Assembly (NCBI RefSeq): GCF_902652985.1
Contig: NC_047020.1
Location: 14,322,001 to 14,386,000, forward strand
Direction of reading: 5' to 3'
DNA length: 64,000 bases
Origin: Pecten maximus
Taxonomy: Eukaryota
Shown: positions 1-64,000 of the stretch, in pieces
Layout of the letters: the number at the start of each line of letters is the position of its first letter
Numbering within the stretch: position 1 is the stretch's first letter
Translations under genes and position numbers: made by a program
The notes under the pieces: model-generated
Told to the model about the DNA's origin: nothing
Databases searched by the model: none
The model's input: only the letters and a program-made list of their open reading frames with translations

Positions 1-163
1 TTATTCGTCCCTTGTTGGAATACGCCGATGTCGTATGGGACAACCTCACAGTAGAATATGTAAAAAAAATAAGTGTCTATTCAACTTGAAGCTATTAGAA
101 TAATATGTGGTGCCACTAAACTAGCTTGTTAGTCATGTTTCCCTTTACCTGGAAACTGGAATA
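1..163 (+). mobile_element. CR1/L2-type LINE, C-terminal RT region, segment 1
   Basis: Translates IRPLLEYADVVWDNL...AIRIICG...SLYLETG, typical of the post-RT region of CR1/L2 LINEs; frameshifted; resumes at 1631. Confidence 0.75.
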
Positions 164-1628
164 GCACACTGGGGTATTATCGACCACTGGGTATTATCGA
201 CCATTTGTCTTATTAAAGCTTGATAAAAGTCGTAAGAAGCGTTGTCTTCTCATTCAATCGCTTCTATCACTCAGAATACTCCCTTCGGAATAACTAGAGG
301 TTTTCCTTAGATTTCTGAGAGCCTTTAAATTCCTAATGGATGACATTGTTGAAAGTGGCTAGCGCGGGTCTTTCTAAATAACGTAACGTTACGGGATACT
401 TTAACTGGAAAAGGGAAATGAAAGTGTTTTTTTTTTTTTTTTTTCAATATGCACAAGCAGATAGTCTGACAGCTTTTATTGTATGAACTGTATATGAATG
501 ATTATTTTTAAGGTTTTTATGAAAAATGGGATAGTCATGTCAGCTACAAGAAAAAATGGGATGGTCGATCATACCCTGACGAAATTATAATCGCAGGGTA
601 TTATCGACCGCTGGCTACATCGAAAAATAAAGGGGAGTTCCGCACGTATGATTTAATATTATAAAGGTTATATATTGACTCATTAGTAAACTATTTGTAC
701 GGTAGTGTAATGGTTAAAAAAGATAAGATAAAGTGATAGTTCTGCGAATTTGTTTTACAATTGAATAGATGTTCGAATACACTCACCGGCACGTATTTCA
801 TTTTTTTCTGTTGTAATTGATCAATCAGAATTAAGATATGCAGTGGAATATAACTAAAATAGCCAATATATTCAAAATTAAAATGGTAATTTGATGGATT
901 TAAACTTACAATAAAAGGATGTATTTATTAGATTATATATTTTTTTTTTGCGTTTATATCTACCAGAACAGTCCCTAATGAATCAGCTTTAATCCCACTG
1001 TAACATATAACAACAAAACAATTGAAAATAATTAGCACCTGGTTACGTATCAGATTGATGATAAATATCAGTTCTGTAGTTTATGGTAGTAGATTCTAAG
1101 ATTCTGTGCAGCAACGATGCAACTCTCATAAACCTGAATCGCGATACAGATATTCTGGCATACAGGTTCCGGTGCGACTTCTGTTTGGAAGGCCCATATA
1201 TACATGTAGCTTGAAACAACTTACATTTTGTATTTGTTTCCATAGTTTGTTTTCGGCACCCTACACCTTATACATCGCTGTAGTTACAATTATGATTTTA
1301 AAAGAAGATTTGTATATGAACGAGGAGTGTGTTATAGCTAGTTTGGATGAAAATATTGTCGATAATAAAAAAAATCATACTATCAATTCTTTAATAAGTT
1401 TTCTTACGGTCGATAATACCCGAAAGTGGTCGTTAATACCCAGCATATATTGTTGATTAACACTGAAGGTTATCTCAAGGTCATAAAACGTCTGTGCATC
1501 AAGTTGGTCAATAAATATGGCTCTTCAATGAGGCTATCGGATCATCGATGTTTGAGCAGTATGTGACAGTGCAACTCTCGGGTGCAGTGAATTTACCCTT
1601 AAATGGCCGATAATACCCCAGTGTGCTC
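164..1628. mobile_element. Non-autonomous TIR DNA transposon with TA target duplication
   Basis: Left end gcacactggggtattatcgacca (164-186) is the inverse of tggccgataataccccagtgtgc (1604-1626). TA at 162-163 and 1629-1630. Subterminal ggtattatcgacc-like copies near 190, 565, 597, 1408, 1428. No transposase ORF. It interrupts the LINE at ETG-I-ESL. Confidence 0.8.
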
Positions 1629-1630
1629 TA

Positions 1631-2207
1631 GAGTCGTTGTCGGAAAGAAGACGCAAACAAAAAATTATCCAGCTTCATAAAATCATTGATGGCCTGACAC
1701 CCAGCTATTTGACAGAAATGCTATACCTAATCGAATCAATGATATGCATGATCATAATACAATCTCTAACTATTGCTAACCTACAGACCAGAACCACGTT
1801 TTATAATAACACTTTCTTTCCTCTTAACTATTAACTTGTGGAATAATTTGCCTTCTAAAATAAAAGTTAACCCTTCCATTTCATTCCTGAAACTTCATCT
1901 CCATTCTGGAAAATTGAAAATTCCCATGTGCTATTTTACTGAAAACGATTGGATCAAATTTATCATGCCAGAGCTTCGTTTGAAATGTAGCACTCTTCGA
2001 GATCACCTATTTCGCAAAAAATTAACTGAAAATCCTTTCTGTACTTGCGGTCAAATAGAAACCGTAAAGCACTATCTCCTAGAGTACAATACGTATAGCC
2101 TGCTACGCCATCAATATATCAATCCTATCAACAACTTGTCTTTAGACCTCCTCCTCCAAGGTGATTCGTCGCGTACCGAGGCAGAAAACGTTAATATTTT
2201 TCGGCAT
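1631..2207 (+). mobile_element. CR1/L2-type LINE, segment 2
   Basis: ESLSERRRKQKIIQLHKIIDGLTPSYL...WNNLP...LRLKCSTL..HLF...CTCGQIETVKHYLL (degenerate C-terminal Cys/His motif); frameshifts. Confidence 0.75.
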
Positions 2208-2557
2208 AGCCGTATAATTTTCTTTTGACCCCGGATATGACGCGAAAGGTGGCGTTACTGGTCCAGATGAAGTATGTGATTGGTCAATGTAGCGGTAAAT
2301 GCAAAAATGCAGAAATGCATTTAAAAACGAATGCACGCTGAATAAGTGGATGTATCTATTCAAATGACACATTAATAAAATCCTATTCCTATTTCGAGTG
2401 CAGTCTTATTATCACCAAAACTTATTAAAACTGATATAACTGAAACTGCGCATTTATTAATTAGTTCGTTAATTTATTTCACCAGCAGTTTTACATCATA
2501 ACCACCAGCATTAAAACTGTCCTTTATCCTTTTTAAAAGATATTTCTTGTTAATGCT
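2208..2557. mobile_element. 350-bp unclassified insertion inside the LINE
   Basis: LINE peptide ENVNIFRH (ends 2207) rejoins VQAFIVK (starts 2558); no TSD visible. Confidence 0.55.
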
Positions 2558-3076
2558 GTTCAAGCATTCATTGTAAAAGTAAACGCTTTGATTCTGTATG
2601 AGGCTATTTATCATATAAAAATCTATATCTTGTAATCCATATCTACAGCTGACACTACTTTACGAGGGTTTACGAGTGTGTGCTGTACTCTACTCCTCCC
2701 CCCCCCCCCCCCCCCCCCTCGACCTTCTAACCCTTCTCGTTCCAATGTTTTCTCTTCTATTCAACTACATTATTGTTAATGTGTTAAGGTTATCATTTTA
2801 CTTATTGATATTACTATTTTACTATTAGAACGACAGTATTATCTTTTCTCTGTTGATTTTAAAACCTACGGGCCTGGAGTCATGTTGACCCATGTACATA
2901 CAGGATGTATGTCTGTGGCTTACCATGACATCTTTTCTGATTATCATGCCTGTTACAAAAGAGAAGACGGTCAAATAAAAGTACGTAAGTACTTCTTTCC
3001 GAATTCTCTGTTATTCTCTGTTGATGTATTATCTTATTGTCATTTTGAACAAATAAATACTGTTTAAACCAAACCA
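2558..3076 (+). mobile_element. CR1/L2-type LINE, ORF end and 3' UTR
   Basis: VQAFIVK/SKRFDSV* followed by a UTR ending aaataaatactgtttaaaccaaacca. Confidence 0.6.
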
Positions 3077-4671
3077 GATTGGTTATAATTTGCGAGGATA
3101 AATAACGGATCAAAATTACTATAAATCTCGCAGTTTATCGATATTACAAAATGAATGTATATGTTTTGACATTGTCAAGTCTTTTTGGATTGATCGGTTT
3201 TAGTTAAGTATGGATTTTGAGACATTTCCGTATTTTTGTGGCATCGAAGACGCTCTTTACACTCGGGCGCCGGATATTGCTGAGGTGGCGGTGGTGTGGA
3301 TATTACCAGATTTGGATTTTTTTATAAATGTTTTATACATTTTGATGATTTCCTCTATGATTACCATAAAGTATTGAAGTCATTTCAGATAGTTACCAAC
3401 TTAATAGGCGATGGCTTATTATTAGAGAGAAGGATTTTATGCTGCCCGATGAATACGTTACAGGTCATTCACGGACAGGCCTCATTAAAGGCCAATTAAG
3501 GAAACGCTTCGCATATAACAGGCATTTTCTTTACATTAGCTTACATCAGAAGTGTAGTCAGATGAACTGGGTCGATAACCATGCTATCTGCTCAAGGCTA
3601 GAGTGCTAGAGTGATTTTTCTCTGAATTCAGAAAATAACTGCATGACTTCTTACCAACTCAAAGAACAACATCGAACGATTTCGAAAACTTCTCTTGTTA
3701 TTAAAAAAAAAAAAAATGCAATAGCGACAAAATTTCAAAACTATCAGGATTATTTAGCACATTTTGATCGGATTAGCCAACGCCGTTTTAGCGTTTTCTG
3801 ATACAAAAAATACTTTGCTTCTTGGGCCTACTTGTGTTTACAAACTAAAACTCTTTCTGTGCATGCGATGCGTTGATTTTCGCATAAAGTCTTTATTTTT
3901 GAAAATTTCCTTTGGAACATTTGACATTATCGGATAGAAAAAAGAGAAACAAATCAAATGTGTTTTCAACCTCATTTGTCGTGTTCATTTTCTATAGGAA
4001 TCATTAACCGAAATGTCAACCGTCAAAACACGTCAGAGTAAGCTCAGTGGTAACTGGGAAACCAGAACTGAATAACAAAGACGCTATTCCAAAGTATACA
4101 TGCTACAATCTTTACAGGTACAGTACAATTTTGACAAGTTATCAATCAATTTTTCCTATTTCCATTCACACGAGTACTACAGTGCATTGTATGTCCTAGC
4201 TAATGCGACATTCAAGGTCTTTGTTTTCAATATTCATGTTAGCAGACCATATATCTCAATACAGAGTCTTAGGATATCTTGGTTGATGAATACTACGGAA
4301 AAGTGTTATGGTCAATCATGTTATATCATCAAATGATCAACTCTATTATGGACTTTGAGTCAAATATCAAATATATTTTTTATTGACACGTATTTTTAAT
4401 GAAAATCAATTCCAAATACATGTTGTTTTATGGAAGCCTATTAAATGACAAAAAATAATGGTTGTAGTTTATAAATTCTTTAATAAGCATTCTCTCATCG
4501 TTCATTTTTTGTCTTCCGGTTCTCCAACAATAACTACAAAAGAAACTGACATTGACAAAAATTAAAAAGTAGAACAGCTTATACAAATGAGGTAGACACA
4601 CAATGAATGAAATGACAGGTCGACACTAGTTGATAATTAAAATGATGATTTGTTAGGAATAATTCAATTTT

Positions 4672-4809
4672 CTACGCGACAGTCATGTACAGGTCCAGAC
4701 ATGCCATGACTTTGCCGGCATTGGAAGCAGCTCCCCGGAGGTGGTAATCCCCGGATGGAAAAGCTACGGCGTCCACCTCGAATGAGGCCGTTGGGACATT
4801 GTAGTTACC
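4672..4809 (-). CDS. GM2A: GM2 activator-like, exon 4 (stop)
   Basis: GNYNVPTASFEV...SGDYHLRG...MACLDLYMTVA*; spliced product 212 aa. Confidence 0.9.
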   Translation of the reverse strand, partial: GNYNVPTASFEVDAVAFPSGDYHLRGAASNAGKVMACLDLYMTVA

Positions 4810-5044
4810 CTGAAAAGAGAATGTATTAACGTAAACATATGCAGGACAGCACCTCTAATTGAAAATAAGATAGCTCAGAGTTTCGCCTCTTGTCGAGAAA
4901 TATTTTAAGCTGTTATTAAGGAAGTAAATACTAGGTACGTCCGATATAATGAAGGTCAGGTATTACCCCTACCATAACACCTACTTATATGATACTGTTA
5001 GGGATGACGTAAGCATATCATTCCATCAGTTAGTATGACAGTAA

Positions 5045-5380
5045 TGATAGTGCGAGCGCCGTAGGCGCAAGGTGATTTTTTTTGGCGAGGTTCTGTGGTC
5101 CTTCGGGGCCTTGAGGCCGGTCTGGGGGCCTTGGCGGGTCTAGGGCAGCGCCCTGATAATAGGGGGTTGCCCCCGGCGGAAAATGAATATAGGAAAAATT
5201 ACAATCATTCGGGATCAGACGCGGAACCAGGATTTTCGAAAGGGGGGTGGGGTGGGGGGTGGGGGGTGGGGGGGTGGGGGGTGGGGGGGGGGGGGGGGTG
5301 GGGGGGGGGGGGGTTAGTGATAATGCGAACGCCGTAGGCGCGAGCAAATTTTTTTCCTGACCAAGAACCCCCCCTAAAGT
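5045..5380. repeat. GC-rich interspersed repeat fragments with a G-tract (G-quadruplex-prone) in GM2A intron 3
   Basis: Two gcgccgtaggcgc-type hairpins (about 5052 and 5324) and a G-run array at 5242-5313. Confidence 0.6.
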
Positions 5381-5442
5381 GAATACACTTCTTTCTATTG
5401 ATAAGCATAATACGACATGCTTTGTATTGACAACATACGTAC

Positions 5443-5610
5443 TGTTTTAAATGGACACTGGCAATCAATTCCTGCTGCTACAAAAGGATCTGGACAGGTG
5501 ACAGTCTGAAGCATTTCGCAAACATCATCATAGGTACACGACCCGAAGTTATCGATACATGGGAGCTTGACGTAGGTAGATCCAACCTTTTTCTCAATCA
5601 AAAGTTCACC
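5443..5610 (-). CDS. GM2A: GM2 activator-like, exon 3
   Basis: 168 nt: GELLIEKKVG...KLPCIDNFGSCTYDDVC...CPDPF...CQCPFK, the GM2A signature. Confidence 0.92.
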
Positions 5611-5807
5611 CTAGAAACAGACACCAAATATGCATATTAGATTACATAAGCATGGTATAAACATCTCACTGGTGTTATATTGAATAGCAAAGTTTTAATT
5701 TCCGTATCAAAATGAATACATTTAACGCAAAATCAACATATAGGAACGATTTAATACTTGGTATATATATTGTCGTTGGGTTATCTTTTCGTAAGCTCTA
5801 CCATTAC

Positions 5808-5969
5808 CTTCATTGGGGCGACTACAGATGTAGTAATTGTGCCTTTGAACCCAAGCGTGAATGTGCCAGGGAAGTTTAAGGGGTCAGGAGTCAAGGACAC
5901 ATTTTGAAGTTTGACTCCAGCTCCTCCACAGTCGCTCCACTTGAATGCTCCTAACCTGGATTTGATACC
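5808..5969 (-). CDS. GM2A: GM2 activator-like, exon 2
   Basis: AG/GT-bounded, 162 nt: GIKSRLGAFKWSDCGG...VSLTPDPLNFPG...APMK, the ML-domain N-terminus. Confidence 0.9.
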
Positions 5970-6179
5970 CTGACAAAAAAAAACATGTCAAATACATCTA
6001 TTAAATAGAATAACGAATATATAGTTGATAGTTATGGCCACCGATGTTGATGTTGAATGGTCAAATCCGGTGCAGGAGAAAAAGGTCAACGGGACCTGCT
6101 AAATGCATAATGGATTGTACATCCTTAGAAGGAAATATCAATCAAATCAGAATCACATAAACACTTAAAAAAATATTAT

Positions 6180-6860
6180 AGACATACCTATTGACGAACC
6201 CAGCCTTTACCACGGAACAAAACCGCCCGATACCTGACAAGGGACATTCACCGCACCAAGAAATACCAGACATAGACATCACACAAGAAGGTGTAGAAAA
6301 CGTCTAAACATCATTAACCCACACAAAGCAACATGACCTGACTATATATACACGACAAAATATTCAAAGAAATTAGAGATATTACAGCACCAATTTTCAC
6401 GAAACTCAATCAGTACAGGTACATTGCCACTAGACCATAATTTCTAACCCAAGGTCTTGACGCTCACGGACAGAGATATCATCATGCCACACAAAAGAGG
6501 AACTCACATACATCGATCAAAACCTCTCTTTAACTTCGCGTTCAAGCTGTTGAGGGAAATCAATCGGAGAAAAATACCAGTAACATCTGAAGTCCCTCAG
6601 GGAACCTATTTGGTCCCTATCCTCTTTCTTATCAATGATATTCATGTATATATGAAACAAACCACACTGAGACTATTTGCGGAAGACAGCATGACCATAC
6701 GCAATTAGGACGACACACTTACATCAAAACAAGACCTGAACGCCGCCGAACAGTGGGCCACAGCCACATACATGTACAAGAGCATGAAGTCTCCAGTAAA
6801 TATCTAGGTACCACACAAACTACACAGCAATAAATATCTATAGGTACAACACAAACTACA
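6180..6860 (+). mobile_element. Degenerate LINE reverse-transcriptase fragment in GM2A intron 1
   Basis: PVTSEVPQGTYLVPILFLIND...LRLFAEDS matches decayed RT motifs PQG-x-LGP-LF and LFADD. Confidence 0.7.
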
Positions 6861-8167
6861 CTGCAAAAAGCAAAATGTTAAATTGCGCAGTTTGACGTTA
6901 TTTTCAGAAATCTCCATTTACCTCAAACTCTACGATTAAAGTATATTTTCTTGCTATTTTCGGAGTTCGTCATAGTGTTTAAGTATCTAAGCTTGTACTC
7001 TATACATTTCTCATTTACTGACATTTGAATAAATAAGAGGCCAAGCGATTGCATTATGATAAAATCTTCTAAATATGGTGGGCATTTTTTATAATTGAAA
7101 TGTCTCCCAATATGCCACATTTGTGTGAAATTATTCACAAGCGCGATTTGTATTTCTAGGTCAAAAAAGAATAAATGCTTATGCTTTTACAATGTATAAA
7201 GTCGAACCGGTCAATCAAATATTACTACTACCTACTATAGACACTTGTGAGTATAACGATATGGCTATGATTTGCAATAACGTGACCAACATGAACTTAC
7301 AAATGTCCTATGGTCCCCCGAAACTTGCATTTTTACGCATGTTTTACCGAAATCAACAAACAGCTCAACAAACTACATGTAAACAGCAAGACCTGTTAAT
7401 AGTCATGGCGCATAATAACAATTGATGAAGTCATTTCTATTCCATTGCACCGGAGTAGTGATTTCTAGGCTTGTAAAATATCACAGGATTTGCTCTTAGG
7501 ATGAACCTTGATATCAATTTACCACAAATAAAAGACCAGACCTCAACCGAAATACTGTCCTGTCGTACCACGGGACCTCGCAACACAATTCAAGTTAACA
7601 CAAAGTATGTTATGTCAACGGCAAAGATCATTATACCAGTTCGGTCACAGACATACTACATGTATACCAACTTAAACACTCCAAACTCGCAGATTACAAT
7701 CTAGATTAATCATTTTATGAAAGCCAGAGGAAACATGACCAGGTAGGTCAGTTCTTTCAGCACCAAAACGAACACTGTTGCTGTGGAGAGAGTCTTTACA
7801 CGGTCTCTGAGATACCTAGTGCTAGTAGCTAGTGGCATTTCAGACAACGCGCCATTTACTAACCAAGTGTTTACAAAGCTTTGTGCTCTATGTATCTCAC
7901 ATTTGCTGACATTTGAATAACAGGCCAAAGCGACAGCATTATGATAAAACCTACTAAAATGTGGTAATTGTAACACATGAAAACGTTTGGCTAACCTCCT
8001 CTGGACAATACATGAGTGTACTAATTAAACCCGTTAGACGTACAATAGATGTAATAAGTAATGTATATCGGTGTAGCATCTCTAATGTCTATTATTTAAA
8101 AAAAAAAAGGAAAGAAAAAGAGAATATGAAAATGAAATGAAAAAAAAAAAAAAAGATAAAAACTTAC

Positions 8168-8338
8168 CCATTTCTTCAAGAACTCGACAGATTTGAATCT
8201 CTCTGGAATGATTGGCTTTGAGAGAAGATCTAAAACAAGCTCAGTCTCATCCTCAATGGGTGATTGCTTGTACTCAAACACACCTTTGGCATAACAGGAT
8301 GCCAAACATAAAACTAGAATTGCTAATGTCTTCGCCAT
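8168..8338 (-). CDS. GM2A: GM2 ganglioside activator-like protein, exon 1 (signal peptide + pro-region)
   Basis: ATG at 8338; MAKTLAILVLCLASCYA signal peptide; GTAAGT donor below 8168; phase 0. Confidence 0.85.
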
Positions 8339-9876
8339 GTCTGCAGAAGTTTAGCAGAGAGCGTGCTAACTCTGCCTCATATACCCTGCCTCCAGATAAG
8401 ATTGAGAGAGGCCAAATAAAGGGATGTACAAACCCGACTCTTACATAATATACCTTTGATGCGAATAACATTAACTGAAAGTATTCAGTTTGATTATTTC
8501 ATGTAATGAATTTTATTTTTTTCTTTATATAAAAAAAATATATTCATTTTAGTTTTTTGAAATACCAAAATAAGAACTAGTTGAAACTTTACCCCTGATG
8601 CACTGCGGTCAATACCCATTAAGACAGCGGTCAGTTCAGTTTGTGTCATGTGAATCTCGTGATTGGAGATAATTTCAGATAAGGCCACATAACATTGCAC
8701 TATATGATAATTCATGTCCCTGCACATTCGATGTCGATCTCGTAATCTGTGACCTCCAGTATTATATATACAGACATGTCACAGACCTTTATCTGTCACC
8801 TTAGTAGAGATGCACGTACATGTACGTGTTAATCTAATCTATAGTGTTATCGTTTTGTCTCCCGCATGTCCTGTGTCATATAACAACAAGGTACGATATA
8901 TACACATGATATAACACTTCTCAAAACAATGAGACATAAATAACATAAGAAGGGGATGAACAAAAGACACAGTTAAATATTTAAACATTAATTTAGTAAT
9001 GAAGTAATATAAAGCTATATGCCAAATGATTTATGAAACTTAAATGTGTTGTGCTTGCTTATTAACAAATGATCGATATGCATCCACGGTATAATATATA
9101 TGAAGATCGTGACCTTTGTCATTGTCCAGAATTCATGCAAGAAACATCGTATCGCAAAAAATATACAAAACAATTTTCCAATGATGCTAGAAGACTATAG
9201 ACCTTACAGACCGTCACATGATCGAAATACTTTGACAAAACACGGCAAAATAATTACGCTTGCGTAACAAAAAGTAAAGCATTTTGGTGCCAAATAAAGT
9301 AAATCATGACAATTTAAAATCACAATTTAAATCATTTGTTTTTCATCGTATTGACTGTTACCTTACAGTATCGTTATGTAGCATAACGCCAGTTCACAGT
9401 TATTTGAAAGTTAAAGTAGAATTCTAGAGCTGATCATTACGATGGCAAAGTAAAATTTTTTTTTAAAATTTGCCTATACATTGTACACTGAAATTCAAAA
9501 CGATTAACAAACTATTTTATTAATCACTATATCAATGTTAATAATATCTTCCCGTATCTCCACACCAATTTATGGCTAGTGATTATATTATTACAGGGCA
9601 GACCTTACTTTCTGTTATGACACACTAAACATATCTACAACAGCTTTATGACTTTTATAAGATATCGATTATTATGATATTTTTCTGTGGCAAATAGCAT
9701 ATAATAATAAGCGGGTTCTACTGTATGTAACAAAGTAGAATAATATATGTACAACCATTTTATTGTTTTGATTCGGCAGAAAACAAGTACTGATCAATGA
9801 ACAGAGACGGGATACGCGATATCCAGGCTGGATACCAGGTCACTGTATAATGGTATACCGTCTGAAATACCGTACA

Positions 9877-10630
9877 TTTTAGCTTAATTTCTACACCTGT
9901 TTTCATATTTTAAAAAGTACAGATTCAAGCCATGATTTACTTTAAACAGAGTCATTTAATCATTAAACATGATTGTATGTCCGTCCGTCGTCGTCCGTAC
10001 ACAATTATCACATTCTCATGCACAGATTTACACCAAAGTTATGAATTATATGGTCTGTGCTTCAATGGACGTTTCGGAGCAAGGACAAAAGTGATCAGAT
10101 TAACTTAAATTTGAGCAAGCTTTAGACCCAGATATGCGGGGAAGAAATGTTCTACAAACATTAGACAGGTTTTAATCAAAACGATGAATGTCATTTCTCC
10201 GAGGTTTCCCCTTTGCTAGTGGAAAGGATGCGAGTTTTACAATAGTAAATATTGGAAAATTATAACTTTTGGTATGCCGATTTCAATTTAACTGGAAATA
10301 ATTCCACCTTAAATCGAAACCCTAAATTGATAGTTTGATATTATGAACAACAAGAGTTCAGGGGTAAATTAGCTTAAACGGAAGATCGTCTTCTTTAACA
10401 TCTATTTATTAATTTGTTTTCGGTTAGAATAGCAACACTGATTGAAATTGCATTGCATGTTTATGAGAAGTTGGTAGATTCTATGAAAATTTGACCATAA
10501 CCTAACTACGGCGACTGAGGGGTGTGATCAAAGGAGTCAAGTTTGTCAAAATGGTTTGAGGAGGATATTTATGGTGTCCTGTTTATTCATTTTGATTTGG
10601 ATAACGAAGGCGGGCCACATGTAACAATGA
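9877..10630 (+). mobile_element. Degenerate Helentron/HINE (pearl-like) element
   Basis: ttttagct start and gtccgtccgtcgtcgtccgt microsatellite near 9978, as in bivalve HINE-type repeats; ends are approximate. Confidence 0.35.
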
Positions 10631-11309
10631 GTGTAAGAACACCGTGGTATTAAAAGTAATAATTAATTTATAATGAAGTGTAACGTGGAGTCACTTAATC
10701 ATCATTATTATTCTCTGTATTGCCTCCAAAGATGAAGAGTACATATGTATAAAGTATTCGGTACATGAATACACTATTACATAATTCACATTATACATTT
10801 ACACTTTATCTGCATATTGTTAAATGTATTTTCAGTGCCACAGGAGTGTATCGTTAAAGAGGCTTGCCAGCAGAGAGATCAGAAAAATTGGCTAATAGAA
10901 AAAGATTTTTTACACATGACAGATTGTTGGAATTGTTGAGTTTTTCATTTTATTTTCCTTATAAAACGCTGAAAAGTGATATTAAAACCTCATTTTTAAA
11001 TATTATTTATTTAATCGCAACCCGCAATAAGTCTAATTTGATTGACACATCAAAGAAACAAGCACGTGCACAGTGCCGCACAGTGATAACTTCAAAGGCA
11101 GCGGCGATTTACAAAGAAGATTTGCCGTTATATTCCATACATTTCCCTCTCAGGTTGAGTTTTAAAACGTCTTTTAAATACATATTCTGTAATTTTTTTC
11201 AAGAAATAAAGTCGGAAAGCCTCTAATTTTGTCACATAGAAACGTGTACTGAAGTTTATTTAGTGATCGGAGATGTGCCGTTTACCGGTCCGTCTGCGGG
11301 TAAGCCTCT

Positions 11310-11465
11310 TTAATATATTGTCAGTGTCATAGGAGTGTATTGTAAATGTATTGTCAGTGTCATAGGGGTATATAGTAAATATATTGTCAGTGCCATAGGA
11401 GTATATTGTAAATGTATTGCCAGAGCCAAATGAGAACTGTATATTGTAAATATATTGTCAGTACC
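11310..11465. repeat. ~33-bp minisatellite, about 4-5 copies
   Basis: tattgtcagtgtcataggagtgtattgtaaatg repeated; a related single copy near 10820-10855. Confidence 0.75.
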
Positions 11466-13555
11466 AGTTATTAATAATCAGAAACTGTAGGAATTGTATT
11501 TCAAACTCAATACATGTTTTAACTTTTCCAGTTCTGAATAAGAATCTTCTTTTGTTCATCTTAATGGTTATTTGATAAGCTAGTATATTAGACTTGACGT
11601 TTAACCGACAGATATATTAACAAGTTTATAGAGATTGACAGAAGCTGTGACTTGGGTGGTGGGTACTGCACACTAACACGAACTACTAATTGATGTCACA
11701 CCCATGGTCCAGTTTTGTGTCAATCTTTTCAGATGGATCTGGAACTACAGTTTATGCTTGTATCAAAACTGGTAAAGCTAAAGATTTCATAACTGTAACC
11801 TTTTCTATGTATGAAAAGTTACGAAAGGACCAATTTCCAAGCAGTTTTTTTTTTTTATTGACTTTAGCTTTTTTTCTTCATATATTTTCCTTTTGAAAGA
11901 TGTATGTGATATACAATGATTCAAGTTTCGCCTGATGATTCCAAAGTATTTCTTTGGGTCAGAATTTCCAACCCACAACTGCGCCTGGATCCAATCCCAA
12001 ATGACCATACTGATTTTCAACCTTGACCTTGAACAATATTTGTTCATTGCAAACACGAAGTCCGACTAGGCTGATATCCAAACACTTTGATGACATGCCC
12101 TACACAAACACAGTTAACCGAGGAGTGATATCAAGCGGTGTCACAGTGTCTATTGTACATATAATAATACTGATTTGATCTGTGATAGAGTGAGTCTGTA
12201 TACTATCTCTAAAACATATCGGTACGGCCGTCATACATTATTGTTACTTTTCGTTAATCATACAATACTAACATCCTCACAAGTTTGTAGAAAATCTATG
12301 CTGACAATAAGTATGCTACATTTTGATCTTTTCATGGGTAATATTAAAGAATAAAAGTAAAGTGTAACATAATTTGCTTCACTAAGACATTTTTTTAGGT
12401 TAGCATTATCTTTACGTGAAGGAACGTTGGTAAAACCTTGACCGAAGGCGAGTGGTATCCGTGAGTGTATGTAGGTCTACACTGAGTCTGAACGTATTCA
12501 TACTAATTATCTCCAAATTCATAACTTTTGAGAGCGAATATTAGATATATCCCATGAACAGATAAAAATGTATGTCCGGTTTACTTGCCGTCATTGTTCC
12601 TATATGATTTGATTTCACCAAAACATGAAATGTATCGAGTTCAGGTTCGTCTCTTTGAATGCCGACATACAGAGCGACTACTAAAACTAATTTTCCACAT
12701 CGTTTATCATTACTTTATCTACAATGTCATAGCACGTGTCGGCGATTGATCAGAAGACGCCTTCCATTCCGGAACTCGTGGCTTCTTTTCTCCTTGTACT
12801 TTTTCAAGGATGTCGGTGATAAGCTACACTGTAGATATGTCGTTCGTATTTTGACCCTGTGGTATACAGTAGATTATGAGTCAGTATCAATACTTTTAGT
12901 CGGCGATATCGTCTTGTTTTTTTTTCCTGATTTGATCACATTAATCTGTGGCATTGATATCGTACATCTGAGGATCCTTGTTAATGTACTAGAAGTAGCT
13001 CTAAAATTTTCTGTGATGAAAATTTGTGGAATGATATCAATATGTCCAATTACGAAAATGGATTCCTTGAATATTTATATAAAGTGAATACATATTAAAC
13101 CGATAGTTTGAAGCAAATATATTATATGGGATAATGGAGGCACAACATTTCCAAACGTTTTCCGAGAATCATTTCCTCTTACAAATGGAATGAAAAAGAA
13201 TTAAAACCATGGTCAATCTTCAAATCTCTAAAGACAATTTTGGCTTGTTTGACACAAAAGCATATATCAGTTGTGAGATATATTTCTTGCTACACGAGAT
13301 ATATGGATAAATGTGGAATGGACCTCCATCTGAATGTACATAGTAGGATCACCTCAAAGACAATGACGCCAAGCAAGACAGGAATTGAATTTTAAAGGTT
13401 CGACGACCATAAGAAAGGCATTGACTCGCATGTTACCCATTATATTAGTAAGTACATGTATACAATAAAATAAAACTTAACTAAATAAACTACCGATTAT
13501 CGCGAAATCCGTTTACAAGATACATGTATCTGCTATTGTGTAATTTTCCTAATCT

Positions 13556-14150
13556 TATATTCTACCATGTTTGCTATGTAACGCCAGTTTTGATTGGTTT
13601 AAAACCATGTATTATTTTCCAATAACCCACGCTCGTGCCAATAATACACGGTCGTGAGTCACGGCTGTTACAATTTTATAAAAGTTACTATAGTGGGCTA
13701 ATGGGTTAGTCTTTCAATAAATTTTTATCAAGACGCGAGTTCGAATCCTACGGAGGCCCCCCTTTATTTCTTTTTTTTTATTCTTTTTTTTTTTATTTTC
13801 AAAATCAATGCCATATGATAGATGCTCTTATCGTAGTACTGTATTGCCTGTATATTTCATCAACAAATAATGCAACACTCAAGAAATAAATTACAAGGTT
13901 TTCTCGGGGTTTCTTTGCTGTTTTTCTATTAAAAAGAGGTCGATCTCAGAGCTAAACAGTACATGGTAGAATAGAAATAATCAACTTTGACTCGTGTATT
14001 GTTGCAGGATATACAACTCGGACTCGGATATTTTGCAATTTTAATTAATAACTCAGGCCTGCGGCCTTCGTTATTAATTTAATTGCAAAATATCCTCGTC
14101 CTCGTTGTATATCCTGCAACAATACACGAATCATCGTTAATTATTTCTTA
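13556..14150. mobile_element. Non-autonomous element with subterminal inverted repeat and ~85-bp-stem terminal hairpin (Helentron/HINE- or Crypton-like)
   Basis: tattctaccatgt (13558-13570) is inverted at 13961-13973, followed by a long palindrome at 13974-14147. Confidence 0.65.
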
Positions 14151-15427
14151 AGTAAACCACGACATATTAGGTGTGCTCTTAGAACTTAAAATTTACCCAT
14201 AGCGAATGTTCTGTGGTCAAAATTCCGGATATTGTTTCCGTTTGGAGTTTCCCGAAAGTACTTACTCTGTCGTCATACAAAGGTGACAGTGTGTGGAGAA
14301 TGTAAACACTTCTATAAATAGCATATAGGTAGTTGAGCATTAACACAAGGACAGGTAGGTGTATTCTTAAGTTATTTACAAGGAAAATTCGCTGAGGGGT
14401 TAAATGTAGGCGTATATTGTCTATTTCTCCGGTATAGTTAGACAATGTACGTATCACACGTTTAGATAAACAAACTGTGTTTCTGTTTCCCGATAACATG
14501 TATGTGTGTACGTCAGGTAGGTGTAAGTACACACATGTGTAGGCACCCGCTCATACTTATACAGGTGAGTATCTCGTTATCTATATAATACCTCCATATC
14601 CTTACCGTCGATGTATACAGTTTGACAATCTGAATTTAACTGACATCAAATTATGAAAACGCATCAGTTGACAGAAGTGTGTGCGTTCATAAACTTGTAT
14701 TTATTGTCTGTACCATAGGGATCTGATAAGTCGAGGAAATGTTTTTGATACACGTTACATAGTGCCATGGTGAATCTATGTTCCGTGCTTTGTCAACGCC
14801 TAGAAAAGCAGTAATAGCTAAGCTGGCAACTGGAGTTTCATACATTTGCAAATATTCATTTAGTCCACGACGGGTCAGATGTCTCATCATTTATATTCCA
14901 TTTTGAATTCTTTAATATATAATAGCACGGATGTGAAATGTCAATTAATATTATCATTTGGTTATTTTTTTTGTTTTGTTCCGGTTATAGATGTCTACGG
15001 TGTCTTAAATATTAATATATCGATCAACTATACAGCGTGTAGCCCTAAGGAAGTCGGCCATCAGTAGTGTGTATATGCTACATTCAGACAGGAAGTCGGC
15101 CATCAGTAGTGTGTATAAAGTAGCCTATGACAATCCAAATAAACATCTCAATTACAAAGTACATTTCAAGGCACATTAACATATTACGTTAATCACAGCC
15201 AGAGGTAAATTACTAAGGATATTTTGTCAGTGTAAAATTCCTATACCAAAATAGATAGTGGTATACGTTTTAAACGAGGACGATTGCCAGTTTTATGTTA
15301 TTATTACTAGCTAAATAGTATCGTCCTCAAGAAAATCATCTCTTATTACATGGTACTTTTCACTTAAAAAAAATCAATCGCTATCTATATGATATCAATC
15401 ATCTGTACTCCACTTTGATACCCATCA

Positions 15428-15925
15428 TTATTGTGTAAGTACGACGTAATGTCCTTCAGTACTGTGTATGTACGACGTACTGTCCCATCAGTAATGTGTA
15501 TGTACGACGTACCGTCCTTCAGTATTGTGTATGTACGACGTACTGTCCCATCAGTATTGTGTATGTACGACGTACCGTCCTTCAGTATTGTGTATGTACG
15601 ACGTACTGTCCTTCAGTATTGTGTATGTACGACGTACTGTCCTTCAGTATTGTGTATGTACGACGTACCGTCCTTCAGTATTGTGTAAGTACGACGTACC
15701 GTCCTTCAGTATTGTGTATGTACGACGTACTGTCCTTCAGTATTGTGTATGTATGTTGTACTGTCCTTCAGTATTGTGTATGTACGACGTACTGCCCTTC
15801 AGTATTGTGTATGTACGACGTATTGTCTCATCAGTATTTTGTATGTACGACGTACTGCCCTTCAGTATTGTCTATATTTACGATGTACCGTCTTATCAGT
15901 GTGTATATGTACGACGTACTGTCAT
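15428..15925. repeat. 31/33-bp minisatellite, about 15 copies
   Basis: Unit cagtattgtgtatgtacgacgtactgtcctt. Confidence 0.95.
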
Positions 15926-16655
15926 TTCAATTGTATTGATATTGGTGACCTACCATTCACTCGATTCATATACCTTTATTGAACACATATAGTAATATAC
16001 TATTATGATTCCATAGAAATAAACACAAGAACATACATTTGTCATGAAAAGTTTTCGTTACTTTTTCCCCAGGCAGTCCATATCTTAAATTCAGAAAAGT
16101 CGAGACCTAAACTTCATGAAATATACCACGTCCGAAATGGTAGGGTCACTTTAAACTTTAAAACATTGTAATGAATATTTTCAACCTGCTACCTTGACAG
16201 ACACGATACACAGTGTATGTAGACCAGTTGTGCATTCGAGCGAATAAAGAGTTAAGCATGTTTACATTTCAAAGTTATACACGTAAATACACCATGATCT
16301 CAATCTACGAATAAGCTACACAGGTTTCGTTTTACATTTGTGCGATATTGTCACCCGTTTAAATTGTATGTGTGTTCCAATATTTACCTTGTAGTTTCGG
16401 TTGGGATAACTACATTTTAATTAACAAGTATTAAGGTTCCGGCTACGTCTATGAAGGGAAATCGATTGAAATTTAAAGATACCTCCGCCAAAATTGTTAT
16501 TCAAATATTACGTTTAGTGACAACCCAGATTCAAGTAAGCATACAAGGCACCGAAATATCGTTTGGAGATAATTTTTCTATTATGAATTCCTGTTAACTA
16601 TTTTAAACTCTTTTTCCAGGTATGAACACGTCTCCGGTATTCTAGATCTAGTGCC

Positions 16656-18092
16656 ATGGCGAAGAACATATCTGCTGGGATACAGAGTCGAATTCAGTTC
16701 TTCAGCGACCCAGGCTGGACGTGTAAGAGATGTGGCGAAGGAAATAACTTTGAGGAGCGGTTCTGCAAGAAGTGTGGTCGCAGAAATGTGGCCCACGAGA
16801 GACTTCAGAAAAGCATCAAACGGGCGAGTTTGGATCGTACAACATGGCACTGTGCCTCATGTACATTCATTAATCAAGGAATTCACCAATTCTGTGAGAT
16901 TTGTAACACGGCGCGAAGTGGCCTGACCAACAAGGGCACACCTAGACCTGCTCAGGAAGATGGTATGTTTGATGACAATGCGAAATGTAACACTATCGGA
17001 CCGGGTATGATGGACAATATAACTGACAATGAGGAGGTCAAACTAAGAGGTAAACATCGTGGTAAAGACGAAGATGACAGAAAGTCACGTTTAAGTAGAT
17101 TTTTCGCTTTTATCACTGGTTCTTCAGAGAAAATGCCGGAGGCTGAAAGTCGCCATGAGAAGGGGGAAAAGAAAAAATCAAAAGGCGGTGTAATACGAAA
17201 CAGTAAACTGTTTCAGTTCTTTGTCGGTGATAGCAGCAAGTCTTCTGATGAAGTGAAGACAGACGAAGGAACAAGACAAAGTACTTTTTACCTGGATGAC
17301 ATAACGGAGGAATTCGAAAATGAAAGCGATAAACAACACGCAGATGTATCACAAAGGACTTATATAAGTGAATGGAAACAAACAAAGTTTGAGGCAAGAC
17401 AGCCGGACAAAAGATCGAAAGAAAAGGAACTCGGAACCATTGATCTAGTAGTCAAAACGCCTTACAAACATATAGCGGAAAAGGAACAAATCGGTTTAGA
17501 TTTTGATAAAAAACGACTCGACAGAATCGATGGAAGACAGAAAGCAGGAGTTGTGAAAGACGAGAAACCTCGTAATATTTCGCCATCACCAAAGCGAAAA
17601 GAAGGGACCGGTATTGAGGGAATAAAACGGATGTTCGAAAATAAGTTAGAAGACAGGCAGCCCTCACCTAAAACAAGAACTGCTGTAAATGAAAAGGATA
17701 AAGGGAAGGCAAATGCAGGAAAAAAGGATGAAAAAATCAAGGAAAAAAATGAGAAGAAGAAAGAAAAGGCCGATAGAAAAACAGACGAAAAGTCCTTGTT
17801 CTCAATGCAAAAAGACAAAGAAGCGAGTAAACTGAATGACAATAAACCAGAAGCGGATAGAAAGAAGAAAAGATGGCCATGTAAGTCGTGTACGTACTTG
17901 AATGACGATTTGGCACAGCGATGTCGGATGTGTGATACACAACGACCGAAGATAGAAGCAAACAGGCCCTCAAAATTGATGAAAAGACGCATGCTAAAAA
18001 GTGGACGCAGTTTAAAAATAGCTGATTTACAAAAACAAGAAGAAAAGGAGGCACACAAAAAATGGGTCAACATCACATACTTTTGTAGAGAG
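16656..18092 (+). CDS. CAPN15: Calpain-15/SOL-like protease, coding exon 1 (3 RanBP2 zinc fingers + charged linker)
   Basis: Acceptor ttttccag before 16620; Kozak gccATGg; W-x-C-x2-C...N...C-x2-C fingers (WTCKRC, WHCASC, WPCKSC); GT donor after 18092. Orthologue versus paralogue not resolvable here. Confidence 0.88.
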
Positions 18093-18341
18093 GTATATAA
18101 ACTACGAATTTTATACTTAATATATAAATCAGTGTAGATCAAATATGTATATAGCCTCTTTTACTGGAAATCATGGTATTATTATCAAGTCCGATATTTA
18201 TAGCTAGACAAGAACATTTTATGGTTTAGTGAGATAGACATAAAGTCGAACAGCATTGTTAGTAATTTATTTTACAGTAATGTTATGGGTATCAGCTTAT
18301 GCAAACGTTTATAATTAATGGTTTGATATTGTATATTACAG

Positions 18342-18547
18342 AATGGAACAATGTTTGTAGATGAACAATTCCCTCCGAATGTTAACTCATTGTACTCCAG
18401 ACCACGTGTCGCCAGCGTCAATCCAACATGGCTGCGGTGCCATGACTTGCGAACAGAGGAAAGCAAAGAGGATAACGAAGACTGGGTTGTATATCGGTCA
18501 AATCCATTGGCTGATGATATAGGCCAAGGTCGCCTTGGTAACTGCTG
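18342..18547 (+). CDS. CAPN15: Calpain-15-like exon 2 (catalytic Cys)
   Basis: FVDEQFPP...DIGQGRLGNCW. Confidence 0.95.
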
Positions 18548-19797
18548 GTAAGTTTAAATTTGGAAATTTCTTTCGACCTATTGTAGCTTCCTCAGTCGCC
18601 ATCTAGGTACTTAAGTGGACCCCTTTCTGTAGAATATTATGATCACAAACAAACTGAGGTTTAAATTTTTTGTCTCTACGATGTCTTTGATTGTAAGTTT
18701 CAAAGTAGAGGGATATAATCTAATTCAACTGAAAAATTCTTTACCAAAAGCGTTCGGGCTGTAGACCTGTACCAACAGTTTAGTTTAGTCCTTAGGCATC
18801 ACTGACAAAACAGCGGCGTGATGCATTTTAAATTAAGTTTATTAAAAGGTGCTTTTATGAATTTTGTACAATCCGTTGGTTACTCTCCATTCACAAGCTA
18901 ATCAAAGTGTACTGCGACATAGGATTTGTAGAACACAATTTTAGATGTTAAAACAGCCTGTTAAACGTTACTTCCTAGTTGCCTACCTTATTGTGTACAT
19001 CAGTGTAACTAAGTGGTATGGTGTGAGTACTATCAAAGCCTGTCCATACAACTGTTATATTGACCCCACTGCATTTATCTATTGACTCTTTTCTTGATTC
19101 CATCTCACTTTTCGTGTCACGTCATGCCATTTTTTCAGTTGAATTCATGGGGCCTTTTTTTACTATTGGCTATGTACTATGTTCTATGAAGTAATTTTGT
19201 TTTCTATTTCATTTATTAATAATCACGAAGCATTTTGTCTGTTTAAGCCACAAACGTGTGTTATAAAATGAAATAACGACACTCTTATATCACCCTGTAT
19301 ACATAAAACCCCAGTGAGCGTTGATCAGTCTTTACGGCTGGATACAATACAGGGCCTTAAGGGTAGCTATGTTCTTAACAATGACTACTATTTGTAGCGA
19401 CCGGCTGTGTACAGGAGAAACATATTAAGTACCCCAGCGACAGCGATTTTATTCAGCAGTACGGTCAAGTTTAAGCGTAGTTCTAATTTCACTGATAAAT
19501 GTTATCTGCCGGAAATACAATCTTTTAAGTAAAGAACCTCCCTAGGTGACATTGCGGTCAATTTGAAATCTATAAATTGTTGAAGAATTATTATACGGAG
19601 GTGTATATACTGTATATATGACTTTATTGAACAAAACGTAAATCAATACATGCCGTAAATTAGTGTGTTTAAAATTACATAATTACATAATAATGGGTTG
19701 GGTTGGTGTACTCGGATGTATACTATATATAAGATATTGTGAAAGCCAAACCTGAGACATAGGGAAGCGCATTATACTCGATCTATATACATTTCAG

Positions 19798-19981
19798 GTT
19801 TTTGAGTGCTCTAGCTGTACTGGCAGAGAGAAAGGAACTGTTAGAGAAGATCATTCTGACGCGACAGTTCTGTAAGGAGAGGGCCTACCATGTCCGACTG
19901 TGTAAGGACGGGAGGTGGAAAATCGTACTAATAGATGACTTCTTCCCATGTGATCAGTACAACCGACTACTGTACTCCAAG
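19798..19981 (+). CDS. CAPN15: Calpain-15-like exon 3
   Basis: [10 protein letters not shown]...[20 protein letters not shown]. Confidence 0.95.
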
Positions 19982-20720
19982 GTAGGTTAAAATAAAGATA
20001 GGCTTATCCTGATTGATTGTTTGTGACATTTATATACACATAAAACATAAAACAACTTATTCTATTTCATCTATTTATAATTTTGTAAATAAATATCCAT
20101 TTTTGAAGTACATCTTCTACAAAATTACATACAAATATATCATATCATCGTGAGAATATAATTCATTTTATTCATTAATTGATTTCGTAGATAATGTATT
20201 TGATTTCATTACATTTATTGATATTGTTAATAAATACTAATTTTCAACCTGTGTATGCGATTCCATGTTGATCTAGGGAATATTCATCAAAAACTAAAAA
20301 CAAGCTACCATACAACATTTGAATTATAAATATGTGTTTACACAAATAATCTAACTGCCCACCAAGTAAATGAGCCAGTCGTTTACGAATAGTACTATGG
20401 CTTATTTACCGAGTGCAGTTTTTAGTACCTCGGGTGTTTATTTACAAAAATAGGGTCTGACTCTAGAATCGTGTTTTTGTACTTATCTAAAACATTCGCC
20501 AATTTGCAAATTTTACTGATAAGAAATAAGTGCATGGTTTTATAACTTCCCTTTTAATAGGTGATAACTACCTACTGGCAGAAGAAATGGCTGTTGTTCC
20601 TTTATTGCAAGACCATTCTCTATTTATTCTACAATAGCTGATATTCTTTTTATGACATTCACTGCAAGAACAGCATACATTAAAAGGCATCCTGACATAT
20701 AGTAAACTTTCTATACACAG

Positions 20721-20865
20721 TCCAAGCGGAAACAGCTATGGGTGCCCCTGATTGAGAAAGCCGCCGCTAAGCTGCATGGTTGTTACCAGGCACTAGAGTC
20801 CGGACGGGCTATTGAAGCGTTAGCTCTACTAACAGGCGAACCATGTGAACGGATACAACTCCAAG
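20721..20865 (+). CDS. CAPN15: Calpain-15-like exon 4
   Basis: [43 protein letters not shown]. Confidence 0.95.
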
Positions 20866-21481
20866 GTAATTTATATCACGTAAAGTATAACTAAATCTCT
20901 AATAGATAATTTGAAGTTATTTTTCGTTTAGTATCGGTATAGTATAAACTCTTATAACAGAAGTGATTTTTTGATGTTATTAATATATCTGTTGTCACGG
21001 TCCTCATTCTCATTTTGAGATTATGACTTACCTGGATTCAAACCCAGAATTGCAAGGTTGATATCGTCAATGAAACAGAGATGTTTATCTTTCCGGGACG
21101 GCATTACCCAGTCTCCTCATAATTTTTCAGTGGTCTTCATACAAATCTATATTTTATTTTGTCTTCGTTATATTGACTAAATAATAAGAATTGAGGTTCC
21201 GTTTTAATGTAGGTTCTCATTATTTTCCAAAATCTTTTCGAGGTTTGGTTTGGTTTATTTTGTTTACAGTCCTATTTACAGCCAGGATCTTTTAAGGACC
21301 TGCCAGGTTTAGGATCATTCGAGGTTAATGTCTTAATAAAGGTATCCGATATGCAATCATTTGCTATACAATATCAAACTGGACCTCTGTTCTCGACTCC
21401 AAAGCAAAGTCCTAAAAATCGTATTAACTATTGATATAAAAGATGTCAACATATGTTAAAGTTGTTTCTTTTCTTAAACAG

Positions 21482-21554
21482 AACAGGAAGATGACGATGT
21501 GGAGATAGACGAGAAGAAAATTTGGACAAAGCTCGTCAAGGCTCGCCAGTCTAA
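21482..21554 (+). CDS. CAPN15: Calpain-15-like exon 5
   Basis: EQEDDDVEIDEKKIWTKLVKARQSK; phase-consistent AG/GT boundaries. Confidence 0.85.
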
Positions 21555-22659
21555 GTAAATATATTAATATCTATATCTATAATAATTACCTTGTGTGTGT
21601 TCATTACGACCTGCAAGAGACTCGAAATATAGAGTGAAATATATTTAAAGACTGCATTTTCTTGCCACATAATTTATTACTAAAACAATAATAAAAAGGA
21701 ATGTTGCGATAAAAATAAAACTAAAGCATAATATATACTTGTATATATAATATGATCATGTCAAGCTATCGGGTCGACCATTACTGCGCCATTGAAACGT
21801 TTTATGTCATCTATGTCAAGAATCCGAGCCCAAGAGACAGATGCTATATTTACTGTTAGAAACACACAGGAATAATTATGGAGACCAGTATGTGTTGTAA
21901 ATGTCATTTATTAATGACTTATCAAATTTCAGCTTGAATATCAATTACTTAACAATGTTAATGGTATACCCCAAAAAATATCTGATGCGAGAAATCAACA
22001 TTTGTAATCTAACAGCAAAGATGGGGTAACAATTTGGCATTGATGACCTAGTTTAAAATTTGAACCTTCCGAAATAAGGACATGGATGTGGCACAGTGGT
22101 ATAAGCTACGGCTACTTCTGGCTAGGCGATTGGGTGACGTAGATAGTGAGTTTGAGGCCCGAACAGAGCACATATAATAAAATTATTTTCCTTTGTCATT
22201 TGTGTTACTATGTAATACAAACTGTATATTTGATTATTAGTTCAATGTATCATATTCACTATGCGTCGTAGTTGTACTCTGAGTGAATGAATAAAACTTA
22301 ATCTGATAATATTACTAGTGTCACACACATATAAAAACGTAAACAACATCGATCATTTAGATATCGCTTTCACGCCGAAAAACCCTTTGAATTGAGCTAT
22401 AATAATGTAAATTACTATTTTTCTTAATTCTAATGAAATGTTAACAATACCAAAAAAGGAATAGCACACATACTCACTGTCTTGCACACATGCTTCGGAA
22501 AATCACGTAAAATATTACGGAAAGGCCAGAGTGGTTTTAAAAGCTCAGTGTACAAAATTCATGAAGCTATTAAAACATACATCTCGAGATGTCAATGACA
22601 AAAGATATTTCATTATAAAATAAGGAAAGGTTTTCGTTGTAGCAATACAAAAAATTGAT

Positions 22660-23330
22660 CATGCAACTAGCAAGACATAACAAGATTAACACAATCATAT
22701 AATCATAGCACTAACAAAACTAATCAGGCTTAAAAACCTTGACACTGCCAAAACTGACCCTTCGTAAAATCAAAACAATGACAAAACTTATCAGCGTAAA
22801 ACCATAGCACTGACAAAACTAGTTTGGCGTAAAATCATAACACTGACAAAACAAATCAGGCGTAAAATCATAACACTGACAAAAATATTCCGTCGTAAAA
22901 TTGTAACACTGACAAAACTAGTTAGGCGTAAAATCATAACAATGACAAACCTAGTTAGGCGTAAAATCATAACACTGACAAACCTAGTTAGGCGTAAAAT
23001 CATAACAATGACAAACCTAGTTAGGCGTAAAATCATAACAATGACAATACTTGTCAGGCGTAAAATCATAACATAAAACAAAGTTGTCATGCGTAAAGTC
23101 ATAATACCGAAAAAACTAATCAGGCGAAAAATCATAACACTGACACAACTAGTCATGCGAAAAATCATAACACTGTTAAATCTAATCAGGCCTAGAATCA
23201 TGGCACTGATAAAACTAATCAGGCGTAAAGTCGTAACACTAACAAACTAATCAGGGGTAAACTCAGGACACTTACAAAACTAGCCAGGCGTGAAATTATA
23301 ACACTTACAAAACTAATCTGGTGGAAATTA
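22660..23330. repeat. 33-bp minisatellite, about 20 diverged copies
   Basis: Unit ggcgtaaaatcataacactgacaaaactagtta. Confidence 0.9.
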
Positions 23331-23819
23331 TATTGAAATTGGATTAGAGGACCAAATTACTAGTTCTTTACTTTTATTTTGCTTTGATAGAAGAAGTAAA
23401 TGGTGAAAGTTTACTGGATACGTATTTCGGGGATAATTGAATTGAAAATCTCAACTTTCAACGTTTTTCAGATAGCAATTCGATTTATACAAAGACTTTT
23501 TTTCCTGTGACAAGTTCTAAAGTCCAAACTTTGCCCGGGTTCGTTTAACTTTATAGCAATAACAGGAATGTCAATTGGTTGCACTGACCACAAACTTCCT
23601 ACTCTCAATCAGCTCTCAATCAGTTGTTTTTTAGGGATTTTCTGATACATTGAAATCATAGCTAACTTAAAAAAATGTTTTAAACGTATCTATGAGCACA
23701 GACACATAATTGAGCATATGTAGCACTACATAATAGTTATGTACATGAGATTCATTGGCCAGTTACAGCTAAATCAAACAATTGTATCCGACAAACTGCT
23801 TATTCACTATCCATTCTCA

Positions 23820-26630
23820 TTATCGTTTCAGCATTTCTAAGACGGAATAATTGTGTTTCTTTTGCTTTGAAAAGTCAATGATAAGATCATGTTCCTTAGT
23901 TGGTATATCATTAACCTTCCGAGCACGAGACCGCCAAGACCCCGCTATGTCGTGTTGCACTGGAAGTACATGATCGTCATCAGGAGACGCCGGAGAGGGA
24001 GCGTCATCCTTAACAGCTTCTGTAGATCCTGATTCGAAAGTTTCCATAACTTCCTGTCTTCCAGAACTTTGTTTGTTTTTTGTCTTTACTTCTATGTCTG
24101 CAAAAGGCCAAGTCTGGACATATCTCTCAATAAGACTGCCGAGACATCCCTGGAAATGTATGTTATTAGTATCGACGGTGGGATCTGCTGCACTTTTGAA
24201 CAATACATTCCTAAACACCCAAGGTAAGAATCCGCCAGCCAGGGTGGCTAGAGTCTGATTGCTGTTGTTGACTTCGTACATATCCCCAAAAGCGATGACC
24301 ACCAACAGGACAAAGAGCAGGAAACCAATTATAACGAGAAAACCGGATATCGCACTAAACAGATTATTAAGCAACGGACCAGGACTTCCACAACAAGGCA
24401 TTTCTGAGGTTTCAAAGAAAAACTTCTGCGTGATATATGGTGTGTCTTTTTTGTCCAAGAACAAGATAAGTCGTTTTATTTTCCATTTCAAACGGTCATT
24501 CTTCACTACAAGTACTGGGCGGTTGGTGTACGTAGATTTAGAATCAGAAATGGGCTGTGAAATTGAACCGTGGACCTTAGCTGTCTCTGATTTTAACTGG
24601 AATGCTGTATTCTCTTGCTGATCTTCTGATTGCCATGACACCTTTTTGACCTCATCTTCAGATTTTGCCAAAACAGTAGAAAGCATGTTTTTGTTAAATA
24701 CTAGATACTTTTTAGATACACTTCCAAAACAGTCTTTCCCGTAAAGGAAAAGCATGAACACGAGGGATACGTACTGCATTGTATGTGTAGAGTTTAAGAT
24801 GATACCGATGACGGTATAGACAACAACTTCTACAAAGAATGTGATGCATTCTGTAACAAGAAATATGGTAGAGTACATTGTGATTAGGCACACCAAGATG
24901 ATGCTGATTTGGATACTTCTCCTTCTCAAGGACTGATGACCTGGGATATCAAATACAGTTTTAGATGTCAGGAATTCAATCTCAAAAAAGTCAATGAAAT
25001 GCGTGGCAACTGTGGACCGTAGTTGTTCATCTTGTGACCTCTTTGGGGGAAGGAAATTTATGACAAGGTGAATAATGAATCGAACTGTTAGATTGATCGT
25101 AGGGAAGAGGGACACCAGTAAAGTACATATGACAAACGGCACCGTTATCATCCAGTAAACTGGAGCTAGAATCAAAGCAAAAATTCCACATTTTTCGCAA
25201 GGTTTCATCAAAACCATTGCGCTCCACCCTACAGCTCGCATCGGCGAACGGTCGCGCATATCTCTGAAGCATTTCTTCAAAACAAAAACGAAATTGTCGG
25301 TAACTGTGTCTTTCAGGATACCTATCAGAAATATATCCACGACGATGAGTCCGTAACACACAAGGAAGACGACATGAAGAGGGTTTAACATCAATGTAAA
25401 ACTTCCACGGAATCCTAAAGTTAACCCGCGACTGATTGCAGCCTTCTGGTATAACGTATGATTTTTCTGTTCAAACAACATATAGACGACAACACGAATG
25501 ATCCAGGGACATACAATCATCACCATTATGACAAGGTCCATACATATTTGAAGACATTTGTACCAAGTCAGGTTGCACTTGTGCGTCAAAAAAGAACCAA
25601 ATATCTTGCTTCTACAACACTTGGTAAGAGATGTCCTTCTACTGATTTTGCATCGTAGTATAGTGTCGTAAAGTGTTTTGGCTATACCCACAGGCACGTA
25701 ATTCTCAGGAATAAGTCGACCACGCTGTACAAGAAAATGTATTGTTCTGATGGGAAGTTCGTATGTTTTGTCTTCCTCAATGTAGTCAACTAATTCTCTA
25801 AGGTTTGGCGATTCCCTCAGTGCAGAACTGGAAAGGACATTTGTCGCATTACTTGGCGGATGTTGTGTCTTCATTATCTGTAAATTGAACTCCGAGGCAA
25901 GTGTATGCTGATAAGGAATGAACCCCCGCGAAGCTCGGTATAAATGGGATGGAATAACAAGAGGCAGATACATGATTACAAAGAAGTTCAACACAACAAT
26001 ACAAGTAAGAAGAATGGTTGTCCAGAAGTCTCGAGTCATCTCAGAACACGAGACAGTACCTTTCTCGTCCTTTTGACAACAAACATAGTAGATCCTAGCT
26101 CCGCTTGGGGTGTCACGCAAACGTTTATTACACAGCTCCTCTTTTGTATTCCATGTAGAGTCGATATGTCTAGCCATTTTGAAATCGTTGAATACAAATG
26201 ACTCGGCGAGTTTCGAGAACATCGTTTGGTTGGCAACGCATCCGGGAATAGACTCTGCGATTTCGACTTTCAGATTCGACACGCCGTATGCAAGCGTTGT
26301 GAGAGATAGCATCGCGAATTCCTCCCTGAGCCACAACAGACCTCGTCCCTGTTTGCTTCGTATACGCATCCATAAGGATGGATCAAATATGTCACCGTCG
26401 CTCGCATTCCAAGTAGCAGTTATATTTGACGAGGACAGATGTATAGCAATTAGATTCGTCCCTTGATCCAAAATCACACGGAGTGCTTTAAGTATTTCCT
26501 GATCATTTGTAGAAAGCATACACTGCGATGAAGAATTTGCTGAAGACGTTTTAGTCGTTGAACTACCAATTCCATGGTCGTGTCCCACAGATAAATGGAT
26601 GACGAAAAATGATACAAGTATGACTAACAT
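23820..26630 (-). CDS. Uncharacterised multi-pass membrane protein (~936 aa), uninterrupted ORF nested antisense in calpain intron 5
   Basis: 2.8-kb stop-free ORF in AT-rich DNA. First ATG at 26630 gives signal-like MLVILVSFFVIHLSVG; a Cys-rich ectodomain follows, then roughly 8-10 hydrophobic segments. The ORF-track start at 26720 is a GTG. Confidence 0.85.
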   Translation of the reverse strand: MLVILVSFFVIHLSVGHDHGIGSSTTKTSSANSSSQCMLSTNDQEILKALRVILDQGTNLIAIHLSSSNITATWNASDGDIFDPSLWMRIRSKQGRGLLWLREEFAMLSLTTLAYGVSNLKVEIAESIPGCVANQTMFSKLAESFVFNDFKMARHIDSTWNTKEELCNKRLRDTPSGARIYYVCCQKDEKGTVSCSEMTRDFWTTILLTCIVVLNFFVIMYLPLVIPSHLYRASRGFIPYQHTLASEFNLQIMKTQHPPSNATNVLSSSALRESPNLRELVDYIEEDKTYELPIRTIHFLVQRGRLIPENYVPVGIAKTLYDTILRCKISRRTSLTKCCRSKIFGSFLTHKCNLTWYKCLQICMDLVIMVMIVCPWIIRVVVYMLFEQKNHTLYQKAAISRGLTLGFRGSFTLMLNPLHVVFLVCYGLIVVDIFLIGILKDTVTDNFVFVLKKCFRDMRDRSPMRAVGWSAMVLMKPCEKCGIFALILAPVYWMITVPFVICTLLVSLFPTINLTVRFIIHLVINFLPPKRSQDEQLRSTVATHFIDFFEIEFLTSKTVFDIPGHQSLRRRSIQISIILVCLITMYSTIFLVTECITFFVEVVVYTVIGIILNSTHTMQYVSLVFMLFLYGKDCFGSVSKKYLVFNKNMLSTVLAKSEDEVKKVSWQSEDQQENTAFQLKSETAKVHGSISQPISDSKSTYTNRPVLVVKNDRLKWKIKRLILFLDKKDTPYITQKFFFETSEMPCCGSPGPLLNNLFSAISGFLVIIGFLLFVLLVVIAFGDMYEVNNSNQTLATLAGGFLPWVFRNVLFKSAADPTVDTNNIHFQGCLGSLIERYVQTWPFADIEVKTKNKQSSGRQEVMETFESGSTEAVKDDAPSPASPDDDHVLPVQHDIAGSWRSRARKVNDIPTKEHDLIIDFSKQKKHNYSVLEMLKR

Positions 26631-29461
26631 ACTGATGTATTTATCTTCGACTGTAGCTATGTCTGTCACGTTATATAACACAGCAAGCACTTGGCAGTTT
26701 AGAATGACAGAGCTGAACACGGTCAGTGGGTTGAACTCAAATGGTGTTCAAATAATAATTCGATCCTTACATAATACGATTTAAATAAATACAAAGGCGC
26801 TTTGATCTTCTGTAACCAAATACAACATAACGTCTTCAAGGCTGCGTGACGGTAGCACATTGTAGGGTACCCGGGTTTCTCACATGCAATGGTACATTTA
26901 ACGGCATAGCGCGCATTACTGTTTTGTTTGTTCATATATTGATATGCACATGTATAATTCCAACATATACAGTTCTCCTCGTACAAATATTTCTTGAAGG
27001 GAATAATAAACTCTTTAAACTTAATCAAAACATATATAGTAACTATACATGCTAATAAGAATATACACATATTTAGCTCTATTTGTAAATAAAAAAATAT
27101 CTTCTAGTTATAGTCCCGATGTCTGAAACAATGTATGACAAATGAACAGGATTGCATCAAGCTTAGATATATTTATCATTACTCATTTTGGCATATATGT
27201 TTAAAGTTGTTTAATATAATTACACATCAAATATTGATATAGCGTTTTACATAGTAATGATATCCTAATGTGCATGCTTAAATTGCAAAGTTATCGCTAT
27301 TAAACATACCAGACTAAATTTGGTAATACAATGTACCTTATTAAGGTGACGAGCGTAACCCATCGATATATTCTTTTAAGGTTTCATACTTCACTAAAAA
27401 CAAACAAAGACTATAACAGGATTGGAGATAACGAAGGACTTCGCCAGACATGATTGACAATCAGCTGTGACGAGCTGCCCCTGAGAGTTTCATAAACCTT
27501 TCAACTTATCTCCAAATTACAACAATATGTATTTATTTTATATGCACATGTATAACTAGAATATATATATGGAATAAATCTAATGCAGCAGGATCATTTC
27601 TAGTTTTTGATGGTACTATTTCTTATGTATTTAAAAAAAATGTTTTAAATATAATTGATTCTTTTTATTTCCTGTTAAGCTAATCAAACAGTCTATTTAA
27701 GACTGGAGCAGAACACCTCGAAATGTCGTAACCTGCCTTACGCATTGTACAAACACATTGGGTATTCGGCAGCGGAAGTCCTTTGTTCCATTATATTGAT
27801 AAAAAGATAAGTAAACAGACCTTCTGTGTTATGAAAACATGAATACCTGATTACATAGCTGACTCATTTTAAGAATATTTATTGCAAAGATCTTCATTTC
27901 AAATTTTCGCATTCGATTGATTAAAACTATATACATATGTAGTAAGACTACTGAAATGTGGCGATTGGATGAAACATGTAATGTATTTACATATTTAGTT
28001 ATGTGACCTGAAATGACATTGATAGTTACTAATGGCTGTCATGGTGTTACATACATCTTACGTTTAGGGGTTAATAATGTGACCGACATACCCTTTTTAA
28101 CTACTTTCTTTGAAAAATACACTGATGAATATAATTACGAAGTAGAGTAATTGTTTTTAAATTAAGCATACGATTGTATGTTACATAGCATTTTGATAGA
28201 TAAATCATAGCCGTGTCCACAAATACTTTATATTTAAATGTGCTAAACTTATATTCAACCTTATTGCTTACCCGCTAGGCCTACTCATTCTTGTCATATT
28301 ATATTTAGTCATTTTTTGTCGACATCCCGCAGTTTGTCACTGCGCCAAACATGTGAACCGACAATGCAAGCTTACAGTCAAATGTTTATCAGAATAACTG
28401 GTGCCTTGAATGAAGATTTTTACAGAGACACGAGACCTATGATCCAAAACGTTTAGCGTAAATATTAAACTGAGGCCTAATCGTCGGCGCGCATGCAAAA
28501 CTCGTGTTATTACAATGAATTAAATCTTTGCCGATACCACAGATCAGTCTGCACTTCAAAATCAGAATAAAATTGCATGATATAGAGCTCTGAAGTTATG
28601 GAAATATGTACACAAAAATGTTCGGTGGCGGGTTCCCTCTTCACCACGATTTCACCTAGATTCAGGCAGAAATACTGGTACTCTGGTAAACTGCCGAAAC
28701 GTTCCGGGAAACAGCTCGTCATCTAATGTAACGAGTCTATCCGAGCTACATCTTGAGTTTCTGGGCTTCTCTGATTGGTCTTTCGTCATATATATATTCA
28801 GAGTTTGATCGAAAAACAAGCTTTATATAGAACTTGAAATTGTGGATCCAATAAGTTGGTTTTGGGATACACGCTAATTTCATTTTTCCCGAGAAAGAAA
28901 AACGACTAAGCTATACAATTTTATTCATTAACATGTATTGTGTCTTAACCAAATTAAAAGTGAAGACCCAATAAAATTTCCCAAGATCCAAGAACTCGAG
29001 GATAACATTGACCATGGACCAAAAGTTATGCCTTTATAAAACTATGTAATTAATTAGAAAACATCTTATATGGTGTACAGATAGTATAAATAGATAGTCA
29101 AATAAAAAGTTAAAAAAAAAAAACAAAACAAAACAAAAAATACAAAAAAACCCACAAAAAACCCCACAAAAAAACCCAAAGTTGAAGCGAAGTGATGACA
29201 GTGCATGTGATGTAGCAAATGTTTTGTTTATCTCAGCAGTTAATTGCGCCCCACAGAACTCGGCCAAAACTGCGGGCAGCGGGTGGTAGCAATGACAATG
29301 TCATGTTGCAATCAGTATGATTTAAATATCTTATTCCTGACTAAAGATAGTATGTTTTAATGAATAGAGAAAAATAAAGTAAACAATTGAAATAATTAAT
29401 TCAATGTATTAAACGTTATTATTTCATGCCAATACCTAAATATGAAAATATTGATATGAAG

Positions 29462-29590
29462 GTTTTTAATGGGGACATCTTGTGGGACACGGAATATGAA
29501 ACCTAGCGAACTACAACACTACGACACTATGGGACTGATACCTAACCACGCCTACTCACTGTTAGACATTCAGGATGTAGCAGGAAATCG
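29462..29590 (+). CDS. CAPN15: Calpain-15-like exon 6 (catalytic His)
   Basis: FLMGTSCG...MGLIPNHAYSLLDI. Confidence 0.95.
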
Positions 29591-30087
29591 GTGAGCTATC
29601 ATGCAATCTAAGAAAAATTATCTCCCTTTGATTGTATCGGAGTGTATTGCTTTTTATTGATACTTAGTTATTTATCTTGCAAAATTATATTATTATAAAC
29701 TTATTAGAAAGAGTAATCAGTCATCTATCTTGGGGATATTTTCCAGGCCTTATCACTACTAAAATTATATTTTAATAGTGTATTTAGTAAAGGTTGTAAA
29801 TATATTTTTCACCAATATTTGATTTTTCACATATACAAATAGAGATTCTCCAACACGTTGAAATTGCTCATCATGTTTATTTAACTTGAGGCAGTTGATT
29901 TTCAGAACAGACACGAGCTTAATCTTTCGTCCATGAATTGTCACTATTAAAAATAGTCCTTAGTATCAAGCTATTAAACATTAAATATCATCTAGTTAAT
30001 ATTCTTCAATTTGCCGCTTTTAGAATTTATTATCAAATACAAACACGGTTGCATTATCTACATACCAAACTTAATCTATCTATCTAG

Positions 30088-30249
30088 GTTGGTAAAAATT
30101 CGGAATCCTTGGGGTACAGTTTCTTGGAAAGGCAGCTGGTCTGACAACTCCTCTAAATGGTCACAAGTCAGTGAGTGGTCAAAGAAAGACATACAACTGG
30201 AGGGAAATGACAAGGGGATATTCTGGATGTGCCTTCCAGACTTTATGCG
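30088..30249 (+). CDS. CAPN15: Calpain-15-like exon 7 (catalytic Asn)
   Basis: LVKIRNPWGTVSWKGSWSD...GIFWM. Confidence 0.95.
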
Positions 30250-30661
30250 GTATATATTGATATACTATATGTGTACTAGATATAATTGTTGGTGAAAATT
30301 GGGTTTTTTTTCCGACTTTCACGTTATCAAGCTGCTCTCATTTTATTTTCTAGTAGTTTTTGTGTAAAAGGAGAGGGTCACTGTGACCTTGCACATAGTG
30401 ATAAACATGGTATCCGTCACTGAGCTGACGGAACAAGCTTGTTTTGCTTCTTACTTTTATTATGTTAAAAATGATAATATAAAATATAGAAAATGCTGCA
30501 AATGTGTAGGAGAAGGATCACTAAGTTTTACGTTCGCTGCATTTGTATTTGAAAACTTTGGATATTTTATGGCGATTAATAAAATGTATCGTTCTTATTT
30601 TATATACTAGTAATACTATAACATTTCCTATTTTATAGGATAATCCGCTTGCTTGTTACAG

Positions 30662-30823
30662 ATATTTTGATAGTGTCGAGGTGTGCAAAGCTCGACCTAA
30701 ATGGAACGAGCTACGCATCAAAGGATCGTTCCCTCCTCATGCAGATCAGCCTTGGAAATTTATCACTCTGAACATTCACAACAAGACAAAAATGGACCTC
30801 TGTTTATTTCAAAGGACTGTTCG
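30662..30823 (+). CDS. CAPN15: Calpain-15-like exon 8
   Basis: YFDSVEVCK..W.ELRIKGSFP...LCLFQ. Confidence 0.9.
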
Positions 30824-31016
30824 GTATGCAGAATAGATCGTTAATACCTGTTATGCGTAATACTGCAGGCTAACAAATTGAATAAAAATAAAATTTTGGA
30901 CATTCGATTATATGTAAAGACGGAGGCATTTATTTGTATATTCAATGGCACTATTTGTATGCGTAATTGCATCATGTCTTGTATTGTAAAGGCAGATTTA
31001 CTATTTTGTTTGACAG

Positions 31017-31213
31017 CGGCGAAGGACTAGCGAAGGAGCCATTTGTCGATATGATGATCGTCGTCATGGCGAATACTAAATCGAAAGACAAAGTGCTGTC
31101 GAAAGTTATATGTAACAGCCGTCGTGCAGCCAAACCGTTTACTGGATGTGAGGTGGAACTTGAACCGGGAACATACACTGTGGCGTGCCTAGCGTTCAAA
31201 CACTGGCAAACAG
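31017..31213 (+). CDS. CAPN15: Calpain-15-like exon 9
   Basis: SRRAAKPFTGCEVELEPGTYTVACLAFKHW (SOL-homology region). Confidence 0.9.
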
Positions 31214-31487
31214 GTCAAGATGTTATTAAGTTTTGAAATAAATTACTATTTTCACTAAAGCTACAATGTAAAGGGCGATATGAACAAATTATTGATCGAC
31301 AAAAAAAAAAAAAAAAAAAAAAGGGGGGGGGGGGGGGGGGGTTGGTTACAAAACAAAGGGTTACTGGAACATGTCCCTGATGTGACCATGGTGTTGATCA
31401 TCTTCTGTAGTCTTCTTCAACCTGTTTTAGTTTTATGAATGTAACGTACATTATGCAGGTAATGAATATATCAAAGTATTTTCATAG

Positions 31488-31672
31488 GTGTACCAATGTC
31501 TTCCTCCCTACGCATGGCTACGATTGAGGCTCTCAACAAGGACTTTGTTCTGACCATACACAGCTCTGGGACAATCCAGTCAGAAGAATTCGACACTAGC
31601 AGTCCCACGTGCAAATTTAATCTGGCTGATGTCATCATTCTTTTAGCTGTTGATAAGGGAACTAAACAAGAG
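31488..31672 (+). CDS. CAPN15: Calpain-15-like exon 10
   Basis: FVLTIHSS...LADVIILLAVDKG; phase-consistent. Confidence 0.88.
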
Positions 31673-32809
31673 GTGTGTAACAACATGTCATAACTATTGT
31701 CTTAGAACTGGAATTTTAACCTTTTACATGAATTCATACTTTCTTGCTTTTCTTTTTGTGTATCTATTGAATCAATATCGGGTCTATTTTGTTTAAAATG
31801 CAAGAAAATCATAGTTTCCTTTTAAGATTAAAATATTTTATTAGTATGAGAGGGATAACTCGTTATCGAGCAGATATGCCGAAGACGATAAATAAGCACC
31901 TCTTTGTGGAATATAATAATTATATCAAACACACGAATTCAACAAGTAATGCGTATACACATGTAGCTCGAATTATCGCAATCATTATCTGTGAAATTAT
32001 TTTTATCAGTTTATATCGATGAATGAATTTGAAATTAGTAATAGCGATATTTAATTACTCAGGAAATTAAGAAAACACTAGCTTGTTGAATCACTTTCGT
32101 ACTGATTTAGTTTGGAATTTTATGCTGGTATAAAGGCAACTGCATACTATCTACATGTACGTATATTGTACTGTAAATCACTTATATTTCGCGTGGGATT
32201 TATTTTCGCGTTAATTCGCGAGGAGAGTCAAACGCGGATTCAAATCTGTCGCGAATATTTGTATAAGAATGACAAGAATACTAAGTGGCGTCCATTTTTA
32301 ATCTACCGTAATCTTTAGTTGGTGAGCAAACATCGCCGTTAAAATAATGATAGAATGATAGTTTATATACTTATATCAGAGTGTGTTTTTATATCACAAA
32401 ACACCAAAATTTCACACACAAAAAAAACCCCACTGAACACTGATATTGTGGTTGAACTCGGACTAAATTAACTTCTAGACTACATTTTACATGTAGTTAA
32501 TTTAAGTAAAATAGGTACGGTCCCGAGGATCCTGGATGGTCACCCGGAATACGTCGTAAGTTATGTAAGGTTACATGTACATGTATGCATAGCACTTCAC
32601 ATCGGTTGATTCTCGAAAAGATATTTACCATAACAAAGTTGAAATCAAACAAATTATTTATTTAATTCAAACATTCAGAGCAAATAATCCCTTGGAGTAT
32701 AAATCATTCGCAATAGAGAACTGTTCATCGGTATCACTGTATATACACGTACGTTAATTACAATGTACGTTAACTCACAACATATTGTAGTCCCGTCATC
32801 TTCCAGGCA

Positions 32810-32941
32810 TTTTTTTTTATTTTTAAGTTTTTATTTTTTTCAAGATTTTTTTCATAAAAACAATACATTTGAAACATATATGCACATACATTCTCATACT
32901 TACACCCACAGTAACTATAATCCTTACTCATGATTCAATAA

Positions 32942-32980
<39 letters not shown>

Positions 32981-35900
32981 TATCATCATCATCCTACTCC
33001 TCATCATCATCATCGGTTCATCATCATCATCACCCTCATCACCATCGATTCATCATCATCATCAAAAGAATCACACTTAATCATCATCATCATCTATCAT
33101 GATATCATCATCCATACTTAAATCAATATAATTATCATTTTTTTCATCACAATAAAACATTATCGTCCTTATCATCACACAAAAAACATCATCCTCATCA
33201 CCATCACTTTAAGCTAACATCTATACAGACATCATTCTTGTCATCATCCTATTAAGAGAAATTATCCTTTTCATCGTAATTATCATCAATAACATCATCT
33301 TACATTCATCATTCAATCACAACAATTGAGTATCATCATCATCTTTACATTTTATTATCAAGTTTATTTTCATCATCATATGATGTGGAGTTAATCATAA
33401 AGAACTTGAACCACAAGCCTCACATCTACTTACATCCTTTACATATTAACACACATACATAACCTAACCTAAATGTATACAGAGTGAGAGAGAAGCAGAC
33501 AGACGCACCAGCACACAGACAAGACAGACAGAAAGACACACACATAGACACAGACAGACGCACCATCACACAGACAGACAGACACAAACACATAGACACA
33601 GACAGACACACGCATAGACACAGACAGGCGCACCATCACACAGACAAGACAGACACTCGCACAGACAGACGCATACTCGGACACACAATCACACAGAGAA
33701 CACACACACAGAGACAGACAAACACGACAGAAGCATGGGAGAAAATTTCTTTAAATGGTAAAAATAAAAAGTATTGGAAAGGAGCTAGAACAGGCGATGT
33801 CAGTCTTTGGGGATATAAAGCTATATATGCAAAGAGGAACAATCTTTTTCAGATGACTATAGATCTAGGACAGGTTTCCATTTCTTCCAATTAAGTTCAA
33901 ATTGCCTTTTAATTTTCTCACTTTTACTGTAATTTATATATTGTTGAATCAAAAAATGATCTTTGATGACATTAATAAGCGCATTGAGATTTAAAGAGTT
34001 GCTGAGACATCTAGTTTTATAAATATAATGCTTCATAAGAATTAAAATTTCGTTATCAACATTACTGCAGTACTGTGATACTATACCAAACAGGAAGGAT
34101 TCTTTATTATAAGCAAATGGAATTAAAAGTGCATCAAGTAATGCTTCAAATCTCTGTAATAGTGACTGAACCTCTTGGCATTCCCATAAGCAATGCACTA
34201 TTGTTTCACGCTCCATACAACATAAGTTACATAAAATACTAGGACTTAAGTTTATTTTAAAAAGAAAAGTGTTTGTTACCAAAATATGGTGTATAATTCT
34301 CACTTGGAACCATTGTAATTTAGAACTTTTGGTAACTATAAAAGGAAGTTTGAATATTTTGGCCCATTTATTTTGATCAATAATGAATTCTTGGTTCCAT
34401 TTTCTTGTTCCAGTAGGTATGGATATTGGCGCAATAAGGCATTTGTAAAAATCAAACCTTTTCACTCTTAAAAAATATGTCAAATAGAAAAGGTATAAAA
34501 GGCTGTTGAGGTCTTTGTATCAGGAAATCATTTTTTTTCAAAAAGTGTTTGATAGCTGAAACTAGTCCATGGTATTGGAGAAAATTTGTGTTTATAGTTC
34601 GAAAATTATGTCTGAACTCTCCAAAAGAAAGAAAAGCTAAATTATCTGAATCTTTAATTAAATCATTTATTGTTAATATGCCCACATCAAACCAGTTTTG
34701 ATAAAAAAAAACATACTTGTTGTTTACCTTGATATCATTATTATACCAGATGGGTGATTTTAAAATTGAGTCTGGTTTTGGAAGCCTAATAGAATCAGAA
34801 TTATTAAGTCTATTTGATGATTTAAACACATCCCTCCAAAAAAAGTTTTTACAATTGGATCTACACAAATCAATATGTTCCTTTCCACAGTTACATAGTT
34901 TTCTAAAATCAACATATGTATTTAAAATTAATTTCCACTTACCAGATGAGTGAAATAATCTTCTTACCCAACCTAACTCCAGAGAGTCAATAAAAGAATG
35001 AACATCAATCATCTTTAAACCCCCATCAATATAATCTTGAATAACATCTTTTTTATTTATTTTATGGCATTTACTATTCCATTAATTTAAATAAAAAAAC
35101 AGAGAATTTAACTGGGCAATCAACTTTTCTGGAGGGTTTGGCAAAGTAATGAACAAATAGTTAAGTTGTGAAATCAACAGAGATTTAATAATATTAATTT
35201 TACCTAATGGTGTCAAATTCCTTCTTTTCCATAAGTTAATAAGAGATTTAAGTTTTACAATTTTTTGTTAAAATTCATTTTAGAAATTTTATCCAGATCA
35301 ACAGAAAATTCTATCCCTAAGAAAGTGAACTTGTGTTGTCCCCACAGCAGATTTACTTCAGGCAAAAAAGTGTCTTCACTATATTTCCTACTTCCTATCC
35401 ATATCACCTGAGATTTATTAGAATTAATTCTTAGACCAGATATCTTAGCATAAGTAGTTAGTTCAAAAATAGATTCTCTCAGCGACTCTTTAGATCCATC
35501 CAATATCAGACCTGTATCATCTGCATACTGTACATTTAGAATAGGAGAATTTTCAATATTAATTCCCTTTATGAGATTATTATTTTTAATTTTTGCTGCT
35601 AAAACTTCGGCACAGAGAATAAAAATGTATGGTGCGATTGGATCTCCTTGTCGACATCCACGTTGAATCTTAATATGTTTTGATATGCTGCCACTTTGAT
35701 TGATAGATGCACTTACATTATTATGAAGAGTATTTATCCATTTCCTTATATCTTTCCCAAAGTTGAAATAGCCTAGAACCTTATCTATGAACGCCCATGA
35801 AACCGAATCGAAAGCTTTTTAGAAATCTACCATCAATAACATTCCTGGTATGTTGTGTTCCTCTGCATACTGCATTACATCATAGACTGTACGAATATTT

Positions 35901-37477
35901 TCCTCTATATATCTACCTGATAAAAACCCTGTCTGATCCTCATTAATAATATTACCCAAAACTGTTCTTATACGATGTGAGATTACCCCAGAAGCTGTTT
36001 TATAAGTTATATTTAAAAGTGTGATGGGTCTCCAATTTTTTAAAAAAATGTCGAGGTTTATCTCCCTTGGGAATACAAGTAATTATACCATGTCTTTGTG
36101 TTACTGAACATTGACTGACTGAAAACCCATAATTTAAAGATCGAACAACAAAATGACCTAAATACTTCCAAAATACTTTAAAAAAAACTCAGATGTGAAA
36201 CCATCAGACCCTGGACTTTTATTACTTTTCATCTCTTTTAGTGTTTCCCAGCTTCATCAAATGTTATAATACATGTACCCTCTAGACTGTCAGATTCATG
36301 ATTACTTAACCTTGACATGTTACAATTTTGGAGATGTGCTTCTAAATCTATATTTTCCACTTCCATATATCTATATAAATCTTCATAAAATGACTGTACC
36401 TCTGATAAAATGTCTTCTTGTTTCGTTATAAAATGATTATGTTCTGTCTGAATTTTTGGAATAATTTTGGAAGTATAATTTCTGTTTTCAAGATTAAAAA
36501 AGTAAGAAGTAGGTTTTTCTCCCTCCTCTATCCATTTTGCCCTAGATCTAATGATACTACCTCTAACCTTTTTCAAACGAATAGACTCTAATTCTTTTCT
36601 TTTCTCATCTTATTGTGCATGATCTGGATGTTTCAGCCTCAGTAATTGCTATGAATTTCTTAATATTTTCCTCTCTGAGATTTAACTGCTTTTTCCTGTA
36701 AGAAGAATATGAAATAGATTTGCCCCTTATTTCCATTAATAAAGTTTCTAAAAAAAGTTGATCATTTAAGAGGAATTGAATATCACAATCAGGAATAAGA
36801 TTTAGAGAATCATGGTTTTAAACAGGTAGACAATATTGTAATTTAATACTGTCAATACATTTTTTTACTAAATCAAGAAAGTCTGATTCATATAATAAAG
36901 AGTTGTTAAATTTCCAAATACCTTTCCCTTTCTTAAATTTGTTAAAAGTTATAGTTAATAGAGGGGTAGAGTGGTCAGATCTATAACCTGGTTCTATTGA
37001 TGACATATTTACACTTGACGAGAGATTCGGAGACAAGAAAAAAATCTAGTCTGGCCTGCTTTAATTGATTAGCACGCCTCCAAGTATAACGCCTAGTATC
37101 AGGGTGGTGTTCCCTATAAATGTCAATAAGATTATTATTTTCAATAATTTCCAATACCTTTTCCCTCGCAGTACTATTATTTACAAATCTATAATTATTA
37201 TCATAATCTAATGATGGTTTTAAAACTAAGTTAAAATCCCCACATATGATAATGTTCTCATTTCCAAAACTATCCACTATTTCAGTTACTTGATTGTAAA
37301 AATCTGGGGTATCCTGCTTTGGACCATATAAGGAAATAAGAGTTGTCCTAGACCCATCAATATCAATATCAAGAGCAAGAACATTACCCTGTAAATCGCA
37401 CTTTTCTCTATGTACCTTGGCCTCGAAATTATTGTTTAAAAGGATTGCCACCCCACGTGAATTTAATGAGCCGTGGG
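32810..37477 (-). mobile_element. L1/Tx1-clade LINE ORF2 (APE endonuclease + RT + C-terminal Zn motif), 5'-truncated and frameshifted
   Basis: SRGVAIL, IICGDFNL, ARLDFFL, YRSDH (APE); RGCRQGDPIAPYIF and QYADD (about 35514-35662); CNLC...ETIVHCLWEC; stop at 33857; microsatellite-rich 3' UTR; A-rich tail at about 32810-32850. Confidence 0.92.
32940..33730. repeat. (CAT)n and (CAGA/CA)n microsatellites in the LINE 3' UTR
   Basis: catcatcat runs 32940-33380; acagacagacac runs 33490-33730. Confidence 0.9.
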
Positions 37478-38009
37478 TTTTGTTCAATGTCTGACACCGC
37501 CTTTGTAAGCCATTTAGCATGTATACAGGTACGGTAAATACAATTCAGTATGGCCAGACACCGATATCACATGATTGAATCAAATGACTTTTCTTGTACT
37601 GTCACATGACTCTCATAAACAAAATGGCTTCCAACATGGGAAAATCGCCGATCTGTTAGACAATCTAACTTCATTCGCGAATTTAAAGTCATTATGAGAT
37701 CGGAATTCGCAAAATTATGTATTCGCGAATAAGTCAAATTAGGTGAGTTCGTGAAATTAAGTACTCGCGAAATATAAGTGATTTACAGTATATCCCATGA
37801 ATTCTCTCTCCATTCAACGTATATATTTATAGACAATATAATACATGTATAATCCTTACTATTGTTTATAGTATGCAAGTATTGGCTTAGTTATTGCTCG
37901 AGATATTTGCAATTGCTTTATGCTAGATTGATAAAAAGACAATTGATCTGATTATAATGAAAAAGAATGATCAAAATGATTACCAGGTAGTAAATATTTA
38001 TTTGGACAG

Positions 38010-38182
38010 CTATCTCCTGGGCTGAATTTGTATGCACTGTGGTGGTATGGTGCTGTTTTTGTTGTGGAGAACACTACAAGTGACCAGTACGGACAGGTCA
38101 AGTGTGACACGTCCAGCAGCTCCTATCTGATCTCTACACGCGGTAGCTTCGTCACCATGGACTGTGTTCCACCTAAACACAG
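38010..38182 (+). CDS. CAPN15: Calpain-15-like exon 11
   Basis: FVVEN...VKCDTSSSSYLISTRGSFVTMDCVPPKHR (SOL-homology domain). Confidence 0.92.
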
Positions 38183-39030
38183 GTACGTCAAACCCTGTAT
38201 TCCTCAGTGGACTGTACAAAATCCACACGAGTAAACATGGCGAGTCATGAATACAACACAAATCACACATTTATAACCGCACGTATTTCAATATTCATAT
38301 TACGTATATTTTAATACGTGTTTGATAACGGTACGTACTCTAAGTATTATAATTTTATACATGTACACTCCACACACAGAAAAAAAACAGAGTTATGTGA
38401 TTTGAAAAACATCACCAGATGGTGACGAATTGATTACAACAAGATGAAACACATACCAAAATAATGTACTAAAATTATTACGAAAATTTGACACATCATT
38501 AAGTATGATAAGATCACACATAATGATTATAAACAGAACATAATTCATATCATTTGACAATTGAGATTAAGGTGTGAATTTGATAGAACAGTGATAACAA
38601 ATGTCATTGCCGAAAAAAAATTAATAAGATCATACACAAGGATTATAAGAAAAGTATTATCCCTTTCATCCTACAATTGGGATTTAGTCCGGGGTTTTGA
38701 TGAGTTTCATGCATTTTTTTTTAATAAATGTTGCTGAAATATTTTGCATATCCTCACACTAATGGGTGGTTATCTAATCCAATCCGAAACTCTGTTTCAG
38801 TGACGTCATAGATTACCCCGTAAAGGGAAATAACTCGTACAGTCAAATGGGCAAACTACTAGATATATACATATAAGTGTCCAAACATAATATTAGCTAT
38901 ATATATATAGCTTGTAAATAAATACATTTGAACCTGTAAAAATTGATTAAAGTTAGAAAGTTATAATGGTGTATTGTAATATTGTACAATTACATCCATA
39001 CTTGTCATGATGTTATAAATCTCATTACAA

Positions 39031-39214
39031 ACAGGTGGTACAGGTATTGACTCCTCTGGAGCCGGTTACTGGTTGGTCAACTAACCGGTCAATGCAGTAT
39101 CTGTTATCCCCAACCTCTGGACTGTACCGGGAATGGCGGGCTCCAGACGGAGTGTTACACATACCTGATATAACAACCGACGTCGCTGCTCTACACAGTC
39201 CACAGCAGTTCTGA
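39031..39214 (+). CDS. CAPN15: Calpain-15-like last coding exon (acceptor reads AA, not AG)
   Basis: QVVQVLTPLE...HIPDITTDVAALHSPQQF* matches the SOL C-terminus; AATAAA at 39237-39242. Confidence 0.8.
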
Positions 39215-42200
39215 GAGAAGGCTCGTGAACATTCATAATAAAATCAAACCAGAAACTTAAATAATCACAGATCCGGATTTAACATAAAAACACGGAATTT
39301 ATATTATCACTAAAGTATTAATTCTTACCGCATGTGAGTTTATACCATGTTTCTTTAAAATTAGTAAAGAAAATGTGTAACAACTCTAACCATATTTCAA
39401 ACATAAATAACAGTAAACATGAAATATGGTGAAGAAAATATGAGACCAATGAAATATCTAGCACAATGAAGGCCAAGTAACTGACGAATTTGTTTATGAT
39501 TCAAAATGCAAAATTTCAGAAGCATACATGTATCACTTCCTAGTATTACCTTTCTAACTATATTGATTATGATTATTTTGAACTTTTGTACATGATCTTA
39601 TATAGATACTCTTTATTCTGGTATTGTTGAGTGTCTAACGGAATCTCAGCTAAATGACTTATTGTTTAAATCAAATATTGTGTTAGATGTGTACCAGCAT
39701 AGACATTTATAGTTTGATATTGATTAATAATGATAATAAAATAGCCTAGTATATGTCTTCAAAAATAAAGCCAAGGTACGGGAAAGTCATGTAGCAGAAA
39801 TATGTATACAAGTGCTGTATATTAAGTTTTCTCTTGTCTATATCTTTTCGATTAATTAATCAACGAACATCATATCGATATTTCCGTAGAATAAACATAC
39901 ACAACTATCAATCAGCAAAGCTGTCAAATCTTATTCGGTGTGGTTCGAGCTGTTACGGAACTATTCCGTCATCCACTGTTCGAAACGTACAACTTACGAA
40001 CAGCCATCACCACATATTGACAGAAGGCGTACCGGGTAGATATCAAATAAGGTTCTATATAACTATAAAGATGAACTCATTTAAATTTTCGTGATGTTAT
40101 ATTTAGATAAAATTATTGTCATCTAAATCAGAATAATTTAACTTATGTGAAATCAAAAGCCTGGTAAAGTTCTGGAGTGTGAAATCTCCAGCTAGGAAAT
40201 GTTATATGTCAACATCCGATGAAGTCAAGGCATGGCTATGCGTAAGTCGAGTGTTTCGAACTTTATTTCTATAATTCAATATAAAACTATAAATGTCTGT
40301 GTTATGAGTAACATGTGGTTTAAGCTAAATAAGTCCAAGTCAAACGTACATCAGCTAGTCGCCAGTCTCTACAATTAGACCTAACCTTATATATATATAT
40401 ATATATATATATTATATGACGTTTTTCTTTTTAATCAAATTCTCCTTTTTCGTTCTGTTTTCATTCCATTTTGCTTTATTAGCTAAACTTCTGACAATTC
40501 TGTACAGCGACAGGCTATCCTGGATTCACTATATGCCTGACATCATTGGCGATATTTCATTATCCATGCATACCTGATTAAATTGCTTTGCAACGCAATA
40601 AGTATTGATTTTGCGTTAATTGGATTAGAATTAGACTTCAAAGTACTGTGTATGAAAAATGCATGTTTGTTTTTTAATTCGTCTTCTGGCTTATTTTTAA
40701 CTTTGCATAATGCAATACCCAACACATCTTGAATTGCTTTTTGACCTCGAGGTTGGGTACATATATATACAGAAAGGGACAGCATTTCGTCACGACTGCG
40801 ATTCGTGTACTAAAAGCCGTACAATGTTCACAGACATTTCCTTATTCAACTATTTATGATAACAAATGTGCTATTTCTATACGGTTTTCTGATTTCGTTT
40901 CTCATTCATAATTCGTGACATTTCGTGTTGTATTCGTAAACACTATTCCTGTGAAGTGTCATTTCAGTTATCAACAAAAGGAGGTCTTCAAGCTGCAGAT
41001 CTTAAAGTCCAATACCATACCAACTACAGAGTTCATTTGAGAAATTAAAATATGTACTGAAATTTGAAAACTGAATTATTCATTTGATTGGTTTAGGATT
41101 TGACTATTATGTGTCACATGAGGACTAATTACCAATACTGTTAATAAGCTATGCCTTTTTCTATTAAGAAATAAATAGAAGAGGAAAACTAATTAATTTT
41201 GCCAACAGAAGAAATGAAAAATGAGAAAAGCGACACTTGTAATAGGTACAGTACATTTATTATGCATACAATAGTATAATGGGATAGTTCTTAGGTTCAT
41301 ATCAATATATCGGCACTCACATTGATACCTATAACAATCATTTCCTTTTCTAATAATAACACTTGAATTTTCTAAACTATATAAATTGTTACCACAAAAT
41401 AGCGTTTTCTGGATATATCTTCATTCCTTCATCACAAGACAAAATCTCATAAACCAGCGATTCCAAAACGTAAATGAATAACATAATTTCAGATTTAGGA
41501 CAATATTTTTCTCATTTTCTTAATGAATTTGCATGCCTTAAGCTGTAAATACAATGCAATCAAGAAATATTGAATGTTCTATTTCAAACAAAGAAAAGAT
41601 AAAGAATATAAATAAGAAGTGAAATTCAGTATTGGTATAAACAATTGCTGGTTCGATGTCTACAATGTATCTTTTCATTACAAGCGGTATTATTTATGCT
41701 AGATGTAATATGACGATTACTAAGGGTGTGTGTATAGTTGGTTTGTGAGAGAAATAAAATGACATTGTGTATGTTGTTAATGTTTTTATTTTGAAATATA
41801 GATAAATATCTGTTATGACATGAATTGTTTTATTTCATTAACTAGAGGGTGACACCTGAAGGATGTCACAGATGGAATGAAGTGTAGTAAGGGGCGATAA
41901 CTCTGTGTGAGCATGATTTGTCAAAATCGCTCAATATCTAAGTTTCGACCAATAAAAATACTTTTTTTTGTTGGTTTAAACATTTAAATGGTTCATAATT
42001 ATAGTGACAAATAGGATTTGGGCACAAGTTTTCAAACTTATCGAGGCCTTCTCCTGAACATACATCAAACGTTTACAGTGAAGCAAGGCTGCATATTAGC
42101 TATAAATAAATTTGTGAATACTTTACAGTGAATTAGAATTACAATTACAATTTGACCTTGTTATCTAGAGCTCTCCTGATTGCTAGAAATGGGACTGAAA

Positions 42201-42521
42201 AAAGACTGTTGTTCGTAAAGGCAACAAAACCCATCAATTAAGTTAAATTTGCAGTTCCCATATAGCAAATCTAATTGAAATTGAACATTATATACATTTC
42301 GACCAATCAGAGGCCAGAAATTGGTGACCATTTTGTTTAAATGTGAAAGTGAGGCTACGAGAGCGACAAGTGTTCAATGATGTTCCTACATATCAAATTT
42401 CATCAAAATCGGACAATATCTAAATTTGAACCAAGCAGTGCTCAGTTGATGGCAGCGATTTTATTAAAATGAGAAAATCAGGTTACGAAAGTGACTGATT
42501 TCCCATGATGTACATAAAAAT

Positions 42522-43044
42522 AAACAAGGGCCCATTGGAGGGCCTTAACATACGCCCGCACAATATTTGACACTTGGAAGGGGGTAGTTTCACAGGTTGT
42601 AGTGCTCCGGCTCATCAACATGTATATTTGTGTCAAGTATGGAGAGCCTGGGTCAGGAAGTATTGGAGTTATGGTCCGGACAAGTAAAATCATCAATGGG
42701 GAATAACTCCGCAAATACGGGGATAAGGGACATGATTTTAGTATGGGACACTCCGGCTCATCAAGATGTATATTTGTGTCAAGTATGGAGAGCCTGGGTA
42801 AAGTAGTATTGGAGTTATGGTCAGGACAAGTAAAATCAGCAAAGGGGAATAACTCTGCAAGTACGGGGAAAAGGGGCATGATATTTATATGCGACACTCT
42901 AAGTCATCAAGATGTATATTTGTGTCAAGTATGGAGAGCCTGGGTCGAGAGTTATGGTCGGGACACCATATGTGCCCGCCCCCCCCCCCCCCCCCCGCCA
43001 AACATGATAACATTATAATGTACGTCGGGTCGGGGGTATAAAAA
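42522..43044 (-). mobile_element. HINE/DINE-1-like Helentron derivative with internal 146-bp tandem repeats
   Basis: Minus-strand start TTTTTATACCCCCG; matching subterminal repeat atacgcccg near 42550; terminal hairpin ggccc...gggcc plus CTTGTT; repeat units start at 42612, 42758, 42904. Confidence 0.75.
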
Positions 43045-43699
43045 TCACAAAAACAGGACAATATCTTAATTTGGAACAATTTCCTCACAATATAGGGATT
43101 AAATCAATTTCCTCACAATATAAGGATTAACTCAATCAGATGTAAATCTTCATGATTTTACAGGAATTAGCTCGCGCCAATTTCAATCTTGGAGTTAAAG
43201 TTAATAATTCATACTTGCGTGAGGAAAATCCAAATTTTTAGTATGTATGATAGAAGGAAATTTGTTTGTTTTTTTCCCCAAGCTATTTTAATAATATGCT
43301 ATTTCGAGAATTTCCATGAAGTTCAAAGTCATGATCAGTGTCATCCGTCGTCCATATCAAGCAAATAAGGAAATGTCTATTACATTTGTTTTATTTAAAC
43401 AGTTTGCAACTTCTTATAGTGTTTGGAATCACAATAAAGTTCTTGATCAATCGATCATCATAGTTTCTAAACAATCGATGATCAATTATTGATCGATCAT
43501 GAATAGAAAGAGAAATATCAATAATCACTACATTATAATTTATAATAAATAAATATCATGACCAACTGAGCAAGTTAATTCACTTTATTTTCCCTTGATT
43601 AAATTAGATGATTAGTAAGTTGATTCAATTAGCATCAATCCAATCCAAAGTTCTGGGCCTCTCATGTGTTGTTCAATGAAGTACATGTAGTTACCATTT

Positions 43700-44620
43700 G
43701 TATTAAGTTTAAATGAATTTTAAATCAAAATATTTAAAAAAATATATATATATTATATGTTTTCAGGCCCAAAGTAACTGAGTTTAACTTAATGTAACAT
43801 AATAATTCATAATATTTTAACATAAACTTGTCAGAACAGCTTTCTTGCACATTGTTTTCTTCGGTGTATGTGAGCGAAAGGTTTAAATATGTAGGTATGG
43901 TATTTGAGGCAAAGATATTTGAAAATCCAATAGTTTTCCTGTGTGCAGATGACATTTCGAAGACTATTTTGTAAAATTGTAATGGTTGAATTCTGGTTAC
44001 TCTGATTTTGTCAAATAATTTTCTATAATACAAATGTATATCATTTATAATAAGTTGAAATGAATTTTAAATCAAAATATTACAAAAGAAATAACATAAC
44101 ATGTTTTCACACCAAAATTAACTTAATTTAACATAATTTGACATAATAATTGACAATATTTTAGCATAAATTTGTCAGAACAGCTTTCTCGCACATTGTT
44201 TTCTTCAGTGTATGCGAGCGAAAGGTTTAAATATGTTGGTATGGTATTTGAGGCAAAGATATTTGAAAATCCACTAATTTTCGTGTGTACAGGTGACATT
44301 TCGAAGAATATTTTGCAAAATTGTGAGAGCTGAATTCTGGTAACACTGATATTGTCAAATAATTTTCTATAATGCCTTTTCTAATAAGTTGAAATGAACT
44401 TTCAGTCAAGATATTAAAATAAGCTACTGTACATAACATCTTTTCCCACCCAAAATTAACTTAATTTAACTTATTCAGTTAATGCAATCATAATAATTGA
44501 CAATATCTTAGCAACAAATTGTAAGAACAGCTTTCTTGCATTATACTTCTCTTCGTTGTGTGTAAGTGAAAGATTTAAATATGTTGTATGGTATTTGAAA
44601 CAAAGAATTTTAAAATTTAC
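43700..44620. repeat. ~340-bp tandem repeat, about 2.7 diverged copies
   Basis: aaatgaattttaaatcaaaatatt-like starts near 43711, 44058, 44392; shared agaacagctttct and ggtatttga blocks. Confidence 0.85.
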
Positions 44621-46697
44621 TATATTGATTTTGTTTATTTACATGTATGCAAAAGACGATATGATTTAACCTGTCCAAATGCACAGTCTCAATCAAGGGC
44701 ATGTTACAGACTTTAATTTCAAGTTGTAAACATTTAAATATAATAGACCTGTACTAGATACTATTTCATTAAAAATTTCAAAAATGAATTAATTGCAAAA
44801 AAAAAAGTTGTTGATAATGTAACGTGAAGCAAATAATTTGAATAGTTTGAACTGGTCTATCAAATCGTAAAATGTCACACAGGCTGACATTATTGAATAT
44901 TCCATGCAGGAAGTTTCCAGTCTGCAGTGTAGATGGTTTAATTTAAATAGTTTTCCAAATTAAATGAAATCTTAGTCATATTTAAGTCGCCTGCGTTCTA
45001 CATATGATTTTAGTGATTTGTATAATGTTCATCGATAATGCTAGTCTTTCTCGTGCGATTATATACTGTCAGTATAGGTAGCAAGACAGACGTGCCCGAG
45101 TAAGGCATCCCTTCACCGCGGGACTCTAGTAAGTCTATGTCAGTATATGATCGGTAAAAATCAAAAATTATATTTCATTTCTCTTTTCACAAAGTAATTC
45201 ATATATCAGAGAAGTTGCAAAGTAGTAGTCTTAGGTGTGCTCGTTCACGAGATAACCTAGTGTCTGAGAGAACATGCATATGGCTCTGTGTATATTCAAT
45301 TTGTCACCTCAATCTGGAGATTCCCGTTGGTATTTTTAGACGTAAACAAGCATCACTGGCGAGGCTATACAAATACACAGACTATCGAAATATTAATTCA
45401 AATCAATTAAATTTGGAGACAAAGTAGGCCTATCCCTTCAGTAAATAGCAAATAAACGGGAACTATTCTTCGTGCATATCTACCGTCGTTTGTTTATATC
45501 AACGTAAACAAACAAGTTTACTTACCGTCAGTAGCGTCAGCGTTATGCCTACGAGGCTTCGGGAATTTGCTTGACATTCTGAACGCTGGTTTGATTTTTC
45601 GCATGCATGTTTGTGAAAAGCGACATACAATGATCGTGACAAAGCATCTATATCCTGGAGCATTGCCTCTGATATTGAAAATAGCAATATATACTGGCAG
45701 TGACAGTAAACTTCAATCAACATGCGGCTTCCACAACAAACTTTCGTGACGAGTTCAGGATGGGCGTTACGTCATCAAAACATGCGATCGTCTGCTGTCA
45801 AAATACCCCTGTCGAATGGAAAAATACTGGGAGGGTCGAAAAAATAGGCCATTTTTAATACAATATTGTGACCGTTCTGATAAAGATATCGAAAACCTAA
45901 ACAGACGATTTTCTTCAGGAAACATTTATCTATGTATATGTGCATTGTATACGTTTCTGGATTTTTTTTTCGAATTTTGAGGGTGGTTTTAACAGAACCT
46001 CTTAGTCAAAATGACGATTTTGGCATGTTTGACCCAAAATATCTCATCAATACGAATTTCCACAGGGATACCAGTTACATCCAGACCTAGATGGAGCCGA
46101 GTTTTACAATGGTTCAAAAGCCCATCAAAATTGTATGTGTCATTTTTTCCACACCCAAATCGCTACAATAGCCGGCAAAAATCGCGAATTAGCTCGTACT
46201 ATCATTACGTTCCGTAAGGAACGATAACTCTAATGAGTTATCGCCCCTCACTACACTTCATTCTTTATTTTACTGCAGTTACAGAGTCATTATTTAACTC
46301 GCATATGCTTGTTTTATATAACATACGCACTCCAGTGCTATTCCTGTGACAAAACATATACATCTAACAAGTAACACAGTATATATGGATTTGTGTATAT
46401 AAAAAAGACAACAATTCAATTTCGATATGCAAATATGTTCAGTAGTACAATCATAGTTTCACGCTAAAGAACAATTAAGAATTTTTTTAGAAGAAATGAT
46501 TTTAATTGCGAACACCACAAGGTAAATTTATTCTAAAAACAACGTTAATGTTTATATTAAAACACACACATAAAAAATTGTCGTATAAGACAGTATCACA
46601 GGGACACTCACCATCAAATTCTTTGCATACGTTTAAGTGATAGAGTAAACAGGCAACCCAAGTGAATGCTTAGCTACGATATCGATAGTGTCGTGTC

Positions 46698-46908
46698 TGT
46701 GACGATAGTTATCGTATAAACTTTAACATAAATAATGGTCACCCCCATTCTGTATAATGAGTGCTCCCTTGTTGTGTACATGATAACTACGTCATCAGTT
46801 TGTGTGAGGACCATGCCTGTTTTACAATGTGAAGAATACACCGGCACCTGCCGACTGAAGTTATTAGCATCAAATCTGGTTGTCTATTCAAGCTTGAACG
46901 ACGCTACA
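46698..46908 (+). repeat. 5' LTR
   Basis: Identical by eye to 51417-51627. Confidence 0.97.
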
Positions 46909-46922
46909 TGGTGTCAGCAGTG
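46909..46922 (+). promoter_or_regulatory. Primer-binding site, tRNA-Leu type
   Basis: TGGTGTCAGCAGTG immediately after the 5' LTR. Confidence 0.8.
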
Positions 46923-47016
46923 TTTGGTAGGACTAGAACGTTCACACGAAGCGACATTATTAGAATTAATGTATAATAAGGACATATAGATCTCGTAAGA
47001 ATAACGAACTGTAAAC

Positions 47017-50000
47017 ATGGCCAACACTGGCAATAGCGCGCCCATTGTAGTTCAAGTACCTTCAAACCTCCCTGTACCAGCGGCATTGGAGTTGCGAGGC
47101 AATCTTTGCTCGAACTGGAAGAAATTCCGCCGAATTTGGGACAATTACGAAATTGCAAGCAGTCTAATCAATAAAACCAAGGAGCTGAGAACAGCTACGT
47201 TACTAACGTGCATAGGGCCCGACACGTTACAAATATACGATGGTCTTACGTTCGACAACAGCAGTGATAAGACTGACATAACCAAAGTGCTAGAGAAATT
47301 TGAAAGATTTTGCATAGGGCAAACAAATGAAACATATGAGCGGTATCTGTTCAACAACAGAGCACAGGACCAAGGGGAGACAATCGACGCATACGTAGCG
47401 GCATTAAGGTCACTAGCAAAAACATGCAATTACGGTACATTAGAAGAGAGTCTTATTAGGGATAGAATAGTCATGGGTGTCCGAGAAAACGCGACAAGAA
47501 AGAAACTGCTGCAAGATCAGTCTCTGACATTAAAAAAATGCATAGACATCTGTCGGTCTTTTGAGAAATCATTTCAACATATGAAAGACATAACTAGTGA
47601 GGAAGTTAAGGCATGTGGAAAGAAAGAAAGCAACCACTCTCAGTCACAGGAAAAAACACGGAACAGTGCAGGAACACACAAGAGACAGTCCCAGAAATCC
47701 ATGATAAGCTGTGATGCATGTGGTTTCCGTCATGATGAGGAGCGATGTCCAGCATGGGGAAAAGTATGTGCAGCTTGCGGGAAATTGAATCACTTCGCAA
47801 AAAAATGTAGGTCAAAACCTCGCCAAGGGTATGGGAATCAGAATAGGAGGAACAGACCAAAGGTATATCAGCTGGAGGAAGTGAATGAAAGCTCAGATGA
47901 AGAGTTTATATTTACGGTGCATAAGAAGGATGTAAACTCAATAAAACACGTTGGTCAGCCTAATAAGATTCACACTATCATTGACATAAATGGGGTGTTG
48001 GTAGAATGCCAGCTGGACAGTGGATCAACCGTCAATGTGTTGCCTAAATCAAAGTATTTACAAGTGTTTGATGACCCTCAATTGGAAAAGTTGTCAGAGA
48101 CGGACATGACCCTAGTGATGTTCAATCAATCAGAGATGACACCAGTTGGAGTCAGACGAGTGCAGGTCCGTAACCCGAAAAACCGGAAAAAATATTCAGT
48201 GGAATTTGTAGTTGTCGACCAAACAGTAAAGCCTATCCTAGGAGCACGTGTGATACAGGCCATGAATCTGATTACTGTGAATAAACATAACTTATATCCG
48301 AAAGCTGAGGCTCCGAAGGAGGAAGTCCTACAGGCATCAACAACCGACAACACCATGTTTGAAGGACTTGGGAAGTTAGCAGGCAAACTCCACCTCGAGG
48401 TAGACCCCACTGTGCCACCTACCAAAATACCAGTGAGACGAATACCAGTGTCATTGAAAGATAGGGTCCAGGACGAACTGATGCGACTAACAAACCTTGG
48501 TGTGATAACACCAGTTACCACCCCAACAGACTGGATTTCATCGATTGTGGTGGTTAAGAAGCACAATGGGAACTTGGGACTCTGTATTGATCCCAAACCG
48601 CTAAACAAAGCACTCAAGAGGAATAATTATGCGATGCCGACAATTGAGGACATTCTTCCAGAGCTAAACAAAGCACGACTGTTCTCTGTAGTGGATGCCA
48701 AGGACGGGTTCTGGCATATTGAGTTGGATGAGGAAAGCAGTTATTTGACGACATTTGGCACGCCATGGGGCCGTTATCGGTGGATAAGAATGCCTTTTGG
48801 TATCTCCCCAGCGCCAGAAGAGTTTCAACGTAGGCTGGATGAAGCACTGGAGGGTCTAGAGGGAACCAAGGCAATACATGATGACATCGTTGTGTTTGGA
48901 TGCGGTGACACTGACGCAGAGGCAAGGCAAGATCATGACCGGAAACTCCATGCTTTGTTCGACAGATGCCGCGAGAAGAATATCAAACTGAACAAGGAAA
49001 AATTAAAGCTTTGTCTAAGTTCTGTCACATACTTGGGCCACGTAATCTCAGAAAGAGGTTTAGAAATGGATCCGGCGAAGGTCAAGGCCATCACTGAGAT
49101 GCCCACTCCCAAGGACAAGGCAGGCATACAACGTCTACTGGGAATGATCAATTTTGTGCAAAAATTCGCACCACGGCTGTCTGAGCTGACTTCTCCTTTA
49201 CGCGACCTTTTGAAAAAGGACTCTGAGTTTGTTTGGGATGAGGCTGTACATGGCCAAGCATTTAGTGAGATAAAGGCAACACTATCCGACACTCCGGTGT
49301 TGAGGTATTTTGACCCAAAGAAACAGACAATATTACAGTGTGATGCATCGGAGTACGGGCTAGGAGCCTGCCTCCTCCAAGAAGGACACCCAGTGGGGTA
49401 TGCGTCAAGAGCGCTTACGGCTACCGAGTGCAACTACGCCCAGATCGAGAAGGAGCTGCTAGCTGTGGTTTTTGGAATGACAAAGTTTGAGCAGTACACA
49501 TATGGAAACAAAGTGATTGTCGAGTCTGATCACAAACCGTTGGAGATTATCCACAAGAAGAACTTGTTCAGCACTCCAAAGCGATTACAACGGATGCTAC
49601 TCAATCTACAGCGGTTTGACTATACAATTATCTACAAAAAAGGCACACACATGTACATGGCTGATACATTGAGCAGGGCATTTTTGCCGTCAACTGATGA
49701 AGAAAGGCGAAATATTAGTCACAACATAGAAGTGGAACAGGTAAATGGTGTAAAGCATCTGGCAGTATCACCCGAGACTTTGTGTAGGTTACAACGAGCC
49801 ACCAAAACTGATACCAATCTTGCAGAGCTAATGTGTGTCATTCGCAGGGGCTGGCCGGACAGCATGGAACAACTTTCTCTAGAAGTAAAAAAATACTTCC
49901 CATTTCGAGAGAAGCTAACGATCCAGAACGGGTTGGTCTTCAAGAACGACCGTGTCATAGTTCCATTCTCGGAGCGCCAAAACATGATAGAAAGGGCGCA

Positions 50001-51114
50001 TTCCAGTCATATCGGCCTTCAGGGATGCTTGCGAAGAGCGAAGGAGTCGTTATATTGGCCAAACCTGTATTCAGATTTTGAAAAACATATTCAGGCATGC
50101 AAGACTTGCAATACTTACTCAGCTGAAAATAGCCGAGAGCCCATGATACCACACGAAACCCCGAATCGGCCATGGGAGAAAGTAGGTGTGGATTTGTTCC
50201 ATACAGCTGGAAAAGATTACCTTCTCACTGTGGACTACTATTCTGATTTTGTTGAGATTGACCGCCTCCATGACAAGAAGGGCAACGAGGTCATCAGAAA
50301 GTTAAAGTCTCATTTCTCGCGGTATGGGTTACCATGCATAGTAATGTCTGACAATGGTCCACCATTCAACGGAAAACAATTCTCAGATTTTTCGAAAGAA
50401 TATGAATTCCAACACATCACTAGTTCACCAAGATATCCACAGTCCAATGGTAAGGTGGAAAATGCGGTGAGAACTGTAAAGCGAATTCTGGAAAAATCAA
50501 GGAAGGATCGACGGGACCCTTATCTTGCTATTTTGGATTGGCGGAACACGCCAGGAGAGATAGTGAAGTCATCCCCAGTGCAAAGACTGTACGGTAGAAG
50601 GACTAGGACTTTGCTTCCATTAACAACGCCATTATTGGAGCCAAGCACAATTCCTACGTCGGAGACAAGGAAAGACATAAACCAAAGAAAAGGAAAAGAA
50701 CAACATTACTACAATCGCGGCACTAAGGCGTTAGCTGAACTAATGCCTGGAGAAACGGTCAGAATGAAACCGACAGAACCAGGGAAGGAATGGACTAAAG
50801 CCCGTGTAAAGGGAAAAGTCAACATTCGATCATACAAGGTTCAAACTGAAGAGGGTTCGACTTATCGGAGAAACAGGCGTCATCTCCATAAGACTCCTGA
50901 AGTTTTCACAGAGGATGATGGTCAGTTAAATGCGACACCAGAAGGAGATGTTCCAGACACACCGAATGTCAACGAGGACCAGGCACCTCCCACTACTGAC
51001 CATGAGGAGCCACATGCAGAGGTCACGCTCAGGAGGTCCAATCGTGAAGTGAACAGACCGAATTACCTGAATGACTACGTGTGCATCTTGAATCGCGACC
51101 GAAAACAACAGTGA
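47017..51114 (+). CDS. Gag-Pol polyprotein (1365 aa)
   Basis: Two Zn knuckles (CDACGFRH...C, CAACGKLNH...C), protease LDSGS, RT MPFGI...IHDD, RNase H CDAS, integrase HSSH...CKTC plus D-D-E (VDLF, SDNG, KVENA); PR-RT-RH-IN order is Gypsy. Confidence 0.97.
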   Translation: MANTGNSAPIVVQVPSNLPVPAALELRGNLCSNWKKFRRIWDNYEIASSLINKTKELRTATLLTCIGPDTLQIYDGLTFDNSSDKTDITKVLEKFERFCIGQTNETYERYLFNNRAQDQGETIDAYVAALRSLAKTCNYGTLEESLIRDRIVMGVRENATRKKLLQDQSLTLKKCIDICRSFEKSFQHMKDITSEEVKACGKKESNHSQSQEKTRNSAGTHKRQSQKSMISCDACGFRHDEERCPAWGKVCAACGKLNHFAKKCRSKPRQGYGNQNRRNRPKVYQLEEVNESSDEEFIFTVHKKDVNSIKHVGQPNKIHTIIDINGVLVECQLDSGSTVNVLPKSKYLQVFDDPQLEKLSETDMTLVMFNQSEMTPVGVRRVQVRNPKNRKKYSVEFVVVDQTVKPILGARVIQAMNLITVNKHNLYPKAEAPKEEVLQASTTDNTMFEGLGKLAGKLHLEVDPTVPPTKIPVRRIPVSLKDRVQDELMRLTNLGVITPVTTPTDWISSIVVVKKHNGNLGLCIDPKPLNKALKRNNYAMPTIEDILPELNKARLFSVVDAKDGFWHIELDEESSYLTTFGTPWGRYRWIRMPFGISPAPEEFQRRLDEALEGLEGTKAIHDDIVVFGCGDTDAEARQDHDRKLHALFDRCREKNIKLNKEKLKLCLSSVTYLGHVISERGLEMDPAKVKAITEMPTPKDKAGIQRLLGMINFVQKFAPRLSELTSPLRDLLKKDSEFVWDEAVHGQAFSEIKATLSDTPVLRYFDPKKQTILQCDASEYGLGACLLQEGHPVGYASRALTATECNYAQIEKELLAVVFGMTKFEQYTYGNKVIVESDHKPLEIIHKKNLFSTPKRLQRMLLNLQRFDYTIIYKKGTHMYMADTLSRAFLPSTDEERRNISHNIEVEQVNGVKHLAVSPETLCRLQRATKTDTNLAELMCVIRRGWPDSMEQLSLEVKKYFPFREKLTIQNGLVFKNDRVIVPFSERQNMIERAHSSHIGLQGCLRRAKESLYWPNLYSDFEKHIQACKTCNTYSAENSREPMIPHETPNRPWEKVGVDLFHTAGKDYLLTVDYYSDFVEIDRLHDKKGNEVIRKLKSHFSRYGLPCIVMSDNGPPFNGKQFSDFSKEYEFQHITSSPRYPQSNGKVENAVRTVKRILEKSRKDRRDPYLAILDWRNTPGEIVKSSPVQRLYGRRTRTLLPLTTPLLEPSTIPTSETRKDINQRKGKEQHYYNRGTKALAELMPGETVRMKPTEPGKEWTKARVKGKVNIRSYKVQTEEGSTYRRNRRHLHKTPEVFTEDDGQLNATPEGDVPDTPNVNEDQAPPTTDHEEPHAEVTLRRSNREVNRPNYLNDYVCILNRDRKQQ

Positions 51115-51404
51115 AGTGCCAAAATACACGTGTTTATCTAGATGTCTAGTCAGTAGTGTGTTTGTTAATTTAAAGATACTCTACGTAATCTTTTTGTGAA
51201 TCTCTGAATCATACAGAACACTTATCTAGTCATATTGTTCAGACATTGTTCCAAGGACTTTCCAAATCACCTAGTAGTTAGTTTGTTAAACGTTTATAGT
51301 TAGTTGTTGTGTTAATAAGTCGGTTAGGACAGTGTAGGTCAAATGGCACAACCGCGTTTGTAGTGACTGTAAGTAAGGGAAACTCTGAACTAAATTAAAG
51401 TGCT

Positions 51405-51416
51405 AAACGAGGGGGA
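51405..51416 (+). promoter_or_regulatory. Polypurine tract
   Basis: Purine-rich aaacgaggggga directly before the 3' LTR. Confidence 0.8.
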
Positions 51417-51627
51417 TGTGACGATAGTTATCGTATAAACTTTAACATAAATAATGGTCACCCCCATTCTGTATAATGAGTGCTCCCTTGTTGTGTACAT
51501 GATAACTACGTCATCAGTTTGTGTGAGGACCATGCCTGTTTTACAATGTGAAGAATACACCGGCACCTGCCGACTGAAGTTATTAGCATCAAATCTGGTT
51601 GTCTATTCAAGCTTGAACGACGCTACA
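51417..51627 (+). repeat. 3' LTR
   Basis: TG...CA, followed by the GTGTC TSD. Confidence 0.97.
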
Positions 51628-51959
51628 GTGTCTACTTCATGTCTATTTCAGTAGCCTAAGACTACTGGATTCCCCTGATATATCAGACCGCGTTCCTGAC
51701 AGTTTACTGCTAAATTATTCACCAGTAAGGTTACATCAATGATTGCCCTCGTTTCATATGGTCGAGGTTTTACCCCCTTCGAAATAATAAAATATTGTTT
51801 GATGCTATTCATATTTGGAAACATGATTAGATATGAAAACAACAAAACACTTTCATCAAAATATAAATGCATTACTAAGAGCTGATGCCTTCGAGTAATT
51901 GTTGCGACAATGACATCATTAAGATAATTAACAACATAAAGTTGGCACACTGAGATAAC

Positions 51960-53387
51960 ACAGCGTCAACACGCTGGGCAATCTACACCACAGCGTCAAC
52001 ACGCTGGAAAACATACACTATGGAGTCAACACGCTGGAAAACATACACTATGGAGTCAACACGCTGGACAACATACACTATGGAGTCAACACACTGGAGA
52101 ACATACACTATGGAGTCAACACGCTGGACAACATACACTATGGAGTCAACACGCTGGACAACATACACTATGGAGTCAACACGCTGGACAACATACACTA
52201 TGGAGTCAACACGCTGGGAAACATACACTATGGAGTCAACACGCTGGACAACATACACTATGGAGTCAACACGCTGGAAAACAAACACTACGGAGTCAAC
52301 ACGCTGGACAACATACACTATGGAGTCAACACACTGGACAACATACACTATGGAGTCAACACGCTGGAAAACATACACTATGGAGTCAACACGCTGGACA
52401 ACATACACTATGGAGTCAACACGCTGGACAACATACACTATGGAGTCAACACGCTGGACAACATACACTATGGGGTCAACACGCTGGACAACATACACTA
52501 TGGAGTCAACACGCTGGAAAACATACACTATGGAGTCAACACGCTGGACAACATACACTATGGAGTCAACACGCTGGACAACATACACTATGGAGTCAAC
52601 ACGCTGGACAACATACACTATGGAGTCAACACGCTGGACAACATACACTATGGAGTCAACACGCTGGGAAACATACACTATGGAGTCAACACGCTGGACA
52701 ACATACACTATGGAGTCAACACGCTGGAAAACAAACACTACGGAGTCAACACGCTGGACAACATACACTATGGAGTCAACACACTGGACAACATACACTA
52801 TGGAGTCAACACGCTGGAAAACATACACTATGGAGTCAACACGCTGGACAACATACACTATGGAGTCAACACGCTGGACAACATACACTATGGGGTCAAC
52901 ACGCTGGACAACATACACTATGGAGTCAACACGCTGGAAAACATACACTATGGAGTCAACACGCTGGACAACATACACTATGGAGTCAACACGCTGGACA
53001 ACATACACTATGGAGTCAACACGCTGGACAACATACACTATGGAGTCAACACGCTGGACAACATACACTATGGAGTCAACACGCTGGGAAACATACACTA
53101 TGGAGTCAACACGCTGGACAACATACACTATGGAGTCAACACGCTGGAAAACAAACACTACGGAGTCAACACGCTGGACAACATACACTATGGAGTCAAC
53201 ACGCTGGACAACATACACTATGGAGTCAACACGCTGGACAACATACACTATGGAGTCAACACGCTGGACAACATACACTATGGAGTCAACACGCTGGACA
53301 ACATACACTATGGAGTCAACACGCTGGACAACATACACTATGGAGTCAACACGCTGGAAAACATACACTATGGAGTCAACACACTGA
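51960..53387. repeat. 30-bp minisatellite, about 47 copies, with higher-order structure
   Basis: Unit tggagtcaacacgctggacaacatacacta. Confidence 0.97.
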
Positions 53388-53479
53388 ACTTACACCTCCA
53401 CATCATCATAACATTTCAACGCATACGATAGCGTCAATACACTGGCGAACATCAACAAAGAGTACATTAAGACAGCATA

Positions 53480-54170
53480 CAATACAACGTCAACACACTG
53501 AGACAGCATACATCATAATGTCAACACTGAGACAGTATATATCATAATGCCAACACTGAGACAGTATATATCATAATGCCAACACAATGAGACAGCATAT
53601 ATCATAATGTCAACACTGAGACAGTATATATCATAATGCCAACACTGAGACAGTATATATCATAATGCCAACACACTGAGACAGCATACATCATACTGTC
53701 AACACTGAGACAGTATATATCATAATGCCAACACTGAGACAGTATATATCATAATGCCAACACACTGAGACAGTATATATCATAATGCCAACACTGAGAC
53801 AGTATATATCATAATGCCAACACACTGAGACAGTATATATCATAATGCCAACACACTGAGACAGCATACATCATACTGTCAACACTGAGACAGTATATAT
53901 CATAATGCCAACACTGAGACAGTATATATCATAATGCCAACACACTGAGACAGTATATATCATAATGCCAACACTGAGACAGTATATATCATAATGCGAA
54001 CACACTGAGACAGTATATATCATAATGCCAACACACTGAGACAGCCTACATCATAATGTCAACACTGAGACAGTATATATCATAATGCCTACACTCTGAG
54101 ACAGCATACATCATAATGTCAACACTGAGACAGTATATATCATAATGCCTACACTCTGAGACAGCATACA
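53480..54170. repeat. 29/31-bp minisatellite
   Basis: Unit gagacagtatatatcataatgccaac(ac)act. Confidence 0.95.
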
Positions 54171-55800
54171 TTACAACGTAAACACACTGGGACAATATAT
54201 ACCACAACGTAAACACACTAGACAAGTCGTACCACAACGTTAACACAATGGGACAAAACATATCACAACGTTAACACAATGGACAAAACATATCACAACG
54301 TAAACAAACTGGGACAAAATATACCACAACGTAAACACACTGGGACAAAACATACCACAACGTAAACACACTGGGACAAAAACATACCACAACGTAAACA
54401 CACTGGGACAAAAATATACCACAACGTAAACACACTGGGACAAAACATACCACAACGTTAACACAATGGGACAAAACATATCACAACGTTAACACAATGG
54501 ACAAAACATACCACAACGTAAACAAACTGGGACAAAATATACCACAACGTAATCATATTGGGACAATATATACCACAACGTAAACACACTGGGACAAAAT
54601 ATACCACAACGTAATCACACTAGACAAGTCGTACCACAACGTTAACACAATGGACAAAACATACAACAACGTAAACACACTGGGACAAAATATACTACAA
54701 CGTAAACACACTGGGACAAACTTGCCACGATGTAAACATATAGGGTCAAAATATACCACAACTTAAACACACTGGGACAAAACATACCATAACGTTAACA
54801 CACTGGGACAAAACATACCACAACGTTAACACAATGGACAAAACATACCACAACGTAAACACACTGGGACAAAACATACCACAACGTAAACACACTGGGA
54901 CAAAATATACCACTACGTATACACACTAGACAAGTCGTACCACAACGTTAACACAATGGACAAAACATACAACAACGTAAACACACTGGGACAAAATATA
55001 CTACAACGTAAACACACTGGGACAAAATATACCACAACGTAAACACACTGGACAAAACATACCACAACGTAAACACACTGGGACAAAATATACCACAACG
55101 TAAACACACTGGGACAAAACATACCACAACGTAAACACACTGGGACAAAACATACCACAACTTAAACACACTGGGACAAAATATACCACAACTTAAACAC
55201 ACTCGGACAAAATATACCATAACGTAAACACACTGGGACAAAACATATCACAACGTAAACACACTAGACAAGTCGTACCACAACGTAAACACACTGGGAC
55301 AAAACATATCACAACGTTAACACAATGGACAAAACATACCACAACGTAAACACACTGGGACAAAATATACCACAACGTAAACACACTCGGACAAAATATA
55401 CCATAACGTTAACACACTAGACAAGTCGTACCACAACGTTAACACACTGGGACAAAAACATACCACAACGTAAACACACTGGGACAAAACATACCACAAC
55501 GTAAACACACTGGGACAAAAACATACCACAACGTTAACACACGGGGACAACTTGCCACAACGTAAACACACTGGGATAAAAACATACCACAACGTTAACA
55601 CACTGGGACAAACTTGCCACCACGTAAACACACTTGGACAAAATATACCACAACGTTAAAACACTGGGACAAAATATACCACAACGTTAACACACTGGGA
55701 CAAAAACATACCACAACGTTAACACACTGGGACAAACTTGCCACCACGTAAACACACTTGGACAAACTTGCCACAATGTAAACACACTGGGGCAAAACAT
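54170..55800. repeat. 30-32-bp minisatellite
   Basis: Unit accacaacgtaaacacactgggacaaaatat and variants. Confidence 0.95.
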
Positions 55801-55804
55801 ACAT

Positions 55805-56120
55805 GTACCACAACATTGCACACTAGGCAAATCATATCACAACTTAAACACCATAGACAGATCATACCACAACATTGCACACTAGGCAAATCATATCACA
55901 ACTTAAACACCATAGACAGATCATACCACAACATTGCACACTAGGCAAATCATATCACAACTTAAACACCACAGACAGATCATACCACAACATTGCACAC
56001 TAGTCAAATCATATCACAACTTAAACACCACAGACAGATCATACCACAACGTAAACACAACAGGTAAAATCATACCACATCGTAAACACAACAGGCCAAA
56101 TCATACCACAACGTAAACAC
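55805..56120. repeat. ~59-bp dimeric minisatellite
   Basis: Unit ccacaacattgcacactaggcaaatcatatcacaacttaaacaccatagacagatcata, about 4 copies then decay. Confidence 0.9.
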
Positions 56121-56758
56121 AGTGTGATCTTAATGTAATCTTAGCGAAGCGTTTATATTTTTCTGACAACTGCGCATCTGTTATTTCCTTCATGTTTATT
56201 AATAGCGTCCGCAGCAAAGACAAATGAACGTTAATCTTTATAAGATACTCGAAACAGAAGTAAACTGGTCCTCGTGAAGTTTGTGTATATAAGACAAACC
56301 AAACGGCTTAACAGAAAAGACCACAATGTCACTGTGGGGCGACGTTTTACCAGAGGTAGAATCTGCACCATATCAAAATCTCACATAAGGTAACTAAAAC
56401 TTAGTAATTTAAGTGAGGTATATAAGCAGATAATTCACTTTCGAAGATGGCCAATAGACCCTTTATAGACATTAAAACTAAGCTGAAAGTAAAAATCCCT
56501 GAGAAAATATACCAAATATCAATAGCATGGAATGCAAATTATCAAATATGTCAAATGCCAACAGTCAGAAATAAAATAAGAATCTGCACAAAAGCTGATA
56601 TCAAAGAATATCATCACTCCTTTAACACTTTAGCAGTAAGGAGGGGAATCCCACAAAATGGTAGTTTAAACGAGCTCAAATTAATTTAACAACTATATTA
56701 ATGTCACTAATAAGCTAAATAAATCAACTCAGGAGATAAAGCAACGGGTAAAGAAAAT

Positions 56759-57447
56759 TCAGTTGGCCATTTTCGAGCCAATTGTTCGTAAGTAGCTGAC
56801 AATAGAAGCCATGTCCGGGAGTATTATACAACCCAACATGGTTGCAATCAACACCGTTCCACAAACTCCAATCGTGTTTGCAGACGTTCGATAGTCCGGG
56901 GCTGATGTCTTCTTGCGAATGTATGACGACAGCAGTGTCTTGTTTACAGACAGCTTCTTCTTTGTTTCTGCTACAAGAGATAGCATCTCTTTGTGTGTCA
57001 TATTCGCGAATATGAAAGTGCCATTCCGAGACTTTGTTCCACATGGGCAGAAACACTTCCCTCCAGTTTTTGAGGAAGGGACAACAGCTGATATTTCGGT
57101 GGTGCTCACTTCCGAGAAAGCTTGCTGCTGTACAGATGAGGGTGTTGGTTGCAGAGAAGAGATTTCTAGTGTGTTGTCAAATGTAGTGGTTGTACTAGCT
57201 ACAAAGGCACTTGTTAAACTTGATTGCAGCACAGCAGAGGATGACATGAAGTCTGATGCAGCCATCAACTCTGACGTAATCGTTATCGATTCTCGTGTGG
57301 TTAACAGTTGTGATGTAACCATCTCTGGTATTGCCGTCAATTCTGAAGTGGTCATCAATTCTGATGCCGCCATCATATCTGAGCTTGTCATCAAATCGGA
57401 TGCGGTTATCATTGTAGTAGATTCCACAGTTGATGTTAGTAGTGTAT
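56759..57447 (-). CDS. Last exon: Ser/Thr-rich stalk, CxCPC, basic juxtamembrane motif and TM helix
   Basis: S/T-rich tract, CFCPCG, LSVNKTLLSSYIRKKTSAPDYRTSA, hydrophobic IGVCGTVLIATMLGCIIL, stop at 56759. Confidence 0.85.
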
Positions 57448-57668
57448 CTATGCATATAAATACTTTTAGTCAGAACTCAGTCATAATTTCCCCCTTTTGG
57501 AAAGCAGTATATAATAGATAATACAATAACTTTGAGGGAAAACAGTGTTGATTTTATCTCAATAAACATGACCGAGCACATTTACATAGTTGGTAAAATA
57601 TTAGAAAACCTGTTTTATAAAGGTACAAATATTAATAATGCTGAAAATATTCGAAAAAGGATACTTAC

Positions 57669-57755
57669 AGCTCAATACGGTTGCACAGTCTTCGTCAATC
57701 ATTCCGTCTGAATCGTGGTCCTGGATATATCTACCTTCTGCTATCGGAGATGTAT
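57669..57755 (-). CDS. Acidic metal-binding-like repeat exon 2
   Basis: DHDSDGMIDEDC; phase 1-1; GTAAGT donor. Confidence 0.85.
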
Positions 57756-58409
57756 CTGAAAGGAAGTGTTCATATAAGGATTTCGATGACGGAAACAACA
57801 AAAGAATTCCAATGTCTGAAATAACATAAGGGTTTCGAAGTCTTGAAACAACAAATACAAACGCGCCGTTTTTATGTCATTTGTATGGTAGTCTGCGCTT
57901 GTAAGCGATTTGTTTTAATGTATATCTCTTGTTTTCCCCTCACATTTATAATCTTATGTATATGTTTACTACTGATAACACTTTTTTATATATGTGATAT
58001 GTCTACAATTCTCACAAATTGATATCATACCTCCTTGAAGTGGTATCACACACCCTAAACAGTGATATCACACACCCTGTACAAATCCTTTTTTTGCCAT
58101 TTCGACCTATTTTTACCGCTTTTGATGTGAAAATTAACGAATTGTTGAATTATTCATCTTCTATATCAGCATAGACTATCAATAATGTACATGAAAATAT
58201 TGAAATTCTAAAACTTTATGTAAGTTTCTGAACAATGCCGTTTCCGGATTTTGCTTTACTTATTAGTTTGTGTGAAACTTGTCATCTGCGTAAATATAAA
58301 CAACGTTGACGACTGTATGAATAAATTAAATGATGTATTTAAGGTTCTTTTTTTTCTTGTATTTTTTTTAAATATGATAAGAATACATTGAAAAAATTAG
58401 CGTTTATAA

Positions 58410-58527
58410 TATGACCATTTTGATATCACACCTCTTATCAGCCCGAGAGTCTTGATATCAGTCCGAGTTGCAAAGGCCCGATGGACTCGAGGGCTAGTAA
58501 GGGGTGCGATATCAAAATGGTCATATG
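58410..58527. repeat. ~118-bp palindrome (end of an intronic non-autonomous element)
   Basis: atatgaccattttgatatc...gatatcaaaatggtcatat with ~43-bp arms. Confidence 0.85.
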
Positions 58528-58912
58528 ATAATCTCTAGATTTTTTAATGTATTCTTCAGTAAGGTCACAATATGCAGATGCTTAAATGTTGCTCTGAGTT
58601 TGTTGTTCATGGTTTATCTACCCCGGACAAGATATAGAATCTCATCCTCGGGGTACAATTCGTTTAACTTTAAACATACGCAAGGCCTACGGAATGTATG
58701 GTCTTCTAAAGGCATAAGTAAAGGATTCATATTACCCGTCTTACCCTCGAAGTGATGACGATTCCTTATCTATTAACCCTACTAAACCATTTAAACCCCT
58801 TTTCGGTAGAACGTTACTGATTTACAATGATGTGTTAATCTAGAACAAGAGCTTTTGTCTCCGTAATTCGTTATTTTTCTATTGTTATATGGATAACAGT
58901 AGTACATATTAC

Positions 58913-59012
58913 CCATTAGGTAGTACTCTTTCATGCACTTCTCTTCGTCTATTCGTCCATCGCAATCGTTGTCTATTTCATCATCGACATTGTTTTTCGT
59001 GACTGTGCACAT
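58913..59012 (-). CDS. Acidic metal-binding-like repeat exon 1
   Basis: DDEIDNDCDGRIDEEKC (MopE-like DNDCDG-x-IDE motif); phase 0-1. Confidence 0.85.
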
Positions 59013-59367
59013 CTGAAAACATCAGAGAATACCAACATTCAAATGAAACCGTAAATCCAACGACAAAACGCTGGCAAAATAAACCCTTGAAAAAATACAA
59101 GAATAATAAGACCAGATGTTGCTAGTTTGTCCATCATAAGTCGATATCTGTCACGGATTTAGTGCTAATAGGAACACGCCATAGAAGTAAACAAAGATTT
59201 CAACGAAGATTCCCTTCGGTATGTCTTGAACTAGATACTATTTAAGGTATCTAAGCTGTTAACATCAACTTTAAATCGAAACGATACTTCCGATATATTT
59301 ATTTATTTTGAAAATGATGTTTTTGATGGATGTGAACATTTAATGAGTATAAAACCTTTTGTCTAAC

Positions 59368-60605
59368 CTTCACGGGACCCATAGGTCGATGTAGGGCTAT
59401 TGCATAGCTTCCACTTGAATTCGTCGCACCTTTCCCAGTCAGGAATGCTGATATTCTCTCATTGATAGAGATAATGCTCACGGTACAGGCAATAGCCCTA
59501 GTTTTAAATTCATACTCGGTTTTAGCGCTCGTACCTTCTTCAACAATCAGCAAATCCCCTGTTAAGAAAGAGGCAACCCTAAGTACTATACTCTGGCGAT
59601 TGGCCAAAATGTGCAGAGTGGTCTCTGTGGAGCCTATTGGCCACTTAACATCATGCTTCTCTTCATACTGGCTCGTGGATACCAGCAATACCATCCAGCC
59701 GTCCCTAATTCCATCATCCTGTATGGCAACAACGAGTGCCTCCTTTGAGAAACTTACGAAATTTACGGAATTATTGGACTGAGTTATGTCAATGTAGGAT
59801 CCACGGAGAGGGAGAACATGTCTCTCCGTATCGACGCCATGCTCCCAGACTACGGTATTGGTTTCCTTGGAAACGATACGCACCAGCATGGAGGAAATAT
59901 TTTGCGGTACTGCCACCACCCTGCCGATCCAAGAACTAACAGGTGGCAATTGTTCTATGAATGTACCTGTTTGTGTTTTACCACCACATATAACAGCAAC
60001 CGGTGCTATGGCAGATATGTAGGTTCCCGTCAGATCCTGTTTTGATGTAAAGAAGAATGTTCGACCGACATACCCCAAATGCTTCGTTATCACAGAGCGA
60101 GAATGGTACGTCTGTCCATCTACATCGACTCTCACGTGATGGTCAGGGAGTCTGATGCGAACAACTGTTCTCAAATAAATGGATGTTACTGCACATCCGC
60201 AATGGCCGCCATCTTTGCAATACGTCACTGCATAGTAACTGGTACCAAGGACATCACACGGAAGTGCAGAGTAGCTTGCCATAGAATATTGTCCAGCAAT
60301 GCTAACAACAACTGCAGCCTCCGAATTCAGAACTGGCTCTAAGAGATATAACTTAACCCCTTTAGTGTGTAACCCTGTGGAGTCGATGGCGTTGCATTCT
60401 GGGAGAGTTATCGTGTGTGTATGACTGGGACTGTCTTTCTCTTCTGCGACAATAGACGAACATCTATGATCTAATTGACTGATACGTATGGTGTCGTTCA
60501 TATTTGGAGCATATCCATTCTCCTTTACGTCAATCGTCAGACGTATAAGGTCGTCGCCAAAATTTGGAAATACAACCAGGAAATTCAAGCCTGCCTCATC
60601 GGCGT
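59368..60605 (-). CDS. IgGFc-binding protein N-terminal-type domain exon
   Basis: GLNFLVVFPN, SYSALPCDVLGTSYYAV, DLTGTYISAIAPVAVICG, EQLPPVSSW are FCGBP N-terminal (IgGFc_binding) motifs; AG/GT-bounded. Confidence 0.85.
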
Positions 60606-61019
60606 CTGCAAAACCAAGAAAGTGTCAACATTTTACCATGTCATTAATAGTTTGTGATTTCTTCTCTCTTCTATGTTGCTTCATCGTTATACTGGCATAT
60701 TCCTCTCAAAATCCTATTTGAACTGTACGTATATACTTCTGTACTATAAGTATATACTTCAATACCGAATGCATAATTATTCTCTCCAAAAAATCGTATA
60801 CAAGGCACACAAGATAAAAGGAAATCAAGCCAGAATTAAGCATTTATACTGATGTAAAAGATGAAGTTAAGACTGATTAACTTCAAATAAAAAAGAAATT
60901 TTGAATGTAATGTAACGTTAGAGGAAGGAATCAACCTGTTATGTTTACTTTAGGAAACAAAATATATAAGTGGAAAAAAATATTAGAATATCGATGATTA
61001 AAGAAAGTTCCATATTTAC

Positions 61020-61073
61020 CATATGAGAATGATTTCTCGCAATCCTCTGTAGTCGTTCGATCAAATGGGTTGT
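61020..61073 (-). CDS. IgGFc-binding-domain membrane protein, probable upstream internal micro-exon
   Basis: 54 nt, AG/GT-bounded, phase 1-1, open (NPFDRTTTEDCEKSFSY); first exon not identified. Confidence 0.5.
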
Positions 61074-64000
61074 CTTGAAAATAAAATTAAAGAATATATT
61101 GCTATTTAATAATCATATCCCAATTTTTTAACCAACGAACTGCTGCCACGCAACAATTTAAACTTATACTCCTTTAGCTAAAAAAAGAAGACTTAATGAA
61201 GATAATATCATACAGCTAAAGCGTCACTGGCTACACTGCACTATAACTATAAGATCAGCAGTCATCACGGGAACTTTGAACATTATCTAAGGATTAGTTG
61301 TCATTTGATGTTTTCATGTACTAATTAATTACTTTAATGTTACTATACTGTACTTGAATACTATTTTTTTAATGCTCCTTTATATCATAATATCCAATGT
61401 TTTTATAGTACAAATTCCCTATAAACCCATTAACACAAACATCTCTCCATTCTTTAGTAAATTCTGACTAAGAATAAATTAGCATGTACGCAATGAATAA
61501 AGGTTAAGCGGATTTATAAGCGCGAGAATCGGTAACATAATTATTACGTCGTCTATTTGTGACGTTACCGGAACGTCAACTAGACATATTGCGGAAATGG
61601 ATGGATATTTAACTTCTCCACGAGGTAAGCTAACTACAAATGGCTGAAGCGTACAGTTCCCTAGAGAACATTTGACACGTCACTACTAAATCTGTGTCAA
61701 TACACGCTGTGCTTTACAACCATAGTTAATCTGACACAGATATTGTGGATTGTGAATATATCAATTAATTAAAAACGTTAAAGGTATTAAACAAAAATGT
61801 TGAGTTTATTTTGATTTTGTCAATAATACTGGTGTCTTTACGTAGATTCGCTGGAATTATATTATCTTAGCAACCACGGCCGGCGTAGTTACCAACGTCA
61901 TAACACTTCCTGGATTTTATTTTCTTCGTACTGTATTTAAACAATTTGTTTGATGTAAATATATGAATTGTACATCATTTTGACTGCGCATACGGTAGTA
62001 TGCCCGCATTTGCCAACGAAAATACCCTATGGAGCGCTAATAAAACATTGTTCCGTTTACAGTGAAGCAGATGTGTAATATGGTCACTGGTGCTCGGTTT
62101 CGGTATTTTGATGGTTTCTGTGAATAACCACAACACTAAATATCCACGTATTGATATAACATTATACAACGAATAGAACAGGTCTGTATGAATGCTGGAT
62201 TTTTAGTGCTGTGTTATCGACAAATGATATATAGTCTACTACTCAAAAACTAAAAAAATGCATAAAGTCATTGATTTAAATTGAACAGTTAATGTTTACA
62301 TTTGCACTTCGCTCCGCCTCAATGAAACTAATAAACTCAGATCACTTCATTTCCGGATGAAGAGTTTAGGTCGCGCGCCTCTGTTCTGAGAGACGAATCA
62401 CTTTCTTTCCGGTGTGGGAATGCAGTTAACTGCTTACATTGACGATCTAGTTTGGTACCGCCTCAGACTTGAATCCACTTTCGTTTTGCTAATTGTGTAA
62501 CATTATCATACACGTATATAAACAGTGGAAGATCCGCTTTAAGTGCCAATAAAAAATGCCAGTATAATGCAGACGGTTTAGAAAGCAGGATATGACAGAA
62601 CACTGACACTCCTGTCAGCACCGCGCTCGTGACCTACGTAGCGCAGTAGACCTACAAGTAATGTAGCTGTATCACGAATACGATACTGGATATAATTTCA
62701 GTGGTCACAGAAAATGAAGCCTCAGTCCCAACACTATTAAACAACACACAACATTCTTGTATCAGCAATACGCAATATCGATCACAGGGACACATTACTA
62801 TCGTAATTTGACTCATAATCGAAACATATGGAGGACATAAGTTTCGGACCGTCGAATGCCGCCAATTTTCAAATCAATGTTTCTGTACTTAATTTATCAG
62901 AATTTACATTCCAAAACACTAGTGCAGCAATGAAATCCAATATCTCCAGAACATCATATAAATCCTCAGCTAATCTGTGACTAAAATCACATTTATCCCG
63001 GCTATTAGACTGCATCAACTACAGTCACAGGGTTCCGGTTTTAGATTATGAGTAACATCTGACTGCCATAGTCTCAAGACTAAATATCCCACATTTAATC
63101 TCATTATGAAACCTTACAAATCGAATTTTACAAGGTTATAGAGAGTATATAAACACTGGTTTTTAATGTTGTGATATTTTACTGTTACCGTCACGTTAAC
63201 ATTGTGCTCATTTTTAAACTGAATCCCTGTGTCGCGAGTACCCTTATCACACACGTACTATACTGTCAACACTGCGCATTCAATATCATAAACATTTGTT
63301 TTAAATGCATATTTTATCTTGAAAATATCGTTTTTATACGGAAACATGTATGACCCTGAAAGATATATTGCGTGCATTCGCGACGAGAGTAGCCGACTGA
63401 CTGCTAACCACTACTGTGCATACATGTACGATACGTATGACAATGTTTCAACGTGACGCACGTAACAATCTGAGGGCGTGAACTTTAATTTTATTAACGT
63501 TATTGTAAGGATTTGATTCGCAGTTCACTTTATTTGCACGAGGTTCACTTCATCAGTTTATGCAAGCAACACAATTGAACATCAATATATAATTGAATGC
63601 CGAACGCGACATTAAATCTGCCGTTGAGAACACTGGTATAAAAGCGTGAGCTGGAATGGAATTTACGAGTCAGTAACATAAGCTGTGGTGACGAAACGAC
63701 CGTCGGACGACGGCAAGGTAAGCCCTAGGTTAGGGATGATGGTGGCTTCCTTATAGTGACCGTCGTGTCGTCATTAACACTCGATACAGCCCCACAGATA
63801 AAGTCCGCTTTTGTTCTGTATAACAATGTAGTTTCGACTGTTGTGTCGATTCAAGACTCTGTTTTTGACCACTCATATAGATGATTTCGGGATCACGAAA
63901 TCTTTTTCGAAAGACGTAATTAGATTGGTACTAGCATGAGTGTCGTGTGATGCCAGTCATATCAAGTGAGCTTACGCTGTCAACATTGACATTTCTTATG

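Follow-up and report, generated by a model that had tools for sequence, protein, structure and literature searches.

Animal Cryptons (CryptonA and CryptonV) have a single DUF3504 ORF, many non-autonomous derivatives, no long terminal inverted repeats and no target duplication. The accessible text of Kojima and Jurka (2011, PMC3212892) reports that they lack terminal repeats, direct repeats included, and contains neither "hairpin" nor "palindrom". Terminal direct repeats of 4-6 bp are present in CryptonF and CryptonS, the fungal and oomycete groups. No experiment has yet demonstrated the transposition of a Crypton, and the prevailing model assumes a duplex circle, as stated in the accessible part of a 2026 review (PMC13565253). 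In the Crypton literature that we searched, with Repbase, Dfam and most subscription journals outside the search, no description of a hairpin end was found; curators of repeat databases may already know of it. The Eulor repeats are annotated as hairpin-like. Human Eulor5 and Eulor6 have been classed by their termini as ancient non-autonomous Cryptons, and hairpins are not mentioned in the available text of that article (PMC5753468).

Recombination through a folded or single strand has been described in other systems, given here from the available portions of the cited articles. In CTXphi, the attP used by XerC is a folded strand of ~150 nt that unites two separated palindromic sites, and one exchange is followed by replication (PMC5357621, PMC4792948; see also PMC3442271); the enzyme belongs to the host, the target is the fixed dif site and the DNA is that of a phage. 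In the attC sites of integrons, recombined by IntI, the structure is conserved and the sequence is not, the strand is chosen by unpaired features, and a single exchange is resolved by replication (PMC2727003, PMC4792948). The tyrosine recombinases of the bacterial SE elements circularise one strand only and the donor is not emptied; these elements have four core genes and a fixed target, and "hairpin" does not occur in the text searched (PMC9345347).

Here we follow up a preliminary description of a long hairpin in a stretch of 64,000 nucleotides of Pecten maximus DNA (the window). The hairpin is the right end only of a larger, non-coding element of 592 bp, and we conclude, with a probability of about 0.9, that it is the end of a non-autonomous Crypton. 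The element shares with animal Cryptons the traits listed above, the single DUF3504 ORF being found in its relatives, and differs from them in its subterminal inverted pair, its long terminal hairpin, a defined target dyad and junctions with the apparent signature of one exchange. Its junction shares one base only, and the 4-6 bp terminal direct repeats of the fungal and oomycete type are absent. Unlike CTXphi, it has an enzyme encoded by its own family, a degenerate target and GA/GA loops in the stem; unlike attC, it is inserted genome-wide.

The 592-bp element and its terminal hairpin

Copies of the element align from 13559 to about 14155 (Table 1). Contigs from runs X1, X2 and X5 (samples of the same organism, each of the three from a different study) carry an empty allele, exact apart from one ambiguous base, in which 13558 is joined to 14151 and 592 bases with the ends AT..TA are skipped; this makes the insertion a precise and polymorphic one, with no duplication visible in the contigs. 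These empty alleles may simply be pre-insertion alleles. Searches of the 918-Mb genome with exact patterns, whose counts are lower bounds, gave at least 595 copies with the usual core and at least 33 matches to the inverted pattern. Left ends were full in 72 of 74 cases, and the 11-mer that forms this end is likely a recombinase-binding element. The plus strand of the element corresponds to the sense orientation of the recombinase gene in the autonomous relatives described below. A MITE of a DDE transposon was rejected as an explanation, given that the hairpin makes up one end only and that there is no target duplication.

The body of the element includes motifs which we take to be an A-box remnant and a B box. 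These tRNA-like boxes may stem from the captured head of a SINE; at the five loci submitted to ARAGORN, the element body yielded no tRNA gene. A second subfamily with the same ends (L008, L092, L117) has another body and is devoid of these boxes.

Table 1. Coordinates, within the window, of the element, its parts and the adjoining target halves
Feature	Position	Strand	Remarks
Probable non-autonomous Crypton-type element, 592 bp	13559-14150	+	Copy alignment, empty allele, at least 595 exact-pattern copies
Left-end 11-mer, ATTCTACCATG	13559-13569	+	Sharp left boundary; crossover at its first base
Inverted copy of the left-end 11-mer	13962-13972	-	Directly against the hairpin, on its inner side
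tRNA-like A-box remnant, B box (13739-13748) and T run (presumed)	13686-13800	+	In the element body
Terminal long hairpin	13973-14148	-	DNA folding; more stable on minus
TC/TC site 1	14018-19/14102-03		CGAG/CGAG on minus
TC/TC site 2	14024-25/14096-97		CGAG/CGAG on minus
TC/TC site 3, loop-proximal	14053-54/14068-69		CGAA/TGAG on minus
C-GCA-G triloop, GGCC-GCA-GGCC	14060-62	-	
Right end, spacer side	14143-14150	+	Terminal TA; abuts the target half ARTA
Left target half, host DNA	13551-13558	.	A at -7; -5 to -2 variable
Right target half, host DNA, AGTAAA	14151-14156	.	

Folded as DNA, the segment 13960-14160 forms a single rod of -66.3 kcal/mol on the plus strand (z -16.9) and -70.1 kcal/mol on the minus strand (z -18.0), and none of 200 shuffles was as stable on either strand; this confirms the long hairpin with GA/GA loops on the minus strand and a GCA triloop that the preliminary description had recognized. 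The predicted gap between the two strands is only ~4 kcal/mol. When read on the minus strand, the three TC/TC sites are all GA/GA in a Y-GA-R context; NMR work has documented the sheared pairing of CGAG/CGAG blocks (PMC10085684), and the stability of GNA triloops has been reported (PMC3201870), according to the accessible parts of these articles. Of the three sites, that at 14053 had been placed correctly and the other two 9-10 nt too high. A fourth site, where TT at 13986-87 faces TC at 14134-35 (GA/AA on minus), had been considered decayed; TT/TC is found there in all 28 copies inspected, out of 30 loci, and it is therefore not a decay of the window copy. The distance from the GA/GA sites to the loop is 5-60 bp, and they are remote from the cut; these symmetric loops are therefore not positioned like the extrahelical bases of attC, which adjoin the binding boxes in a structure that also has the I2 helix.

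The conservation of these sites, a point raised by the preliminary description, was followed in the 24 copies with a largely intact hairpin among 30 chosen by their body sequence. TC was retained at the six positions in 17, 19, 18, 16, 22 and 17 of the 24; the sites are family-wide, and in these body-selected copies they are among the most variable positions, in part because one arm has been converted to the complement of the other. The copies often carry converted arms, inversions or deletions, which indicates that the palindrome is unstable. The inverted cores vary in extent. When they were placed on the tree, 18 inverted rows required 14 changes, the mean of the shuffled trees being 16.5; the flips are somewhat clustered (28 of 500 shuffles were as low), with one enriched subclade, and in an autonomous family three inverted rows require three changes. 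The core inversions appear to be mostly independent in origin, and this test, a weak one, suggests that loops decay where they stand and that copies spreading in one orientation restore them. Replication of hairpin ends by a flip/flop mechanism, in the style of parvoviruses and poxviruses, was rejected in view of the 595 normal against 33 inverted-pattern matches; among the 30 loci retrieved with the inverted pattern, five turned out to be head-to-tail dimers, and in the others the inversion varies in length.

Target site and one-sided junctions

The right flanks of the insertions start with A in all 82 cases and have T at +3 in 81 of them. On the left, A occupies -7 in 63 of 73 flanks and T occupies -8 in 47 of 73, the bases from -5 to -2 being random; in an independent sample, A was present at -7 in 18 of 26. 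Nine autonomous families, when pooled, show the same spacing, with A at -7 in 32/46 and T at +1 in 60/61. The target is a TA-N6-ARTA dyad, that is, two inverted halves around a 6-bp centre. Duplications of 4-8 bp were found in at most one of 73 cases for any length. At L117 two copies stand head to head, 4 nt apart, with both symmetric target positions occupied. Insertion of Cryptons at the ends of other Cryptons was observed at L117 (around 1070-2740), L056, L151, L069, L070, L080, L084 and L086, and gives rise to head-to-head, head-to-tail and mixed-family junctions.

All 69 right ends that could be scored keep the spacer of the element on the right (TCTTA in 66, TCTTG in 3; 65 exact through +1); an anchor outside the spacer was used for scoring, and 19 of the 96 inner anchors gave no scorable right end and were not counted. 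In comparison, only two of 72 left ends have the element spacer in front of them, both in head-to-tail dimers; none of the 70 non-dimers shows this. The crossover is always at the right edge of the spacer, and this one-edge pattern reads as the signature, at the genomic level only, of a single strand exchange. As described in the accessible text of PMC5357621, tyrosine recombinases form the 3'-phosphotyrosine at the edges of a 6-bp centre and the protomer on the right half cuts the bottom strand; a crossover at the right edge thus makes the minus strand, which carries the GA/GA loops, the likely exchanged strand.

The textbook model, in which a Crypton is excised as a duplex circle and integrates by two exchanges, the spacer mismatch being repaired later and the hairpin being incidental, is the published proposal (PMC3212892; PMC13565253, in their available parts), and it is in keeping with the existence of empty alleles, subject to the caveat given above. 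However, after a second exchange many copies would be expected to have the donor spacer at their left end, against the 0/70 and 69/69 counted here, and the model has to regard as incidental a hairpin layout common to many families. We disfavour it and consider it very improbable.

Recombinase-coding relatives

A search of the same genome for DUF3504 gave 327 candidates, of which 150 were scored. The autonomous elements found measure about 1.8-3.3 kb and are organised at their ends like the 592-bp element: an 11-15-mer at the left end, the ORF, the inverted 11-15-mer beside a hairpin, and a right end in TA. The end sequences are unrelated between families despite this common layout. The two ORFs tested match DUF3504, QRICH1 and Phage_integrase in Pfam, and a search of the PDB gave weak matches only, to XerA and an integrase (E 0.043 and 0.15). 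The R, R, H and Y motifs were present in 20 of 22 ORFs, all pre-selected by two such motifs, and intact recombinase ORFs were found, for instance, in L134, L161 and L165.

To the position of the hairpin we devoted 60 chosen loci, each of 7.5-9.7 kb. In 34 of them the start of a hairpin falls in the 1.55 kb that follow the recombinase gene on its downstream side, 22 of these hairpins having GA/GA on the antisense strand and 5 on the sense strand; for two upstream windows of equal size the figures are 5/60 and 4/60, and among background flanks of 900 bp a hairpin was present in 6 of 120. Matches resembling the recombinase also form clusters at G000:C17 26.36-26.40 Mb and G000:C10 3.73-3.92 Mb. 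Four loci from such clusters (L183, L189, L207 and L208) had no downstream hairpin in the stretch examined, and the clusters are possibly domesticated or tandem DUF3504-related genes.

The location just downstream of the ORF would also suit a hairpin that acts as RNA, in terminating or processing the recombinase transcript, its bubbles breaking up a long dsRNA; both strands fold strongly as RNA (-100 and -114 kcal/mol), and the loops are often 24-30 bp apart. Yet the hairpin is kept in non-coding derivatives, its stabilising loops are on the antisense strand and it is fused to the recombination end, so that we consider such a role highly unlikely.

GA/GA loops recur in unrelated Crypton families and favour one strand, which bears out the earlier proposal that they are not random. 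In 55 hairpins, taken from 90 loci of which some are redundant (L159 and the second copy in L161 were excluded), there are 69 2x2 loops: 49 GA/GA on the antisense strand, 8 in the reverse orientation and 12 of other types. On the arm that was scored, 48 of the 49 antisense loops have the Y-GA-R context. In these Crypton hairpins the first loop is located 2-6 bp from the tip and the second usually 24-30 bp further. When the hairpins are grouped by sequence, 12 of the 22 clusters have GA/GA on the antisense strand, one has the reverse orientation and nine are without GA/GA. The idea of an element built so that one strand folds while the duplex avoids a perfect palindrome stands in part: the strand bias is present, but folding of that strand is a prediction with a small gap of ~4 kcal/mol, and with nine clusters free of GA/GA, some with near-perfect arms, avoidance of a palindrome does not hold for every family. 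Near-perfect arms are common in a second recombinase subgroup, whose ends (TA, then A) are those most similar to the ends of the 592-bp element. L181, L192, L194, L197, L199, L206 and L210 have near-perfect arms of 73-80 bp with GAA or GCTA loops and no GA/GA, and offer a ready-made comparison group. The recombinase tree contains a single clean-arm ORF, twice, and thus it allows nothing firm on whether GA/GA maps to clades.

A BLAST search against 120 recombinase loci (L031-L060, L121-L180 and L181-L210, many of them redundant) returned no coding element with the exact ends and matched only inserted non-coding copies (L153, L159/L183). For the second subfamily, 30 loci were checked for length; the copies in which both ends were found measure only 575-736 bp, and none is an autonomous element with the exact ends. 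The search for an autonomous relative called for by the preliminary description was therefore successful for the enzyme, found in Cryptons of the same layout, and not for the exact ends, which did not appear among the recombinase loci searched. Given this, the assignment to Cryptons rests on the common layout. Autonomous relatives with that layout encode a single tyrosine recombinase with R-H-R-Y, and the 592-bp element, without long terminal inverted repeats and without target-site duplication, has in common with them the layout, the TA end and the target dyad. Of the two enzyme classes proposed at the outset, it is the tyrosine recombinase (Crypton) that is upheld by the DUF3504 ORFs and the common target dyad.

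The other class, an HUH enzyme, would make the element a non-autonomous Helentron or Helitron2-type element moved by rolling-circle replication. Helentrons have short subterminal inverted repeats and a terminal hairpin; Helitrons and Helentrons have TC...CTRR ends in an AT target, or insert in TT. The 11-bp inverted pair, the terminal hairpin and the lack of target duplication resemble the Helentron layout, and the missing exact recombinase-coding partner among the loci searched would also fit. Against this, the target is a spaced dyad and not TT, since the base preceding the element is A in 27, C in 10, G in 1 and T in 35 of 73 cases, and tyrosine-recombinase ORFs are found between ends of this layout, with the TA end and the same target. 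Helitron-type ends are ruled out by the ATT...TTA ends and the N^ARTA target with TA upstream. We regard a Helentron as very improbable.

Candidate integration route and other sequences in the window

The head-to-tail dimers provide a natural end-to-end junction. In the fold of the junction of L080, pairing between the inner 11-mer and the left end lengthens the stem beyond a bulge of 2 nt; the end-to-end junction has predicted fold values of -79.5 on the minus strand and -74.6 on the plus strand. By eye, the bulge is of 2 nt here and in five other families, and of 1 or 0 nt in four. Dimers were rejected as proof of circles: their junction would look no different, and an insertion next to a left end is enough to produce them, as illustrated by L056, which joins the right end of one family to the left end of another.

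On the basis of this junction fold and of the likeness to CTXphi attP, attC and the bacterial SE elements, we lean towards a route with a folded minus-strand circle, one exchange and resolution by replication, to which we give slightly better than even odds. A Crypton recombinase supplied in trans would cut the minus strand at both ends and join them into a circle, a release that is purely hypothetical. The released strand would then fold, aided by the sheared GA/GA pairs and the GCA loop, as suggested by the strand bias of GA/GA and by the junction fold. Across the junction, the inner 11-mer would pair with the left-end 11-mer and rebuild a duplex binding site with a 2-nt bulge. A single exchange of the minus strand would join the circle to the TA-N6-ARTA target, one matching base being sufficient, and replication would resolve the junction into one filled and one empty chromatid. 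In a tentative generalization, which we hold with somewhat less than even confidence, animal Cryptons would be single-stranded DNA "peel-and-paste" elements, each released by its tyrosine recombinase as a one-strand circle, selected and stabilised by sheared GA/GA pairs, with one exchange into a loose TA-N6-WNTA target. The small predicted difference between strands, the nine of 22 clusters without GA/GA and the variation of the bulge from 2 to 0 nt all speak against the folded strand.

The main rival keeps the Crypton end and replaces the donor by a double-stranded circle that is limited to one exchange because the spacers mismatch. A precedent is VGJphi, which, according to the available text of PMC5357621, integrates in double-stranded form via XerC alone, so that a single exchange is possible without single-stranded DNA. 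The hairpin would then be a cruciform, a replication signal or a protein-binding structure, and the GA/GA loops would tune its folding or limit the instability of the palindrome. The one-sided junction rule fits this proposal equally well, clean-arm Crypton families exist, and the arm conversions, inversions and deletions of the copies are those of an unstable palindrome. It leaves unexplained, however, why 12 of 13 polarised clusters have their GA/GA on the strand that is exchanged and why an inverted left-end motif is placed so as to complete the stem across the junction; we consider it a serious but rather unlikely alternative to the folded minus-strand circle.

The exact ends, the target rule, the likely cut strand, the candidate substrate and the intact recombinase ORFs provided here make the Crypton mechanism directly testable by biochemistry. 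Were the folded-strand route correct, tandem sheared GA pairs would gain a biological role in DNA, eukaryotes would possess an equivalent of the recombination of integron cassettes and of CTXphi, as well as an integrase that inserts single-stranded DNA without a scar, and the result would bear on the ancestry of DUF3504 genes and of the vertebrate Eulor5 and Eulor6 repeats. Should the folded-strand step fail, a well-defined end structure and a target rule for animal Cryptons would still stand.

A second, older long hairpin is located at 58379-58556 of the window; it ends in TA and has, on the plus strand, a single clean GA/GA loop. It has 28 candidates in the genome, diverged and mostly 70-90% identical over part of their length, and is probably the decayed end of another Crypton family. 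Elsewhere in the window, an open frame of 1369 aa at 47005-51114 (minus strand) looks by eye like the gag-pol of an LTR retrotransposon, and broken frames at 33857-37544 (minus strand) resemble, also by eye, a LINE endonuclease and reverse transcriptase. The open frame of 503 aa at 16626-18137 (plus strand) has CxxC motifs like those of zinc fingers and is probably a host exon. Tandem repeats are present at 15422-15930, with a unit of about 31 bp, and at 51940-53547, with a unit of about 33 bp.

What the first reader, a model, noticed from the sequence alone, without database searches (positions are those of the whole stretch)
23820..26630. Uninterrupted ~936-aa orphan multi-pass membrane protein ORF nested antisense in the calpain catalytic-domain intron
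Seen: an uninterrupted ORF between the exons carrying the catalytic Cys and His. It encodes a signal-like N-terminus, a Cys-rich ectodomain (LCNKR...YVCCQ...VSC), a first TM, a loop with Cys clusters, several more TM segments, a soluble domain and a final TM pair (FLVIIGFLLFVLLVVIAFG / LATLAGGFLPWVF). I recognise no domain. Inference: an undescribed receptor, channel or transporter family. The intronless coding region suggests retroposition or transfer into the intron, and a functional link to the host protease (regulation or substrate) is possible but unproven.
Basis: partly seen in the sequence, partly recalled or inferred. Interest (0 to 1): 0.75.

Follow-up and report, generated by a model that had tools for sequence, protein, structure and literature searches.

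The report
Uncharacterised nine-pass membrane protein gene
An intact gene for a large membrane protein of unknown function sits backwards inside an intron of a scallop calpain gene; it belongs to a sizeable mollusc-and-annelid protein family that nobody has characterised and whose predicted shape matches no solved structure.

Summary
The ORF is real. Window 23823-26630 (-) encodes 936 aa from the first ATG, inside a 975-codon stop-free stretch (chance about 3e-30). It lies antisense in the ~8.6-kb intron between calpain exon 20706-20864 and the His-bearing exon (~29460-29591).

It is not an orphan. phmmer finds 472 cluster representatives, 233 of them at E<=1e-30. Named members come from bivalves, gastropods, a chiton, octopuses and an annelid, and all are labelled "uncharacterized". 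Its scallop orthologues carry a precomputed Pfam label, PF28478, which is absent from the local library. The same genome holds at least seven other copies with an uninterrupted reading frame.

No Pfam, NCBIfam or PDB sequence or profile match was found. Confident AlphaFold models (pLDDT 83 and 86) match nothing in PDB or BFVD. The inferred topology is signal peptide, disulfide-rich glycosylated ectodomain, nine TM helices, N-terminus out and C-terminus in. TM6 carries a conserved acidic stripe (E594/E601).

The nesting looks incidental. A sister copy (85% identical, pairwise dN/dS 0.23) lies on another contig away from any detected calpain exon. A single-ORF coding region is a family trait, no poly(A) tail is present, and the window copy evolves about three times faster.

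Function is unknown. My best guess, at about 0.3, is a cation channel or transporter. Interest is moderate.

The parts
23823..26630 (-). Coding sequence of the nested gene: 936 codons, ATG at 26628-26630, TAA stop at 23820-23822
   Evidence: full-length orthologues at 70% and 69% identity
26583..26630 (-). Residues 1-16, MLVILVSFFVIHLSVG: probable signal peptide. The cleavage site is my inference; no predictor was run
   Evidence: hydropathy; AF2 helix 2-15 followed by a low-pLDDT linker; most family members start with a hydrophobic N-terminus
26016..26582 (-). Residues 17-205: extracellular alpha/beta ectodomain. Six Cys (37, 131, 167, 184, 185, 195) are invariant in 35 members and invariant or >=90% conserved in 61. 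Carries N-glycosylation sequons
25953..26015 (-). TM1, residues 206-226
25545..25952 (-). Residues 227-362: cytoplasmic domain with long beta-hairpins and the conserved RCxIR...CC cysteine cluster (C327, C338, C339). Net K+R excess of +9.7
25053..25544 (-). Residues 363-526: TM2 to TM5, with conserved R379 (57 of 61), P375, Y426, G482, P510 (61 of 61) and R517 (53 of 61)
24729..24908 (-). Residues 575-634: long TM6-TM7 helical hairpin with the motif ECxxFxVE...YT..G.ILN. It carries E594 (24849-24851), E601 (24828-24830) and N613 (24792-24794)
   Evidence: conservation in TM6 shows helical periodicity, shuffle p 0.01
24351..24728 (-). Residues 635-760: cytoplasmic helix plus a small beta domain (W716, F724, FLDxxDxPxIP), ending in the PGP motif before TM8
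24201..24350 (-). Residues 761-810: TM8-TM9 hairpin with the LATLAGGFLP motif (G800 and P803 invariant in 61 of 61)
23823..24200 (-). Residues 811-936: small conserved C-terminal cytoplasmic element (W841, D845), a disordered tail, and a conserved terminal D-L-x-I patch
22701..23315 (.). 33-bp minisatellite, 18.7 copies, in the 3' flank (probable 3' UTR) of the nested gene; also present beside the sister copy
   Evidence: contigs from the RNA library lie on 23060-23760
22680..27799 (-). Unit shared with the sister copy on contig C2: 85% identity over 23724-27471, 79-81% over the minisatellite, 73% over 27485-27799. No similarity beyond these limits
16656..18134 (+). Host gene: large open exon region with a RanBP2-type zinc finger (22.1 bits, below the 27-bit cut-off); the SOL/calpain-15-like N-terminus
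18354..20864 (+). Host gene: three Peptidase_C2 exons (18354-18596 with the catalytic Cys in QGRLGNCW; 19799-19984; 20706-20864)
29460..30274 (+). Host gene: exon with the catalytic His (NHAYSLLD, within 29460-29591) and exon with the catalytic Asn (RNPWG, 30083-30274)

Best explanation
SHOWN. This is a real, intact protein-coding gene whose coding region is one exon. It encodes a 936-aa protein of a large mollusc-plus-annelid family that has no characterised member. Its scallop orthologues carry the Pfam label PF28478. The family has no detectable relative among solved or viral structures.

INFERRED FROM SEQUENCE STATISTICS AND THE MODEL. The layout is: signal peptide, a roughly 190-aa disulfide-rich N-glycosylated ectodomain, nine transmembrane helices with the N-terminus outside and the C-terminus inside, two cytoplasmic domains, and a disordered tail.

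SHOWN. The copy in the window is one of two products of a young, lineage-specific duplication of a roughly 5-kb DNA unit. Both copies keep full-length open frames, and pairwise dN/dS is 0.23. The window copy accumulates amino-acid changes about three times faster than its sister.

INFERRED. Its antisense position in the calpain-15-like intron is an accident of where a duplicate landed, not a functional coupling.

MECHANISM (inference; my probability about 0.3). The protein forms, or is the core of, a cation-conducting or cation-coupled pathway through the membrane. The TM6-TM7 hairpin presents a conserved polar stripe (E594, E601, Y605/T606, G609, N613), and conserved arginines in TM2 and TM5 (R379, R517) partner it. 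The ectodomain and the cytoplasmic domains act as the regulatory or ligand-binding parts.
For: REALITY AND SELECTION.
- 975 stop-free codons, chance about 3e-30.
- Full-length orthologues in Mizuhopecten (70% identity, 98% coverage) and Argopecten (69%, 99%).
- Pairwise dN/dS 0.23 with dS 0.32 against the sister copy, whose single TAG is simply a stop five codons earlier.
- Contigs from an RNA library (X3) lie only inside the ORF and its 3' flank: 6 of 6 contigs within 23060-26325. No contig from any of the 4 runs lies on 22400-22793 or 26931-27521.

FAMILY.
- 472 representatives at E<=1e-3, 348 at <=1e-10 and 233 at <=1e-30.
- Named members are Crassostrea, Patella, Owenia, Liolophura, Octopus and Biomphalaria, all 'uncharacterized'.
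- Own genome: 14 matches, including seven uninterrupted ORFs of 840-1021 aa from their first ATG, counting the window copy.

NO KNOWN RELATIVE.
- Pfam 0, NCBIfam 0, PDB phmmer best E 0.23. The profile against PDB gives only chance TM-helix hits, E>=0.017.
- No fused domains in 8 of 8 long members.

TOPOLOGY.
- K+R minus D+E per region, averaged over 61 members: ectodomain -4.4, loop1 +9.7, loop2 -1.1, loop3 +4.6, loop5 +3.4, loop7 +1.4. The ectodomain averages 2.1 sequons and 6.0 Cys.

POLAR STRIPE.
- Position 594 is acidic in 59 of 61 members and position 601 in 54 of 61. R379 is kept in 57 of 61, R517 in 53 of 61, N613 in 53 of 61.
- Conservation in TM6 is helically periodic, shuffle p 0.01.
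- The most divergent member, P0150, has lost R379, E387, R517, E594 and E601 together.

INCIDENTAL NESTING.
- The sister copy sits at C2:32.65 Mb with no calpain hit on that contig.
- The two copies are sisters in the tree, inside the scallop clade.
- Unique substitutions are 44 against 14, p 1e-4.
Against: FUNCTION. Nothing was tested experimentally and no homologue has a known function, so the channel/transporter reading rests on a handful of conserved intramembrane charges. Those charges could equally be structural salt bridges. I could not inspect model coordinates, so contacts among E594, E601, R379 and R517, any pore, and the oligomeric state are all unseen. The 45-residue TM6 helix makes the TM count (nine) an inference; no topology predictor was available.

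EXPRESSION. The evidence is weak. It consists of low-depth assembled contigs without strand information. Three of the four runs are only guessed to be RNA. Contigs cannot exclude host pre-mRNA or contaminating DNA. One X3 contig carries a 1-nt insertion in a T6 run inside the ORF.

WHICH COPY MOVED. Which copy sits at the ancestral location is not shown, because no outgroup genome context could be fetched. If the orthologues in other scallops are also nested in calpain-15, 'incidental' would need rethinking.

FAMILY LABEL AND FOLD COVERAGE. The PF28478 label shows that the family is already catalogued. I never saw its name or description. TM2-TM5 (about residues 363-560) was never searched as an isolated model.
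Confidence: 0.65

Rival explanations
1. A cell-surface receptor or adhesion protein. The disulfide-rich glycosylated ectodomain binds a ligand or partner. The helical bundle and the two cytoplasmic domains relay or anchor the signal, and nothing crosses the membrane.
For: The conserved ectodomain of about 190 aa has six conserved Cys (invariant in 35 members, invariant or >=90% conserved in 61) and 2.1 sequons on average. The cytoplasmic domains are large and conserved. The family expands into paralogue clades and a tandem cluster on contig C7, as receptor families often do.
Against: No resemblance to any receptor fold or domain was found. The best-conserved parts are the membrane helices TM6-TM9 and their intramembrane charges, not the ectodomain. 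About ten copies per genome is modest for a chemoreceptor-type family.
Confidence: 0.2
2. A resident protein of internal membranes (ER, Golgi or endo-lysosome). The role would be lipid or glycan handling, scrambling or trafficking, with the 'ectodomain' facing the lumen.
For: A conserved acidic D-L-x-I patch lies at the very C-terminus of most members and looks like a sorting signal (the resemblance to dileucine-type signals is recalled, not tested). Juxtamembrane cytoplasmic Cys clusters (RCxIR...CC) are typical acylation or metal sites (this interpretation is also recalled). One sub-threshold hit of a long member, P0131, to EOS1, an N-glycosylation protein, has E 0.0014 and 19 bits against a 23-bit cut-off.
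Against: No conserved His, Asp or Ser set typical of membrane enzymes appears among the >=90%-conserved columns. The EOS1 hit is below threshold and occurs in 1 of 8 members scanned. No fold match to any membrane enzyme or scramblase was found.
Confidence: 0.12
3. A retrogene, or a transposon- or virus-derived ORF, that was inserted into the calpain intron.
For: The coding region has no intron. The gene is a young duplicate whose unit has sharp limits, about 22680-27799. The intron around it is full of dispersed repeats.
Against: Seven own-genome family copies, this one included, are single uninterrupted ORFs, so there is no intron-bearing parent to be processed. No poly(A) run lies at the 3' limit. 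Similarity to the sister copy runs 750 to about 1,080 bp upstream of the ORF. No transposase, RT, integrase or viral fold was found. Orthologues are conserved across molluscs and an annelid, and the two copies nest within the scallop clade.
Confidence: 0.04
4. The nested gene and the host calpain are functionally coupled, through antisense regulation or a protease-substrate relation.
For: Only the arrangement supports this: the gene is antisense inside the catalytic-domain region of the host. Transcription through each other could interfere.
Against: The 85%-identical sister copy and six other intact paralogues lie away from all 59 calpain-exon matches in the genome. No similarity to the calpain locus surrounds the sister copy. 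The 10 largest ORFs flanking it have no Pfam domain, 10 of 10. A literature search for nested genes in calpain-15/SOLH listed 4 papers, and none deals with such nesting, judging from the listing and abstract starts only.
Confidence: 0.04
5. A decaying, non-functional duplicate whose frame happens still to be open.
For: The window copy has 44 unique substitutions against 14 for its sister. One RNA-library contig shows a 1-nt insertion in the ORF. Expression evidence is thin.
Against: The frame has stayed fully open while the pair diverged to a synonymous distance (dS) of 0.32, against a stop probability of 0.068 per codon. Pairwise dN/dS is 0.23. If the pairwise dN is split 44:14 and dS is taken as equal on both branches, omega for the window lineage is still about 0.35; this is my arithmetic, not a fitted model. 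All conserved family motifs and Cys are intact. The insertion lies in a T6 homopolymer at depth 4.
Confidence: 0.05

Closest known systems
The PF28478-labelled family of 'uncharacterized' lophotrochozoan proteins. Examples are Mizuhopecten yessoensis KP79_PYT04408, Crassostrea gigas XP_034306724.1, Octopus bimaculoides XP_014791192.1 and Owenia fusiformis CAH1799787.1
   Same: Homologous over the full length: 70% identity and 98% coverage to the Mizuhopecten protein, and 19-39% identity to the rest. The Cys pattern, TM layout and motifs (ECxxFxVE, PGP, LATLAGGFLP, WPxxD) are the same.
   Different: Nothing essential differs; the window protein is a member of this family. It is one of two young copies specific to its lineage, the faster-evolving one, and it sits inside a calpain intron. 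I did not see the Pfam name or description, because the model is not in the local library.
Multi-pass cation channels and transporters with intramembrane acidic residues. This is a functional class, not a family; the comparison is drawn from general knowledge
   Same: It is a multi-helix membrane core. Conserved acidic residues lie seven positions apart on one face of a TM helix, with conserved TM arginines and a Gly/Pro-rich helical hairpin. Extramembrane domains lie on both sides.
Nested intronic genes of animals (the general phenomenon; recalled)
   Same: A complete gene with its own flanks lies antisense inside a long intron of an unrelated host gene.
   Different: Here the nested gene can be traced to a recent duplication whose other copy is not in a calpain gene. 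The arrangement is therefore probably young.

Membership tests
PF28478-labelled lophotrochozoan membrane protein family | Significant full-length homology to proteins carrying the label | tested here: met
   P0001-P0004 all carry PF28478. E = 0 for P0001 and P0002 (70% and 69% identity, 98-99% coverage) and about 1e-162 for P0003 and P0004.
PF28478-labelled lophotrochozoan membrane protein family | Score above the gathering threshold of the PF28478 model itself | not testable with these tools
   The model is not in the local Pfam copy. The local Pfam scan gives 0 families.
PF28478-labelled lophotrochozoan membrane protein family | Family-wide invariant residues and motifs: ectodomain Cys 37/131/167/184/185/195, C338, W356, P510, E594, G800, P803, D845 | tested here: met
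   All are present in the window protein.
Any characterised channel, transporter, receptor or enzyme family | Sequence or profile match to a curated family or a solved chain | tested here: not met
   Pfam 0, NCBIfam 0, PDB phmmer best E 0.23, PDB profile best E 0.017 to phospholamban (a TM helix). Four paralogues and eight long members also have no family above threshold.
Any characterised channel, transporter, receptor or enzyme family | Shared fold with a solved structure | tested here: not met
Processed retrogene | An intron-containing parent gene and an intronless copy | tested here: not met
   Seven own-genome copies, this one included, are single uninterrupted ORFs. The sister copy is equally intronless.
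Processed retrogene | A poly(A) tract at the 3' limit, and similarity confined to the transcript | tested here: not met
   No A-run lies at about 22680. Similarity extends 750 to about 1,080 bp upstream of the ORF. The transcript limits themselves are unknown.
Transposable-element or viral protein | A TE or viral domain or fold, terminal repeats, high copy number | tested here: not met
   No Pfam domain. BFVD best E 0.21. 14 protein matches in the 918-Mb genome. Terminal repeats were not searched for specifically.
Host gene: calpain (Peptidase_C2), SOL/calpain-15 type | Peptidase_C2 exons with the Cys, His and Asn triad motifs | tested here: met
   Four exons score above the cut-off. QGRLGNCW, NHAYSLLD and RNPWG were found. 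The His exon alone scores 16.7 bits, below the 23.8-bit cut-off.
Host gene: calpain (Peptidase_C2), SOL/calpain-15 type | N-terminal RanBP2/Npl4-type zinc fingers and a C-terminal SOL-homology domain | tested here: inconclusive
   One Zn_ribbon_RanBP match, 22.1 bits against a 27-bit cut-off. The C-terminal domain was not examined.

The most novel reading that the evidence does not exclude
The family is a previously unrecognised class of lophotrochozoan membrane channel or transporter with a fold of its own. It has nine TM helices, an acidic TM6 stripe as the permeation or coupling site, a new disulfide-rich sensor ectodomain and two new cytoplasmic domains. This scallop gene pair would be a fresh duplicate in which one copy, nested in calpain-15, is diverging towards a new role.
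Probability: 0.25. Interest if true: 0.8.

Novelty: new member of a known kind. Interest (0 to 1): 0.42.

Why it matters
As a single locus it is ordinary: one more copy of an already catalogued family of hypothetical proteins, and nested genes are common.

The family is the interesting part. It has hundreds of members across molluscs and at least one annelid. It is conserved along more than 800 residues and modelled with high confidence. Yet no sequence, profile or fold relative turned up among solved or viral structures, and the papers I could search do not mention it.

A nine-pass glycoprotein with conserved intramembrane charges is a reasonable candidate for a new channel, transporter or receptor class in animals of aquaculture and neurobiological importance (oysters, scallops, octopus, Biomphalaria).

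The young duplicate pair, with copies of unequal rate, is also a small natural experiment on the fate of a gene copy that lands inside another gene.

Tried and rejected
SEARCHES THAT GAVE NOTHING.
- Local Pfam, NCBIfam and PDB sequence searches.
- The family profile against PDB gave only chance TM-helix hits.
- The profile query to the search for homologous proteins re-found only the same four proteins.
- The ESM Atlas was blank for the window protein and for the Octopus member P0049.
- Structure searches found nothing above background: Foldseek on PDB (twice), BFVD, VIA-wide (twice) and pdb_via.
- The short divergent own-genome relative L012 (718 aa from its first ATG, SLAGGALPF motif) was tried as a bridge to a named family. 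It has no Pfam hit and no homologue by word search.
- Long family members carry no fused domains, only two sub-threshold chance hits.
- Paper searches returned 0 papers for PF28478 and for eleven locus, protein and UniProt identifiers of family members. The search on nested genes in calpain-15/SOLH listed 4 papers, none relevant by listing and abstract start.
- Earlier findings of the scan: two notes elsewhere in the window, neither bearing on this gene. Searches by words and by sequence were blank.

READINGS REJECTED. TE or viral origin, retrogene, decaying pseudogene and functional coupling with calpain; see the rival explanations.

NOT DONE.
- Synteny in other bivalves (no tool reaches their genomes).
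- Strand-specific expression (only assembled contigs were served).
- Branch-model dN/dS (no outgroup DNA).


Full report
OBSERVATION. The ORF listing reports 23820..26720 on the minus strand, 966 codons from a GTG. The first ATG, at 26630, gives 936 aa beginning MLVILVSFF. The stop-free stretch is 975 codons (23823-26747) and the stop is TAA. With the window's composition a stop is expected at 0.068 per codon, so 966 open codons have a probability of about 3e-30.

THE HOST GENE. A genome-wide search with Peptidase_C2 places four exons in the window on the plus strand: 18354-18596, 19799-19984, 20706-20864 and 30083-30274 (window = C6:14322001-14386000). Motif scans find the catalytic Cys (QGRLGNCW) in the first exon, the Asn (RNPWG) in the last, and the His (NHAYSLLD) in an open segment at 29460-29591. 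That segment matches Peptidase_C2 positions 191-227 at E 0.0039, below the gathering score. A large upstream exon region (16656-18134) has a sub-threshold RanBP2-type zinc finger, which fits a SOL/calpain-15-like gene. The nested ORF therefore lies antisense in the roughly 8.6-kb interval 20865-29459, between the Cys and His exons. Pfam positions 171-190 are unaccounted for, so a small undetected exon there cannot be excluded.

NOT AN ORPHAN. The indexed protein search returns full-length orthologues in Mizuhopecten yessoensis (70% identity, 98% coverage) and Argopecten irradians (69%, 99%), plus two unnamed 35% relatives. All four carry the precomputed Pfam label PF28478. That accession is not in the local Pfam copy, which is why the local scan finds nothing. 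I never saw its name. An exhaustive phmmer run over 1.84 billion cluster representatives finds 472 proteins at E<=1e-3, 348 at <=1e-10 and 233 at <=1e-30. Of 20 representatives looked up, 7 carry names: Crassostrea gigas, Patella caerulea, Owenia fusiformis (an annelid), Liolophura sinensis (a chiton), Octopus species and Biomphalaria species, all 'uncharacterized' or 'hypothetical'. The remaining 13 come from unnamed ENA or Logan records.

The window's own genome (918 Mb) gives 14 matches. These are the window copy, an 85-86% identical copy on contig C2, five further uninterrupted ORFs that give 840-1021 aa from their first ATG, two copies split into two frames within a tandem cluster on C7 (44.654-44.690 Mb), and two very distant hits. 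One distant hit is a 721-codon open frame on C18 (718 aa from its first ATG) that keeps an SLAGGALPF motif.

NO KNOWN RELATIVE. All of the following were negative.
- NCBIfam gives 0 families. PDB phmmer best E is 0.23, to an antibody chain.
- A 61-sequence family profite against PDB gives only phospholamban and MsbA TM-helix noise at E>=0.017.
- An AlphaFold2 model built on that alignment is confident (mean pLDDT 83.4, pTM 0.78). It has no Foldseek match in PDB (best E 0.39) or in BFVD viral models (best E 0.21).
- Four paralogues and eight long family members have no Pfam family above threshold, so there are no informative fusions.
- The ESM Atlas gave no usable hit for two queries.
- Residues 363-560 were not searched as an isolated model, and AFDB was not available. 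'No known fold' therefore holds only within these limits.

ANATOMY AND TOPOLOGY. In the 35-member alignment the invariant positions are C37, C131, C167, C184, C185, C195, C338, W356, G482, P510, Y630, G800, P803 and D845. In the 61-member alignment six columns are invariant (C131, C167, C184, P510, G800, P803), and most of the rest, together with E594, R379, N613, P750-G751 and W841, are conserved in at least 90% of members in one or both alignments.

Averaged over 61 members, K+R minus D+E per region is -4.4 for the N-terminal domain, +9.7 for loop 227-362, -1.1 for 385-419, +4.6 for 439-482, +3.4 for 527-574 and +1.4 for 635-760. The N-terminal domain holds 2.1 sequons and 6.0 Cys on average. 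By the positive-inside rule (established knowledge) this gives N-terminus out, nine TM helices and C-terminus in. The domain of about 190 aa is then extracellular or luminal and disulfide-bonded. The two cytoplasmic domains are 227-362, with long beta-hairpins and an RCxIR...CC cluster, and 635-760. This topology is an inference. The single 45-residue helix 568-612 makes the count uncertain.

The membrane core carries conserved charges:
- Position 594 is E in 56 of 61 and D in 3.
- Position 601 is E in 45 and D in 9.
- R379 is kept in 57 of 61 and R517 in 53 of 61.
- N613, at the TM6-TM7 turn, is kept in 53 of 61.
Conservation in TM6 and in TM8 is helically periodic (shuffle p 0.01 and 0.0075). 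The most divergent member, P0150, has lost R379, E387, R517, E594 and E601 together. P0049 pairs R517A with E601Q. Other members (P0012, P0077) change R517 alone.

ORIGIN OF THIS COPY. BLASTN of the whole window against 20 kb around the C2 copy gives 85% identity over 23724-27471 and 79-81% over the 3' minisatellite region 22680-23240, with nothing else. A more sensitive search adds 73% identity over 27485-27799. The 33-bp minisatellite spans 22701-23315 with 18.7 copies. No A-run lies at the 3' limit. The rest of the intron consists of dispersed repeats with dozens of copies.

The two coding sequences differ by dS 0.32 and dN 0.075, giving dN/dS 0.23. The 'TAG' reported in the C2 copy is its natural stop, five codons earlier. 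In a FastTree of 51 family members the two copies are sisters (support 99) inside a scallop clade with Argopecten and Mizuhopecten, so the duplication is younger than those splits. Where both outgroups agree, the window copy has 44 unique substitutions and the C2 copy 14 (binomial p 1e-4). The C2 copy is also closer to both outgroups: 74.7% and 72.5% identity against 70.1% and 69.1%.

The window copy is therefore the faster-evolving one and probably the derived one. This is an inference, because the ancestral location could not be checked. None of the 59 calpain-exon matches in the genome lies near any other paralogue. The 10 largest ORFs around the C2 copy have no Pfam domain.

Three conclusions follow. 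A single-ORF coding region is a property of the family and not a mark of retroposition. The copy arose by duplication of a roughly 5-kb DNA unit. The calpain nesting is most simply an accident of insertion.

EXPRESSION. Nine runs from five studies hold parts of the ORF, and one is on record as RNA. I laid four runs from four studies on 22400-28300.
- All six contigs of the RNA library X3 fall at 23060-23760, 24041-24623, 25298-25559 and 26175-26325, that is, within the ORF and its 3' flank, at 97-100% identity.
- X1, X4 and X5, which are only guessed to be RNA, add pieces between 22837 and 26930.
- No run has a contig on 22400-22793 or on 26931-27521, and no joints were seen.
- X1 has a 1,503-nt contig at higher depth running from 27684 beyond the stretch.
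This pattern fits a discrete unspliced transcript of about 4 kb, but it is weak evidence. Contigs carry no strand, depth is low, and host pre-mRNA or DNA carry-over cannot be excluded. A 1-nt insertion in one X3 contig lies in a T6 run and is probably an assembly slip.

WHAT IT MOST LIKELY DOES. No member has a known function, and nothing here tests function. I judge a membrane permeation or coupling device, meaning a cation channel or a cation-coupled transporter, to be the single most likely class, at about 0.3. The reasons are that the best-conserved parts are membrane helices, that conserved acidic residues lie seven positions apart on one face of TM6, that arginines are conserved in TM2 and TM5, and that an Asn sits at the hairpin turn. 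A surface receptor or adhesion protein (about 0.2) and a resident protein of internal membranes (about 0.12) remain open.

VERDICT. 'No recognisable domain' holds within the libraries I could reach. The locus is a new member of an already catalogued but uncharacterised family. The family itself, which is widespread in Lophotrochozoa, confidently modelled and without fold relatives, is the part worth following up.

Noticed in passing
window 22701-23315: A 33-bp minisatellite (18.7 copies, 79% matches) lies in the 3' flank of the nested gene. It mimics a 136-aa ORF on the minus strand (22791-23201). A related array lies beside the sister copy on C2.
   Followed up: partly
window 27684 to beyond 28300: A 1,503-nt contig at depth 15.9 in run X1, with smaller X5 contigs, covers the region just upstream of the nested gene. 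It is separated from the gene by a gap without contigs (26931-27521). It could be a 5' exon of the nested gene, part of the host pre-mRNA, or a separate transcript. Part of the region (about 28769-29400) is a dispersed repeat.
   Followed up: partly
window 21750-22270 and 28769-29400: Short dispersed repeats, 70-330 bp, fill the calpain intron. Each has dozens of 70-88% identical copies across the genome, some in tandem pairs, which looks SINE- or MITE-like.
   Followed up: no
G000:C7:44654076-44690262 (L005, L008-L011): A tandem cluster of family members. It holds one intact 953-codon ORF and two copies whose homology is split over two frames or interrupted by stops, so these are possible pseudogenes or intron-bearing copies.
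   Followed up: partly
L012 (G000:C18:26263792-26267148), ORF 1144-3306 minus strand: A short (721-codon) and very divergent relative with the same general layout and an SLAGGALPF motif. It has no Pfam hit and no homologue by word search. A second such hit lies on C3728.
   Followed up: partly
window 16656-18134 (+): A 493-aa open exon region of the host calpain with one sub-threshold RanBP2-type zinc finger and a weak double-zinc-ribbon hit. This is the SOL/calpain-15-like N-terminus.
   Followed up: partly
window 24441-24446: A T6 run inside the ORF where one RNA-library contig (X3, depth 4.3) carries an extra T. It is probably an assembly slip, but a frameshift allele is not excluded.
   Followed up: partly
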